Positions 1 to 64,000 of a stretch of 64,000 nt of DNA are shown here, piece after piece. A program made the position numbers and the translations under genes. The first letter of the stretch is position 1. Each line of letters begins with the position of its first letter. The stretch covers positions 32,001 through 96,000 of the forward strand of contig CAVWIG010000017.1 in the NCBI GenBank assembly GCA_963754945.1, given 5' to 3'. The notes under the pieces were generated by a model that was not told the origin of the DNA, searched no databases, and was given only the letters and a program-made list of their open reading frames with translations. This DNA is from Methanotrichaceae archaeon (GTDB lineage: Archaea > Halobacteriota > Methanosarcinia > Methanotrichales > Methanotrichaceae).

Positions 1-999
1 GGTGCTTGCTATGATCTTTATCCTGTTAGATCGGAATCCCGCCTCCACGAGCTTCCTCTGCTCCGGAAGGAGACCTGCGTGGTGGAAGGCCACTCCTCTG
101 GAGACGCACTGGGCAAGGCGACGGCAGGTCTCAGACTCGCCAGTGGCCAGAACGCTCTCTTCGAGCTTTGACAGCTCAGGTTCGTTTGAGCCGACATCAC
201 TGCTCAGCTTAGCTGCTGTGGCCTCGGCGTTCCTTCTGCTACTCTCGAAGATAAGGATCTGGGCGTTCTGAGAGAGGGTGTCCTTCACCAGGGCCAGAGC
301 TTCGTCTTTGCCGCCAGACAGAGTCCCTTCTCTGTCTGGGAAGACCAGCTTTCCGTTGCAGATGACTCCCTCTCTGAGGCTTATTGGCCGCCACTCGCTC
401 GTAACAAGCTCGGCATCGAGCCAATCCGCCAGTTCTGGACCATTGGCCACTGTGGCGGAAAGACCTATGATCTGCATACCAGGGTTTAGCTTACGCAGCT
501 TGGTGATAGTCATCTCCAGAGTGGGGCCACGGTTTGGGTCGTTGAGAAGGTGGATCTCGTCCACGACCAGAACTGAGATGTCGCCAATCCAAGAAGCTCC
601 GTTCCTCATAAGCGAGTCTGCCTTCTCCGAGGTGGCGATGATGATCTGGTTCTTTCCAAGGCGCTCGTCCTTTCGATCGAAATCGCCGGTGCTGATGCCA
701 ACGCTTATGCCAAGGTCTTTGAAACGCCGGAACGTATCGTACTTCTCTGCGGCCAGAGCCCTAAGAGGAACGATGTACAGAGACCTCTTACCCTCGAAAG
801 CAGCCTTGAGCATTGCAAGCTCTGCAAGGAGGGTCTTTCCCGCAGCAGTTGGAATGGACAGGAGCATATTACTGCCGTCAAGGAGCCCCCGCTCCACCGC
901 CTCGGCCTGCGGGGGGTAAAGCTCCTTTATGCCCCTTTCCTGGTACTGTCTTATCACATCTTGGGGAAGCCAGAGCGCAAGATCGTCAGTTGTGAGCAT
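1..999 (-). CDS. hel308: Ski2-like SF2 DNA helicase Hel308 (5' part; runs off the window start)
   Basis: Manual translation from ATG at 999: MLTTDDL...ELYPPQAEAV...IPTAAGKT (Walker A)...VVDEIH (DExH)...GLSAT...FHHAGL. Absent from the ORF track because there is no stop inside the window. Confidence 0.9.
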   Translation of the reverse strand, partial: MLTTDDLALWLPQDVIRQYQERGIKELYPPQAEAVERGLLDGSNMLLSIPTAAGKTLLAELAMLKAAFEGKRSLYIVPLRALAAEKYDTFRRFKDLGISVGISTGDFDRKDERLGKNQIIIATSEKADSLMRNGASWIGDISVLVVDEIHLLNDPNRGPTLEMTITKLRKLNPGMQIIGLSATVANGPELADWLDAELVTSEWRPISLREGVICNGKLVFPDREGTLSGGKDEALALVKDTLSQNAQILIFESSRRNAEATAAKLSSDVGSNEPELSKLEESVLATGESETCRRLAQCVSRGVAFHHAGLLPEQRKLVEAGFRSNRIKIIAST

Positions 1000-1111
1000 A
1001 TCCCTCTAATCTTAAATAGTACGTAACAGTACTAGCTCGCAGATAATAAATATACCAGCCGGAAAGTGAATCTAATCGTTGTCTCACCTGAGCACCTTTG
1101 GAGAGAGCTAA

Positions 1112-2275
1112 ATGTATGCTGATAGGATAAAATATCTCCCACCCTATTTGTTTGCAGCCATAGACAAGGCCAAGCAGGATGCACTGGCCAAAGGAGTGGA
1201 CGTCATCGACTTGAGCGTTGGCGATCCCGATCTTCCAACGCCGTCCCACATCGTAGAGGCCATGAGGGAGGCAGTCAAAAACCCTGAGAACCACCAGTAT
1301 CCATCTTACGCAGGAAAGCTTTCCTTCAGGACTGCCGTTGCCGACTGGTACAGCCGGACTTTCGGCGTAAGGTTGGATCCCGAAAAAGAGGTGCTCGCCC
1401 TGATCGGCTCGAAGGAGGGCATAGCCCATGCCCCTCTGGCATTTATAAACCCGGGAGATACGGCCCTGGTGCCCGACCCGGCTTACCCCGTTTACAGAAC
1501 TGCAGTGAGCTTCGCGGGAGGCACGCCTGTGATTATGCCGCTGACAAGGGAGAACGAGTTCCTTCCCGATCTCGAAGCCATTGACCCGGGTGTCGCAGCT
1601 AAAGCGAAGATCATATTCTTGAACTACCCGAACAACCCGACAGCAGCCTCGGCCGGCAGGGCCTTCTTCCAGGAGCTGGTGGACTTTGCTCATGAGCACG
1701 ACCTGATAGTGATGCACGACAACCCATACTCAGAGGTGTGTTACGGTGGCCAGAGATCCATGAGCATTCTGGAGATCGAGGGCGCGAGGGAAGTGGCTGT
1801 GGAGTTCCACTCACTGTCCAAGACCTACAACATGACAGGCTGGAGGGTTGGAGCAGTCGTAGGAAACGCTGAGATCGTGGCCGGGATAGGCAAGATCAAG
1901 AGCAATGTGGACTCCGGAAACTTCGGCGCAGTCCAGGATGCGGGCATTACTGCTCTCAAAAGCCCAAAGAAGATCGTTGAGGATATATGCCGAGTGTACC
2001 AGCACAGGATCGAGCTACTGTACAACTGCCTTTCCGGCATCGGCTTTGAGCTTGAGAAGCCTAGGGCTACACTTTATTTGTGGGCTTGGGTGGGAGGAGA
2101 CTCCGTGGCCTTCTGCCAACGTCTGCTGGAAGAGACGGGCATCGTAGCCACCCCGGGAGTTGGGTTCGGCCAGTACGGCGAGGGTTACATAAGGTTCTCT
2201 ATCACTCAGCCCACTGAAAGGGTTGAGCTGGCTGTGGTGCGGTTAGAGAGGAAGGGCAAGATCAAGCCTTTGTAG
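1112..2275 (+). CDS. dapL: LL-diaminopimelate aminotransferase (PLP class I/II)
   Basis: N-terminal LPPYLFAAID, NYPNNPT, and PLP-lysine motif SLSKTYNMTGWRVG. Confidence 0.85.
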   Translation: MYADRIKYLPPYLFAAIDKAKQDALAKGVDVIDLSVGDPDLPTPSHIVEAMREAVKNPENHQYPSYAGKLSFRTAVADWYSRTFGVRLDPEKEVLALIGSKEGIAHAPLAFINPGDTALVPDPAYPVYRTAVSFAGGTPVIMPLTRENEFLPDLEAIDPGVAAKAKIIFLNYPNNPTAASAGRAFFQELVDFAHEHDLIVMHDNPYSEVCYGGQRSMSILEIEGAREVAVEFHSLSKTYNMTGWRVGAVVGNAEIVAGIGKIKSNVDSGNFGAVQDAGITALKSPKKIVEDICRVYQHRIELLYNCLSGIGFELEKPRATLYLWAWVGGDSVAFCQRLLEETGIVATPGVGFGQYGEGYIRFSITQPTERVELAVVRLERKGKIKPL

Positions 2276-2449
2276 TAGTTTAGGCCTAAGACTAAGACGA
2301 AGGCCGCTCTCGACAAAAAACATGGCCGAAATCCCCCACCAATCTCGCCGAGCCTGCATTAGAACAATTACAAATATATGAGATGTGCCCAGTAATATAT
2401 GAATAATATAAATAAATAGTATTAATTTCGTGATTTCGGAGGAAGAAAG

Positions 2450-5300
2450 TTGCTCAAAGAGTATTCAGCTCACGATATTGAGTCGAAGTGGCAGAAGATC
2501 TGGGAGGATAACAAGGTTTTCCAGGCCGAGCCCGACTCAAGAAAGAAGTTCTTCTTGACCATTCCCTATCCTTATCTCAACGGCAACCTGCACGCCGGAC
2601 ACACAAGGACTTTCACCATCGGCGATGCTGTGGCGCGCTTTCGGCGTATGCGTGGGGAGAACGTCCTCTTCCCCATGGCCTTCCACGCCACCGGGACGCC
2701 AATCGTCGGCCTCTCCGAGCTGATAGTCAACCGCGACCCGTTGATCTGGGGAGTTTACACAAAGCTTCACGGCATACCCGAGGATGAGCTGAAGACTCTG
2801 GACACGCCTGAAAAGATCGTGGTTTATTTCAGGCGCATGGCCAAGGCTGCCATGCAGAGCATCGGCTACTCCATCGACTGGAGGCGGGAGTTCACAACCA
2901 TCGAGCCTGCCTACAGCAAGTTCATTGAGTGGCAGTATGGAATCCTGCGCTGCCTGGACTACATAGTCAAGGGCAGCCATCCGGTGCGCTGGTGTCCTCA
3001 TGACCGAAACCCGGTCGAGGATCACGACATCCTGAAGGGCGAGGACGCCACAATCCTTGATTTTGCCCTGATAAAGTTCAGAGTGGGCGATCAGGTAGTC
3101 CCCTGCGCCACCCTGCGGCCCGAGACGGTCTTCGGAGTGACCAACCTGTGGGTCAATCCTGATGTGAACTACGTCTTGGCCAGGGTCAACGACGAGACCT
3201 GGATTGTTTCCAGAGAGGCCATACGAGAAGCTGACTTTCACCGACCGCCAGGTGGCCTGCGGGATGGAGATCAAAGGATCGGAGCTGATAGGCAAGAAGG
3301 CGACAAACCCGTTGACTGGAACGGAAGTGATCATCCTCCCGGCAAGTTTCGTGGACCCTGACAACGGATCAGGCATAGTCATGTCCGTCCCGGCCCATGC
3401 GCCCTTCGATTACCTGGCACTGAAAGACCTTTATGGTCAAGACCTCCGCAGCTATGGCATCACCGAGGACCTGAGCAAGATCCAGTTCATCTCCCTGATC
3501 GAGTCTCCCGGTTACGGTGAGTTCCCGGCAGTCGAAGCTGTCAACGAAATGGGGGTCAAGGACCAGACCGACCCCAAGGCCGAGGAGGCAACCAAGCTCG
3601 TTTATCGCCGGGAGTTTCACAACGGCGTCCTGAAGGCCAACACTGGCCAGTATGCTGGCCTGGCAGTCAGCAAGATCAAGGACATCTTGCTAGGCGACTT
3701 CATTAAGAACGGGATAGCCGAGATCTTCTACGAGTTCTCAGAGACGCCCGTCATCTGCCGCTGCGGGACGCGCTGCGTTATAATGATGGTGCGGGACCAG
3801 TGGTTCCTGGAGTACTCCGATCCGGAGTGGAAGGCTCAGGTTATGGATTGCCTTTCCAAGATGCGTCTAATTCCTGAAGAGATCCGGGTGGAGTTCGAGA
3901 ACAAGATTGACTGGCTGAAGGACAAGGCCTGTGCCAGAAGGAAGGGCCTCGGCACCCACCTGCCCTGGGACAAGGAGTGGCTGATTGAGTCCCTTGGCGA
4001 CTCGACCATCTACATGTCCTACTACATCCTGGCCAAGTACGTCAACGCCGGGATGAAGATAGATAAGCTGCCGCCGGAGTTCTTCGAGTACATCTTCCTG
4101 AACCACGGGACGGCAGAGAATGTGGCCGATGTCACGGAAATACCTCTGGACACTATCAAGCAGATTCGGAGCGACTTTGCCTACTGGTATCCCGTGGACC
4201 TGCGAACATCGGGAAAGGACCTGATAGCCAACCACCTGCTCTTCTTCCTGTACCACCACGTGGCCGTATTCCCGCAGGAGCTGTGGCCAAAGGCCATGGC
4301 CATCAACGGATTCGTCTCCCTGGAGGGGCAGAAGATGTCCAAGTCCAAGGGGCCGCTGCTCACCCTGAAAGAGGCCGTGGCAGAGAACGGGGCCGACGTC
4401 ACGCGGCTTTACATCCTGGCCAATGCGGAGTACACCCAGGACGTTGACTGGAAAAACGATGGTGTAGCCGCCGCCCGGTCTCAACTGGAGCGGTTCTACA
4501 ACCTAGCCCGAGAGATCATTGAGGACAAGAGCATCAATGAAGGCGCAGAGCTTACCCTCATCGACCGCTGGATGCTCTCCAGGCTGCAGCGCCGCATCGG
4601 CGAAGCGACAGCGGCCATGGATAACATCCAGACCAGGCGGACTCTGCAGAGCGGCTTCTATCTGCTGTTCAACGACCTGCGCTGGTACCAGCGCAGGGGC
4701 GGAAAGAACCAGCTCCGGCGCGTCTTATCGGCTTGGGTCAGGCTGATGGCGCCCTTTACGCCGCACGTCTGCGAGGAGCTTTGGACATACTTGGGAGAAG
4801 GATATGTCTCACTGGCGGCGTGGCCCGAGGCCGACGCTTCCCTAATTGACGAGCAGGCGGAGCAGGCAGAGGAGCTGCTCGAACGCACCTTGAACGACGT
4901 TCAGGAGATCCTGAACGTTACCAGGGCTGCCCCAACAAAGATCACTCTGTACACATCGCCTGCCTGGAAGCAGGAGATGCTGCGCCTGGCCCTGGGCAAG
5001 ACCATAGGTGGCAAGCTGGACATGAGCGCGCTGATGAAGGCGGCCATGGCCAATAAGGCGATTACGCTACACAAGAAGGATGCACCGAAATATGCCCAGA
5101 AGCTGGCCAAGGCAGCGCACTCGCTCGGAGCCGAGGTGCTGAGCCTGGACGAGTTCGAGACTCTGAGCCGGGAGAAGGCATACCTTGAATCTGCACTGGC
5201 CGTTCCTGTGGAGATCTACTCTGCGGATAAGGCTGGGGAGGACCCCAAGGGCAAGAGCAAGCAGGCGGAGCCGGGGAGGCCGGCAATATATATTGAGTGA
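2450..5300 (+). CDS. leuS: Leucyl-tRNA synthetase, archaeal type, with an apparent 1-nt frameshift at ~3220
   Basis: PYPYLNGNLHAGH (HIGH) in ORF 2450..3361; KMSKS and C-terminal PGRPAIYIE in ORF 3204..5300. Removing one base from gaggccatacgag restores ...SREAYEKLTF. Confidence 0.93.
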
Positions 5301-5745
5301 GATGTAACTATCTGTCTTCTATTTTCAATAAATTATTTACGCAAGAAACTATAGAATATTATCATATGCTGACAAAATTGTTCAATATTAGAAATGTTGT
5401 TATAGCAAAAAATGATAATGTCAAAAATATCGAAACCTTCAAATATCTTTGAGACTTTAGAAAAATTGGGGGGATCCTGATTAAGCCAAGGAGCGTGAGA
5501 AAATATGTTACCGGAGCTAGCTCTAATATTCAGGCAAGTCTCGGATGCCTCGATTGCAGCCAGTGTTGTGGCCACCTCGCACAATGGCGATAGAGGTTAT
5601 CTTTCCAGAGACTTCCAGCGGACGTGGTGAAATAATGGCCTTGTCGCCTACGCCACCCCTTACCAGCAAACCGCAACATTCTGTCCCCACAGAACGGGGT
5701 GCTCTTCTGGAGAAATTGCTCCATGAACTTCAGTCTCTTAGAGAA

Positions 5746-8700
5746 ATGAGTATTCTATCGTTAATAGAATTAATGATATTACCTTCAGGCGCGATAGAGA
5801 GCGGTAATCCTGTTATATATGACGCCTATAAGGGGCTGGAGCATTTTGGAGTCGAAGATGCCTGGAATATGGGGTACACAGGCAAGGGTGTAAATGTAGC
5901 TGTAATAGATAGCGGTGTAGATTTCGCTACTCCTGATCTCATAGGTACTCAGGCCCGAGTCTCAAATGCAAGCTCTCCTTACTATGGCTGGCCTATTGTG
6001 ATCGATTTGGATTCACTATCACTTTATCATCAGAAAAGTCCAGAAGGACTCTTTATCCAGAGTCGTTATGCGGATACCACCTCTACAAATACGACGGGCT
6101 TTCAAACAACTGGAACCAGCAAGAGCGGCGTTTACCATATAGGCGATCATCCCGATAGGCATCTTGCTCAGTTCTACGGGCAACCTGTAAAAGTTCTCTT
6201 GGTTGATGAGAAAAGCCCCAATGTATATGATACGGTGTATGTAGATTTGAACAATAATCATGATTTCAGAGATGATAAGCCTTGCAGAAAGGGCGATGAG
6301 GTCTCATACTGGGATAGAGATAAAGATGGCTATCCAGATGAATCGGGAGGCATGATCTACTTTATAGCTGATGGCAAGACGCCTCTGCCCCTATCGAGGA
6401 CGCTCTATGGTGAGAATGCAAAAATACCGAAGAATGGAGAGTTAGTTGCCTTCCAATATGATGATGCCTCACATGGAACTATGTGTGCCGGGATAATAGC
6501 TGCTCAGGGGAAAAATGTCAAGGGCATTGCTCCAGGTGCCAGGATCATACCGGTTCAAAACTCAGTAGCAAGTGATATGCTTCTTTGCCTCCTTGCCTCG
6601 CTTGGCTACGACGGTGTTCCAAATACTGGAGATGAAGCAAACATAATAAGCCGAAGTGGAGGTTTTTCGTACCTTTTCAATAAAGGCGCTGATGAAGGGT
6701 CAACCTTTTTGGAATATCTGACTACTAATATATCTCCAGCTACAACCATCGTATATGCAAATGGAAATGACGGATCAGGATATGGCACTGTTCAGTCTCC
6801 GTCGAGTGAACACGTGAGGGTTTCGATTTAGTGTTGGTTAATGAAGCCTTAAATTCTTGCGTTAATATTTTCAATCTTTATAGTGGTTTTTTAGCATATT
6901 TCACCCCTAAATTGGCTTATTAGATTTCAATTTACCTTGTTGTTTCTAATTTTTGCGCTTTTTTAGAGAGCTTCCGCTAGGCTGTTTGTTTATGCACTAA
7001 ATATTTCAACTGTTCCAGGTTGTAAACGACCGAATTCATCATGAATTTTACTCCAGCTCTTGCGACAGTTGTTACATAAACATGTGCTCCCTTATGCCCC
7101 CGCTTCATAACAGCGAAGCATCTTTCGATGTGCGATCGCGTTTTACTGATTCTCTTATTCCTCAGAAGATCTATGATTCCAAGCTTGTGACCTCTTGTAG
7201 CTTTTTTCATGGCTGCATCATATCCTCGAGTTTTTGCACCATCATATCCCTTATCGGCGTAACGTGGTAGCCCTTCAATTCCAAGATCTACCTGACTATC
7301 GTGTACAGAAGCAGTTGTAGTCTCAAAATATCTGATAAGGTGGTAATTGGTATCGATTGAGATATGACCTTTATATCCGAAAAAGGATTTGACACCCTTT
7401 TTTGCCCAACTTCCCTCATTTATTGGCTCTTCTTCGAGTCTCTGTGGTTTGGCCTTGTCATCAATAATATTATTTGAAATACCAATTAGCTCTTTATCAA
7501 ACTCCTGATTCAGGCTCGTACTGGTGGCTTCGGAATCTTGACCTTCCTTTTTGTCCCCGCCTTGCTCGTCTTTCTTGTTCCTCTTCCGACCTGGGTCCGA
7601 AGTTATGAAGGTTGCATCCTGGATAGTGCCATTCTTTACAGTAAACCCCATCTCATCGAGCTGCCTTTGAAGCTCATTCCAAAGATCATCGTATACGTCG
7701 CACTTAATCAAACGTTCACGGAATAGCCAAACTGTGCTGAAATCAGGAATTACTTCAGTGGTGCCAAGGAAAATACGAAAAGAGATCCTATCCGCAACCT
7801 GTCGCTCCAGTTCTGGATCTGTTAGACCAAACCAATGCTGAATTACGAGAGCTTTCACCATAATCACGATGTCAATGTTCGGACGACCTCCGCGGCTAGT
7901 TTTATTTTTGTATATCAATGGTTCCAAAAATCTGAAACGCTCCCAATTGATCAACGATCCGATCTCGGATAGATCATCTCCGAGGGCTTTTACTCGAGCA
8001 TATTCTGCTCGAATGGCAAAATCAATGAGAGTCCTCATGCATTATATTATAGTATTAATAGTATATAAGTATTTCGATTGATTAGTTTTTCGAAACTCTC
8101 ACGTGATTAATGCAGGTGCGGTCTACGATCTATGGTGGAATAATTCATCCTATAGTGGGGATGTAGTCTCGTTCTCCGCTCGTGGTCCGAACGTACTTGG
8201 GCAGGTCAAACCGAATGTGCTGGCTACTGGTTATCTCGCGCCTAGAGTTCTGCCTTTATGGGAAACTCATAGTGGCAAAACCGCATGGAATGACATGGGT
8301 GGTGGAACCAGCAGCGCGACACCTCACGTTGCCGCGATTATTGCTCTTATTTATCAGGCTTACAAAGATGCTTATGGAAAGTTTCCGACCTCTGAGAAGG
8401 CCAGGAACATTCTCATGTCCTCAGCTACAGATATAGATGAAGAGGTCTTCGCTCAGGGTTCCGGTATAATAAATGCCAAAAGGGCTGTGGAAATTGCATC
8501 CGGAAAAGACGGAGTTTTAGTTGAACCAGCATTGCTCGTCACTTCTCCCGTTGAGGCAGGATCGAACTTGAGGTTTGACTTTACAGTTTCAAATTATTCT
8601 GGCAAGCCGATAAATCTGAAACCCCAAATACTAATAAAAGATAAAACGAAAAACTTAACCTTGAAATCAGGGAACGAGAGTATTTTCTTCACCATTCCGA

Positions 8701-10892
8701 GGGATATGCTCGGCTGCGACCTGTTAAAGGTCTCGTCCTATTATCCAAGAAATAACAGGAGCACAAAGCTGGATAAATATGAGGGGTATGATCTTTACCT
8801 CTACAACTGGAAAGATAGGAATGGCGATGGAAAGGCACAGGAAGGCGAGCTTGAGGCCATAGCCGCATCCCCTGGTGATATGGGTCTTGGATTTACCTCT
8901 GAGGCAAGGATGCACAATCCTGAAGATAGGATGGATGATGGAATCGTGGCTGGCCTGAAAAGGAGAGGCGAAATCAAGAGCAAAGAAATACAAGTAGTAA
9001 TTGAAACTTACAAATGGAAACCATGGAACATCGGAATGAATATCGATGGCAATAATGTCTGCGTTTCAATACTAACGCCTAACACCACAGGAGTACATCA
9101 GGGAAAGATACTCTTGGAATATGGCGGTGAAAGGCAGTGTATCCCTGTATCTTTCTCAACCTATAGACATGATGAGGTTAGAATAAATAATACCGATGAG
9201 ATCTATGAGAATGCCAAGATCTACGGAAGGTTTGAGGCAGAACCGAAATGGTTCTGGGATTCTAGGTTTTATCCGATATACCACCATGGGCACGATTTAG
9301 CAACCATTGAAATTACATGGGAGGACCCGAATACAGATATAGATGCATATCTTTATGGAGAAGATTTTTTCAATACCTCAGAACTCTGGAAATTCTCCGC
9401 AACTAATCCCATAAATCTGCCCCGATTAAAAGTCTTGAGAGAGAATGGGCATAGCATGAGGATATCTGGGATCAGTGTTTTACCTCATGGAGATAGTGGG
9501 GTCGGCGGTAGCTACAGCAATTTTCATACATCTACGGGAAAAAATAGAGAAGTGATAACTGGGGAGCTGGTAGATGGACTGAACCTAATCGTCCTGCATC
9601 AGGTGATCTCTGGAGGCAATAAATACGGAGAGAACGTAACAGTAAATGTCAATGTCGTGCCTTTTAGTCCTATCGATCTCAGAGCAAAAGCTGGAGAAGC
9701 AGTTAGCCTGCAGCCTGCAGGAATAAATGATATAATAGGCTTTTCTGCCTGCGAAGAGGTCAAAGGCGAGGAGTTTGGCTTTAGTCCTAAGGCCTTTCAG
9801 GCGGAGAAAGGAGATGTGATAATGATACGCTCCAACGACTCTGAATATTCGCCACAAATCTTCTTCGATTCAAACAAAAATGGTAAGATGGATTGGGGTG
9901 CAGACATGTACTTTGGATCAAATGATAATAACACGGCGGATAAGCTTATGTTCGCCGAAAAGAGGTATAATGACATCAATCCATCTTATACCGATATAAT
10001 ACCAATCAACGAGAATGGAACGTACTTCCTTTTTGTCATGAATCCTTACGGCCGCCTCGAATTATATCATATGAAGAGCCGATACGAGTGTAATTCCAGT
10101 GTACCAATGAAGATAAAAGTGCCTGAGCAGGTAGGCACGTATCTGGGGGTAGCAGAAAAGAACGGAAATCTCATTCCTGTTCCTGTAAAACTGGTGGTAG
10201 ATGCTGGAGAACCGGCATCTATTCGCCTAGGCGCTAAAAATCGCACCAATTGCAGCTTGCCCTTCAATGTAAAGCTGGAGGTGCAAGACAAATTTAATAA
10301 TCCTGTTGAAGATAACGTTACCGCCACCATTGAGTTCAATAACGCAACGAAGAACGCTGCTCTCATAAAAGGAAGAGGATCGATCAACTTAACAGCGCCT
10401 GAGAAAACAGGGACATACAAGATCAAAGTACAGAGCCGATACGGCATAGCCGAAAACGATATCGAAGTCGCTAATAAAGACCTTATCAAAACAAGTAATG
10501 CAAGCATGAATAGCTTAGGGATTGCAGAGAAGAAAAATGAAACACTTGTGTCGAGGGGAACTGCGCCATTAGAGATGAAAAAAGATTTGCCTAAAAAGGT
10601 TAGATCGGTATCAGTCCTCTCGACTGATGGCAACATTAGCCTCGGCTGGCAGGCTTCAGAGGGTGCTAACCATTACAACGTTTATCACCTTAACAGTATG
10701 GGTATTCAGAATAAAATTGCTGAAGTAAGGAATCCAGGATATACTATGAAAGGGATGCCTTGGACGAGCTATACCTTCAGGATATCTGCCGTGAACAGCG
10801 CAGGAAATGAGAGCGAATTGAGTGATCCTGTGGGAATTGTGGTTACTCCTAAACAGACGGGGCTGAGCCAAATCGAGGGCATCAGGACTTAG
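5746..10892 (+). pseudogene. Large S8 (subtilisin-like) serine peptidase with a C-terminal FN3-like domain, split by IS5; start uncertain
   Basis: Catalytic Asp (VAVIDSG) and His (SHGTMCAG) lie before the IS; Ser (GGTSSATPHVAA) lies after it. Removing the IS and one acgt copy restores EHVINAG in frame. Confidence 0.88.
6816..8100 (-). mobile_element. IS5-family element, copy 1 (1285 bp; transposase 6977..8038)
   Basis: TIRs gagggtttcga...tcgaaactctc, 4-bp TSD acgt, 353-aa DDE transposase (IQDAT, FGYKGH, YADKGY, IERCF). Confidence 0.95.
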
Positions 10893-11068
10893 CCCAGACG
10901 TCAATTTTTGAAGAGATTTTCTATCCATTCCATTAAATCCGGATAGATTCTCCGAGGATGCATATCAACGCTACGTGTCTCGGGAATGATATTTATCATT
11001 GCATATCCCCATCCATCTCTCTATCGATGCATTGCAGTCATCATAGAAATTGCCATTTTTGTTGTTGT

Positions 11069-11236
11069 CCCAAAGGGTTGTCTCCTCGGCAAAGCGTCTT
11101 TCTATGGCTGCTCCAGGTGCGAGCGGGGCCCGATCGGGCAAGCGGGCCCGCCTGGTGGACGGCGATGTTGCCCGGCATCGGAGCGGCTGGACAAAAGCAA
11201 AAACTGCAAGGCAGCAAGCGCGCTGGAAGCGTGAAC
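11069..11236 (+). repeat. Degenerate GC-rich palindromic repeat, copy R1 of the TA-array spacer
   Basis: caaagcgtctttctatggctgctccaggtgcgagcggggcccgatcgggcaagcgggcccgcctgg...cgatgttgcccggcatcggagcg; aligns by eye with 12306-12430 and partly with 13552, 14471 and 15088. Confidence 0.85.
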
Positions 11237-11366
11237 AACTGTGAATGTGTCTAATCCAGGCTATTAATTTTACAGCGAGACGGTTGCATATTATGAATGT
11301 CTCGAAACTTGTCTGCATCTTGGTCTCGAAGCTTTGATCTATCCAAAAGACGTAATTGTATCGCAA

Positions 11367-11663
11367 ATGAATCTTAACGACCTCCTGAAATCAAGGCGTG
11401 ATGAGATCCTTCAAATCGCTGCCAAGCATGGTGCTCACAACGTGCGTGTCTTCGGCTCAGTGGCACGAGGTGACGCAGATTCTCAAAGCGATATAGATCT
11501 CCTGGTTGAGTTCGAACGAGGGACGACTCTGCTGGGACATGCAGCCCTGATACAAGAGCTTGAGGAGCTTTTGGGCGTTAAGGTGGATGTAGTAAGCGAC
11601 CGCGGGCTCCGAGAGCGCGTCAGGGATCGCGTGCTAAAGAGGCGGTGGCACTTTGAGGGATGA
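11367..11663 (+). CDS. MNT nucleotidyltransferase antitoxin (MntA-like); HEPN partner reduced to a few codons
   Basis: VFGSVARG...SDIDLLV motif. A 1-nt shift near the end would give RVLKEAVAL*, overlapped by ttg agg gat gat (MRDD, a typical DUF86/HEPN start) that then breaks off. Confidence 0.85.
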   Translation: MNLNDLLKSRRDEILQIAAKHGAHNVRVFGSVARGDADSQSDIDLLVEFERGTTLLGHAALIQELEELLGVKVDVVSDRGLRERVRDRVLKRRWHFEG

Positions 11664-11740
11664 TCAAGCTGGCGGCGGAGAAAAAGGAGCCCAGCAAAGG
11701 CTGCAAGCATTGACTAGCAAATGAAGATGGCTTCCGGATT

Positions 11741-11956
11741 TTATACGCTTATTTCTACAGAAGCCGCCGTGGTGGTTGGTTCAGGTATGCTTAGAGACTC
11801 GGCCTTCAGACCTTCCAGGTGAAACTCTATTGCCTCTTTCATCAACTCTAGCGTTTCCTTTCTCGTTGGACCGGTGGCAATGACACCGGGCAAATCCGGG
11901 CAATAGGCCGCATAGTTATTTTCAGCCTTTTCAATGATGATCAGATACTCAGTCAT
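11741..11956 (-). CDS. hicB: HicB-family antitoxin
   Basis: YAAYCPDLPGVIATGPT...EAIEFHLE; overlaps the upstream hicA. Confidence 0.88.
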   Translation of the reverse strand: MTEYLIIIEKAENNYAAYCPDLPGVIATGPTRKETLELMKEAIEFHLEGLKAESLSIPEPTTTAASVEISV

Positions 11957-12152
11957 CTTTCCCGATCTCCTTAATACCACTTTGTTTTAATATGCTATTC
12001 AATGTACCCCTTGGTACTTCATCATCCAAATTCCCTGAGATGGTCACCAATCCACTCTTAAAATGGTGCTTGTACTGTCTGTGACTGCCTCTTGTTCTAT
12101 CCAGGAACCATCCATACTCTTCTACCATCTTAATGACGGCTCGAACTTTCAA
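11949..12152 (-). CDS. hicA: HicA-family mRNA interferase toxin
   Basis: GW...RGSHRQYKH...GTLNSILKQSG. Confidence 0.88.
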   Translation of the reverse strand: MKVRAVIKMVEEYGWFLDRTRGSHRQYKHHFKSGLVTISGNLDDEVPRGTLNSILKQSGIKEIGKDD

Positions 12153-12305
12153 TTGTTAGCCTCATTGAGATATTAACCAACCATAAATAAGCCTCTTTAG
12201 ACATATAATTGATTGTCCTTCAGTGCCAATAGGTATTCGCCATTTTGGAAGTCAAGCTCTTCAGAATGAGCAGACACGAACCTCAGCATCCTCCCGGAGG
12301 CTAGG

Positions 12306-12430
12306 CCCAAAGCTGTCCACCTGCCAGAGCGGCCTTTCAGTGGTTGCTCCAGGCGCGTGCGTGGCCCGAACAGGCAAGCGGTCCGCCTGGCGGATGGCGA
12401 TGCTGCCCGGCATCGGAGCGACGGGACCAC
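12306..12430 (+). repeat. TA-array spacer repeat, copy R2
   Basis: cagagcggcctttcagtggttgctccaggcgcgtgcgtggcccgaacaggcaagcggtccgcctggcggatggcgatgctgcccggcatcggagcg; collinear with R1. Confidence 0.85.
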
Positions 12431-12582
12431 GAACGAGACGCGAACCAAAGACGAAGCTCAAGATGCCATCTGACGAGATGAGACGATACGGTAAGAATCT
12501 AACATAAGCTGATTCTGGATCACACCTTACTTATTTAAGTGCAGACCTCGTTCAAATGTAGAGATTATCCCACGGAGAATAT

Positions 12583-12777
12583 ATGGCAGGCATACCTGAC
12601 GAGCAATTCCTAGTCGATGCAGAGGGCAAAAGGAAAGGGGTACTACTATCGATGGAACGCTATGAACAGCTTACTGAGGATCTGCACGATCTTGCTGTTG
12701 TGGCCGAACGTAGAGATGAAGAGACCATAAGTTTCGATGAAATGAGGCAAAGGCTCAAGAAAGATGGCATCCTTTAG
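12583..12777 (+). CDS. Antitoxin of a RelE/ParE-type toxin
   Basis: Small acidic ORF (FLVDAEGKRKGVLLS...EDLHDL...ISFDEM) overlapping the toxin start. Confidence 0.75.
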   Translation: MAGIPDEQFLVDAEGKRKGVLLSMERYEQLTEDLHDLAVVAERRDEETISFDEMRQRLKKDGIL

Positions 12778-13030
12778 CATTGTCTTCAAGCCATCAGCAG
12801 AAAAAGATCTTCGTCGTCTTCCCAGAGATATCGTCCTCCGAGCAATGGAGAAGATCGAAGATCTAAAATCAGACCCATTTCCCAGCCAATCCATCAGGAT
12901 ATCCGGTTCCGAAAGACTTTATCGCTTGCGAGTTGGAGACTACCGGATCATCTACGAAGTTGATTCCAAAGCAAAAGAGATCACCATCCATTACATTCGT
13001 CCCAGAAGCATCGCATATCGCAATCTTTGA
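12764..13030 (+). CDS. relE: RelE/ParE-family toxin
   Basis: FKPSAEKDLRRL...YRLRVGDYRIIYEVD. Confidence 0.88.
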   Translation: MASFSIVFKPSAEKDLRRLPRDIVLRAMEKIEDLKSDPFPSQSIRISGSERLYRLRVGDYRIIYEVDSKAKEITIHYIRPRSIAYRNL

Positions 13031-13091
13031 AGCATGTCTTTGACCATTCAATTGAGTAGTATTATATGCAAATAAGGATGAAGTATTCTCA

Positions 13092-13319
13092 ATGAAGCGC
13101 CTGTATGATTACACGATAGTCCTCCGCCCTGAAGACAATGGCACATTTGTGGCCTACGTCCCTGCCATCCTTGGCTGCCATGCGTGGGGTCAAACTCCAG
13201 AGGAGGCACAGGCGGAGCTGATCAATGTCTTCGAGATGATCCTGGAAGAGTATGAAGAAGAAGGGCGTATGCTTCCAGAGGATATTGATGTGAAGGCTGT
13301 CTATGCCTGCCAAAGCTAA
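13092..13319 (+). CDS. hicB: HicB-family antitoxin
   Basis: FVAYVPAILGCHAWGQTPEEA; overlaps the downstream hicA. Confidence 0.85.
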   Translation: MKRLYDYTIVLRPEDNGTFVAYVPAILGCHAWGQTPEEAQAELINVFEMILEEYEEEGRMLPEDIDVKAVYACQS

Positions 13320-13518
13320 GGACCTGCAGAAGGTGGCCAGTAAACTCGGATTCCAAATGGTGCGGCAGAAGGGCAGCCATGCCAGGTGGAAGCATCCTGA
13401 TGGCCGGGCGACTACTATTCCTATTCACGGCAATAGCGAGATTGGAAACTGGTTATTCTACGAAATTCTAAAGCAGTTAGGCATAACAGAAGAGGATTTC
13501 CGTAGGCTCCTGGAATAA
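13303..13518 (+). CDS. hicA: HicA-family toxin
   Basis: LGFQMVRQKGSHARWKHPDGRATTIPIH...ILKQLGI. Confidence 0.9.
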   Translation: MPAKAKDLQKVASKLGFQMVRQKGSHARWKHPDGRATTIPIHGNSEIGNWLFYEILKQLGITEEDFRRLLE

Positions 13519-13551
13519 GAACGCCCCATCTAACGTCCACCTGCAGTCCAG

Positions 13552-13632
13552 AGCGGGCAAACCCACTCCGACAAAGCGGCTTTTGGTGGCTCTCCAGACG
13601 CGAGCGGGGGCCCGACCGGACAAGCAGCTCAA
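13552..13632 (+). repeat. TA-array spacer repeat, partial copy R3
   Basis: acaaagcggcttttggtggctctccagacgcgagcgggggcccgaccggacaagc aligns with the 5' half of R1/R2. Confidence 0.75.
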
Positions 13633-14003
13633 CATGATCTCACCTGCCAGTCGAAGCGAGCCGGATTCTTAACGAATTCCATGAACTGGCGCAAACCTGC
13701 ACCAGGATCGTCATCGATATTGCTCTCCTCGACTTCAGCCTGAGAGCCGTTATGAATGTGCTTGGGATAGGTCGATGTCGATATTCTTTGCCAATTTACG
13801 TCTGGAAAGTTGTCATGACGGTACATGGTGCCGTCGATATGTCGCCGTTCCCAATGATATGAGAAGCGGCCAGGGACTTTGAGGGAGAACCACACGTCGA
13901 CAAAAGAGCCATCCTTTACGAAAACTCTGAGCTTGCCGCGAAAAATGATGGAATCAGTGGAAAGATCTGCATATTCGATATCGATGATCTTCTTCAGAGC
14001 CAT
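13629..14003 (-). CDS. DUF6516/TumE-like toxin
   Basis: FSYHWE...MYRHDNFPD...YPKHIHNG motif; lies downstream of a small helical partner gene. Confidence 0.7.
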   Translation of the reverse strand: MALKKIIDIEYADLSTDSIIFRGKLRVFVKDGSFVDVWFSLKVPGRFSYHWERRHIDGTMYRHDNFPDVNWQRISTSTYPKHIHNGSQAEVEESNIDDDPGAGLRQFMEFVKNPARFDWQVRSC

Positions 14004-14011
14004 TAGGTCTA

Positions 14012-14308
14012 TTACTGTTGCGGAAGGCTCTTCATTGCCGCTAATAGTTCATCTCTCCTGGCTTCCAGGTAGTCAAGCTCCTGGAAATCATCGAGAATAT
14101 CCTCCTCTAGGACTTCACCCTTCTTCAGCTTATCGTCCAGCTCGAAGATAGACCTCACGCCATGCCTTGCGCCAATCTTGAATATTTCTGCCTCAATGCA
14201 TCTCAGCTCTTTCTCCAGAAAGGTCTTGATGCTTGCCCGAGCCAGTAGATCACGATCCATCTTTAGGGTGCTTGCAACCTCATCGATAACTTCCATGACC
14301 GGATCCAT
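14012..14308 (-). CDS. Putative antitoxin partner of the DUF6516 gene (TumA-like)
   Basis: Acidic helical 98-aa ORF (KIGARHGVRSIFELDDKL...DFQELDYLE) directly upstream of the DUF6516 gene. Confidence 0.6.
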   Translation of the reverse strand: MDPVMEVIDEVASTLKMDRDLLARASIKTFLEKELRCIEAEIFKIGARHGVRSIFELDDKLKKGEVLEEDILDDFQELDYLEARRDELLAAMKSLPQQ

Positions 14309-14470
14309 CTTATTTGCTAACGTGTACGGCTAACGTGTACGTAATACATCCCGATGATATTTCAATCCTCTTATTCAGTTAGTCGGGCCTTGCCTTTTAA
14401 TTCCGTGGTCTACCTAGCTCCCATTTCGTGCACCAGGATGTAGATATGTCCCCGGGCCCCTTTCCGATGT

Positions 14471-14550
14471 GGCAACACACCCCACAAAGTGGCATTTAGG
14501 TGGTTGTCTAAGATCAAGAGTGGCCAGATCGGGCAAGCGGGCCCGCCCAG
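14471..14550 (+). repeat. TA-array spacer repeat, partial copy R4
   Basis: cacaaagtggcatttaggtggttg...ggccagatcgggcaagcgggcccgcc; gatcgggcaagcgggcccgcc is shared exactly with R1. Confidence 0.75.
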
Positions 14551-14656
14551 CTAGAAAAGCCTCTCCTCTGTATGTTTCTCTTATGGTTCTTGGAGCATTT
14601 CTGTCAAGGCGTCCTTTGAAATTCCATTCCGGATGGATACATCGGATAAGATGTCG

Positions 14657-14827
14657 TTAAATGTGCCCTTCCAGCTCATCGTGCAATGGAACGGTGATGT
14701 TGTGGTCTCCTGCTTCGGTTGTCTTTCTCAGCCTGACGTGACTTCCCCGCTGCCGGATGATCTCGTATCCTAATCGGCTCAGCACTTTGATGAGCTTCTC
14801 ACCGCTAGCAACCGGATGCTTTCGCAA
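14657..14827 (-). CDS. hicA: HicA-family toxin, C-terminally truncated
   Basis: LGYEIIRQRGSHVRLRK...ITVPLHDEL; the final helix is missing. Confidence 0.75.
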   Translation of the reverse strand: MRKHPVASGEKLIKVLSRLGYEIIRQRGSHVRLRKTTEAGDHNITVPLHDELEGHI

Positions 14828-15029
14828 GAGGCTGCACCTCAACCTCAGAAATAGACAGAATCTTTAACTCTTCGCCGGCTTCAAGGAACTCTTCGAAGTG
14901 CAGGCTAGTTGCTTCTTTTATATTTTCCATCAGCTCATCGAGGGTCTTACCTTGCGTAAAGATGCTGACACCTATTCCACGAGCGCACCAATATTCACCA
15001 TCAAAATAGATCTCGAATTTCACCAGCAC
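14805..15029 (-). CDS. hicB: HicB-family antitoxin
   Basis: YWCARGIGVSIFTQGKTLDELMENIKEATSLHFE. Confidence 0.82.
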   Translation of the reverse strand: MLVKFEIYFDGEYWCARGIGVSIFTQGKTLDELMENIKEATSLHFEEFLEAGEELKILSISEVEVQPLAKASGC

Positions 15030-15087
15030 CTTATCACCGTTTCAACTACTGTTTATGCTAACGCTAATATTTCTATGTTCCTGGAGA

Positions 15088-15135
15088 GAAAGCGAGCTTT
15101 GAGAGCTTCACGCTGCGGCGGGGCCACGAGCGAGA
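15088..15135 (+). repeat. TA-array spacer repeat, highly degenerate copy R5
   Basis: aaagcgagctttgagagcttcacgctgcggcggggccacgagcg resembles R1 aaagcgtctttc...gtgcgagcggggcccgatcg. Confidence 0.45.
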
Positions 15136-15216
15136 GCCAAGTCTTCCAGACTGTTAGAGCGCATGCAGGCTCTTTTAAGCGAAGGGATTTATCCTGGCAA
15201 TGATAATATTCAAGCG

Positions 15217-15474
15217 ATGTTTGCGGAATACATCCAGGCAGCAATGGACAAGGCCACCTATGAGATCATCGATGACCCTGAACCCTTTTATGGCGAGGTT
15301 CCCGAGCTGCAGGGCATATGGGCAACCGGCAAAACCCTGGAAGAATGCCGCAAGGAACTCCAGAGCGTCATAGAGGGCTGGATAGCATTGAAACTGAGAT
15401 TGGGGCATCCAATACCTCCTATCGGCGGCCATGTCATTAACGTGTCTGCAGAGCCGGTTTCCATTGTCGAATAA
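15217..15474 (+). CDS. hicB: HicB-family antitoxin
   Basis: MFAEYIQAAM...FYGEVPELQGIWATGKTLEECRKEL. Confidence 0.88.
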   Translation: MFAEYIQAAMDKATYEIIDDPEPFYGEVPELQGIWATGKTLEECRKELQSVIEGWIALKLRLGHPIPPIGGHVINVSAEPVSIVE

Positions 15475-15686
15475 GCTCTTGCCAGTTTCGAGACGTGAGC
15501 TATCAGGCGATTAAGCAAATTGGGTTTTGTGGGTCCTTATCCCGGTGCCGATCATGAATATGTGTCGCGGGGTCTTGTAGAGGCACGCATTCCAAATCCT
15601 CACGGAAGCGATATCAGCATAGATCTTTTGCAAAGAATTCTAAAGAGAGCGGAATCAGTTGTGAGGAATGGTTTGATGTTTCATAG
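15464..15686 (+). pseudogene. hicA: HicA-family toxin with two apparent frameshifts
   Basis: Manual translation: MSNKLLPVSRREL/RRLSKLGFVGPYPGADHEYV...IPNPHGSDISIDLLQRILKRA/ISCEEW. Confidence 0.75.
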
Positions 15687-15849
15687 ACCGTAATTTTGCA
15701 CCGAAAATTTCAGACCAGCGTGTGTCGACGGCTGATCAGATTGGCTGCCGGCACCTGGCCCGATCGTCCTTGACATTGAGCGATTCTTGGAACTGAAGAG
15801 GCCCGTTTGGCAATAGTGCAACGGTTAGGAAAAGTATCCTATGAATGGA

Positions 15850-16015
15850 TGATGGCCTTCCGAGGTAAAGCCATCCTTCATGGCATACAGGAAAGAGCAT
15901 CATCCTTTACCCAATGCACTTTTCTTTCACAACTTCTGGATCGATTCCAACATGTCTTCATGAGGGTCCATTCTCAGGACGAAGACCCTCCCCAAACTGC
16001 CCCTGAGTACTGCAT
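15850..16015 (-). pseudogene. N-terminal relic of a DUF296/PPC-domain protein
   Basis: Manual translation MQYS/GSLGRVFVLRMDPHEDMLESIQKL* with a frameshift and a stop. Confidence 0.5.
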
Positions 16016-16029
16016 AATAACTCCACATC

Positions 16030-16452
16030 TCACCCATTTTCTGCGATCTCGCCCGCCGCACTTTTAATTCGCTTTTCCAAAAAACACCTTTTCCATTTTC
16101 CTGTCATAGGCTTACCGCACCTTCCCTCGAATAGATAGACCTGATCAGGTAGGGATTCCAGATAACTCTCCAGCTCGGCCATTACTTTCGGCGAGATTTT
16201 TTTCTTCTCTCCCGTGGATCGAATTAGGATTGTTCCCACCTCAAGGTCGACATCCGATATCTTAGTTCCAATCAGATCCTCAACCTTGAGGCCTGAATCA
16301 AGGAGAAGCATAAGCATTATCCTGTCCAGTCCTGAAGAGGAGGCCAGTAATATCTTCTTCTCCTGCTCGGACAGACTTTCGAGGGAATCCACAATGAATA
16401 GTTGAATCGATGGAATATCAATGGATCGAGAGGTGATTACAGGGTTTTCCAT
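16030..16452 (-). CDS. Short tyrosine-recombinase-like protein lacking catalytic residues
   Basis: DRIMLMLLLDSGLKVEDLI...DVDL resembles Box I (TGLRxxEL) with R changed to K; YLF...GKP follows, but the ORF ends before HxxR and the Tyr nucleophile. Confidence 0.65.
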   Translation of the reverse strand: MENPVITSRSIDIPSIQLFIVDSLESLSEQEKKILLASSSGLDRIMLMLLLDSGLKVEDLIGTKISDVDLEVGTILIRSTGEKKKISPKVMAELESYLESLPDQVYLFEGRCGKPMTGKWKRCFLEKRIKSAAGEIAENG

Positions 16453-16576
16453 TAGGAGGATTTCATCAGTCGAGTGAAAGGCTTATAAATAGGAACTGCT
16501 AGACTGGGCACTGTAGACAAATGACGATAAAATGCCTACAGCCTAAATAGCGAGAAGAGATAATGGAGGTTAATAG

Positions 16577-17377
16577 TTGAGCAAGAAATATTACGTTCTC
16601 TCCTTACTACTCGTGTTCATCATCACTGCAGGACTATCCTTAGCCAAGAGTCCAGATAACAATACGAGTAAGATCGTCGAGAACAAAACGGCACCTTTGA
16701 GCTTGGAGAAACCCACGGCCAACCTGGGCAATAACAGCTCTAATGTCGCCAACGCCAGCGCTCCAGCCGTTCCAAAGAACAATGCTTCTGAGACTGCAAA
16801 GGCAGCTTCCGAAATTGCCAAGATGAAGGGCATCTGGTCCATAGCTGGAATAAAGGAGGAGCAGATTACCATGGCGCTTCAACAGGATGGCGGAGATCTC
16901 TTCGGGCAAGCCAAGTACGAGCCTCAAGCAGGGGCTGCCTGGAATGCGGTTGCCACTGGATCAGTTAACGGTGATAACGTGGCTCTGGTTATAACCTATC
17001 CAGAGGGAAAAGAGCAGGTATCAGAAAGGTTAAATGGAACTTTTGCCAACGATGCCTTCAGCGGCAAGTTCTTCGAGGTTAGCAAGGGAATCATATCTCT
17101 TCGTGGTAATTTCACCGCCACATCGATTAGCCCAGAAATAACTGACTATACACCGGCAACAGTGACTGCACCAGCGGTTACCCAGTCCACGACGGCTCCA
17201 GGAACCCCTAGTGTGTCAGCAACAGGCACCACGACTCCAGTGGCTGCCGTAAACACGACGGCGACACAGAAACCTACCACTGTGGGTGGAAGACAGAAGC
17301 CCGTCGATGTGCATGAGTGGGCGGACAAGATAGGCCCAGGCGGCGATCTGAGCGGCGTTCCACCTGGAATGGGTTAA
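16577..17377 (+). CDS. Secreted hypothetical protein with a Thr/Ala/Pro-rich linker
   Basis: Signal peptide, many NxS/T sequons, ggagg RBS upstream. Confidence 0.75.
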   Translation: MSKKYYVLSLLLVFIITAGLSLAKSPDNNTSKIVENKTAPLSLEKPTANLGNNSSNVANASAPAVPKNNASETAKAASEIAKMKGIWSIAGIKEEQITMALQQDGGDLFGQAKYEPQAGAAWNAVATGSVNGDNVALVITYPEGKEQVSERLNGTFANDAFSGKFFEVSKGIISLRGNFTATSISPEITDYTPATVTAPAVTQSTTAPGTPSVSATGTTTPVAAVNTTATQKPTTVGGRQKPVDVHEWADKIGPGGDLSGVPPGMG

Positions 17378-17520
17378 GGCATACAATAGCTTAATTGACC
17401 CGTGCACGAATTAACCGGTTGCTTGAACGATCAATGCAACCAATTTTTATCTCAGATTAATTATTCCTGTTGTGATATCTTCCGCAAGAGATTTATAATT
17501 TGCGGTATAAGAGACAAGTC

Positions 17521-18066
17521 ATGAAAGGGATTTTGCTAATTTCGCTGCTACTGCTGCTGGCGGGACAGGCCAGCGCAAACTCCTACTTCAAGGTGGTTGA
17601 CATATCTCAGATTAAAGTGGCCCAAAACTCTGAGGCGAACTTCACAGTCATCATCAGGAGCGCGGGAGGCAGCGGAGCTTTTGCCGAGCCCATCTTCAAA
17701 TTTAATACGACCAAGGGACTATCTGCAGAGGCTCCCGGCGGTTTGCGGTACATAGTTGCCACCGGAAGCCGGATCTACAACTGCACTATAAAGGCAGGGG
17801 ATATTGCTCCAGGAAACTACACCCTCCAGGTCGGTGTTTATGCCCAGGACGCACCTTATAGTTGGAGAACTGCCTATACGATTGTCGAAGCTCCTAAAGA
17901 AACAATCAATGCGTCTTTGAATGCATCTTTGAACAATTCGGTCACGGCGGGGGCAAATGAGTCAGGGTCTCGGGCAAACAAAACCGGCCCGGTAAAGACA
18001 CCTGGACCAGGAGTGTTAATCGCAATCGCAGCACTCTTTCTTGCTTCCAGAAAGGCCAAATACTGA
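17521..18066 (+). CDS. Cell-surface protein with a PGF-CTERM-like archaeosortase signal
   Basis: Signal peptide; C-terminus KTPGPG + hydrophobic stretch + RKAK. Confidence 0.7.
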   Translation: MKGILLISLLLLLAGQASANSYFKVVDISQIKVAQNSEANFTVIIRSAGGSGAFAEPIFKFNTTKGLSAEAPGGLRYIVATGSRIYNCTIKAGDIAPGNYTLQVGVYAQDAPYSWRTAYTIVEAPKETINASLNASLNNSVTAGANESGSRANKTGPVKTPGPGVLIAIAALFLASRKAKY

Positions 18067-19020
18067 GGTTGCTTCGTCCATCTCCCACCCCAGTCTCTCT
18101 TTTATTATGAGGTAGCTCATCTCTGGAGGAATGGCACCAACTTCCGTGCAAATGACGTCGATGTAGCTGTGTGGAGTGACATCGAAGGCGGGGTTATGCA
18201 CCTTCACATGCCTGAACTTGGATATGTCTGGGAACACCTCTTTGGGATCGCGCTCCTCGATGGTTACAAGTTCTCCCATAATTGTCTTGGGGCTGAACTT
18301 GTAGGTCTCAGCAGCCACCACGAAACTGGTCCTGGCCTCGTGTGCGCAGAGGGCGATCTGGGCAGTGCCTATTTTGTTGACCAAAGAACCGTTGGCGGTT
18401 ATGACGTCAGCACCGACAACGACGAGATCCACATCGTTCATGACGCTCCTGACCGCTGAATCGACTATGAGCTCGGTTTCTATTCCCATATCCTCAAGCA
18501 TCCCGATAGTCAGGCGTCCCTGCCACCTTGGCCGAGACTCTGTGGCTATTACTTTAATCGCTTTGCCGGCTTTGTGAGCAGCCTGAATTATGGAAAGTGC
18601 TGCCTGAGAGTTGCAGTGAGTTAGAACCGTATCCCCTTTTCTTATCCGGCGGCTCCCGATCTCTCCTATCTTTTCGACAGCCCTCTCGGAGTTCTCGATG
18701 AATCTGTCAGCGTTCGATACAACGGCTTGCCTTGCCTCTTCTACATCATTCGCACGGTAGCGAGTGACCATCCGAATAGCGTTGGATAATGATACCGCGG
18801 TTGGTCTTGTTGCCAGCAGGATCTCTGCCGCTCCTTTGATACGAGAGTTGAACTCATCGAGGCTTTGGACATCGAGCTGCTGTGCCAAATCTCTGAGAGA
18901 AGCAGCCGCCGCCCTGGCAATCCTTCCCGCTCCTCTGATCTCCATGCTGTCTATCTTTCTTGCGGTTTCCGTTAGCGGCTCCATCGGGCCCACTTTATTC
19001 GGGAGTTCTACTTCATCCAT
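18016..19020 (-). CDS. Ribose-1,5-bisphosphate isomerase (eIF2B-like family)
   Basis: MEIRGAGRIA, TRPTAVSL, LTHCNS, ESRP, NKIGT, NPAFDVTP. Confidence 0.88.
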   Translation of the reverse strand: MDEVELPNKVGPMEPLTETARKIDSMEIRGAGRIARAAAASLRDLAQQLDVQSLDEFNSRIKGAAEILLATRPTAVSLSNAIRMVTRYRANDVEEARQAVVSNADRFIENSERAVEKIGEIGSRRIRKGDTVLTHCNSQAALSIIQAAHKAGKAIKVIATESRPRWQGRLTIGMLEDMGIETELIVDSAVRSVMNDVDLVVVGADVITANGSLVNKIGTAQIALCAHEARTSFVVAAETYKFSPKTIMGELVTIEERDPKEVFPDISKFRHVKVHNPAFDVTPHSYIDVICTEVGAIPPEMSYLIIKERLGWEMDEATSVFGLSGSKKECCDCD

Positions 19021-19049
19021 CTAGGTATCCACTCGCGATATTGATGCCC

Positions 19050-19532
19050 TCACGCCGAGAGTTTCTTCACAAGATTGCCCACCCGGAGCCCGAGCAGTCT
19101 GCATGCCTCCAGAGCTTTCGCATCCGGCGCCCCCACGGCAACCGCTCCATAATGGCCGCCAGCCTCCATGGGATCGCCAATGACTATCATGGCGTGTATC
19201 AACATGGATTGGATTATGGATAGAAGGGTGGTCTGATTCCCCCCATCGGAGCTGCCGGAGGATGTGAATGCCGCTCCAACCTTGTTCTCCAACTGACCAC
19301 GCACAGGAGATGAGCGGTCGAAGAGCTGCTTTATCTCAGAAGCCATCTGTCCGTAGTAGGTGGGCGAACCTATTATAATTCCCCCGGCTGATAACAGATC
19401 GTCTAGGCTTACATCCCCAACCTTTTTGACTGATACCTCGACACCAGATGATCTGGCTCCCTTTCCTATCGCCTCTGCCATCTTAGCAGTGTTTCCTGTC
19501 CTAGAATGGTATATTACCAAAATTTCCGCCAT
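19050..19532 (-). CDS. Flavodoxin-like NAD(P)H:quinone oxidoreductase (WrbA-like)
   Basis: YHSRTGNT FMN loop, GSPTYYG, KVGAAF. Confidence 0.85.
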   Translation of the reverse strand: MAEILVIYHSRTGNTAKMAEAIGKGARSSGVEVSVKKVGDVSLDDLLSAGGIIIGSPTYYGQMASEIKQLFDRSSPVRGQLENKVGAAFTSSGSSDGGNQTTLLSIIQSMLIHAMIVIGDPMEAGGHYGAVAVGAPDAKALEACRLLGLRVGNLVKKLSA

Positions 19533-19617
19533 AACAGCCTCTCCGTCTACGATCGCTTTAACATTAATTTTTTCGTACTATCTTTTCCCGACCGCGATTT
19601 CTTGATCTATCAATGAG

Positions 19618-19971
19618 CTACTTTCTACTTAACACTATCTTGTCACTGTTCTTTACTTCTTTGAATAGATCCAGTCCAACAATCACCCTTCCAATGTGGT
19701 TAACAGGAGAATACGGTTGGGTCCGACCAAAGAAAACGCAAAATGCTGATCCAGGAGACCAATAGGATATATCGCCACTCTTAGCCGAAGGAGATGGGTT
19801 CTCATCTTCCAGCATCAAGGGTACCTCGAAATAGACTTCCTCCCCCCACAAATTAGCCTTTGCCTCGAATGGCAGACTCCGGTAGAACTCTGCCGCCGTC
19901 CTTGGATTTCGGTCATCAATCTCAGCGACAGCTTTGCCTCGTCCCGAAATCTCGATCTCAATGTACTTCAG
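19618..19971 (-). CDS. Cyclophilin-like fold protein (probable CTG start)
   Basis: NPRTA...SLPFEAKANLWGEEVYF...GDISYWSPGSAFCVFFG; the frame extends upstream of the tracked ORF to a CTG after a ggtga RBS. Confidence 0.75.
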   Translation of the reverse strand: MKYIEIEISGRGKAVAEIDDRNPRTAAEFYRSLPFEAKANLWGEEVYFEVPLMLEDENPSPSAKSGDISYWSPGSAFCVFFGRTQPYSPVNHIGRVIVGLDLFKEVKNSDKIVLSRK

Positions 19972-20157
19972 ATAATCACCATCCTCACAATATTCATATA
20001 TAGGTTTAAAATATAAGCATTACCTGATTAAAGATGCAAGGGGTGGAGGAATAAATCTATGACCAAAAACCTAACGCTCTTTTTAATTATGGCAGGGTTC
20101 GTGTTCGCCGGACTATCTCATGAGGTGGCCACAGGAATTGGAAGTGCATCGACCTAT

Positions 20158-21442
20158 GAGGGTTTCGATTTAGTGTTGGTTAATGAAGCCTTAAATTCTT
20201 GCGTTAATATTTTCAATCTTTATAGTGGTTTTTTAGCATATTTCACCCCTAAATTGGCTTATTAGATTTCAATTTACCTTGTTGTTTCTAATTTTTGCGC
20301 TTTTTTAGAGAGCTTCCGCTAGGCTGTTTGTTTATGCACTAAATATTTCAACTGTTCCAGGTTGTAAACGACCGAATTCATCATGAATTTTACTCCAGCT
20401 CTTGCGACAGTTGTTACATAAACATGTGCTCCCTTATGCCCCCGCTTCATAACAGCGAAGCATCTTTCGATGTGCGATCGCGTTTTACTGATTCTCTTAT
20501 TCCTCAGAAGATCTATGATTCCAAGCTTGTGACCTCTTGTAGCTTTTTTCATGGCTGCATCATATCCTCGAGTTTTTGCACCATCATATCCCTTATCGGC
20601 GTAACGTGGTAGCCCTTCAATTCCAAGATCTACCTGACTATCGTGTACAGAAGCAGTTGTAGTCTCAAAATATCTGATAAGGTGGTAATTGGTATCGATT
20701 GAGATATGACCTTTATATCCGAAAAAGGATTTGACACCCTTTTTTGCCCAACTTCCCTCATTTATTGGCTCTTCTTCGAGTCTCTGTGGTTTGGCCTTGT
20801 CATCAATAATATTATTTGAAATACCAATTAGCTCTTTATCAAACTCCTGATTCAGGCTCGTACTGGTGGCTTCGGAATCTTGACCTTCCTTTTTGTCCCC
20901 GCCTTGCTCGTCTTTCTTGTTCCTCTTCCGACCTGGGTCCGAAGTTATGAAGGTTGCATCCTGGATAGTGCCATTCTTTACAGTAAACCCCATCTCATCG
21001 AGCTGCCTTTGAAGCTCATTCCAAAGATCATCGTATACGTCGCACTTAATCAAACGTTCACGGAATAGCCAAACTGTGCTGAAATCAGGAATTACTTCAG
21101 TGGTGCCAAGGAAAATACGAAAAGAGATCCTATCCGCAACCTGTCGCTCCAGTTCTGGATCTGTTAGACCAAACCAATGCTGAATTACGAGAGCTTTCAC
21201 CATAATCACGATGTCAATGTTCGGACGACCTCCGCGGCTAGTTTTATTTTTGTATATCAATGGTTCCAAAAATCTGAAACGCTCCCAATTGATCAACGAT
21301 CCGATCTCGGATAGATCATCTCCGAGGGCTTTTACTCGAGCATATTCTGCTCGAATGGCAAAATCAATGAGAGTCCTCATGCATTATATTATAGTATTAA
21401 TAGTATATAAGTATTTCGATTGATTAGTTTTTCGAAACTCTC
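20158..21442 (-). mobile_element. IS5-family element, copy 2 (transposase 20319..21380), inserted in a small ORF starting at 20059
   Basis: Same 1285-bp sequence and protein as copy 1; flanks ctat|...|atag show no 4-bp TSD. Confidence 0.95.
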
Positions 21443-21531
21443 ATAGATCTATAGTGCTTAACTCAACGATTTACACTCAACATGTAATTGGACCAAGCGA
21501 AGCATAGCGATCATTAGTATCAAATTTTGGG

Positions 21532-22056
21532 TTAAACACTATAATTCTTAGAACGATCACTCCTTGAGATGTTCACCAGCCTCTCTATGCCTCCAATATC
21601 GATAATCACAGAAGCGACCTGCTCCGGGACCAAGCTCTTCCAGTCGCCTCCTTCCACCATCAGCTTCCTTATGGCAGTGCCGGAGTAAGACTCCCTGCCG
21701 TACATGGGAGGCTTTCTTATCTCTATCCCCTCCTCTGTGAAGAGTTCCACGACCAGTGGATTGTTGGAATAGACTAAATCAAAGGCCGGTGTCATCGACA
21801 GGACGTGTGAGACCCACACCGCATTCCTGTCTACATCTTGAAGAGGTATGACGTAGCACCTGTCTCTAAGATCCTCCAGAGCTCCATAGATCATGGTCAT
21901 CCTCTCTCCGGCGGCGAAGGGATTCTCCGGAGTATGGCTCACCTGGGCGCTTCCTACCACTATGATAATCTCATCCACTTCCTCGGCAATCTTGTGTATG
22001 ACGGCCTGGTGACCGAGATGATAGGGTTGGAAACGACCTATGTAGAGCCCGCGCAT
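21532..22056 (-). CDS. nadM: Nicotinamide-nucleotide adenylyltransferase
   Basis: GRFQPYHLGH, ENPF..GER, SGTAIR. Confidence 0.9.
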   Translation of the reverse strand: MRGLYIGRFQPYHLGHQAVIHKIAEEVDEIIIVVGSAQVSHTPENPFAAGERMTMIYGALEDLRDRCYVIPLQDVDRNAVWVSHVLSMTPAFDLVYSNNPLVVELFTEEGIEIRKPPMYGRESYSGTAIRKLMVEGGDWKSLVPEQVASVIIDIGGIERLVNISRSDRSKNYSV

Positions 22057-22072
22057 AACTGCTTCCTTTGAT

Positions 22073-23038
<966 letters not shown>

Positions 23039-23782
23039 TTAAATCTCCTCCAGCTCGATGCGGTCACCAACCTTAAGGCAGAAGGCATCGGCAGCGCTTC
23101 CCTGGTTGACCGCGATCTCTGCAAATCCATGGCTGCCAATGGTTATAAGCGGTTCGATCCTCTTGACCTCGGCGTAGGTTCGGACCTGCCTTAGCCTCAC
23201 TCCCTTCAAGGAAAAGCAGCCCTCGGGCAGCTTTCTCATGTTAAGAATGAGATTGCCAAACCTATCAACGTAGATTACAGCAGCCTCAATTCCTGTATCG
23301 GTCTTTTTGGGCGATCCGAAGCTCAGGTCCTTCGGCTTTACCCTCGGGCCGATGCTCGAAGGACTCTGGCCGTTAGCGACCATGGCTGCTACGGGTGCAA
23401 AGACGTCACGACCGTGGAAGGTGTTCGAGGCGTCGAACTGGCAGGCAATCCTGTAGACCAATGGCTGGCCCAACGACTTTGCCGCTGGCATGAGAAGACC
23501 GTTGTCCGGACCGACGAAGATCTGTCCGCCGCTATCCACGACAATTCCCAGACGCTCTGTGCCCACTCCTGGATCGACAACAGCTACATGAATGGTTCCG
23601 GGAGGAAAGTAGACTACTGAGGACAACAGGGCGAAAGCTCCGGCCCTTACGTCCTGGGGAGGGATATCGTGAGCGATATCGACGAAGGTCGCGTCTTCAT
23701 CCTTGAGGTTGCTCAGGATCACGCCCTTCATCTGCGCGGGATAGAAGGAGCCGAAGTCGGTGAGCAGGGTGAATATCGTCAT
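23039..23782 (-). CDS. SAM hydroxide adenosyltransferase (DUF62, chlorinase/fluorinase family)
   Basis: LLTDFG, VVDPGVGT, GPDNG, TFHGRDVFAP, DRFGN. Confidence 0.88.
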   Translation of the reverse strand: MTIFTLLTDFGSFYPAQMKGVILSNLKDEDATFVDIAHDIPPQDVRAGAFALLSSVVYFPPGTIHVAVVDPGVGTERLGIVVDSGGQIFVGPDNGLLMPAAKSLGQPLVYRIACQFDASNTFHGRDVFAPVAAMVANGQSPSSIGPRVKPKDLSFGSPKKTDTGIEAAVIYVDRFGNLILNMRKLPEGCFSLKGVRLRQVRTYAEVKRIEPLITIGSHGFAEIAVNQGSAADAFCLKVGDRIELEEI

Positions 23783-23795
23783 GATCTGATCCGGT

Positions 23796-26552
23796 TCAAA
23801 TCGAGCCTACAACTTCTTTTACTACTATTCCCCTATTCTCCAGATTGTTCAGGAATTTCTGGTATACGTCTCCCGTAATCCCATCTTCCGGGGCTATAAT
23901 TCCCTTCTCTTGGACCTCACCCATTCCAACAAGCCTAGCCCCAATGGCAGCGGAGATGCCTGTAACTCTGGCCATAGCCGAGATTCCGTTCGCTGTATCA
24001 GCCTTCGCCCATATGTAGTAATCGACCCTTTTCTCCAGTCCCGCGGCCGTATTCCACATTACGCAAACGTCCTGGTCGTCTGCCAGAGGTATGAGTTTTG
24101 GCTCTACCAGAGACAGGAAGAAATCTCTTGGCCGGATCGTAGCGCCTTTGAAGTCAAAGGGACCCAGATCGAGAATTCCGCACTCCTTAAGGGTGTCTAT
24201 GGCCTGCCAGTGGCCGGGCCAGCGAATGGTCTTCTCTGCAAAACTCTTTAGCTTGGGCATCGTGTAGAGAAAGCTCGGCATTCCTGGGGTAATGGCGCAC
24301 TCCAGCACCTCGTCCATCCCACACGCTTTGAACCTGAAACTCTCCCTTCCAGTAGTGGCATCCACCTCTGTGATCATTCCGTCTTTAATGATCTTAACCT
24401 TGACCATGTACTCCCGAAGGACGTGGCCGAAGGACCAAGTTATCATGTACTTCAGAGGGTGTCGACCAGCGGACTCCTTGGAGGGTATACCGCCCACGCG
24501 AGCAACAGCGGAGAGCGCGTTCACCTTCCTAATGCCCTCGCCTAGGGTGATGTTGCTGAGGCCGGGAGCAAAGCCCATTCCGTCAAGGATTGTGACATTG
24601 TTCTCCTTCGCTCTTCTGTGGAGGGATTCTCCGTATTCGTCCAGGCTCAATCCTGACGGCACTTCCAGGTTTTCTGTCTCGTACGGGTCCGGCCGCCGGT
24701 GGTATTCTTCAAGCACATCAACAACGTTCAGGCCAGCATCGATGGCCGCCTCAATAGTCCTGTAGCTGGACCTCCTCTCCGGCAGGGCGATGACGGCAAC
24801 GTCGTATTTTTCGTACTTGCTCAATAATCAGTTGATTTTACTAGCACTGAGAATGAGATCGGATAACTTTGGCATAGAATAACTATCTGAGAATATATCA
24901 TAAAGATATTTGTAAAAGCTTATTCCGAGCTTCCTGCAAGTATCGATTATAGAGAGCATGTTTTCCCATGCAAGCTTGCCGAGTTCACTTCTTGTTCCAT
25001 AACTGATTTTTCTCTTGATCACACCTTCTCGCACAGCTATCTCTGCGAGATTGTTATGAAGCGGAACATTTGGAAAATCCAACACCAGCAACAACTCTTG
25101 TTTCTTTTTCTTAGTCTTTGTAATGCGATCATCCAACGTCCCGTAACCAGTTACTGTCGAGAATATCGAATCAAACCTCTCCTGGACATACTTACTCATA
25201 ATTTTATTAGGATTCTCCTTATATTGTGTAAGCAATTCATAGAACTTCCAAAGCTCAGTTAAAAACATATTAAGAACCGACTTATGATGAATTAGAAAAG
25301 GATTCATCTTTTTGTAGTGTCGTATTTCATGTATCCAGCACAGAGCATGGTGTGACGATACATCTATGTACTGCCCGGCATCATCCGAGATAATGGGTAA
25401 ATCTATCTGCTCCTCATCATTTAGCCCAAAGAAATGTCTGATTGTATCACTTCCTTTGGTTTGCCTGATAAAGAAAGCACTAAAGAACTTGTTGCAGACA
25501 ACGTGCAAATAATGGTTATTGCCTTTATGCCTCGCGCCTGTCTCATCAATGTTAAGATAATCAGCCCGATTCACACCAGTTTCAAATAAGGCCTGCTTCT
25601 CTATCGCATATGCATTGCTCTTTTCCTTGGTCAGTATGTTTGAGATCTCGCCTTCCGAGATTATTATGCCGATCTCTTCTAGGATCTTGTGGATCCTATT
25701 CTCAGTAACCCTTCCAGCATAGTAGAGGTAAGCGATGAATGCTTTCAGATGACTTCCAAATTCCGTGTTCTTAAGGGACTCGGCAAGTTCTGCTTCATAG
25801 GTCTTTTTCAGGGACGGCGAATAGTAGCGTTCCAACCAATATTCCACGTTGTCGGTTTCAAATTTTATGTTCTGCTTTATGACCCGTCTATAGCCGTTAT
25901 GCTTGGCATCATGTGGAAGAATCGATTTATCAATTTTAATGTATTCTGTCCTGTCGATTTTTATCTTTGGTTTCTTGCTATCTTTATGCCATTTTTTGGG
26001 TTTTTCCTTCGGCACATTAGCCTGGTATTCAGGATTGTCCGGCAGTATTTTAGGACGGCCTTTCTCACCTTTCATCCGGTTTATTTCATCCTTTAGCTGT
26101 TGATTGTCTTTGCGGAGTTCTTGATTTGACTGGGCTAATTGCTCTATTGTGCTTAGAAGCTGGAGGATCAATTCTTTCATCGCTTCTTTATCGTCGAAGT
26201 TGATCTTGTCTACATCGAGGTTGATTATGGCCTCGTGTATGATATCTGGCACAAACAAAATATTTTAGATATATGTATTAATAATTTTTGGTCCATGCAC
26301 TCACTCGATTGGGGAATTCAACGTAATATTGAGCAAGTACTATTTTTCCATCAGCCGTCTTGTCGCGACTGCATCGATGATGTCCAGGACGTGCGCGCTC
26401 ACTTTGTCACTGGCGATCCATGACAACGTTTTCTCCAAAGACCTGTCGTTTCTGGCGACGATGCCTATTGACTCGATCCCTTCGTCTCCGGCCAGATCCC
26501 TGGCCACAGCAGACCCTATTTTTCCGGCTCCTCCAAGGACAAGAACTTTCAA
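23796..26552 (-). pseudogene. Saccharopine/lysine dehydrogenase-family protein split by IS66
   Basis: N-terminal Rossmann motif GGAGKIG (26340..26552) rejoins ...MEKYDVAV...GFAPGLSN...KTIRWPGH once the IS and one TSD copy are removed. Confidence 0.88.
24813..26340 (-). mobile_element. IS66-family element, single-ORF type (transposase 24828..26258)
   Basis: TIRs gtacttgctcaata/tattgagcaagtac, 8-bp TSD tatttttc; DETG, CWIHEIR and NNLAE motifs. Confidence 0.93.
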
Positions 26553-26586
26553 TCCTTAGCTCTCCTAACTCAACAAAAAGCGATTA

Positions 26587-28241
26587 CTACCTGATTACCT
26601 CTACATCTGACGACCGAGCCACCTTGATCTCCTTCTTCCCGTTGAATTCAGAGAGCGTTCCCGTGATCCTGACATGATCACCGGAGTGAACCCTGGCCTG
26701 GATATCCTTCGCACCAGATCCGCTTGGCACGAATATGGAATTGTTTGTAGTGTCCAGATGGAAGACGAGGTTGCCGCCTGTTTTGGTAGTTGTCATGCCC
26801 AGGACATGACCATCCACCGAGGTGGAAGAATCCGATTTCCCAGCGACTGTACTCTGATCAGAGCTGCCAAAAGTCCAATCTGCCACTGCCAGCGATCCCA
26901 GTGCCATGAGGAGCAATACAACTACGGAGAGTTTCGAAAAACTAATCAATCGAAATACTTATATACTATTAATACTATAATATAATGCATGAGGACTCTC
27001 ATTGATTTTGCCATTCGAGCAGAATATGCTCGAGTAAAAGCCCTCGGAGATGATCTATCCGAGATCGGATCGTTGATCAATTGGGAGCGTTTCAGATTTT
27101 TGGAACCATTGATATACAAAAATAAAACTAGCCGCGGAGGTCGTCCGAACATTGACATCGTGATTATGGTGAAAGCTCTCGTAATTCAGCATTGGTTTGG
27201 TCTAACAGATCCAGAACTGGAGCGACAGGTTGCGGATAGGATCTCTTTTCGTATTTTCCTTGGCACCACTGAAGTAATTCCTGATTTCAGCACAGTTTGG
27301 CTATTCCGTGAACGTTTGATTAAGTGCGACGTATACGATGATCTTTGGAATGAGCTTCAAAGGCAGCTCGATGAGATGGGGTTTACTGTAAAGAATGGCA
27401 CTATCCAGGATGCAACCTTCATAACTTCGGACCCAGGTCGGAAGAGGAACAAGAAAGACGAGCAAGGCGGGGACAAAAAGGAAGGTCAAGATTCCGAAGC
27501 CACCAGTACGAGCCTGAATCAGGAGTTTGATAAAGAGCTAATTGGTATTTCAAATAATATTATTGATGACAAGGCCAAACCACAGAGACTCGAAGAAGAG
27601 CCAATAAATGAGGGAAGTTGGGCAAAAAAGGGTGTCAAATCCTTTTTCGGATATAAAGGTCATATCTCAATCGATACCAATTACCACCTTATCAGATATT
27701 TTGAGACTACAACTGCTTCTGTACACGATAGTCAGGTAGATCTTGGAATTGAAGGGCTACCACGTTACGCCGATAAGGGATATGATGGTGCAAAAACTCG
27801 AGGATATGATGCAGCCATGAAAAAAGCTACAAGAGGTCACAAGCTTGGAATCATAGATCTTCTGAGGAATAAGAGAATCAGTAAAACGCGATCGCACATC
27901 GAAAGATGCTTCGCTGTTATGAAGCGGGGGCATAAGGGAGCACATGTTTATGTAACAACTGTCGCAAGAGCTGGAGTAAAATTCATGATGAATTCGGTCG
28001 TTTACAACCTGGAACAGTTGAAATATTTAGTGCATAAACAAACAGCCTAGCGGAAGCTCTCTAAAAAAGCGCAAAAATTAGAAACAACAAGGTAAATTGA
28101 AATCTAATAAGCCAATTTAGGGGTGAAATATGCTAAAAAACCACTATAAAGATTGAAAATATTAACGCAAGAATTTAAGGCTTCATTAACCAACACTAAA
28201 TCGAAACCCTCTACGATCTTCTCTTCTTTCTGCATCCGCAT
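26587..28241 (-). pseudogene. Membrane-anchored OB-fold protein interrupted by IS5 copy 3
   Basis: MRMQKEEKIV (28241) rejoins VVLLLMALG...GDHVRITGTLSEFNGKKEI. Confidence 0.75.
26927..28211 (+). mobile_element. IS5-family element, copy 3 (transposase 26989..28050)
   Basis: Same element in the opposite orientation; 4-bp TSD tacg. Confidence 0.95.
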
Positions 28242-28351
28242 TTATTGCATCACCGTTCGCTTCGTGAGTTCGACGATGTAACTCGGATGAGAACTTATAA
28301 AAAATGATGTGTTTAGAAAGGATTATGTGTTAAAGATGATCAACTGCGGTT

Positions 28352-28531
28352 TTACTTCTTCTCCGGCTCCTTCTTCTCGCCGAAGCGCTCCTCCCAGGCC
28401 TTGTTCAGGTAAAAGAGGCAGCTCTCGCAAACTCCCTTGTACGCGCCTTCTGGGTTAGCCAGGGTGTGCACCTGGGCCTTTATCGGGTAAAGCGTCGGTT
28501 TAGCAAGTGTACATAGCTCACAGTCCGCCAT
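28352..28531 (-). CDS. fpoO: Short FpoO-like protein (F420H2 dehydrogenase subunit O family), 59 aa
   Basis: Manual translation MADCELCTLAKPTLYPIKAQVHTLANPEGAYKGVCESCLFYLNKAWEERFGEKKEPEKK; matches the DCxLC...PT..P...PEG..KG.CExC pattern; ggag RBS; below the ORF-track length cutoff. Confidence 0.75.
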   Translation of the reverse strand: MADCELCTLAKPTLYPIKAQVHTLANPEGAYKGVCESCLFYLNKAWEERFGEKKEPEKK

Positions 28532-28609
28532 TTTAGATCATCTCCTTCTTTGGGAGGATTGGAGATTCTCATTGTTGAACTTTTCTGTTCGAACGGCAAT
28601 TTGAGGCGA

Positions 28610-29068
28610 TTAACACGAATGCTTCAATCCGGTGAGCCCCGATGGTGGACGGTATTCTTCCAACCCCAAAACAAGCTCGGTCAGCTCAGCTATAGTTGCC
28701 TCATCCATCTCCGATATATCCAGCTCTCGCACAGTGTTGGGAACCTTGATCCCCCCCAGGACGAACTTAGGCAGGCCGCTGTGCTTGAAACCCTCGACAA
28801 CGACATAGTCCAATCCATCATCTTGCAGCTCGGCTAGAGCAGACTCAAGAGTACCCCTAGGCGTCACCTTGAGCTGGCTGTCGCCCAGGCCGATCACAGT
28901 ATCGGCACCCGCCTCGAAGTGCCGTCTGGTGTCACCATGATCGGCGGGATGTCCGACCATGTTCTTGATGGTCCCCACGCTGCCGTGATGTTTGAGGGAT
29001 TTTACCAGTGCAGTGACCAGAGTTGTCTTGCCAGTTTTCTTGGTGCCCACTACGGATATGACCTTCAT
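28610..29068 (-). CDS. mobB: Molybdopterin-guanine dinucleotide biosynthesis protein B
   Basis: VVGTKKTGKTT P-loop, DTRRHFEAGA, VEGFK. Confidence 0.85.
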   Translation of the reverse strand: MKVISVVGTKKTGKTTLVTALVKSLKHHGSVGTIKNMVGHPADHGDTRRHFEAGADTVIGLGDSQLKVTPRGTLESALAELQDDGLDYVVVEGFKHSGLPKFVLGGIKVPNTVRELDISEMDEATIAELTELVLGLEEYRPPSGLTGLKHSC

Positions 29069-30294
29069 CAGCTTCCCATTAGTGCCATTAGGAACTTAGC
29101 AAAGTTCACTAGGTCGTCTATCCGGACGTTCTCGTCCCCGGCGTGGATGTTGCTCTCCATCTGCCTGCCAACTCCATAGACGCACGTGGGGATTCCTGTC
29201 TTATCCGTGGCATACGCCTGGTCAAGGCTGCCCTGGGCTCCCGAGAGCTTGGGCACGGATCCGGTGATTTGCTCTACGGCCCGTTGCACTTCTCCGATCC
29301 AGTGGTGATCTGGATTCATTCTCATGGGCGGATAACCTGGGAAGAACTTCAGGTCCATATCGACGTCCAACGGTTTAACGGTCTTCTCTATCTCAGCCAT
29401 GGCATTGTCCATTGTCTCCTCAGGTATTACCCTGCGATCGCCACGAAGCACACACCTGTCCGGGACTATGTTCTCCTTGATACCGGCATTGATCATAGTG
29501 ATGTTCAGAATGGGCATCAAGTTCTCGATTCCAATGGCCTTCAGGGCAGAGCTGGCTGCAAGAGTCGACCTCCTGGACTGAACAGCTTTCTTCAGGGTCA
29601 TGAGCGCATCCATGACAGGCAGTGACTTCTCAAGGGCATTTATGCCAAGGAAGCTCGAACCGCTGTGGGCCGACTTTCCGTGGACTGTGACCTCCCAGGT
29701 CACTATTCCGTTGGACCCTATCACCAGGTCATCACAGAAGCCATCCATGCACAGCATGTAGTCACCCTTGATCAGGCCCTGGTCGGCGAAGAAGCACAGG
29801 CCAGAGTAGCCGCCCACCTCCTCGTCGGTGGTCAGCAGAATGCTCAGGTTGTACTTTGGCGTGCCATCTTTCAAGAGTGCCTGGAGGGCGGCTATCAGCC
29901 CTGCCACGGCACCTTTGGAATCCGACGTCCCACGACCGTATGCTCTGCCTTCCTTCAGGACCATCCGGAAGGGGTCTGTCGACCAGTCATCGCCAGTCGG
30001 GACGACGTCAACATGAGTATAAATGACCAGGGTCTCCTTTGCCCCTGCATCAAGGCTGGCCCGCAGGTTGACCCGATCGCCTGTAAGCCGCGAGTCCTGG
30101 CATTTGGCCTCGAAGATCTCTTGGGGCATCACTATCTTCTCTGTCCGGAATCCCATGGACTTGAAGACCGAAATAAGGTAATCAATAATCTCGTTGTAAC
30201 AGCTTCCTGGTGGGGCAACCGTCTTGAACGCAATGAGATCTTTCAGCACATTCAAAAGATAGTCCTTATCTGGGCAAAGGGATTTGTCCGGCAT
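29068..30294 (-). CDS. M20-family metallopeptidase (ArgE/DapE-like)
   Basis: HVDVVP, GRGTSDSKG, DEEVGG, IHAGDE. Confidence 0.88.
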   Translation of the reverse strand: MPDKSLCPDKDYLLNVLKDLIAFKTVAPPGSCYNEIIDYLISVFKSMGFRTEKIVMPQEIFEAKCQDSRLTGDRVNLRASLDAGAKETLVIYTHVDVVPTGDDWSTDPFRMVLKEGRAYGRGTSDSKGAVAGLIAALQALLKDGTPKYNLSILLTTDEEVGGYSGLCFFADQGLIKGDYMLCMDGFCDDLVIGSNGIVTWEVTVHGKSAHSGSSFLGINALEKSLPVMDALMTLKKAVQSRRSTLAASSALKAIGIENLMPILNITMINAGIKENIVPDRCVLRGDRRVIPEETMDNAMAEIEKTVKPLDVDMDLKFFPGYPPMRMNPDHHWIGEVQRAVEQITGSVPKLSGAQGSLDQAYATDKTGIPTCVYGVGRQMESNIHAGDENVRIDDLVNFAKFLMALMGS

Positions 30295-30529
30295 CTTATC
30301 TCCTCTGGTTAATTAGTCCAGAGGGCTATTAAATGCTTCTCTGAGCCGAACGAACTAAGAAATTGATTAAGGATAACATTAATTTGTTTCTTCTAGCATC
30401 TGACACCCTTATGCCAGCCCATGGCTGTGTACGCAAGACACTTAATCTTGATATTAATTCGAAGCCGATCATTCTTATTGCACATCATAGTCTTTTAAAT
30501 AAGTACAGATCTAAGATTAAATCGCATGG

Positions 30530-31518
30530 TGCTGTGTCGATTAAGCTTAAATAGTTTAAATATAAATATTATATCATGAACTATGTTGATAATAGAGACT
30601 GGCCAGAATATAATGCCCAACTTGTTCGAAGAGGCGAATTCTATCTCGATTTGAGTTGTGTGAAGAACTGGAGTTGGGAATTAAGAGAAATGAATAGAAA
30701 GAAAACAGGCGCTCCATACAAATACCCTAACACTTTTATAACTTTTGCATCAATAATATACTCTTTTTTTCGAATGCCATATCGTCAACTTGAAGGATTC
30801 TTTGGACGACTTTCGACCTATGAACCAGGATTGGTGGCGGCAGATTATACCACCCTCCATAAGCGAATCTCTAAGCAAGATCTTGGAATAGAGATACCAG
30901 AGAACGACGCTGTTGTTGCAGTTGATTCAACTGGGATAAAGGTAACAAATAGAGGGGATTGGATGCGCGAGAAACACGGAAAGCAGCGGCGAGGATGGCT
31001 TAAAGTTCATGTGGCAGTCGACGTTGAATCAAAGAGATTATTGTCTATGGAAATTACAGAAGAAGACACCTCGGATAGCGAGGTTTTGCGCCCTTTGTTG
31101 AAAGACGTCAATATTGAGGAGGGGTTGATGGATGGCGCATATGACACAAACGACGCATTTGAATTTATGAAATCGAAAGGTGTAGATTGTCCAGGGATTA
31201 AGATCAGAGAGAACGCGATAGTAGGTAAAGATGCATCAGCCAGGTCAACAGCGGTTCTGGAATTCAAAAAAATGGGCTACAAGGGTTGGAAGCAAATGCA
31301 TCAGTACGGTAGAAGGTGGGCAGTTGAAGGCTTCTTCTCATCGATCAAGCGTATCTTTGGTGAGACGGTTCGGGCATCTTCACCCGAAGGAATGGTCGCC
31401 GAGATTAAAAGAGCATTCATTTTGTATAATATACTTAGGAGCATATAAGTAATTAGTTAAAATAAATTATGAATTCTTGAATAACGAAATAATACTATAA
31501 TAATCATGCGACACAGCA
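30530..31518 (+). mobile_element. IS5-family (ISH1/IS903-like) element (transposase 30576..31448)
   Basis: TIRs tgctgtgtcg/cgacacagca, 8-bp TSD tcgcatgg; VDSTG, WLKVH, DGAYD and RRWAVE motifs. Confidence 0.92.
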
Positions 31519-31553
31519 TCGCATGGCTGAAAACTTCGAGGAGCTGCGAGGTA

Positions 31554-32006
31554 ATGCCTAGCCCCAAATACACAAAGATAGAAATAACGCCAAAAGCTTA
31601 CTTGGCTCTAGAGGCAGAAACAGTTCTTCAAAGCAAGACCTTGAAGAGCCTGGCATCAGAGCTGATATTGAATGGGGTATCTCAGGAGTCTTTAGATTTT
31701 GCCCAAAGGGCTATAGCTTCAAATGAAGCTAGTACGAAATTGAACGGCAGCAAAATAACTAAAGTGATCAAGGATATCGGGATAACCGGAATAAAAATCG
31801 ATGAGGCGTTTTTGGGAAAAGTCAAAAAGACGCTTCAGGAGGATGGATACCTTGACACTATGCTGTACGTCGCTCAACACACTGCATCAATTCAACGTGA
31901 CGAGCTTCATCGTGTTCTGACCATTTGCGAGTATCACAAGATTCCTACGTTGCTTGCAGCGGATGTGATCAGGAATTTGAACAATATTGAATCGGGAATC
32001 CTATAA
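31554..32006 (+). CDS. Hypothetical protein, possibly with an N-terminal ribbon-helix-helix
   Basis: gaggt RBS before the ATG; TKIEITPKAYLALEAE...TLKSLASELIL. Confidence 0.55.
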   Translation: MPSPKYTKIEITPKAYLALEAETVLQSKTLKSLASELILNGVSQESLDFAQRAIASNEASTKLNGSKITKVIKDIGITGIKIDEAFLGKVKKTLQEDGYLDTMLYVAQHTASIQRDELHRVLTICEYHKIPTLLAADVIRNLNNIESGIL

Positions 32007-32131
32007 TATCCGGCTCACGTAGCTTGTTGTTAATCCATTTGGCGTTACCAATACACTTTGACTTGTTGAATTACCAATACACCTCAATGGTTGGATCATT
32101 AATCATTTAGCTACAAAAAGGGCAAAAAGCC

Positions 32132-34171
32132 CTACAGTTTCTTCTGCAGGGCTTCAACTAAACCGGGAACTTCATCTGCTCCTGTGGGCACAGCGATGGT
32201 CGAACCATTGAAGTCCATGCCGATGGGTTCGTACCTTCCTCCTAAGTGCTTGGCCAGGAAGGCCTCTGCAACAGCATAGAACGATATCTTGTTCTCAGGT
32301 CGAGCAAACCCATGGCCTTCGTCCGAGTAAATTGCATAGGTCACAGAGAGGTTTTTGGCACGCATCACGTTTACGATCTGGTCGGACTCGTTCTGTCTTA
32401 CCCTTGGGTCGTTGGCTCCCTGGCCGATTAGCAGAGGTCGCTGGATTTTGTCCGCATAGTTAATTGGGGAACGTTCCTTGAGCAGTTCTCTGCCCTCTTT
32501 CGTCCTGTAGTCTCCAACCCTCGATGTCCATAGCTCCACTTCGGGACGCCAGTACGCCGGGACGCTCTCTAAAAGCGAGGTCAGATTTGAGGGTCCGCAG
32601 ATATCCACGCCGCATGAGAATAGCTTTGGAGTGAAAGTCAGACCGGCCAAGGTTGCGTATCCGCCGTAGCTGCCTCCCATGATCGCTATCTTCTCCGGGT
32701 CGGCTATACCCTGTTTGATGGACCAGTTGACGGCGTCGACTAGGTCGTCCTGCATCTTCCTTCCCCACTCCAGGTTTCCTGCATTCGTGAAGTTCTTGCC
32801 AAAGCCTGTGGACTCGCGGTAGTTGACGCTGAGCACTGCGTAGCCGCGATTGGCCAACCATTGGTGAACTGAATCGAAACCCCATTCATCGCGATCCCAT
32901 GGACCTCCGTGAACGTACAGGACCATAGGGACTGGTTTTCCTGGCTTGCTGTCTCCGGACTTGTCGCTGCCTAGCGGCAGGGTGTAGTAGCTTACGAGGC
33001 TCATATTGTCCCGAGATTTGATCACAACGGGAATCATCTTGGCCAGAGGCTGACCCTCTAGCTTCTCCATGTTTGTGAGCAAGAACTTAGCCACGTTCTT
33101 ATCCCTGTCGTAGGAATAGTAGCGTACAGGGCCATTGTCCATTAGGTAAGCTACAATCCAGGTCTTATCGTCCAGAGTTCGATCCAGAACCTCGACATCG
33201 CCGTCCGCGACCTTCCGAAGATAATCCAGGTCGCTTGCTATGGACGGGTCGATGACAATCCAGTGTTTTCTCTCGTAGGTGAAGGCCACAGCCTGCACAT
33301 TCTTCTCTGTGGGGTGGACCATGCTGTCGCTGAAGTCCGCTTTCGGGTCCTCGGCAATCAGGGTCTCATTTCCGGTGCTAAAATTCATGACGAACAGTGC
33401 GGCCGTGTCCCTTCCGCGACTATCTATGAAGTAGACGTCTTTGTTGTTCTTATTGAACCCGAGGGAGCCTGTGGTCAAGAAATCGTCCTTTCCGATCGTT
33501 TGGAATAGTTCCCAGCCGTTCTTTGTGAGCTTGTATATCGCCTCACCACCATCAGAAGTCATCTTGTGGGCCAGCCTAACAGTTAGGTTATCGTCTACAT
33601 CAAAATCCATGTACTCCTTGTTCTCCATGAGAAGGGTCAGGTTGCCGGTTGTGATGTCCAATTTGTACAGGTCGCTGAACTCTGGATCTCGTTTGTTGAG
33701 GGAGATGACGGCATCGTGGGGGAACTTGGGGCTCAAGGCTTTGATGTTGGCCTGTACGCCCTCGAAAGGCGTGAGGTTCTTAACCAGGCCGCTGCTCAGG
33801 TTAACCGTGTATATCGAGTAGTTCTCGTTGCCGTTCTTATCCTGGAGGTACAGTAGGTCTTTGTTGGTGTAAGCCCAGCCGTAATCGTGGATTCCCCTGT
33901 AGGTGTCGTTGGTCACTGGCCTTGCCTTCTCTAGATGGCCGGCAGGTGCTACCCAGACGTTGAGCACGCCCTTAACCGGTGCCAGGTAGCTCATGTTTGA
34001 CCCGTCGGAGCTGATCCTGACCATTGTACGATCAGGGTTGCCGAAGAGCAGATCTCTGGGTATCAAGTGGCTGGTTTTGTTCACTTGTTCCAAGCTCATG
34101 TTCGTCGCCGCGATGCATCCCGGCATCAGCAGGATAGTGAGAATAATAAGAATAATGATATATCCTTTCGT
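32132..34171 (-). CDS. Secreted S9-family peptidase (dipeptidyl/acylaminoacyl peptidase)
   Basis: VHGGPW, GGSYGGY nucleophile, NDPRV, DEGHGF; the signal peptide extends in frame to an ACG at 34171 preceded by ggagg. Confidence 0.9.
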   Translation of the reverse strand, partial: TKGYIIILIILTILLMPGCIAATNMSLEQVNKTSHLIPRDLLFGNPDRTMVRISSDGSNMSYLAPVKGVLNVWVAPAGHLEKARPVTNDTYRGIHDYGWAYTNKDLLYLQDKNGNENYSIYTVNLSSGLVKNLTPFEGVQANIKALSPKFPHDAVISLNKRDPEFSDLYKLDITTGNLTLLMENKEYMDFDVDDNLTVRLAHKMTSDGGEAIYKLTKNGWELFQTIGKDDFLTTGSLGFNKNNKDVYFIDSRGRDTAALFVMNFSTGNETLIAEDPKADFSDSMVHPTEKNVQAVAFTYERKHWIVIDPSIASDLDYLRKVADGDVEVLDRTLDDKTWIVAYLMDNGPVRYYSYDRDKNVAKFLLTNMEKLEGQPLAKMIPVVIKSRDNMSLVSYYTLPLGSDKSGDSKPGKPVPMVLYVHGGPWDRDEWGFDSVHQWLANRGYAVLSVNYRESTGFGKNFTNAGNLEWGRKMQDDLVDAVNWSIKQGIADPEKIAIMGGSYGGYATLAGLTFTPKLFSCGVDICGPSNLTSLLESVPAYWRPEVELWTSRVGDYRTKEGRELLKERSPINYADKIQRPLLIGQGANDPRVRQNESDQIVNVMRAKNLSVTYAIYSDEGHGFARPENKISFYAVAEAFLAKHLGGRYEPIGMDFNGSTIAVPTGADEVPGLVEALQKKL

Positions 34172-34500
34172 ATTTTTTCCTCCAGATCATATCTATTTCT
34201 TCTTTCTCCGAGCACATTCATTCTTTCTTCGTTACCTTTTATGTATCATAAATTAGGACGTAGATAGATATAGACAAGGTCAATATAATAATGACGCTTT
34301 AACCTGTTTAAATTTCATGTCCTAAGTTAAACGCTCAAGCTAAACTAGCTGCAAAATGATTCGAGACTCTACAGATGACGATATCGATTTTATGGGTCGG
34401 CAACGTGTTCACTCTTAACCTACAATAGTCGGAGGATAGACACGCAGTTCCGCTTTGGGTACCTTTGACCACAAGACCTACATCCAAGCAATATGTACTA

Positions 34501-35681
34501 GTGCATCATAACATTAATTTTGCAAATTAATATAATGCCTGTTTAGCTTTAATCTTGCATCATTCTTCGTGAATTTCCATCTTACAGTAGTTTTTTTTGC
34601 GTTACGTTCTTGTGCCACACCGAAGCCTCTTTGGTTAAAGTATCGATGTCTCCAATCCGACGATCGAGGCATTGCTTCGATAGGGCTGAGAGTTCTATCT
34701 CAGCCATGTTGAGCCAGCTACCTTTCTTTGGCGTATAATAATATTCGAACTCCTTAGCCAGCTCAAACGCCTCTTCAGGCGCAAAAGCATTATAAAATGA
34801 GCCTGAAGTATGCGTATTGAGATTATCCTGGACCAGTCGAATGGATTCTACACCTGGATATTGCTGGGTAAGTTCTTTCATGAAATGGGCATAGTCCACC
34901 CTTGTTCTGTGCTCCATGACACGAATCATTCTTTTTCCTGCATGAAGGTCAAAGGCAATAAGGATGCAACATGTCCCGTTACGGACGTATTCATAATGCA
35001 CCTTCTTCGGACTGCCTGGTTTCATGGGTATAGGCACTAAGACATCGCCTATCAGTTGGCATGGCCTCTCGTCGAAACAAACCACAGGATGCCTCGGATC
35101 ATATGGTTGCTCGTACAGAGTTAATACATTTTCCATGTTCCAGATATATTCGCTCGTCATGCTCCCTATGCACCATCGCTGTTTGAGCCATGGCTTTATT
35201 TCATTTTTTTTAACGCTCTGCAAACGCTCATTCCTGAGATCGAGTCCACTTCCCCCAGCTCAACAAGCTTGTCGGCCAATAGATTCAGCGTCCATCTCGA
35301 TCTGCCTTCAGGCGGATCTGAGCAAGCAATGCCGGTCAGTTTAGCCTCAACTCGTGCATCTATCTTCGGAGGCGCTCCACTGCGAGATCTTTCATTCAAT
35401 GCAGATTCCAGGCCACCCTCGAAATATCTCTTTCTTATCCTCACTATTGTCGTTCTGCTCGCCTTCAATGCATCAATGATCTCCGCATCGGATTGCCCTC
35501 CATCGGCCAGGAGCAGTATTCTTGCGCGAGTTAAACTCCTTGCAGACGACTTCCCACGACGGATGTACTGGTTCAACTCTTCTCGTTCTTTCTCTTCCAG
35601 TTTCACACAGAATTTTGTTTTTCTTGCCACGATCTATATTCTAGACCTTTTATAAGATTTAAAACTTGCGTTATGGTGCAC
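34501..35681 (-). mobile_element. IS630-family element, copy 1 (orfA 35196..35630, orfB 34582..35223)
   Basis: TIRs gtgca(t/c)cataac/gttatggtgcac, TA duplication in a CTAG target; HTH orfA and DDE orfB joined by an A8 slippery run; 1 nt shorter than copy 2. Confidence 0.93.
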
Positions 35682-35694
35682 TAGGTTAACCGAT

Positions 35695-35958
35695 ATGAAG
35701 AGTGACGATGGAACTACTATCATGATAGCCGGAGGCACATTATATTTTGTAGGGTGTGTCGGATTGTTTACAAATTGGAACTCGTATCATATAATAGACG
35801 TCACCTCCAGTGTAACCTCTGGTCTGGGTCTGTTAACCACCTGTGTGGGGATATTGCTGATTGATAATTACCGGTTATTCAAAGCCTTTGCTTTGATATG
35901 CATTGCATTGATTTTGACCTTCGGGATTTCATGGATAGCACGTCTTTCTACTCTCTGA
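35695..35958 (+). CDS. Small membrane protein (about 3 TM segments)
   Basis: Three hydrophobic stretches in 87 aa. Confidence 0.55.
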   Translation: MKSDDGTTIMIAGGTLYFVGCVGLFTNWNSYHIIDVTSSVTSGLGLLTTCVGILLIDNYRLFKAFALICIALILTFGISWIARLSTL

Positions 35959-36006
35959 CACCATTTAATATACGATTATATCGAGCATAATATCCAATTC
36001 ACATAA

Positions 36007-36062
36007 TCAAACGGCTGCGGCGCACTACGCAGCAGAGCTGCAGGGTATTACGATAAAAATAA
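36007..36062. repeat. REP-like hairpin repeat (other copies at 45461..45490 and 50327..50382)
   Basis: Shared core cagcagagctgc(a/g)gggtattacg with a degenerate inverted repeat. Confidence 0.65.
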
Positions 36063-36315
36063 TTGCCAGGCTCTGAGCGGCCCTCTTTCATCCGGCCTCG
36101 ATGGTTTCATCCGAAGCCTTTTAGTCGGCCAGAGTTAGATAGACCGTGGTAAGGGAAAAAGAGACTCTTTACAGGGCACCCTCGTAAATACATCAAAGAT
36201 GATGAAGCAATCTGAAGAATAATGGATTCAGGCCGGGGAGTCACTGCAGAAAGAGTTAATCGATAAGAGCAAATCAATATTGCTTCTTAATGAGAGATAA
36301 GGAAACATAGAATCA

Positions 36316-38997
36316 ATGGCCGCAAGTAAAATTTCTCCTCTGATGGAGCAGTACTACAGCATAAAGAAGCAGTACCCGGATGCCATACTGCTGTTCAGGG
36401 TAGGCGACTTCTTCGAGACATTTGCAGAGGATGCCGTTACCGTCGCCAGGGACCTGAACATAGTCCTCACCTCCAGGCAGAAGGACGATGCCGGGAACAA
36501 AATACCCCTGGCGGGCGTTCCCTACCACGCTCTGGACGTCTATCTCGCTAGGCTTGTAAAGTCCGGGCACAAGGTCGTCATCTGCGATCAGGTGGAGGAC
36601 CCGAAGCTCGCCAAAGGGCTGGTGAAAAGGGAGATAACCCGCGTTGTCACGCCGGGGACGATAATCGAGCCTTCCATGCTGGAGGATTCCTCCAACAACT
36701 ACCTGGCCGCTGTTGTGCAGGATCAGGAGAGCGGCCGTGCTGGCCTGGCTTTCGTAGACGTCTCGACTGGAGAGCTTCTAACAACAGAGATCGAATCCGA
36801 TCGGCTGAAGTCGGAGATGGCCCGGTTTCGGCCCGCTGAGTGCCTTTCTTCTGCTTCTTCTGCCGATCTATCTCATCTATCTCTTGACGGCCTCAAGGCC
36901 CAATTGCTGGACGAACCAAGCTTTTCTTTGGATAATGCGAGATCGGCCTTAGAGGCTCAATTCGGCCAGGGCTGGGCGGAACGGTTCAGGCTGGCTGACA
37001 AAACGCTGGCAACCAGGGCCTGCGGGGCCATCCTCCAGTACCTCCACCAGTCCCATTTCGATGCTCTCGGCCACATAAATGAAATCCGGCTCTACTCCTG
37101 CTCGGAGTTCATGGTCCTGGACGAGATCACCCTGCGAAACCTCGAGCTGATGAGGAACATCAGGGATCGCTCAAGAAGGGGAACTCTGCTGGAGTACTTG
37201 GACCAAACACAGACTCCGATGGGTTCCAGGACTCTGACAAAGTGGATCCAGATTCCATTGGTCTCCCTGCCCGAGATAAAGCGACGGCTGGATGCCATAG
37301 ATGAGCTGATAAAGAATCCAGTCCTTCGGACCAGCCTGGGAAACATGCTGAAGGGAGCTGCAGATCTGGAAAGGCTGGTCGGACGGGTCTCTTGCGGCGC
37401 TGCGACTCCCAAGGATATGGTGGCCCTCAAGAGCACTCTTGAGAGGTTGTCCGGACTCTTCGAGGCCCTGAATAACTGCAATAACTGCGGATCGCCCGAT
37501 AGAGCCGATAGAGCAAATCAATCATATCCATCATATCTCGAAGATCTGCATTCCCGGCTAGATCCAGTTCCTGTAACGGATGTCATCGGCCTCGTGGGCC
37601 GCTCTATTGCTGACGATCCTCCAGCCAACACCCGTGACGGTGGGATTATCCGGAACGGCTTTGACAAAGAGCTAGACGATCTCAGGTCAATTCTCAGAGA
37701 CAGCAAGGCCTGGATCTCCCGAATGGAGAACTCGGAGAAACAGCGTACGGGCATAAAATCCCTGAAGGTCGGCTATACCGGCGTCTTCGGCTACTACCTC
37801 GAGGTGTCAAGAGCAAACCTGCATTTGGTTCCTGAGAATTACCTGCGTAAGCAGACCCTTGCCAACGCCGAGCGCTTCATAACTCCCGAGCTGAAAGAGA
37901 CGGAGGCAAAGGTGATATCAGCCCAGGAGAGGTCGGTAGCCCTTGAGCAGGAGATCTTCGCGCGTGTCAGGTCAGAGGTGGCGGAGCACGCCAGGGAGAT
38001 TCAGTCCAGGGCCATCGCCCTGGGTGAGCTGGATGTGCTCTGCTCCCTCGCTGCGGTGGCCTCGGAGAACACGCTAGTCAAGCCCGAATTCAACTCTGAG
38101 GGCAGGATCGCCCTCCGAGACTCCCGCCACCCAGTCCTGGACAGGGCCATGAAGGGCGGCTTTGTGCCCAACGACGTTTACCTGGGCACGGGCACTAGCC
38201 GACTCATCATCCTGACAGGACCCAACATGGCAGGCAAGTCCACCTTCATGCGGCAAGTGGCCCTGGTCGTCATCATGGCCCAGATGGGCTCCTATGTTCC
38301 AGCATCTTTTGCCTCTCTGGCCGTTGTTGATCGGATATTCACACGGGTAGGTGCCTACGACGACCTATCCGCCGGCCAGTCCACTTTCATGGTTGAGATG
38401 ACCGAGCTTGCCAACATCCTCGATAACGCCAGCAAGGATAGCCTGGTCCTCCTGGATGAGGTTGGCCGGGGCACAAGCACCTTTGACGGCCTGGCCATCG
38501 CCTGGGCCATCTCCGAGTACCTTCACAACGTTGTCAAGGGCAAGGCCATCTTCGCCACCCACTACCACCAACTCACTCAGTTGGAAGGAGTTCTGCCGGG
38601 AGTCAAGAACTACAACATGGCCGTTAAAGAAGAGGGTGGCTCGATTACCTTCCTGCGGTCTGTAGTGCCCGGAGCCACAGACAAGAGCTATGGAGTCCAT
38701 GTGGCAAAGCTGGCCGGGGTTCCAGATGCGGTTATCAAGAGGGCGAACGAGGTTCTCAAGGAGATTGAGAGTGAGACGGTGATAGATCCTCTGGCAGGCT
38801 CGAAGAGAGGCAGAAAGTCATCGAAGTACACCCAGTTGATCTTCTTTGACCAGCCGGGTGGAGAACCGAGCCTACAGGAAAAGCAGATACATAGCGACCC
38901 AGTTGCGGATGAGATCCTTCGATTGGATCTTGATGCGATGACTCCACGCGAGGCGCACGGCAAGCTGGCAGAATACCAGAAGAGGCTGAAAGGATAG
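36316..38997 (+). CDS. mutS: DNA mismatch repair protein MutS
   Basis: SPLMEQY, GDFFETF, TGPNMAGKST, STFMVE, DEVGRGTST, ATHYH, SYGVHVA. Confidence 0.96.
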   Translation: MAASKISPLMEQYYSIKKQYPDAILLFRVGDFFETFAEDAVTVARDLNIVLTSRQKDDAGNKIPLAGVPYHALDVYLARLVKSGHKVVICDQVEDPKLAKGLVKREITRVVTPGTIIEPSMLEDSSNNYLAAVVQDQESGRAGLAFVDVSTGELLTTEIESDRLKSEMARFRPAECLSSASSADLSHLSLDGLKAQLLDEPSFSLDNARSALEAQFGQGWAERFRLADKTLATRACGAILQYLHQSHFDALGHINEIRLYSCSEFMVLDEITLRNLELMRNIRDRSRRGTLLEYLDQTQTPMGSRTLTKWIQIPLVSLPEIKRRLDAIDELIKNPVLRTSLGNMLKGAADLERLVGRVSCGAATPKDMVALKSTLERLSGLFEALNNCNNCGSPDRADRANQSYPSYLEDLHSRLDPVPVTDVIGLVGRSIADDPPANTRDGGIIRNGFDKELDDLRSILRDSKAWISRMENSEKQRTGIKSLKVGYTGVFGYYLEVSRANLHLVPENYLRKQTLANAERFITPELKETEAKVISAQERSVALEQEIFARVRSEVAEHAREIQSRAIALGELDVLCSLAAVASENTLVKPEFNSEGRIALRDSRHPVLDRAMKGGFVPNDVYLGTGTSRLIILTGPNMAGKSTFMRQVALVVIMAQMGSYVPASFASLAVVDRIFTRVGAYDDLSAGQSTFMVEMTELANILDNASKDSLVLLDEVGRGTSTFDGLAIAWAISEYLHNVVKGKAIFATHYHQLTQLEGVLPGVKNYNMAVKEEGGSITFLRSVVPGATDKSYGVHVAKLAGVPDAVIKRANEVLKEIESETVIDPLAGSKRGRKSSKYTQLIFFDQPGGEPSLQEKQIHSDPVADEILRLDLDAMTPREAHGKLAEYQKRLKG

Positions 38998-38999
38998 AG

Positions 39000-39050
39000 A
39001 TGCCGATGCAGAAGATCGATTCCTGGATGAGGACACCATAAACAAATTGA
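39000..39050 (+). pseudogene. N-terminal stump resembling mutL
   Basis: atgccgatgcagaagatc-gattcctggatgaggacaccataaacaaattg reads MPMQKI/FLDEDTINK, like the MutL start (KIxxLDxxTINKIAAGE), 2 nt after the mutS stop. Confidence 0.6.
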
Positions 39051-39093
39051 TAAATACCTCTACAAGGACAGGATATATAGAGAAAAATTGGCG

Positions 39094-39292
39094 GTACGTG
39101 TTTAGTTCCCACTGAATCGCTCGCTTGATGCTGTTTCGAGTTAACGAATACGTGCTCACCAATAACTTGCGCCAGAATGAAAAACAATATCAATAGACGA
39201 AGTTACTTGGAATTTGCTCTCTTATTACTGACCACGTGAGATGTTCACCAACTGGGTTTATTGATGCTGATTGAGGTGAGCTAAACACATAC
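39094..39292. mobile_element. 199-bp non-autonomous IS66-type MITE
   Basis: TIRs gtacgtgtttagtt...agctaaacacatac, perfect 8-bp TSD aattggcg on both sides, no transposase; TIR matches the IS66 relic end at 45088. Confidence 0.88.
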
Positions 39293-39349
39293 AATTGGCG
39301 AAAGCAATGCAGCTCGGCCGCAATAAATTGAGGAGTTGACCCTACTACC

Positions 39350-40648
39350 ATGATGCATGCCACATTCGACAATTGGATTCGACAAGAAGCGATTCCGTTC
39401 TCCGTCGATTCGTCTGAAACCTTCAACGCCGCCGTCGATAAGGTCATCGCCTCACTTGACTACTCGGTGGAGTTGCTTGGCTTTGGAGAAGCACTCCACG
39501 GCGACGAGGAGATTCTTATGCTCCGCAACCGGCTCTTCCAACGATTGGTGGAGGCGCATGGCTACAGCGCCATCGCAATCGAGAGCAGTTTCCCCAGGGC
39601 GAACGTAGTGAACGAGTACGTGGCGGGTCGCGGTCCAGTATCGTATGACGCTCTGCAAGAGGCCGGATTCAGCAACGGCTTTGGCCGGCTCGACGCGAAT
39701 CGTGAACTTGTGGAGTGGATGAGGGCGTACAATGCCGATCCAACGCACCGCATCAAACTCCAGTTCTACGGCTTCGACAGTCCGACAGAGATGATGTTCA
39801 GCGATAGTCCAAGAAAGGTTCTTCATTTTGTTCTAGATTACCTCGTCTCGATTGATAGTGACAGTGGCCAGGAGCATCGCCAGCGCATTGACCCGCTTCT
39901 TGGCCAGGACTCCGATTGGGAGAACCCCGCTGCAATGATGGACCCGACTAAATCGGTAGGCCGTTCCCCAGCTGCAACTGCGCTCCGGATTGAGACTGAG
40001 GAACTCATTGCAGAACTGCAAGTACGCCATCCCGAATTGGTGGCCAAAAGCGACGGAAATCGGTATTTGGAAGCCGTGCATTATGCAAAGGTCGCACGGT
40101 GGCTGCTGAACTATCATGCTACATTGGCGCGACAGTCGGACGCGGGCGAACGGCTTGTCAGGGGCCTCGGCCTTCGAGATGCGATGATGGCGGATAATCT
40201 GGAATACATGGTATCCCGTGAACATGGTCGAGGGAAAGTGCTTGCCTTCGCTCACAACAGCCATCTGAAGCGCGGAAAGGCGGAGTGGCAACTGGGCACT
40301 GACCTATTGACATGGTGGCCTGCGGGAGCGCACCTCTGTGAGATCTTCGGCCCGCGCTATGCAGTCATCGGAACGGCCGTTGGCGTTTCTGATGCCAATG
40401 GCATCGGCCAGCCCGAACCAGGCACTATTGAGGCGAGGCTGACGGCCGTTCCGGGGCCGGAGCGGTTCATTCCAACCCACGAAGGGCAGGGGCTTCCAGC
40501 CTCGGCAATCGCAGCTCTTCCGATTCGTTCGGGCAGCATGAAGAACCCGACCTACTTCCCACTAACTCCCCAAAGCTTCACCGATTTCGACTGGCTGGCT
40601 GTCCTGGATAGAACGGCATACAGCCGTGGTGGGCCGTCGCTGCAATAA
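39350..40648 (+). CDS. Erythromycin esterase family protein
   Basis: LGFGEALHG, AIAIES, FYGFD, LRDAMMADN, FAHNSHL. Confidence 0.88.
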   Translation: MMHATFDNWIRQEAIPFSVDSSETFNAAVDKVIASLDYSVELLGFGEALHGDEEILMLRNRLFQRLVEAHGYSAIAIESSFPRANVVNEYVAGRGPVSYDALQEAGFSNGFGRLDANRELVEWMRAYNADPTHRIKLQFYGFDSPTEMMFSDSPRKVLHFVLDYLVSIDSDSGQEHRQRIDPLLGQDSDWENPAAMMDPTKSVGRSPAATALRIETEELIAELQVRHPELVAKSDGNRYLEAVHYAKVARWLLNYHATLARQSDAGERLVRGLGLRDAMMADNLEYMVSREHGRGKVLAFAHNSHLKRGKAEWQLGTDLLTWWPAGAHLCEIFGPRYAVIGTAVGVSDANGIGQPEPGTIEARLTAVPGPERFIPTHEGQGLPASAIAALPIRSGSMKNPTYFPLTPQSFTDFDWLAVLDRTAYSRGGPSLQ

Positions 40649-40814
40649 TGGACGCTAGCACCAAGCGGTAAACTCTTCGACGTTCTGGCAGCCGTCAGTG
40701 GCAGCGGGACGTTCGGATCGACGCGACTGGCGTGGGATTGGGTACTGGAACGATTGTGGGAATCGTCATCGACGGTCGGAGGGGCAACTCTCCTCGGCCT
40801 TCCAGGAGATCAGA

Positions 40815-42727
40815 CCGGAGTTTATAAGATCTTTTAAAAAACGGTCGTTACATGTTGAAAGATGTAGGGTCTAAGGAAGAATTAATTCATTCTGGAAGAT
40901 ATTGGCCGAGTTGGAGTTTGCTGAAGACGTCTGCAGTATTTTTGTTCATGTCTTCGACCACAAAATCGAATTTCGTTCTGCTCGCTTCATGAGCTTCTGC
41001 GTTGTAGATAACACCAAGCCTTACTTGATCCAAATAGTGTGCCAATCGTTCTATCGATAATTCGGAATCATTAATAACATAGAGCAGATAATTATATAAT
41101 AAGATTCCGACGACACATAAGAACACATGTGCCCTGATTTTACTATCTTTGCGGACATACGTTGGTTTCAAGGGTATCAACAATCGATCTTTTAACCATG
41201 CGATATCCGTTTCAATTTGGTTGCGCGAATCATACAATTCCGATATCTGGCGCGAAGTTAATTCCATCATATCCGTAAATATGACGGTTTTTCCCATAGA
41301 AGATACATGCTCTTGGATGCGAGTTTCGTTCAGCTGGAAATCGAGCTGCAACTTTCGATCTACTTCGACAACCTTATAATCAAATAAACCGCGATATTGC
41401 TTTGGAATTGCATCTACAACCCGATTGATCAGACCCTTTGGAGTCAATTTTCTACCTTTGCCATTTCTGTTTAATTTTAATTTTATATTCTCTATATCAT
41501 TTAGAATTTCATCTTTAACTCGGTTCCATTCAGCTAGCTGTTTTTGTTGAGTTCGTTCGTTATATCTAATTATTCCTATAAAATCATGACTATACCAGCG
41601 TTTTGCTGTTCGATAGGCTCTTAAGGGATTTTCATGGGCGTTCGTCCAAGTCTCATTGAATTCCGAAATCGGAATCTGAAAGAGTTCTTTGCACATCGAC
41701 TCAGGCAAGGAACCGACAACATGCATTCGCTCCACTGCTTTTTGAATATTTTCTGTCGAATTCATACCCCGATCAAATATTATCGCGATGTCTTTTGAAG
41801 GAATATCGATATCATGAAGCCTTTTGCAGATACTATCAATCAGACCTGAGAATAATTGTGTATCGTTCTTGTTTGCAGGATATACAAATGAGTTGAACGG
41901 AATATTATGATCCGATGTGGTCAATCCTATTCCAATCAGATTCTTATCGTATCTCTTCTCTTTTGAGTTCCCTTTTTGTGGCAAGGTTTCTCCACGATCG
42001 ATATGAGTATAAAAATTCGTGGTATCAAATATTAGTCGTGTAGGTTTAAGTCCACGTTTAATCAAGCTACGAGATATATCAAGTTCAATGTTCTGAATGG
42101 TCTTTTCATCTAATTCATTCATATAATTAAGAAAGTTTTGACTAGAGAGTTTATATTTTGGGTTCCAAAAGAATTGAAGCGAACTCTCTTTGAAGTATTC
42201 GTCGAGAACGTTCCGGCTTAAGGCATGCTCAGATCTACCGATGATCATCAGAAGAAGGTATTGTGCAGGAGTAAGGCCACCGAGCTTCTTTCGATCTATA
42301 TTCCGGTTTATGCTATCTGTTAAACCTACTTCTTCAGCTGCCTTTATAAAGGCTGCAGGTTTCCCAAAAGAAAAAGAAGCAATATGGGCGGGCTTTTTCG
42401 AAGAGAAAAGCTCATTGACTTTATCAGGAGATCCTACGCATTTTTGCATCACTTGGACTACCTTTCCATTTATGCGTTGGTTCTCGATGAGATAGAGATA
42501 CTTGCGCCCTTTGATGGTTTTTATCTTGAAGTGCACCACGTATATTAGACCCTACAAGTGGATAAATGTTTCGATCATCTAACCGATTCTGAAGCAAATA
42601 ATGGGTTTAATCGCATGTTTTCATAAGATAACTAAACGACAATGACGCAAGAAAATATAAAAATTTGTTAGACCCTACAAGAAACGATACGTGCTGATGG
42701 GCTGGGCCAATATTTTATAAACTCCGG
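40815..42727 (-). mobile_element. IS1634-family element (transposase 40887..42539)
   Basis: TIRs ccggagtttataa/ttataaactccgg, 5-bp TSD tcaga; FDTT, GNSKEKRYD, FDRGM and IRAHVFLC motifs. Confidence 0.92.
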
Positions 42728-42913
42728 TCAGAAAGCTTAGGCTCAAGATTCCGGTCATATCCATAGCTAAAAGTTAAGAGGGAGGGACGAAAAGGCATCG
42801 CTCTTCATCCATGAGACAAGGATGATGCTAACAGGTTCGCCATCCCCTAAAATCGGCTGCTCAGACAGAAGGCGGTCATAAAAAAATAATCGAATATCAC
42901 GAGTATTTGATCT

Positions 42914-43438
42914 TCAACCCTTTTGGCCTATCTTTTTGGCCTTCTCTACTATGCTTTTAATGAAATCTGTCTTAGCATTCGCATAGACGACCATGTCGTG
43001 ACCGTATCTCTCAGCCAGATCAAGCTTCAGCTCATAATATCTCCTGGCATCCTCCGGATGAACCCTGAGCCAGTCTCTGAAGATGATGTGCTTTAGATGA
43101 AAATCGCTATCATACTTGATCAGATGCAAGTGAAAGCGAACCCCTCCGGCAATACGGCAAGCGCAGTAGAACCAGTCAGAGTCCTCTCCCCGGCTTATGT
43201 GGATATATCCCAAGGGCTTTATTACCTCAAGGATCTCATCTGTGGTCTTTTTGTCCGTCACTCCAACAATAATATCTATTATCGCCTTGGCTCCCAGGCC
43301 CGGGACCGATGTGCTGCCTATGTGATCCATGGAGAGAATCTTTTCGCCGACAGCTTCATGGATAAAGCATCTCTCAGCCTCATATTGCTGCGGCCAGAGG
43401 GGATCATACGGGACTAGTTTTACTGACATCGATAGCAC
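42914..43438 (-). CDS. GrpB-family protein
   Basis: YDPLWP, HIGSTSVPGLGAKAIIDI, FRDWLR, YANAKTDFI. Confidence 0.88.
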   Translation of the reverse strand: MLSMSVKLVPYDPLWPQQYEAERCFIHEAVGEKILSMDHIGSTSVPGLGAKAIIDIIVGVTDKKTTDEILEVIKPLGYIHISRGEDSDWFYCACRIAGGVRFHLHLIKYDSDFHLKHIIFRDWLRVHPEDARRYYELKLDLAERYGHDMVVYANAKTDFIKSIVEKAKKIGQKG

Positions 43439-44429
43439 TCAGTATTTTCTCTCTTCATAGGATAAAATACAGGCAGATTCCGGGTTCAGGTCACAAATAT
43501 ACTGGTTTGAACTCAAAATTGACCAACTCAACTAAATTTGAGGATAATAAAACTCGAATTAAATATCTTGAAAAGTAATTACAATCGATTGGAATGGTTA
43601 AAACTAAAAAAAATCCATTCTGAAAGAGATGGATAATATCTTTCAACGTAGTGGTACCTTAAGTACCATGACCGTCGTACTTGCTTGTGGCAAGTTTAAT
43701 CCCGATGACCATCGTGAATTAAACGTGCCGGCAGTAGAACTTTTGGCTTTCAGTGTAGAATGCCTTTCTCAACAATGGTTTCTCCCAAAAAGTTTTATGG
43801 TGGACACCTCCGAAATACACGTGAGGGCATTTCCTACTCATTGGTGAACTCTATGCCTAGATCAAACAAAACTCCTGAAGAACATGCCCGTGAAAAATGG
43901 GCAAGAAGACACGCTACCTTGAAACGTTTCGCAACTCTGCGATCTGCTGAAGAAAGAGTTCTATGACTCTATGTAAGTATTTGTGAAATGTCATAGAACT
44001 TTCTTCCTAATCGCATCCAATTTTTTTAAAAATCGTAAATCCGAATCAACAGCACCATGCTTTAAACATCATCCAGATATATCTTGTGTAAGAGCCTTAT
44101 TCATATGGGGCGTTGATAACGAATCTTGCTTTCATAATTCCGCTCCACTCCTAAAAAAGAGCGCCAATAGCAACATCGAGCCTGGAGCGGTGACGATCCA
44201 CGGTAAACCGAGAAGCAGTAAAGTCGCGGAAAAATTCGGATAAAAATATACTATGACAAACAGGGGGATAATTAAGCCATTAGCCAGGAAAAACCACCTG
44301 AGCCACTTCTGCTGCCCTTAAGGCAAAGAGAACAGCCGCATGGCTCCAAAACCTCTTCTCGTCTGGTGTCACATAGTGAAGTGCAAGCAAAGCGAGCATA
44401 AATGGCGTTGCAATCAAGTATCGTGGCAG

Positions 44430-45088
44430 GACTTATTTTCAGCCATACAGTCTCTTCAGAGCGTCTTGGATTTTTCTGTGGGGCAGTCTATCTTCATATC
44501 TGAATAGTGTCGCCAGTGAGATTATGTTGTTACCAAATTTACCTTCATGTGGGCAGTCAGAATTGCCTGCAACAACTTCTTTTTGGCAGCAGGGGCATCT
44601 GTAAATGCGAAATTTTGTATTCAGTGATGGTGATTGGTTGAGGTTCCGGAATTTCTTCAATAATCTTCGAATCAATTCGGAATGGAAGGCTAAGCTCTGC
44701 TCCGCAATTTGGACAAAGATCCATTGTAACTTTCACTTGCCGATCTGGAGTCGCATAAGGTCTTGTTAAACCTTTGTGCCCAATCTTTTGACCGGGATTT
44801 CCCTTGAGGTTCTTATCCTGACCTATTTTTCGATTCCGCCCTCGTCTTAGACTTGGTGGAGTATGTGCATTCTCATATTGAGCTAATCGGGATTCAAGTT
44901 CTCGTATTTTTGCCTTAAGCAACTCATTCTCACGCTTTAAAAGCTCATTCTGTTCCCGAAGTTGCTTATTGATCTCTCCTTCGTCCATACTCTCAATTGA
45001 GGATTATTATCGTTACATTATTTAATTTTTCTGATCAAAATGGTTTTAGGCAATTTTGGATGAATTCACGAGGGAGCTAAACACATAC
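44430..45088 (-). mobile_element. Truncated IS66 relic (left end plus N-terminal transposase, frameshifted)
   Basis: End gtatgtgtttagc at 45088; ENAHTPPS, PGQKIGHKG, CPNCG zinc finger, YRCPCC, RLPHRKI. Confidence 0.85.
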
Positions 45089-45202
45089 AAATTTTCTAGT
45101 AATTTTCCCTCCCGCACCTAATCATCATGGTTGTACATGCAATTTTCTTTGAATATAAGTGTTCTCAGCACAGAGAGCTTATGCGATAGAAGGGATGATA
45201 GA

Positions 45203-45250
45203 TTGAAGGTCGCTGTCATTGGCGGTGGCATTGTAGGCGCAGAATTCTGA
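45203..45250 (+). pseudogene. Rossmann N-terminal stump of an FAD/NAD oxidoreductase
   Basis: Reads MKVAVIGGGIVGAEF* and then stops. Confidence 0.45.
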
Positions 45251-45580
45251 GGAATGCTCTGCCCGGCCCTTTCGAGATCACGCGGATCGAGCCAAAGCAG
45301 CAGATAGAGTGCCAGGCCCTTTATATAGAGTGCTTGGCGGGCATGGTAGGAATTACCGGTAATAAGTTCCAAGTTGCAAGCAGCGGGGCATGTTCCCGCC
45401 GACACATAAAAATGCTCTACGAAAGCTGAAGCATCCTTAAGTTGGACTTATGCCATTTATCCCAGCCACAGCAAGCTGCGGGGTATTACGTTTTAAACCC
45501 ACATGATTCGGTGACTCATACATGGAGAATGAAAATCGATATCGTACGTGACATTTTCATGGGAAAATAAAAAAAGAGGC

Positions 45581-46168
45581 TTAAAGCCCTGTTGCACGGG
45601 CTAGCTTCATGCTTGTGTTCTCTTCGTAGTTGCCCTCGACCAGCACTGCAATGGTTTTGTTGTTCCAGAGGAATAGGTACTGGATTCCGTTTTCCCCGGT
45701 TATCCTTCCAATCTCTGTCGTCTCGTGGCCATTTACTGTCGCCGATGTTATCAGTGATTTGTTTCCGCGAAGCATCCAAGTGTTGCTTGATTTAAAGTTC
45801 TCGAGATAATTTGAGACTGCTGCTTTCGCGTGATCTTCATCTTTTAGGGCAATCAGAGTCACCTTTGCATCGCCGTTAAAAGCTCCCAAGCTAGACTGAT
45901 TATATCGAGCAAGAGTGGCATTTACCGAACCTATATCTTTTGTACCGTAGAACTCCTTTATCTCCCCTGTCATGTTCAACCCTTGTAAGGATTTATCCTC
46001 GATTACAATCAGCTTGAATCCTTCAGGTAGTTTTTCTCCCTGAGGAAGGTAGCTCTTGAGGGAATCCGTCCCCATTTTATCTTGGGCAATACAACCCGAT
46101 ACAACCAGCAACGCTACGGCTGTTAACAATACGCAAGTCGTGTACTTTGGTTTCATTGGTTCCTCCAT
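45581..46168 (-). CDS. Putative lipoprotein
   Basis: Signal peptide ending in the lipobox LVVSGC. Confidence 0.75.
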   Translation of the reverse strand: MEEPMKPKYTTCVLLTAVALLVVSGCIAQDKMGTDSLKSYLPQGEKLPEGFKLIVIEDKSLQGLNMTGEIKEFYGTKDIGSVNATLARYNQSSLGAFNGDAKVTLIALKDEDHAKAAVSNYLENFKSSNTWMLRGNKSLITSATVNGHETTEIGRITGENGIQYLFLWNNKTIAVLVEGNYEENTSMKLARATGL

Positions 46169-46327
46169 GCCTTTTATCCGAAAGAAAGCTATTGAAGCTT
46201 AACGACATCATGATAGCCGAGCTGAGATAAGACGATTTCGGAGCGGAGTCACTTCAAAGATTATAAATCAAGAGAGCACGGAGAAACTAACCAACGGCGA
46301 TTGTTGTTTCTTTGCGATTTCTTCAAG

Positions 46328-46446
46328 CCAGAAAATATTGACGACGAGATGGAGAGCTTTGGTAGGAGGGACCAACCAAACTCTCCAGAGGCAAAAGCCT
46401 CGAGTCGTCACTTCACTACCACTCCAATGTTTCGTGGTAGGCTAAC
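46328..46446 (-). ncRNA. Candidate small RNA with an anti-Shine-Dalgarno loop
   Basis: BRE/TATA aaaaagttaaata at 46480-46468; hairpin ctaccac/gtggtag; three-way junction closed by tgacgac/gtcgtca; loop ccctcct; U-rich end. Confidence 0.55.
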
Positions 46447-46874
46447 TAATATTTTATGCATTGAAGGTATTTAACTTTTTGTATGTGTTTAGCTGGTTAG
46501 CTTTGCCGTTAGCATTTGGAGACAACTTTTTTTTATGGGTCGTGGATCATCACCCCGGACCATTATATAAATAAAATTATATAATTATTTGTACTAACCT
46601 TAAGTAGAGCGGAAGAAGCATGGATGCTGTTTTATGCCTCACAACTCTGCCGGTTCTAGATGGCCCTCAAAGGAGCACTCAGTATTGAAAAGGATTGAAG
46701 AATGAATCGAAACGCTACTAATGTGCCTGTTAGGAAATAATGCTTGACCGGCGCGATTACCTCGAACTCTTTAGCCGAACCAATGACAAAACCCGATAGG
46801 GATCTAAGCTTATGCCTCCTAGACCAAGCGCATCACGCTATCTGTTGGCACCACGGCGATGACAAAAGAAGGGG

Positions 46875-46986
46875 GCTGGATTCAGCGGCCTCGTGACGAG
46901 CTTCGCCTACCGAAGGACGGCTGAAGGGTTTCCTAATGGCTGCCTGACCATACGGTCTCTCACCGAACCCACCTCCCGTTTCACAC
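46875..46986 (-). mobile_element. Possible group II intron 5' (domain I) fragment
   Basis: Begins GTGTG, then GGTGAGAGACCG-TATGG-TCAGGCAG-CCATTAG, paralleling bacterial intron domain I (GGTGA(A/G)AGTCC...AGGCAG...TTAG); no domain V or RT seen. Confidence 0.4.
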
Positions 46987-47059
46987 CTAGCACGGTCGTC
47001 TCCTCTTACGAGGTTGACGAGGCCTGAGAGGGGCGTGGGCCGCGCCCTTCAGCAAAAGG

Positions 47060-47215
47060 ACGAAGAGCATACAAGGCAAGGTCGCGACCTTCCACTTCAC
47101 GATAAGGCAGAGACCACCCCTGGCAACAGTTGGATTTGTGAGAAATGCCTTGAAGCCGGAATGGGCGGCTACATCAGCAAGCCCGTGAGGATAGCGAATT
47201 AGCAGATATTGAGAA
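47060..47215 (+). pseudogene. Relic of a hybrid histidine kinase/receiver gene
   Basis: Fragments GKVATFHFTI (end of HATPase) and EKCLEAGMGGYISKPV (end of receiver). Confidence 0.55.
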
Positions 47216-47437
47216 ATATCAGGAGTCTCAGATTGGGTCATGAATCACTTTTGATCCAAAATCGAACTCAATAAAAATCTTTGACGCCTTGACGAGATCC
47301 TTTCTGGCTGGCATAATCTTTGGAAAGGGGAATGTTCCCAGAATATATAGTTACTTATGCAATATTTTTATGGATTGATATCTCCATAAAAAATCTTATA
47401 TAAATAAGAGTACTAGTAGATATTAAGCCTACTCATA

Positions 47438-47833
47438 GTGAAACTAGGAGGGAGTATCGTCACTCATCTGCGTATCTTGCTAGCTGAAGATAACGAATTA
47501 AATCAAAAAGTAACTCTGGCTATGCTCAAACATCTGGGCTACAAAGCATGTACGGCACTAAATGGCATTGAAGTGTTGCATGCACTTGAGCGTCGGCGAT
47601 ATGACTTGATTCTAATGAACATAGGTATGCCGCTATTGGATGGTATAGGAGCCACATGGGAGATCCGCAGGCGCTGGCCGAATGGACCCAGGATTGTGGC
47701 CCTCACTGCTCGTGTCCTTCCTGAAATGAAAGAGAAATGCTTCGAAGCTGGTATGGATGATTACATTGCAAAGCCGGTGCAGCTTAGAGAGCTTGCCGAG
47801 GTCCTGAAGAAGTGTAACCTGGAGGCCCAATAA
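47438..47833 (+). CDS. Stand-alone receiver domain with phosphoacceptor Asp replaced by Asn
   Basis: ILLAEDNELNQ, YDLILMNIGMPLLDG, ALTA, AGMDDYIAKP. Confidence 0.85.
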   Translation: MKLGGSIVTHLRILLAEDNELNQKVTLAMLKHLGYKACTALNGIEVLHALERRRYDLILMNIGMPLLDGIGATWEIRRRWPNGPRIVALTARVLPEMKEKCFEAGMDDYIAKPVQLRELAEVLKKCNLEAQ

Positions 47834-47893
47834 ATCGGAGAATCGAGGATACCGCGAGGGCTAATGAAGATACGAGACCCCCATATATTTGCG

Positions 47894-48047
47894 GTCAAGG
47901 AAATGGCCGGAGCCTTGACGGGGTAGAAGGGCTTGGCCAGCTTCTACCGGCTCATTGTGCCGAAAGGCTGGAGGTTGAGCTGGGCTTGAGCTCCAAGCTC
48001 GGCGACGCGGATTGGACCGACCAAGGGGGATGGTCTAATTCCAGCCT
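47894..48047 (+). ncRNA. Candidate structured RNA (two hairpins plus a three-way junction)
   Basis: Helices gtcaagg/ccttgac, ggtagaag/cttctacc, aggctgga/tccagcct, gttgagct/agctcggc, attggacc/ggtctaat; G-U wobbles favour the + strand. Confidence 0.45.
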
Positions 48048-48051
48048 CTAT

Positions 48052-48960
48052 TCATACCGTCAAAGTATAGCTACCCCCGCAATTATAGGTTTTCGTCTGC
48101 GAATAGCTGAATCCTTGGCTATATACCTTTATCGTGTGCTGCTGGTTTCCTGAGACGGTGAAGCTGAAGGTGCCATCGGAATAGTCACCACTCTGGCCGT
48201 CGCCACCTATGTAATTCCCATCAACGTAGACAGAGTAGCCTGTCATCCAATTAGATATGACGATTACCTGGGCATTGCATCCAGGGGTTGGCGGATAAGG
48301 CGTTGGGGGGTAAGGTGTCGGAGGGTATGGCGAAGGCGGAGAGGGAGTCGGACTTGGCCCCGGATAATAGGGAGAGCCGTAGACATAGACGTAAATGTAG
48401 TTGCTCCAGCCACTGCAGTAATACTGCAGAGTGTGCCAACCGGCAGCATCTCCATAGAACCACATCTTCTGCCAGCCGGGATAGCGCACATTGGATAGGT
48501 ATTGACTAACCAGTCTTCCGCTCGGATACCACTCATAGCTGTACAGAGGACCCGATCCTACCACGTTAAGCCACATAGGTAGCCACTGGCCGAAGTTACA
48601 GCCTGCCACGGTAGAGGAGGGAGCGGGGATATAGAACTGGTTTGGCACGGAGACCCCCTGAGGTAAAACCATCTGGCTACTTGCAGGAGCAACCGCCCCT
48701 AATCTCGGTGCTGCGGATCTGGCGGAGGACTCCGTAGTGGCCAGGAGCGATTTTCCGCTTTCCGATGGAGGTGGAGACTGGACGCTGGCCCCGGCCTGGG
48801 GAGTTTGGAGTCCCAGAGATTCCGCGCTAGGGGGAGAAGACGGTGTCGGCTGACCCCATGCCCCCGCGATCAGGAGCATAAAGAGCAGCGCTGTAGCTAA
48901 AATCTTCTTCATCTTTTGGCCTCTTAATATTTCTTTAGCTTGTTTGAGATTCTTATTCAA
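48052..48960 (-). CDS. Secreted Pro-rich protein with a C-terminal PEGA-like domain
   Basis: Signal peptide from MKKILAT, PTPYPP repeats, SVYVDGNYIG. Confidence 0.7.
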   Translation of the reverse strand: MNKNLKQAKEILRGQKMKKILATALLFMLLIAGAWGQPTPSSPPSAESLGLQTPQAGASVQSPPPSESGKSLLATTESSARSAAPRLGAVAPASSQMVLPQGVSVPNQFYIPAPSSTVAGCNFGQWLPMWLNVVGSGPLYSYEWYPSGRLVSQYLSNVRYPGWQKMWFYGDAAGWHTLQYYCSGWSNYIYVYVYGSPYYPGPSPTPSPPSPYPPTPYPPTPYPPTPGCNAQVIVISNWMTGYSVYVDGNYIGGDGQSGDYSDGTFSFTVSGNQQHTIKVYSQGFSYSQTKTYNCGGSYTLTV

Positions 48961-49634
48961 TGAAACTTTTCAGGGAACTGCAGGATTATGCCGTTAGCTA
49001 GAGAATCGGACATGAGGTTAGCTTGCTCTTCGATCCTGTCCGTGGTATTAATGGATGCAGTGTAATCTTTATTTAACAGCTCATTGGTCACCTTCTCTGT
49101 AAGATTAATATGCTCATACCACATGGCTTTCCTATCGGTGAGCGAGAGCGATGGAATAGTGGTATTTTCGAAGAAGGCTATTTCGTCCGTATTCTTGTAC
49201 CACCTGCTATTGGCATTCTTCAATGCCGTCTGGTTTCCATCTTTGGTTGCGGTAGCAAGCTCCAGGGTGGTGTTGAGATTCTCCTCGATTAGAGCACCGT
49301 ATTTGCCGGCGGCCTCTTTTCCCAGGTAGGGAATAAGGGTCTCGGAGATATCCTTAGAGGTTCTCAATAATCTATTGATGACCGGACCTTTCTCCCCACC
49401 GCCCTGGATAATAGCTGTGATGGCCATTCTGGTCCAGAACACCTTCTCTTGCCCTACAGTTCTTAATTGCAGCCATATGCTCTCCTCGACGGGAGTTACG
49501 ACCACGTCTGTCTGATTGATCTGTCCGACGATAACCGGCTCTAATTCAGCGGTCAAGTTCCCTGCAACTGAGCAGAATCCCGGTGCTGCGATCAGCACCA
49601 AGGCTAGCACTGTTAGTAAGGGTTTTTTTAGCAT
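48957..49634 (-). CDS. Secreted helical-bundle hypothetical protein
   Basis: Signal peptide; VFWTR...RLLR...WYKNTDEIA...MWYEHINLT pattern. Confidence 0.65.
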   Translation of the reverse strand: MLKKPLLTVLALVLIAAPGFCSVAGNLTAELEPVIVGQINQTDVVVTPVEESIWLQLRTVGQEKVFWTRMAITAIIQGGGEKGPVINRLLRTSKDISETLIPYLGKEAAGKYGALIEENLNTTLELATATKDGNQTALKNANSRWYKNTDEIAFFENTTIPSLSLTDRKAMWYEHINLTEKVTNELLNKDYTASINTTDRIEEQANLMSDSLANGIILQFPEKFH

Positions 49635-49885
49635 AAAACATCCGTAAAATATTCGTATTAGTAGTATTTAACAATTGCGCGATCTAGCTCATTTCATGTC
49701 TTTCCGAAGATGTAAGAGTCAAAAATAATGAGAACACACCAACTTTACTTCGGTGTGCTCCAAGTCACAGCAGTGTTCCCTGGGAGTCGAATCCAATTGA
49801 AGCTAAAGACATAGGCCCCAGAATACAAGGGATCACAACTTTTTTCGAAAACGTCTTTTCCTCATCCTCTTAGGATTGAAAAAAA

Positions 49886-50278
49886 TCATTTCACTATGGA
49901 GATGGGATAGATCTTACGACTTCCAATGGTGCCGTTTTCCCACGGCTGAAGGTAAAGCATGGTCAATACTGTATCGCCAGTACTTTTAGGAACAAAGGTG
50001 AATACTTCCCTTCCAGGAACCCCGACCATTACAGTGCTTTTATCTCCTTGGACATAGGTGGCACTTACCAAGTTCACGTATTGAGGGTCGAAGCTTGTCC
50101 ACCAATTAAAACCCGTCGACATGGGGTTGGATTCAACAGAGACGATGAACTCCTTTCCAAGGGTGGCATTGACAGCTTTTTCGCATGGGGCATTATCGCA
50201 GATGCTACTTGCAGAAACTGCACCAATTAAGAAAAAGGCTAAAGCCAGAAGTTTAATTGCACATCTACCCATTCTCAC
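49886..50278 (-). CDS. Chagasin-family (I42) cysteine protease inhibitor
   Basis: ESNPxSTGFNW, VGVPG, YLQPWE. Confidence 0.85.
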   Translation of the reverse strand: MRMGRCAIKLLALAFFLIGAVSASSICDNAPCEKAVNATLGKEFIVSVESNPMSTGFNWWTSFDPQYVNLVSATYVQGDKSTVMVGVPGREVFTFVPKSTGDTVLTMLYLQPWENGTIGSRKIYPISIVK

Positions 50279-50827
50279 GACCTCTTCTAATAATGCTGCG
50301 ATGCATCTATTTAAAAATTGCCTTAGTCAAACGAGCGGCGACACACCCTGCAACAGAGCTGTGGGGTATTACGATAAAATAAGCTTAGGAAGTCTGGTCA
50401 TGAGGACCGATGGTGGGATATAACTTCCGTCAAGAGCCACATGCTCGGCCCTAAAACTTAAAGCCCAAGGCAGGTTCCAGTTGTTAAGCCACCAGACGGA
50501 GGACAGAAGGGGAGCTGGCTGAGTGTTTAGGTTTAGCTTGGATATTCAATAAGGAAAAGGTAAAGGACGTTTGGTGACCTGTGGTTCCAGAGAAAAATCA
50601 AAGCGAGTAAATGATAACGATATTTTTTGCCAAATAATCAGGCTTATCGATTACGTTGCGCCTCGATCACCGAGATCTCTTTCCAATTTTGAGACATCGC
50701 GATATTCATTTATTCTCGATGATGCAGCCCCTGATTAACACCTTCGAGCTTGGGATGATAGGCGTTTAAAAAGGATTAAGTCTAACCTGTTCATCTCCTG
50801 AAGATAATAAACCAACGAGTAACTAAA

Positions 50828-53761
50828 ATGAAATCCATCAAAATCAAAGGTGCTCGTGAGCACAACCTGAAGAACATCACGGTAGAGCTCCCTAGAGACA
50901 AGTTCATCGTCATCACAGGCGTCTCAGGCTCCGGCAAGTCCACCCTTGCCTTTGACACCATATATGCGGAGGGGCAGCGTCGTTACGTGGAGTCGTTGTC
51001 AGCCTATGCCCGCCAGTTCCTTGGGCAGATGGACAAGCCAGACGTCGACAGCATCGAAGGCTTATCCCCCGCTATATCCATCGAGCAGAAGACGACGTCG
51101 AAAAACCCCCGCAGCACTGTGGGAACGGTAACAGAGATATATGATTACCTGCGCCTGCTATTTGCAAGGATCGGCGTGCCACACTGTCCCGAACATGACA
51201 TCATGATCGAGTCTCAGTCTCCAGATAGGATTGCAGACAGCGTACTTGCAGAAGTCGGTAAGGCAGGCGGTGACAGACAGGTCACGATCCTGGCCCCGGT
51301 GATCCGCCAGAAAAAGGGAACCTATGGTCAGCTCTTCAAAGACCTGAACAGCGAAGGCTTCGCAAGAGTAAGGGTGAACGGTGAGATCCGAAGAACCGAT
51401 GAGGATATCGAACTCGATCGCTACAAGAAGCACGATATCGAGGTAGTCATCGATAGGCTGGACCCGGCCGAAGACAGATCTAGGCTAGTCGAGGCAATTG
51501 AGAATGCCCTCAAGAAAACCGAAGGGCTAGTTAATATTCTGAATGCAGAAAACGGTGAACGGCTTTACTCCTCCAAGATGGCCTGTCCTGTCTGTGGAAT
51601 GGCATTTGAGGAGCTGCAGCCTCGCATGTTCTCTTTCAACAGCCCATTTGGGGCCTGCGAGGCTTGCAACGGTCTGGGCATTCGCATGGAGTTCGATCCC
51701 GGTCTGATAATCCCGGACAAGGAGATGTGTATAGCGGACGGTGCAGTGGCCCTTTACCGAAACGCCATCGACGGATGGCGAGGGCAGCACCTGGCGGCAG
51801 TGGCCAAGCACTTCGACTTCGACATCTTCACTCCAATTCAAAACCTGACAGAGGAACAGTATAGAGCTCTCATGTACGGCTCAAATGATCGCATCCAATT
51901 CAGCATGAGCATGAAGAACGGGGATGCCTATTGGTCCCATAATGCTAGCTGGGAAGGGCTAATCCCACAGTCTGTGAGGCTATATGGGCAGACCAACTCC
52001 GAATACCGACGGGAGGAGCTTGAAAAGTTCATGAGGGTTCTGCCCTGTCCCAAATGCGATGGAAAACGCCTGAAAGAGAAGGTGCTGGCCGTAAGAATTG
52101 CTGAAAAGTCCATTGTGGATGTAACCGATCTATCAGTCAGAGAATGCATCTCATTTTTCGAAAGGCTGGAGTCAAGGCTTTCCGGAAAAGAGAAAGAGAT
52201 TGCCCGGCAGGTCCTTAAAGAGATCCACTCACGCCTTGGCTTCCTTGAGCATGTCGGCCTTGGATACTTGACTCTATCAAGAAACGCGGGCACTCTTTCT
52301 GGCGGCGAAGCCCAGAGGATCAGGCTGGCCACACAGATCGGTTCGAACCTGACCGGCGTGCTTTACGTCCTGGACGAGCCCTCCATTGGACTGCACCAGC
52401 GAGACAACACGCGATTGATCAAGACTCTGAAGGAGCTTAGAGACTTGGGCAATACACTGATCGTTGTCGAGCACGACGAGGAGACCATCCGAAGCGCCGA
52501 TCACGTCCTGGACATCGGTCCAGGTGCCGGCATACATGGTGGATATCTGGTTGCCCAAGGAATTCCTGAGGAGATCGAAAGGAACCCTGCATCCCTTACA
52601 GGTCAGTACCTCTCAGGGAAAAAGCGGATCGATACTCCGTCTATGCGCAGGAAGAGCGATTCTTTTATCCGCATCAGAGGATGCCGGGAGAACAACCTGA
52701 AGAACATCGATGCCTGCATCCCCATTGGCGTCTTGACTGTGGTTACCGGGGTATCGGGCTCGGGAAAGTCAACGCTGATTCACGATACTCTCTACCAGGC
52801 TCTGATGAAGAGGATCAACGGATCGTCGGTGACGCCTGGCGAGTATGACGAGCTTTGCTTTGACTCAGAGATCGACAAAGTCATTGTGATCGACCAGAGC
52901 CCAATTGGTAGGACTCCCCGCTCCAACCCTGCGACCTACACCAAGGTCTTTGACGCCATCCGCCAGGCGTTTTCGGGAACCAAGGAGTCCAAAGTAAGAG
53001 GGTACAAGGGTGGGCGCTTCTCCTTCAACGTGCACGGGGGAAGGTGTGAAGCCTGCCAGGGCGAAGGGCTGATCAAGATCGAGATGAACTTCCTGCCGGA
53101 CGTCTACATCGAGTGTGATGAGTGCAAAGGCACTCGGTACAACCGTGAAACCTTGGAGGTCAAGTACAAAGGCAGGTCCATAGCCGAGGTCCTGGACATG
53201 ACAGTTGAGGAGGCAAGGGATCACTTCAAGAACATCCCCTTCATCAAGAACAAACTCGATACTCTAGTTGAGGTGGGGCTAGACTACATCAAGCTGGGCC
53301 AGAGCTCCACCACCCTCTCCGGTGGAGAAGCCCAGAGAATCAAGTTAACAAGGGAGCTGTCCAAGAAGGCAACTGGCAGAACCATTTACCTTCTGGACGA
53401 GCCGACAACTGGCTTACACTTCGACGATGTGAAGAAGCTGATCGCAGTCCTGAACGACTTGGTCGAAAAAGGAAATACAGTAGTAGTAATCGAGCACAAC
53501 CTGGATGTAATCAAGTCTGCTGACTACATCATCGATCTGGGACCGGAGGGCGGGGACGAGGGAGGACGGATTGTGGCGGCGGGGACGCCTGAAGAAGTTG
53601 CAATGATCTCTGAAAGCCATACTGGAATGTTTCTAATGCCCAAGCTTTTTGAACAAACAGGATCAGGATCAGCGATTCAATCATCGAGAAAATGGTCATC
53701 GAAATCGAAAATGCAGGTAGGGGTACGCGAAGGAAACGAATTAAAGCTCAGCTCTAAGTGA
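50828..53761 (+). CDS. uvrA: Excinuclease ABC subunit A
   Basis: GAREHNLKN, two GVSGSGKST motifs, two LSGGEAQRI motifs, zinc fingers. Confidence 0.97.
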
Positions 53762-54090
53762 TCTAATGTTTAAATCCGCCAGGAGGGCGGATATGAACTG
53801 CTTTATTGTTGCACGTATAAGGAACGTCCAAAAAGCCAGTAATGCACGACGGGCCTACAAAGATATAACGTTCCCGTTGCAACTCTCTAGGAGGGCCAAT
53901 CGAGGAACGGATGGCATCAGCCGTGTCAGATCGGCAGCGGACTAGGTCTGAAGGATTGAAGGATATCGAGTTGGTCTGTAGGACGACACCTGCTGCAAGG
54001 TGAAGGTATTCATTTTAGAACAACCCCGGATCTTCCACCCCTATTATGGACAGGGTTTTATGCTTGTAATGGCCTATTGTTTTATCTTCC

Positions 54091-55257
54091 ATGAAATTGA
54101 AACAATTGCCTACAGATTTTATCGTCGAGGAAATCCCCAATATCAGAGTCACTCAGAAAAAAGACGATCAAGCCATATTTCTCCTGGAAAAAAAGGAGAT
54201 TGGTACATATAATGCAATTCACTCTATTGCAAAAAAACTCCATATTCCACTATCTGAAATTGGATATGCAGGACTGAAAGACAAGCATGCTCTAACCAGA
54301 CAGTACATTTCTATTCCAACACACTATAAGGCCCAGAACACAGAGATTGGCGCGCTGAACATTCAGCTTATAGGTTACCACAGGAAAAAAATAAAAATTG
54401 GTGATCTAAAGGGAAACAAATTTACGATTATTGTTCACGATGTCAAAAATAGCGAGTTGGATGATGTTTTCGAGATAGCAAAGACTATTTCCTGCTCCGG
54501 CGTCCCGAATTATTTTGATTCCCAACGCTTTGGCAGTGTCATCAAAAAGGAATTCGTTGCAAAATATGTAATAAAGAAGGATTACGAACAAGCGGTTAAA
54601 CTGTACCTAACTGCTTACCTCGAATCAGAACCAAGAAGGGTTAAAGACGAAAAAAATAAGATCCTTGCCCGGTGGGATGACCTACGCAATGTAGCCGTTG
54701 GGGACAAAGTCTTTGCAATAATAATAAAAGAGTATTTAAAAACAAACCGCTGGCTTGCTGCTTACAAAAGAATACCCGCTAGCTTGAGAGAGATGTTCGT
54801 AAATGCCTACCAGAGCTATATTTGGAATGAGTGCATCAAAGAGGTATTGAAGACCTCTGTTGATGAGAAAAAATTATACCCGATAGATTATGCAGCAGGA
54901 TCGCTGATCTTCTACGAGACTCTTTCAGTGAATGAAATAAAGAAGATCTCGCCTACCTTTAGAACGGTGAGCGACACAGCAATCTTTTCCGACTTTGAGA
55001 AGCGAGTTATTGATTTTGTTCTCGTGAGACAAGGAATCGGACTTGCAGATCTGAATATTGAATCTGAGACGGGGAGTTTCTTTAAGTCACATGCACGCCC
55101 CATAATCGTAATACCGGAGGATTTTTTGATCTCCGATCCTGTGAAGGATGAATTGAATGTTACAAAAAGGTCATCAAAATTTGAGATCGAATTGTCTTTT
55201 TCTTTACCAAAAGGAAGCTATGCGACCATTGTCACAAAACACCTTTTCGGAAACTAA
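54091..55257 (+). CDS. truD: tRNA pseudouridine(13) synthase
   Basis: DFIVEE, YAGLKDKHALTRQ, GNKF, NYFDSQRFG, FSLPKGSYAT. Confidence 0.9.
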   Translation: MKLKQLPTDFIVEEIPNIRVTQKKDDQAIFLLEKKEIGTYNAIHSIAKKLHIPLSEIGYAGLKDKHALTRQYISIPTHYKAQNTEIGALNIQLIGYHRKKIKIGDLKGNKFTIIVHDVKNSELDDVFEIAKTISCSGVPNYFDSQRFGSVIKKEFVAKYVIKKDYEQAVKLYLTAYLESEPRRVKDEKNKILARWDDLRNVAVGDKVFAIIIKEYLKTNRWLAAYKRIPASLREMFVNAYQSYIWNECIKEVLKTSVDEKKLYPIDYAAGSLIFYETLSVNEIKKISPTFRTVSDTAIFSDFEKRVIDFVLVRQGIGLADLNIESETGSFFKSHARPIIVIPEDFLISDPVKDELNVTKRSSKFEIELSFSLPKGSYATIVTKHLFGN

Positions 55258-55375
55258 GAAACCCGAAGGGCTATCTGGCACGCCAAAGTCACAGCTCGCC
55301 CCGGAAGGACCTGTCGAGGATGGAAGGCAACAGCCGTGTCCAGCTCGGCACTTTGCCTTATCACAGGATGGCTAA

Positions 55376-55929
55376 TCACGAGCTGCCAGTTAGTCCTTTT
55401 GCCACGGCATCTCTCCTTATGGCATCAACACTTTTCACTGCTAAACTGGCTTCATCAACCTTAATATGAGGTTTCAGCTCAGTAATCCGAAATTCTCTTG
55501 ATTTTTCCATCCCATCCGGATTGAGAGTAACGTATAGGGCAGTAGCAAGACGTTCAAGATCTGCAACGCCTAATTTCCCGATCTTCTCGGCGATGAACTG
55601 AATTTCTTTTGCGTAGCTACTTAGAGTCTTAGGAAATTGCCAAGAAATTCTCGGCTCTCCTCAGTGGGAAATAAGCTTGGTCCATAGGGAATACGTGGTT
55701 GATATTGAAGTAAGGCATCAGCTCGCATTGCTGTTATCTCGTCACTAAGATCGAAAGAGAATGGCCCGTGCTTGTAAAGCATGAACTCGAAACCCGTCGG
55801 AACCCTCAGAAGCTCTTGCAGGAAATATGTGGCTTTCTGTATGTGGGTTTCACCACACCAACTTCCTTTGGCCTTCATCTCTTTTATTAGCGATAGCAGT
55901 ACAGCTTCTCGCTGCAACCTCTTCATCAT
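55376..55929 (-). CDS. YwgA/Panacea(DUF4065)-like winged-helix protein, with a 1-nt frameshift at ~55638
   Basis: ETHIQKATYFLQE...LYKHGPFSFDL; the shifted frame continues FPKTL...DLERLATALYV...GSS* to 55376. Confidence 0.65.
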
Positions 55930-57255
55930 ACCTCTTCCACCTCTCTCGAAGTGATAATCTTCTTTCGATTCTTATCGAGCCAAGTTTCAGCTTGGTTTCT
56001 GTACTTCGGGCTTATATAAACGTAATCAATTGCCACCACAGGCACTCTCTCAAGAGTATCTGATTCTGAAAGAGAGGAAACGATTCGGCCATCCCTTGAA
56101 AGAACCGGAAAGTTCAAGCCGCCTCCTTTCTGGATATCTTTCTCATACCTCACCTCTGATTCTCCGTACTCATTGCATGCCGCCTTGAAAACAGCCATAC
56201 CAGCTTCACGATTTATATCGAGATCTTCCCGAGTTCTCCTGTAAAGCAGCCTGAAATGCTCCCTCTTGGCAATCCGGCGGGCAGGATCGTGTCCTGGATG
56301 TTTGTCGTCTCTGTTTGCCCTGAATAGCTCCGATATGACTTCATTATCCGTTATCTGAAGAAGAGCCCTTATCGATGTTGGGAACATTCCCCCTTGCAAC
56401 CAGCTCTTCAAGAAGTCCTTGAGGTGAATGTCGTATATCCTCCGAACATGATGGCAATAGACTTGTGTAAACATAAAATATCTCGCCAGGAGCAATGCTT
56501 CAGCTGAGTGCAGTCCGCCCTCTTCTATGCCAAGAGCAGGTTCCTGAGAACCTGGCTCTTCTTCGGAGGCTCGATCCACCTTTGGCAAGATTCGAAGGGT
56601 ATCGATGAGCCGGTATTGGTCGAATCGTCCGTAGGCGACACCTATATGATACGAATCCCGAAGCAAATAATCCATTCTATCTACTCCGAAGGCATCGCCC
56701 ACTATTATCTCGGAGAGAATAGCCTCCCAATCATTGAACTTGCTTTCCTTGTAGTACTTGGGGCCAACTGCCAGCTTGGCGACATCTTCCGAATTCACCT
56801 TGATCTGATTCCAAATTTGATCCATCTCTTCGCTTCTAATTATTTCCAGGGTCAGACGTTCATGGTTCCAACCCTCGGGAAGCAGATCGCTCTCAGCAGC
56901 ATGAGAGAATGGAAGGTGACCCAGATCGTGACACAATGCGGCCATCCTCAAAGCCCTTTTCCAATACTTTAGATCAAAGTCTATCGGAACTATCTCTCGC
57001 ACTGAATCATGATGGATATTGACTGGATCCGTAACGATATCGTATACTCTGCTTGCAAGCTCCATTACTCCAAGAGAATGCTCGAACCTGCGATAGAGTA
57101 GCTCCAGGATACAACAAATACGTCAAAGCAAGCTGGTGGATATGCCGAAGCCTCTGGAAAGGTACCGAATCTAAGACCTTTATTTCTTCTGGATCTAGCC
57201 TTATGAAATTATGGATCGGGTCCCGGATCTCCTGTTGATTTGACATCAAGCTCAT
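55926..57255 (-). CDS. HD-domain phosphohydrolase (SAMHD1/YwfO-like dNTPase), with a 1-nt insertion at ~57095
   Basis: IRDPIH, FQRLRHIHQL, YPGAT(H)RRFEHSLG, ALCHDLGHLPFSH, DRMDYLLRD, RYFMFTQVY.H. Confidence 0.88.
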
Positions 57256-57293
57256 GGAGGCAACTCTCTAAAATTAAGTAGATTCTTTATATT

Positions 57294-57740
57294 TAGGACT
57301 TACGCAGTTGAATCTTTCGACAATGAATAATAAGGATATTTTATATATTCGCGAATTGACTCGCGAATAATTCTTCGCTTAGATTCGAACCAACTTATTC
57401 CTATTCTAAGCCTTTCTACTTCTAATCTGAGAAACGCTCTCAGGGAGAACATTATGTGTGCTCTCTGGGACTGACTTTTTCTTGCTTGACAGCTTTCGAC
57501 TCCACAGAATTGCTTTATGCCTCTGTGATATTCCTCAATCTTCCAGGAATATCCACCAAATTTTTCGCGTTTAGCTTCGTCTATCTCCAGCACGTCAGTT
57601 GCCCAGTATCCTATGTCACCGTCATTAGAGACTATTCGGAATACTTTTATAAAACCATAAGCTTTTAAATGCACTTCCCTGCCTTGCAACGGTATCTCTA
57701 TCTCCTGAATTTGCATATTTTTGGTGTTATTCGGATTCAC
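57294..57740 (-). mobile_element. IS701-family transposase 3' half with its element end
   Basis: VHLKAYGFIKVF, YWATD, WKIEEYHRGIKQFCGVE; truncated by IS630 copy 2. Confidence 0.8.
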
Positions 57741-57742
57741 TA

Positions 57743-58924
57743 GTGCACCATAACATTAATTTTGCAAATTAATATAATGCCTGTTTAGCTTTAATCTTGC
57801 ATCATTCTTCGTGAATTTCCATCTTACAGTAGTTTTTTTTGCGTTACGTTCTTGTGCCCACACCGAAGCCTCTTTGGTTAAAGTATCGATGTCTCCAATC
57901 CGACGATCGAGGCATTGCTTCGATAGGGCTGAGAGTTCTATCTCAGCCATGTTGAGCCAGCTACCTTTCTTTGGCGTATAATAATATTCGAACTCCTTAG
58001 CCAGCTCAAACGCCTCTTCAGGCGCAAAAGCATTATAAAATGAGCCTGAAGTATGCGTATTGAGATTATCCTGGACCAATCGAATGGATTCTACACCTGG
58101 ATATTGCTGGGTAAGTTCTTTCATGAAATGGGCGTAGTCCACCCTTGTCCTGTGCTCCATGACACGAATCATTCTTTTTCCTGCATGAAGATCAAAAGCA
58201 ATAAGGATGCAACATGTCCCGTTACGGACGTATTCATAATGCACCTTCTTCGGACTGCCTGGTTTCATGGGTATAGGCACTAAGACATCGCCTATCAGTT
58301 GGCATGGCCTCTCGTCGAAACAAACCACAGGATGCCTCGGATCATATGGTTGCTCGTACAGAGTTAATACATTTTCCATGTTCCAGATATATTCGCTCGT
58401 CATGCTCCCTATGCACCATCGCTGTTTGAGCCATGGCTTTATTTCATTTTTTTTAACGCTCTGCAAACGCTCATTCCTGAGATCGAGTCCACTTCCCCCA
58501 GCTCAACAAGCTTGTCGGCCAATAGATTCAGCGTCCATCTCGATCTGCCTTCAGGCGGATCTGAGCAAGCAATGCCGGTCAGTTTAGCCTCAACTCGTGC
58601 ATCTATCTTCGGAGGCGCTCCACTGCGAGATCTTTCATTCAATGCAGATTCCAGGCCACCCTCGAAATATCTCTTTCTTATCCTCACTATTGTCGTTCTG
58701 CTCGCCTTCAATGCATCAATGATCTCCGCATCGGATTGCCCTTCGTCGGCCAGGAGCAGTATTCTTGCGCGAGTTAAACTCCTTGCAGACGACTTCCCAC
58801 GACGGATGTACTGGTTCAACTCTTCTCGTTCTTTCTCTTCCAGTTTCACACAGAATTTTGTTTTTCTTGCCACGATCTATATTCTAGACCTTTTATAAGA
58901 TTTAAAACTTGCGTTATGGTGCAC
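57743..58924 (-). mobile_element. IS630-family element, copy 2 (orfA 58439..58873, orfB 57756..58466)
   Basis: TIRs gtgcaccataac/gttatggtgcac, TA flanks, A8 frameshift site; a few SNPs relative to copy 1. Confidence 0.93.
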
Positions 58925-59205
58925 TAGTCATATGCAGCTTAATCCTTTTGGCCTTGGCTTTGATTTGCGAAGCAACCGCGCCAGTTCAATTAACTGGAAG
59001 CAACGGTCAAGCCATTTTGGGCCAAATAGCGGGGTCTGCACAAGCCAATAACACCTCAGCGAATTCTGGTCAAACCAATAATATCTCGACAAATACCAAT
59101 CTTGGGAATTGGGGCGGCGCTCCGATAGGATATGAGCTAAATAAATCCGGAATATTGACTCCCTCCCAGTGGGAAAATGATGGTGAATGGACCCCTAGTA
59201 TCTGA
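58909..59205 (+). CDS. Small secreted protein whose start now lies in the IS630 end
   Basis: Signal-peptide core LVICSLILLALALICEA begins at the IS junction. Confidence 0.55.
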   Translation: MRYGALVICSLILLALALICEATAPVQLTGSNGQAILGQIAGSAQANNTSANSGQTNNISTNTNLGNWGGAPIGYELNKSGILTPSQWENDGEWTPSI

Positions 59206-59282
59206 AATCTTTATGAGGCGAGCTGGTAGATCATGCATATTGCGATGAACTTTATCTAAATCAAAATGAATGAGGAGGTATC

Positions 59283-60005
59283 ATGACAAAAACAGGAATC
59301 CTACTGATTTTCGCATTTGTAGTTGCATCAAGTTTGGCACCTGCTGCTTTCGCGGTGTGTGAGAATTGCGGCGTAGACCCTACTGATCAGGATTGGGCCT
59401 CAAGTGTAGCCAGTTTTATGGAAGGCAAGCCCGTAGATGATACACCATCAGATTTGACCCCCGCGCAGCAGTACAGACTCAGAAATACAGAATTCAATTC
59501 CAGTTTACTCACGTCAAGTCCCAGCCAAGCTTCAAATGAGGTCAGCAACCCAGTGGCAAGTAACACAGCGGCAAGCAACGCAGCAGTGCCGCCAACACAA
59601 ACTACGATGCCAAAGCTCAACATTGTTCTAAACGACATACGAGCTATGCCCAATCCGGCGAATTTTAGTGCTCCAGTTTTGATAACAGCGGTTTTCGGAA
59701 ACAACAGCTCGATTGATGCAACTCCGAATAGCCTCTCGACAAGCGCAGATTTGACCTATATGGCAGTTTATGCAGGCATCAAGAACTCAGCAGGAACTGA
59801 GATTGGCAGAGTGAATATGCAACGAACATCTGGGAGTGAATATGCCGGGATCTGGAACGCCAACGTGGCATCAGGAACATATAAGGCAACAATTGATGCA
59901 TCTGGATCTGGAGGATCAAAGACGTTCAATGACGCCTTGCAGATAGTGGTAAACGGCTCTAAAAATAGCCCCAACACCATTCATGCTGTTCGAAATCTAG
60001 GATAA
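59283..60005 (+). CDS. Secreted hypothetical protein (Ig-like C-terminal domain)
   Basis: Signal peptide, CENC motif, gaggagg RBS. Confidence 0.72.
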   Translation: MTKTGILLIFAFVVASSLAPAAFAVCENCGVDPTDQDWASSVASFMEGKPVDDTPSDLTPAQQYRLRNTEFNSSLLTSSPSQASNEVSNPVASNTAASNAAVPPTQTTMPKLNIVLNDIRAMPNPANFSAPVLITAVFGNNSSIDATPNSLSTSADLTYMAVYAGIKNSAGTEIGRVNMQRTSGSEYAGIWNANVASGTYKATIDASGSGGSKTFNDALQIVVNGSKNSPNTIHAVRNLG

Positions 60006-60342
60006 GATTGGCAGGCCGAAGTATTGGTTCATGATTCCGAGAGTACACCACTTGCTTGAAGGCCATTACTCTTTTTTGTCCTTCTGAGCTTCGAATAAGT
60101 TCTATCTCGTCCTAGCTCTCAGTCCCTCGTCGTGGCATTTCAGTCAGACTATACCACATCTTTATATGTGCTAAATGTCGATACGTAATCAGGCAAGAGT
60201 CTTGCGTCCACTTCCTCTGTCCTACATCAATGGACTTTTGCCTCCATCCTTTTCATTCTCAGATTTGAGTGCCTTTAACTTACATCTGTCGAAAGTCGAA
60301 TATGTCTTAGACATAAGTCGATAGTACAGAACAAGAGGACAT

Positions 60343-60630
60343 ATGTCATACTATCATCCGATGATGCATCCCTTTATAGGAATTGGAATTGGCCTATTTT
60401 GGCCGATAATCGTAATAGCCGTAGCTTATCTTATTTACAAGCTGATCAAGAGTGAGAAGATCCTCGTACCAAGCAGGCCAGCTATCAGAAGCGCCGAGGA
60501 TATTCTGGCTGAGAGGTATGCAAAGGAAGAGCTGACCCGAGAGCAGTACGTGCAGATGAAAGAAGACTTGAAGAAAGTCCAATTGACAGAAGCCTTAGGG
60601 GGGAGTACCCAGGCCGTACCACGTTTTTAA
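60343..60630 (+). CDS. SHOCT-domain membrane protein
   Basis: One TM helix followed by AEDILAERYAKEELTREQYVQMKEDL. Confidence 0.8.
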   Translation: MSYYHPMMHPFIGIGIGLFWPIIVIAVAYLIYKLIKSEKILVPSRPAIRSAEDILAERYAKEELTREQYVQMKEDLKKVQLTEALGGSTQAVPRF

Positions 60631-60759
60631 ATGTGTTAGACCCCAAACATGCATGTGGGCAAAAGTCACGAATCACCTTTAGACCGATGCATCCCAATTG
60701 CACCAAACCATTGACTTTTGCCCGCTTCATTATCAGCTCAGATGCAAGTCTTTTCAAAG

Positions 60760-61228
60760 TCTTGCTATGAATAATAGCTTCAGGAGAGCAAGCTTGGTAG
60801 GGAGCTTCATCATATTTCCCTTCTGCTTGTTCAGCCTAGTATCGATTATCTGCGTTTCCTCTATCACCAGACCTGTCTCAGTCCAGATCTTGTTGAGATG
60901 GCCGCAGGAGTATACTCCTCTTCTTCAAGCTCTCTGATCCTCTTGAGAATCTTGGACGGGATATCAGACTCGGCTGCTGGCTCAACAGGCTGGTTTGTCC
61001 TGGCTGATTCGAGTTTGGATTGGGATGATTTTATCTCAAAAGTCTTGCCTTCATCCTTCGGGGTCTGGTGGGCTTCCTTGGGCTCCTTTCTGGTCATGAA
61101 TGCGATTCTGCCTCGACCCGCTGCCATGTAAAGAAAATATCACGTTTTGCTAGCTCTTCGGAGATCTCTCGGCTTGTCTTCCCCTCAGCATTCATGCGCT
61201 TGATTTCTTCATCTACTTCTGGAGCCAT
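60760..61228 (-). pseudogene. Degenerate HTH-like gene of probable mobile origin
   Basis: MAPEVDEEIKRMNAEGKTSREISEELAKR and ILKRIRELEEEEYTPAAIS in shifted frames. Confidence 0.4.
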
Positions 61229-61638
61229 CGAAGTATCCTATCGAACGTACTTATTCTTCTTTGGTTCGGTTGGCTCTCTGTGGGACTGCTTCGTAGATTT
61301 TAAGGTCTATGAAAGGCTGATATCTTATCTTAATCAAGTCCTGGATCTCAGCGTGGTAGGAAGGATTTTCCATTCCTGCAAAATGGATTCCCGGGGCTTC
61401 CCTTCCACTTAGCATATCAATTCTTCCTGTTTGCCAACAACGCTTTGCCTAGCTATCCCACAGTTATGAGGAGATCTCTGGCGAAGCTTGCGCATCAAGG
61501 CCGCAGATCATGGTCGTAAAGGTCATTTTAAAAATTAATTTTGGACGCTTTATGAATATGTCGAAGCTGAATGGAATATAGGCTGGCATCAATCGATGAC
61601 CAGATAAGGATGGATATAATATCAAGATTGGTGGAATC

Positions 61639-62169
61639 GTGCAGAATAAGATTTTAGCAATAACGGCACTTATAGTGCTCTTAATACCAGCAATGGCGGA
61701 ATTAACTGATTACCAGAAGGGCGTACAAGCCGGTATCCAAGCGGGCTTTTCAATGGGCAGATCTTACCAACAATCGTATGACGGGACGCTCGACACGGGA
61801 CGATATAACCAAGCGATTAACCAATATAATCAGTTTATACAATCCATATTTGCAGGCAACCAAACGGCGATAAACACTTTATTGATTAATCCAACGTCGG
61901 CTGCAACGACGGATGTTTCGCCCAATATGTATCCCGCGTCAACTGCGAATTATAAACCTATCCACGCGATAGATGCGAGTTGGAATCAGACGACTCGGGC
62001 AGTTGCGGCACCACCACAAGGTCAAACAATTTACGGCGAACCAATAGATGCTTATTGCACGGATAACCCAGATGCTCCAGCCTGTAACTTGCAAAATACG
62101 CCGTATACCGGATCTCAGATCAATCCTGATACTAATCAACCCTATGGTCAACCCTTGGGAGGCGTATAG
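61639..62169 (+). CDS. Secreted hypothetical protein
   Basis: Signal peptide; Gln/Asn/Thr-rich. Confidence 0.7.
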   Translation: MQNKILAITALIVLLIPAMAELTDYQKGVQAGIQAGFSMGRSYQQSYDGTLDTGRYNQAINQYNQFIQSIFAGNQTAINTLLINPTSAATTDVSPNMYPASTANYKPIHAIDASWNQTTRAVAAPPQGQTIYGEPIDAYCTDNPDAPACNLQNTPYTGSQINPDTNQPYGQPLGGV

Positions 62170-62263
62170 CGCCTCCATTATTTTCATTCCAGAACTGCCA
62201 CAAAATCTAGCCCCTGCCTATTCCAGGTTTGGATGAGGTTTGTTTGGGGCGTATCTCTGGCTC

Positions 62264-62535
62264 CTAGCTATCTTCCCTGTATCCTTTTGGTTCATCTACG
62301 ATCTCGATAGTAGCAATAGCGTGCTTAAATACCAGGAGTTGCCCTTTTGCAGTCTGGATTAGGATCTCGTGGGGGTTGTAGCCTTCCAGGGTTCCGGTAA
62401 ACAGGCTGGCCTCCTGAGATCAGGCGGATAATGACCTTCTTGCCTTTGAGTTCGGGATCAATTGTGGTCCGTGTCTCTCTGCCACACTCTTTGTTCTTGG
62501 ACCGCTGCTTTTTGATCTATTTCTTTGGTTGTCAT
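62264..62535 (-). pseudogene. Hfq-like Sm-fold RNA-binding protein with two frameshifts
   Basis: Manual translation ...LKGKKVIIRLISGGQPV/TGTLEGYNPHEILIQTAKGQLLVFKHAIATIEIV; carries the Hfq Sm2 signature (Y/F)KHAI. Confidence 0.75.
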
Positions 62536-62559
62536 GTTACTTCCAGAATGCCTTGGGAA

Positions 62560-62735
62560 TTACTTTTTGGCAAGAGCCTTTTCCACCTGTTCATAAAGCT
62601 CAGGGTACTTCTTCCCTAACCTTTTCTCTAGGATGGTCCTGGCCTCATCAGATATGGAAAGCTCCGGAGTGGTCTTCTTCAGGTACCACAGCACAGCTGA
62701 GATTTCTGGGCACTATAATGCTACTGTTTGCCCAT
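62560..62735 (-). pseudogene. Small putative DNA-binding protein relic upstream of the Hfq-like gene
   Basis: PEISAVLWYLKKTTPELSISDEARTILEKRLGKKYPELYEQVEKALAKK* with a disrupted 5' end. Confidence 0.45.
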
Positions 62736-62843
62736 TCACCCTTATGAAAGATCAATAATGGGTGAACTAAGAGCCTTATGTGTCATCCCTGAGTTATGGC
62801 ATGTCCTGTACACATAAAGGCTAAAGGGTGTAGGGACTGTCCT

Positions 62844-63092
62844 CTATTTCAGAATGAATTCTTTGGGCCTTTGCTCAGTTTTCTCATGATCAGGTTTTGC
62901 ATAGCAGACCTCTTCATATAGATTCAGTATCATTTCCTCCACTTCCGAGATCCTGACACCAAAGATCTCGGCCAGTATCTCCTTGGCGGCCTGAAGTTCG
63001 AGAACCCTTAGCTCCACCTTCGGAGCCGAAGAGCTATGCACAACAACCAGCTTCTTTTGCGGCCATCTTATTTTCTCAAGAACTCCAGCCAT
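62844..63092 (-). CDS. Hypothetical protein
   Basis: 82-aa ORF with ATG start and helical composition. Confidence 0.5.
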   Translation of the reverse strand: MAGVLEKIRWPQKKLVVVHSSSAPKVELRVLELQAAKEILAEIFGVRISEVEEMILNLYEEVCYAKPDHEKTEQRPKEFILK

Positions 63093-63228
63093 AATAAGCT
63101 ATTACTACGTCATGAACAACAGGATTACAATCAGATGCATCAGGTTCTCGATAACCTTAAAGAGGTATGTTCTACGATAACAAAAGGAAACCCTTAAAAT
63201 AGATCTTCCTCAATACCAACTACCTTCC

Positions 63229-63288
63229 AGGTGATGGGGTCCGCCTAGGCAAAGGCCTGAACTGCCACTGAGGCTGATGACTCCTGCC
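63229..63288 (+). promoter_or_regulatory. Fluoride riboswitch (crcB motif)
   Basis: AGGTGATGGGGTCCGCCT...AACTGCC-ACTGA-GGCTGATGACTCCTGC: P1 GGTG/CGCC, pseudoknot GGGGTC/GACTCC, conserved GATG, AAC and GCTGATG; TATA-like cttaaaata ~30 nt upstream. Confidence 0.88.
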
Positions 63289-63295
63289 ATAATAG

Positions 63296-63793
63296 ATGAA
63301 ATTGCTGGAGAATGGTAGGTTGATGAGGATATCCCGTCCAACTCTGCTGGTATTGCTAACGTCCGCCCAATGTCAGCAGACCGCGAAAGTTTGGTTCGAC
63401 AAAGGAGTTGCTCTCTATGGTAAGGGCAAGTACAATGAAGTCATTCTGGCATGTGATAAAGCCATCCAGCTAAAACCAGATGATGCCGAGGCCTACAACA
63501 ATAAAGGACTTGCTCTCGATGGCCTAAACAAGTACGATGAAGCCATTCAGGCTTATGATAAAGCCATCCAGCTAAAACCGGATCTTGCCGAGGCCTACTA
63601 CAATAAAGGATTTGCTCTCTATGGTCAGGGCAAGTACAATGAAGTCATTCAAGCTTTCGACAAGGCTATCCAGCTAGAACCAGATGATGCTGATGCCTGG
63701 TACAACAATGGAATTGCTCTCAAAGCCCTCGGAAGGACGACCGAATCAAATGCTGCATTCGCCAAGGCTAAGGAGCTGGGATATAAAGGCTAA
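63296..63793 (+). CDS. TPR-repeat protein with a short signal-like N-terminus
   Basis: Four 34-aa repeats of the AYNNKGLAL...YDEAIQAYDKAIQLKP type; true start may be 63323. Confidence 0.88.
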   Translation: MKLLENGRLMRISRPTLLVLLTSAQCQQTAKVWFDKGVALYGKGKYNEVILACDKAIQLKPDDAEAYNNKGLALDGLNKYDEAIQAYDKAIQLKPDLAEAYYNKGFALYGQGKYNEVIQAFDKAIQLEPDDADAWYNNGIALKALGRTTESNAAFAKAKELGYKG

Positions 63794-64000
63794 AGGCTTA
63801 GGTCGTGCCGAGATTACCTGTAATCTCCAGGCTACGCAGCTGGGATATAGCTATCGATATGGTTTTTGCATCTGCGATTACGTGCGGGGGATAAGACCCC
63901 GCACGTTGGCACAAAAGATAAAGGGTATGTGGAGGACAAACATTCAGACCAGCATCAGCTACATATTGTAATAACGACTGCTCTGAAACGCACTCCAATC

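Follow-up and report, generated by a model that had tools for sequence, protein, structure and literature searches.

Between 11.0 and 15.7 kb of the window (the whole stretch of 64,000 nt that was analysed), the DNA seems on balance to be a hypervariable toxin-antitoxin (TA) island, in which whole modules are acquired, lost or rearranged through crossover in the core of a repeat. The repeat forms a family that is linked to TA genes, its copies are uniformly oriented, the orders of the modules are permuted among genomes and one crossover falls within the core. The crossover site would be the conserved core (~25 nt) of a GC-rich direct repeat that is specific to the island and ~110–250 nt long. 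Recombination of two same-facing copies would release a circle carrying one hybrid repeat and one or more modules, and the repeat of the circle could recombine with any resident copy, giving rise to re-insertion. Excision and re-insertion would both maintain the original strand of every repeat and module, and both would yield hybrid repeats. Here, we infer the circular intermediate and the enzyme.

Gene content of the island

In this genus, the island is located between leuS and a conserved gene pair encoding a mini-integrase and a PCC-domain protein. The original prediction that this region contains solely TA genes, arranged in seven modules, is borne out by Pfam. The genes belong to the HicAB, RelBE/ParE, MNT-HEPN and TumE families and follow a two-gene layout (type II/VII), except for a truncated HepT, a degenerate hicA in module D and a TumE partner without a family. 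The features are, in order:

11062–11250 (+), repeat R1, long form with a shortened 5′ end (nhmmer E = 2e-49; cmsearch 11067–11159, 69 bits)
11334–11663 (+), MNT-type nucleotidyltransferase antitoxin (PF01909, E = 6.9e-15; NF047752 MntA, 43 bits, below cut-off)
11652–11723 (+), HepT/HEPN toxin stump (homology block shared with genome G001 stops at ~11673)
11741–12152 (−), module A, hicA 11949–12152 and hicB 11741–11980 (PF07927, E = 1e-17; PF15919, E = 1.7e-9)
12260–12508 (+), repeat R2, long form, at least 250 nt (nhmmer E = 9e-50)
12583–12777 (+), relB-like antitoxin (PF18506, 24 bits, below cut-off)
12764–13030 (+), ParE/RelE toxin (PF05016, E = 6.8e-11)
13092–13518 (+), module B, hicB 13092–13319 and hicA 13303–13518 (PF15919, E = 4.8e-6; PF07927, E = 3.4e-20)
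13519–13632 (+), repeat R3, 5′ part only (nhmmer E = 3e-15; cmsearch 57.6 bits)
13629–14003 (−), TumE toxin (PF20126, E = 5.2e-11)
14012–14308 (−), putative TumE partner, a 98-aa ORF upstream of TumE (by position alone)
14431–14558 (+), repeat R4, short form (nhmmer E = 1.7e-22; cmsearch 67.6 bits)
14657–15029 (−), module C, hicA 14657–14842 and hicB 14805–15029 (PF07927, E = 1.7e-11; PF15919, 25.5 bits, just under cut-off)
15105–15138 (+), core-like remnant at the C/D junction, formerly "R5" (nhmmer E = 2, 1.0 bit, not significant)
15163–15693 (+), module D, UPF0150-type hicB 15163–15474 (PF21748, E = 6.9e-34) and degenerate hicA ~15480–15693
15855–16001 (−), PCC-domain gene remnant at the right island edge (tblastn with three PCC proteins, residues 6–54 of ~148)
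16030–16452 (−), mini-integrase, a short integrase-like gene (PF00589, 31 bits, profile positions 17–106 of 172)

At the position equivalent to the HepT stump, G001, a genome of the same genus, harbors an intact HepT-like ORF of 111 aa (PF01934, E = 4e-27). An environmental contig (run X4) continues beyond 11669 into other sequence, which reads by eye as the start of HepT. The hicA of module D (22.8 bits against the HicA profile, below cut-off) appears to be frameshifted when the sequence is read by eye, and its intact homologue in genome G074 is a HicA (E = 2.8e-8). The 98-aa ORF upstream of TumE matches nothing in Pfam or NCBIfam, so that its label as antitoxin is positional only. The HicA and HicB paralogues of the island share ~30% identity; the HicAB pairs are therefore not tandem duplicates, in agreement with the original prediction.

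The repeat family

Among the repeats named in the original prediction, R1–R4 are significant (nhmmer E from 3e-15 to 9e-50), whereas "R5" is insignificant on its own and the "R1-tail" near 11680 was undetected by nhmmer. The expected single orientation holds, with R1–R4 all on the plus strand in a search of the whole assembly. Their start-to-start distances are 1236, 1246, and 913 nt, and the copies are richer in GC (58–64%) than the modules (47%) or the genome (48%). An orthologue of R1 sits upstream of MNT in G001, R2 is homologous over 12260–12508 to a copy on contig C1 of the source genome (G000), and R3 directly adjoins the TumE stop codon. "R5" and "R1-tail" both coincide with breakpoints between genomes, although neither is confirmed as a repeat. 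At the C/D junction, the G002-shared block extends as far as 15138 and its G001 counterpart begins at 15115; the ~22-nt overlap of these blocks is present in all three genomes (G000, G001, and G002).

The source assembly (2.97 Mb) contains five copies by nhmmer, four of them in the island, and the next-best match has E = 2.2. With the R2 model, 26 copies were found in 13 of 105 Methanotrichaceae genomes, representing 3 of 16 genera, with five or fewer copies per genome. Twenty of the 26 directly adjoin TA genes. No TA neighbour was identified for the other six (contig C1 of the source genome, G001 contig C29, G113 contig C168, and one copy each in G107, G099, and G094, the last three scanned for their two nearest ORFs only). 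The genome-wide scatter of a MITE/REP, against which the prediction was to be judged, is thus not seen, and a dispersed repeat of this kind is ruled out by the low copy number and the lack of target-site duplication at the ends of R2. Four of the eight HicA loci of the source genome lie outside the island, and none of their contigs carries the repeat. Five contigs across the family hold 2–4 copies each, with uniform orientation in all five (10/10 non-first copies agree). The strand and position of the repeat relative to neighbouring genes are not fixed. A 22-mer from the core gave chance matches only in genome, metagenome and viral collections, and a limited literature search brought up no earlier account of a repeat like this for Methanotrichaceae.

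Module order and the mapped crossover

Module contents and orders differ in G001, G002, G113 and environmental contigs; a fixed order would have counted against the original prediction. G001 contains repeat, MNT, intact HepT and D, and lacks ~3.4 kb of the modules of the source genome. The order is A, repeat, C, B, repeat in G002; D, C, repeat, Tum, repeat, repeat in G113; and repeat, hicBA, repeat, DUF4258/MqsA-like, repeat in G074. C and B are joined in one environmental contig (run X17), and in contigs of runs X2 and X4 the sequence that follows B resembles the repeat. The strand relative to the repeat is kept in all shared blocks. The compared genomes are relatives whose islands could be orthologous, so these counts do not represent independent events.

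A single crossover is mapped at good resolution. On its left side and flank, the repeat between A and C in G002 is 67–100% identical to R2 vs. 22–59% to R4; on its right side and flank, it is 82–89% identical to R4 vs. 33–48% to R2. The switch from R2 to R4 is located within the conserved core. Three boundaries have no significant repeat: HEPN stump/A (11673–11691), parE/B (near 13043) and C/B in G002. Either some rearrangements needed no repeat, or the repeat has decayed there. The predicted capture or shuffling of cassettes is supported in part: the orders differ and one crossover falls in the core, but not every module boundary carries a significant repeat. Neither a circle nor an excision junction was seen in Logan contigs, which cannot reveal rare forms.

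Proposed recombination at the core

Within the preferred reading, we consider it somewhat more probable that the host's own recombination or repair works on the short conserved core than that a dedicated site-specific recombinase encoded elsewhere does so, since the arrays bring no recombinase along. Copies are 54–71% identical in the core region, with longest exact matches of 6–21 nt, and classical homologous recombination between present-day copies would thus be inefficient. This degree of identity is compatible with short-homology or unlinked site-specific recombination.

A dedicated system, with the repeat as an att-like site, a recombinase encoded elsewhere and the TA modules as true cassettes (as in integron or dif systems), is a real but minor possibility. 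The crossover falls in the most conserved part of otherwise divergent copies, as for att sites sharing a core, and orientation is uniform in all five clusters. The core contains an imperfect inverted repeat with arms of 7–8 bp around a conserved 10-nt spacer, and covariation lends the proposed hairpin weak support (3/500 shuffles reach the score of the 8 copies). However, aligned by eye, the arms are perfect in R1 and the G002 A/C copy and imperfect in the others, and some junctions lack the site. The source genome has seven open frames of 290–323 aa with near-full-length PF00589 matches, located away from the island, which could act in trans. Against this, none of the arrays is accompanied by a recombinase gene: PF00589 has no match on the array contigs of G113, G074, G043 or G002. 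G043 carries two repeats, yet contains just two weak PF00589 matches, at or below cut-off and both interrupted by stops.

The sole neighbouring integrase-like gene is the mini-integrase. It covers positions 94–192 of 263 in the XerA model (52.5 bits, cut-off 220), scores 17.9 bits against the integron integrase TIGR02249, lacks the C-terminal catalytic half and is found in non-TA contexts elsewhere. It occurs in 42 of the 105 family genomes (one copy in 39, two in 3), for the most part as short open frames, and a PCC gene is paired with it in 5/5 other loci checked. As a truncated, conserved chromosomal flank gene with a PCC partner elsewhere, it was rejected as machinery of the island. Next to the island, the PCC remnant is 43–45% identical to three PCC proteins (tblastn E from 9e-8 to 4e-7); this partner of the mini-integrase is truncated by the island.

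As outlined for Acinetobacter plasmids, the pdif modules (XerC/D) likewise place discrete units, TA pairs and resistance modules among them, between short sites and use a host-encoded recombinase, which is what a dedicated system would need here. The pdif sites, 28 bp long, have arms of 11 bp separated by a 6-bp spacer and alternate in orientation. In contrast, the island repeat, which belongs to an archaeal chromosome, is far longer and occurs only in direct orientation, and the XerA-like gene beside the island is a truncated flank gene. The search for dif-type sites outlined in PMC2958812 considers arms of 11–15 bp and spacers of 4–10 bp.

Possible insertion and target duplication

It is doubtful that the repeats are passive by-products, the modules being shuffled by illegitimate recombination and the repeats being leftovers of target duplication or a small non-autonomous mobile element favouring TA islands. 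In G001, the 3′-terminal ~226 bp of leuS are duplicated at the island edge (189/226 identical) around a 378-bp insert, whereas G000 has a single copy. This arrangement, a textbook case in the same island, is consistent with insertion with long target duplication. PMC2853133 describes such insertions for addiction modules (restriction-modification units) that have no enzyme assigned to the process; shared with the island are small selfish modules, long direct repeats (>30 bp), the lack of a mobility gene and the comparison of filled with empty sites. The presence of copies in non-TA contexts and the several junctions lacking the repeat also agree with such an origin.

However, target duplication predicts near-identical flanking copies, and the island copies fall within the identity range given above, with R2 and R4 64% identical in the core region. 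The "empty" site of G002 is a hybrid of left R2 and right R4, not a parent of both. The repeat was consequently rejected as a long target duplication. Furthermore, the duplications described in PMC2853133 are copies of a unique local target, unlike one repeat family spread over several contigs in 13 genomes. As to a mobile element, target-site duplications were not observed, the 10/12 terminal inverted match found by eye at the ends of R2 is doubtful, and a single orientation in every cluster is not expected.

Folding of the repeat

The hairpins of the original prediction are weakly supported. The repeat has an imperfect stem, to be compared with the single-strand hairpin with extrahelical bases of attC sites. 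In 8 copies, 82.8% of the cells in the proposed stem are paired vs. 77.4% in shuffles (8/500 shuffles reach the observed value). Single copies fold no more stably than shuffled sequence (z from −1.5 to +0.9, without DNA parameters or a separate model of the bottom strand), and the consensus structure of −4.3 kcal/mol on 8 copies gives way to one without any pairs when RNAalifold is applied to 17. It is very improbable that the repeat encodes a structured RNA or acts in cis on the TA operons from between them (for example as an insulator or terminator). The high GC content kept in all copies and the weakly positive hairpin test on 8 copies would suit such a role, but the folding energies do not, Rfam yields nothing over the repeats at E ≤ 1, and the repeat has no constant placement relative to neighbouring genes.

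Comparison with integrons

Although TA cassettes are common in integrons, a canonical integron or an integrase-less attC cluster (CALIN) can practically be dismissed, in line with the original prediction, since positions 10900–15800 contain no RYYYAAC…GTTRRRY pair on either strand (R″ RYYYAAC and R′ GTTRRRY 40–130 nt apart; mean 0.73 in 300 block shuffles), GTTRRRY occurs in none of R1–R4, and the best TIGR02249 score in the assembly (87.7% complete) is 53.9 bits vs. a cut-off of 265. The layout is nevertheless similar. As in sedentary integron arrays (Vibrio VCR) and the attC clusters reported from archaeal genomes (PMC9668308), small modules, often TA, lie between same-facing repeats ~1 kb apart, their order varies among relatives and their strand relative to the repeat is kept. 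Unlike integron arrays, the island has no attC R″/R′ cores, integron integrase or attI. Its repeat (110–250 nt) is longer than attC, with folding not significantly better than in shuffles, and its modules, unlike integron cassettes, occur on either strand, presumably with their own promoters.

Implications

TA modules move between genomes and pile up in islands. To our knowledge, the movement of small units without mobility genes is largely unexplained outside integrons, plasmids, and transposons. The locus offers a handle on this movement in abundant methanogens: a low-copy repeat that marks boundaries, keeps one orientation, occurs in three genera and has a mapped crossover. More speculatively, and in our view unlikely, the repeat may serve an archaeal cassette system not described before as its recombination site, resembling attC without sequence relation. 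There, an unlinked and possibly non-tyrosine recombinase would excise and insert TA modules, perhaps defence modules too, both inside one Methanotrichaceae genome and from one to another. If so, the integron principle would have been invented a second time, independently. Should an enzyme act on the repeat, Archaea would have a new cassette system; if there is none, the island would be a clean natural case of modular shuffling of addiction modules driven by short homology.

Organization of the toxin-antitoxin island

Between 11.0 and 15.7 kb the gene content of the window, as assigned by Pfam, consists of toxin-antitoxin (TA) genes only, punctuated by four copies of a repeat (R1-R4).

TA modules (Pfam) and repeat copies (repeat search and profile search) of the island, in window coordinates
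11062-11250, +, repeat R1
11334-11663, +, MNT nucleotidyltransferase
11741-12152, -, module A, hicA/hicB
12260-12508, +, repeat R2
12583-13030, +, relB-like gene and ParE/RelE
13092-13518, +, module B, hicB/hicA
13519-13632, +, repeat R3
13629-14003, -, TumE, with an upstream 98-aa ORF without family assignment
14431-14558, +, repeat R4
14657-15029, -, module C, hicA/hicB
15163-15474, +, module D, UPF0150-type hicB

Among the four HicA paralogues of the island, and likewise among its four HicB proteins, identity is only about 30%, so that the array is not a tandem duplication, in agreement with the original prediction. The HepT/HEPN toxin 3' of MNT is a stump, as had also been noted; at this position a relative of the same genus (G001) carries a complete HepT-like gene of 111 aa. 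The hicA of module D scores 22.8 bits, under the family cut-off, and in the host genome (G000) looks frameshifted near its start, judging from the nucleotide sequence. Damage to this gene (window 15480-15693; 6278-6484 of locus L028 in G001) differs between the two congeners: in G001, which lacks any equivalent of window 15576-15965, it is shortened. Both genomes keep the hicB antitoxin, at about 96% protein identity.

Properties of the repeat

In a profile search of the whole 2.97-Mb assembly, R1-R4 were recovered with E-values of 3e-15 to 9e-50, together with exactly one further copy at the extreme end of contig C1; the next-best match had E=2.2. This upholds the claim of GC-rich repeats all facing one way for four same-strand copies, with a GC content of 58-64% (TA modules 47%, genome 48%). 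Two additional copies had been proposed, of which "R5" (~15105-15138) gave E=2 and the "R1-tail" (~11680) was undetected; neither is significant. Core-region identity between copies is 54-71%, and the longest exact matches measure 6-21 nt. An extension of about 80 nt at the 3' end is present in R1, R2, the C1 copy and one G001 copy; R2 and the C1 copy are homologous over at least 250 nt. R2 as query in an ordinary BLAST-type DNA search yielded no copy from any of 40 relatives, and detection required profile and covariance models. The C1 copy runs off the contig end (locus L001, 1-4253), and its neighbours are DUF362, CAP12/Pycsar-type TIR-domain protein, DUF4145 and DUF4268 genes, surroundings suggestive of a defence island, not of TA genes.

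As to the hairpins described originally, a weak consensus stem on eight copies (-4.3 kcal/mol) has 82.8% of cells paired vs. 77.4% in shuffles, but single copies fold no better than shuffled sequence (z -1.5 to +0.9) and a 17-copy alignment yields no consensus structure. The repeat corresponds to no known RNA: an Rfam scan of 10500-16600 (E<=1) gave no match overlapping the repeats; two sub-threshold snoRNA-like matches both lie outside them.

Derivation from a tRNA, or an att site at one, is rejected (ARAGORN, 0 tRNAs in the window), as is a coding remnant: by our own reading, open frames that traverse R1, R2 and the C1 copy shift from copy to copy, and two antisense ORFs have no NCBIfam match. 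The repeat is not an attC site (0 core pairs vs. 0.73 expected) and no integron integrase was found (top score 53.9 bits vs. a cut-off of 265); the island is not an integron, as the denial of a canonical one had anticipated. A dispersed MITE/REP element is rejected on the basis of at most five copies per genome and only chance matches of the core in sequence collections. The core 22-mer occurs at eight loci in genome contigs and five in metagenome contigs, matches taken as chance because they extend over only 22-37 nt, and two core patterns had 0 matches in viral contigs.

Distribution in the Methanotrichaceae

A second-generation model detected 26 repeat copies, spread over 13 of the 105 family genomes and 3 of 16 genera. 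Because of the relatedness of the genomes and possible orthology of the islands, these counts do not represent independent events. Five contigs carry two to four copies each, always in one orientation within a contig. Twenty of the 26 copies directly adjoin TA genes (HicA/HicB, TumE, MNT, RelE/ParE, DUF4258/MqsA-like, DUF5615); no TA neighbour was found for the other six, the scan covering the two nearest ORFs for three of these. The repeat is therefore not scattered genome-wide without a link to TA genes. Four of the eight HicA loci of G000 lie outside the island on contigs that all lack the repeat, which assigns the repeat to the island and not to HicAB modules as such.

Module order and crossover sites

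Order of modules in other genomes
G001 (same genus): leuS, second leuS 3'-end copy, hicB fragment, one repeat, MNT with intact HepT, module D, mini-integrase (a short integrase-like gene)
G002 (related genome): module A, repeat, C, B, repeat
G113 (another genus): D, C, repeat, Tum, repeat, repeat
G074: repeat, hicBA, repeat, DUF4258/MqsA-like pair, repeat

Strand relative to the repeat is constant for all shared blocks. About 3.4 kb of G000 modules are absent from G001, which also lacks the IS-split subtilase (window 5.5-10.9 kb). Modules A and C, which in G000 are held apart by R2, relBE, B, R3, Tum and R4, have a single repeat between them in G002. When the three are aligned, the left part of this G002 repeat shares 67-100% identity with R2 plus flank vs. 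22-59% with R4, and the right part 82-89% with R4 plus flank vs. 33-48% with R2; the switch falls within the conserved core (~25 nt). Module order is thus not fixed, and this crossover lies inside the repeat. The C|D junction is located in a core-like segment of about 22 nt common to G000, G001 and G002, and left of A G002 carries a 35-nt fragment of the repeat 5' end (E=0.019). No significant repeat was detected at three boundaries (HEPN stump|A, parE|B, and C|B in G002), which counts against a purely repeat-driven picture.

Environmental sequencing runs contain relatives at about 88-99% identity, not necessarily the host strain. Contigs of runs X2, X4 and X17 all break at 11740, and one X4 contig continues beyond 11669 into different sequence, by our own reading the start of HepT. 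Contigs of X2 and X4 extend beyond the end of B into repeat-like sequence, and an X17 contig joins C to B. Neither an excision circle nor a deletion junction at a repeat is among the features listed for these assembled contigs, in which uncovered stretches carry no information.

Flanking regions

Right of the island, the mini-integrase (140-aa ORF, 16030-16452, -) aligns with no more than the first half of the tyrosine-recombinase catalytic domain. Its conserved protein family consists of short members, with 43 database relatives of 82-143 aa in a search covering proteins of 77-245 aa; at loci L064-L081, as in the window, the gene is conserved at about 110-150 aa. It occurs in 42 of the 105 Methanotrichaceae genomes (single in 39, double in 3), mostly as short open frames, the family name being that given by source labels. 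None of the 18 loci outside the host genus has a nearby homologue of the window's TA or flank proteins, a PCC-domain (PF03479) gene follows in 5 of 5 loci checked, and the window holds a PCC gene remnant (15855-16001, -, residues 6-54). These findings place the mini-integrase in the chromosomal flank, with a PCC partner truncated by the island; a gene conserved in non-TA contexts and paired with PCC, it is rejected as island machinery. No Phage_integrase match was obtained on the array-bearing contigs of G113, G074, G043 and G002. XerA is normally expected in an archaeon; the 99% complete G043 shows no Phage_integrase-family match beyond two weak ones that do not exceed the cut-off, both with stop codons.

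On the left, leuS (window 2451-5300) comprises a 698-aa ORF from 3204, with the N-terminal ~250 codons in another frame; in G001 the gene is intact (949 aa). The break in this essential gene reflects a frameshift near 3200 or, alternatively, faulty assembly. In G001 (locus L028, contig C42) the last ~226 bp of leuS are duplicated (3247-3467 and 3845-4065, 189/226 identical) around a 378-bp insert with a 59-aa ORF without Pfam match; G000 has one such 3'-end copy (window 5083-5303). Three IS5-type transposase copies (DUF772 and DDE_Tnp_1) give identical Pfam results:

6977-8038, -, copy 1
20319-21380, -, copy 2
26989-28050, +, copy 3

Copy 1 divides a subtilase gene (5545-6831 and 8103-10892) that is unbroken in another genome, G005, and absent from G001 at the island locus.

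Origin of the array

Crossover between direct copies would release circles bearing one repeat and one or more modules, and would also allow their re-insertion. Such a cycle would account for the single repeat orientation, the constancy of module strand, the hybrid repeats and the permuted orders. At 54-71% identity and with such short exact matches, the copies are a poor substrate for classical homologous recombination. Their divergence is in keeping with short-homology recombination at the core, or else with a site-specific enzyme whose gene lies elsewhere. Host recombination or repair is placed slightly ahead of such an enzyme because no recombinase linked to the arrays was found; a new site-specific cassette system behind the island is rather unlikely. 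A weaker rival has the repeat arise passively, by long target duplication or as a small mobile element. The leuS duplication of G001, on the left border of this island, fits an "insertion with long target duplication" and indicates that duplicative insertion does occur there (PMC2853133), but the flanking copies are too unlike each other and the empty site in G002 is a hybrid.

Limited text searches retrieved no published description of such an island. The original observation was largely right, and its reading survived both the copy distribution and the comparison of module orders: this is a cassette-like, repeat-punctuated TA island.
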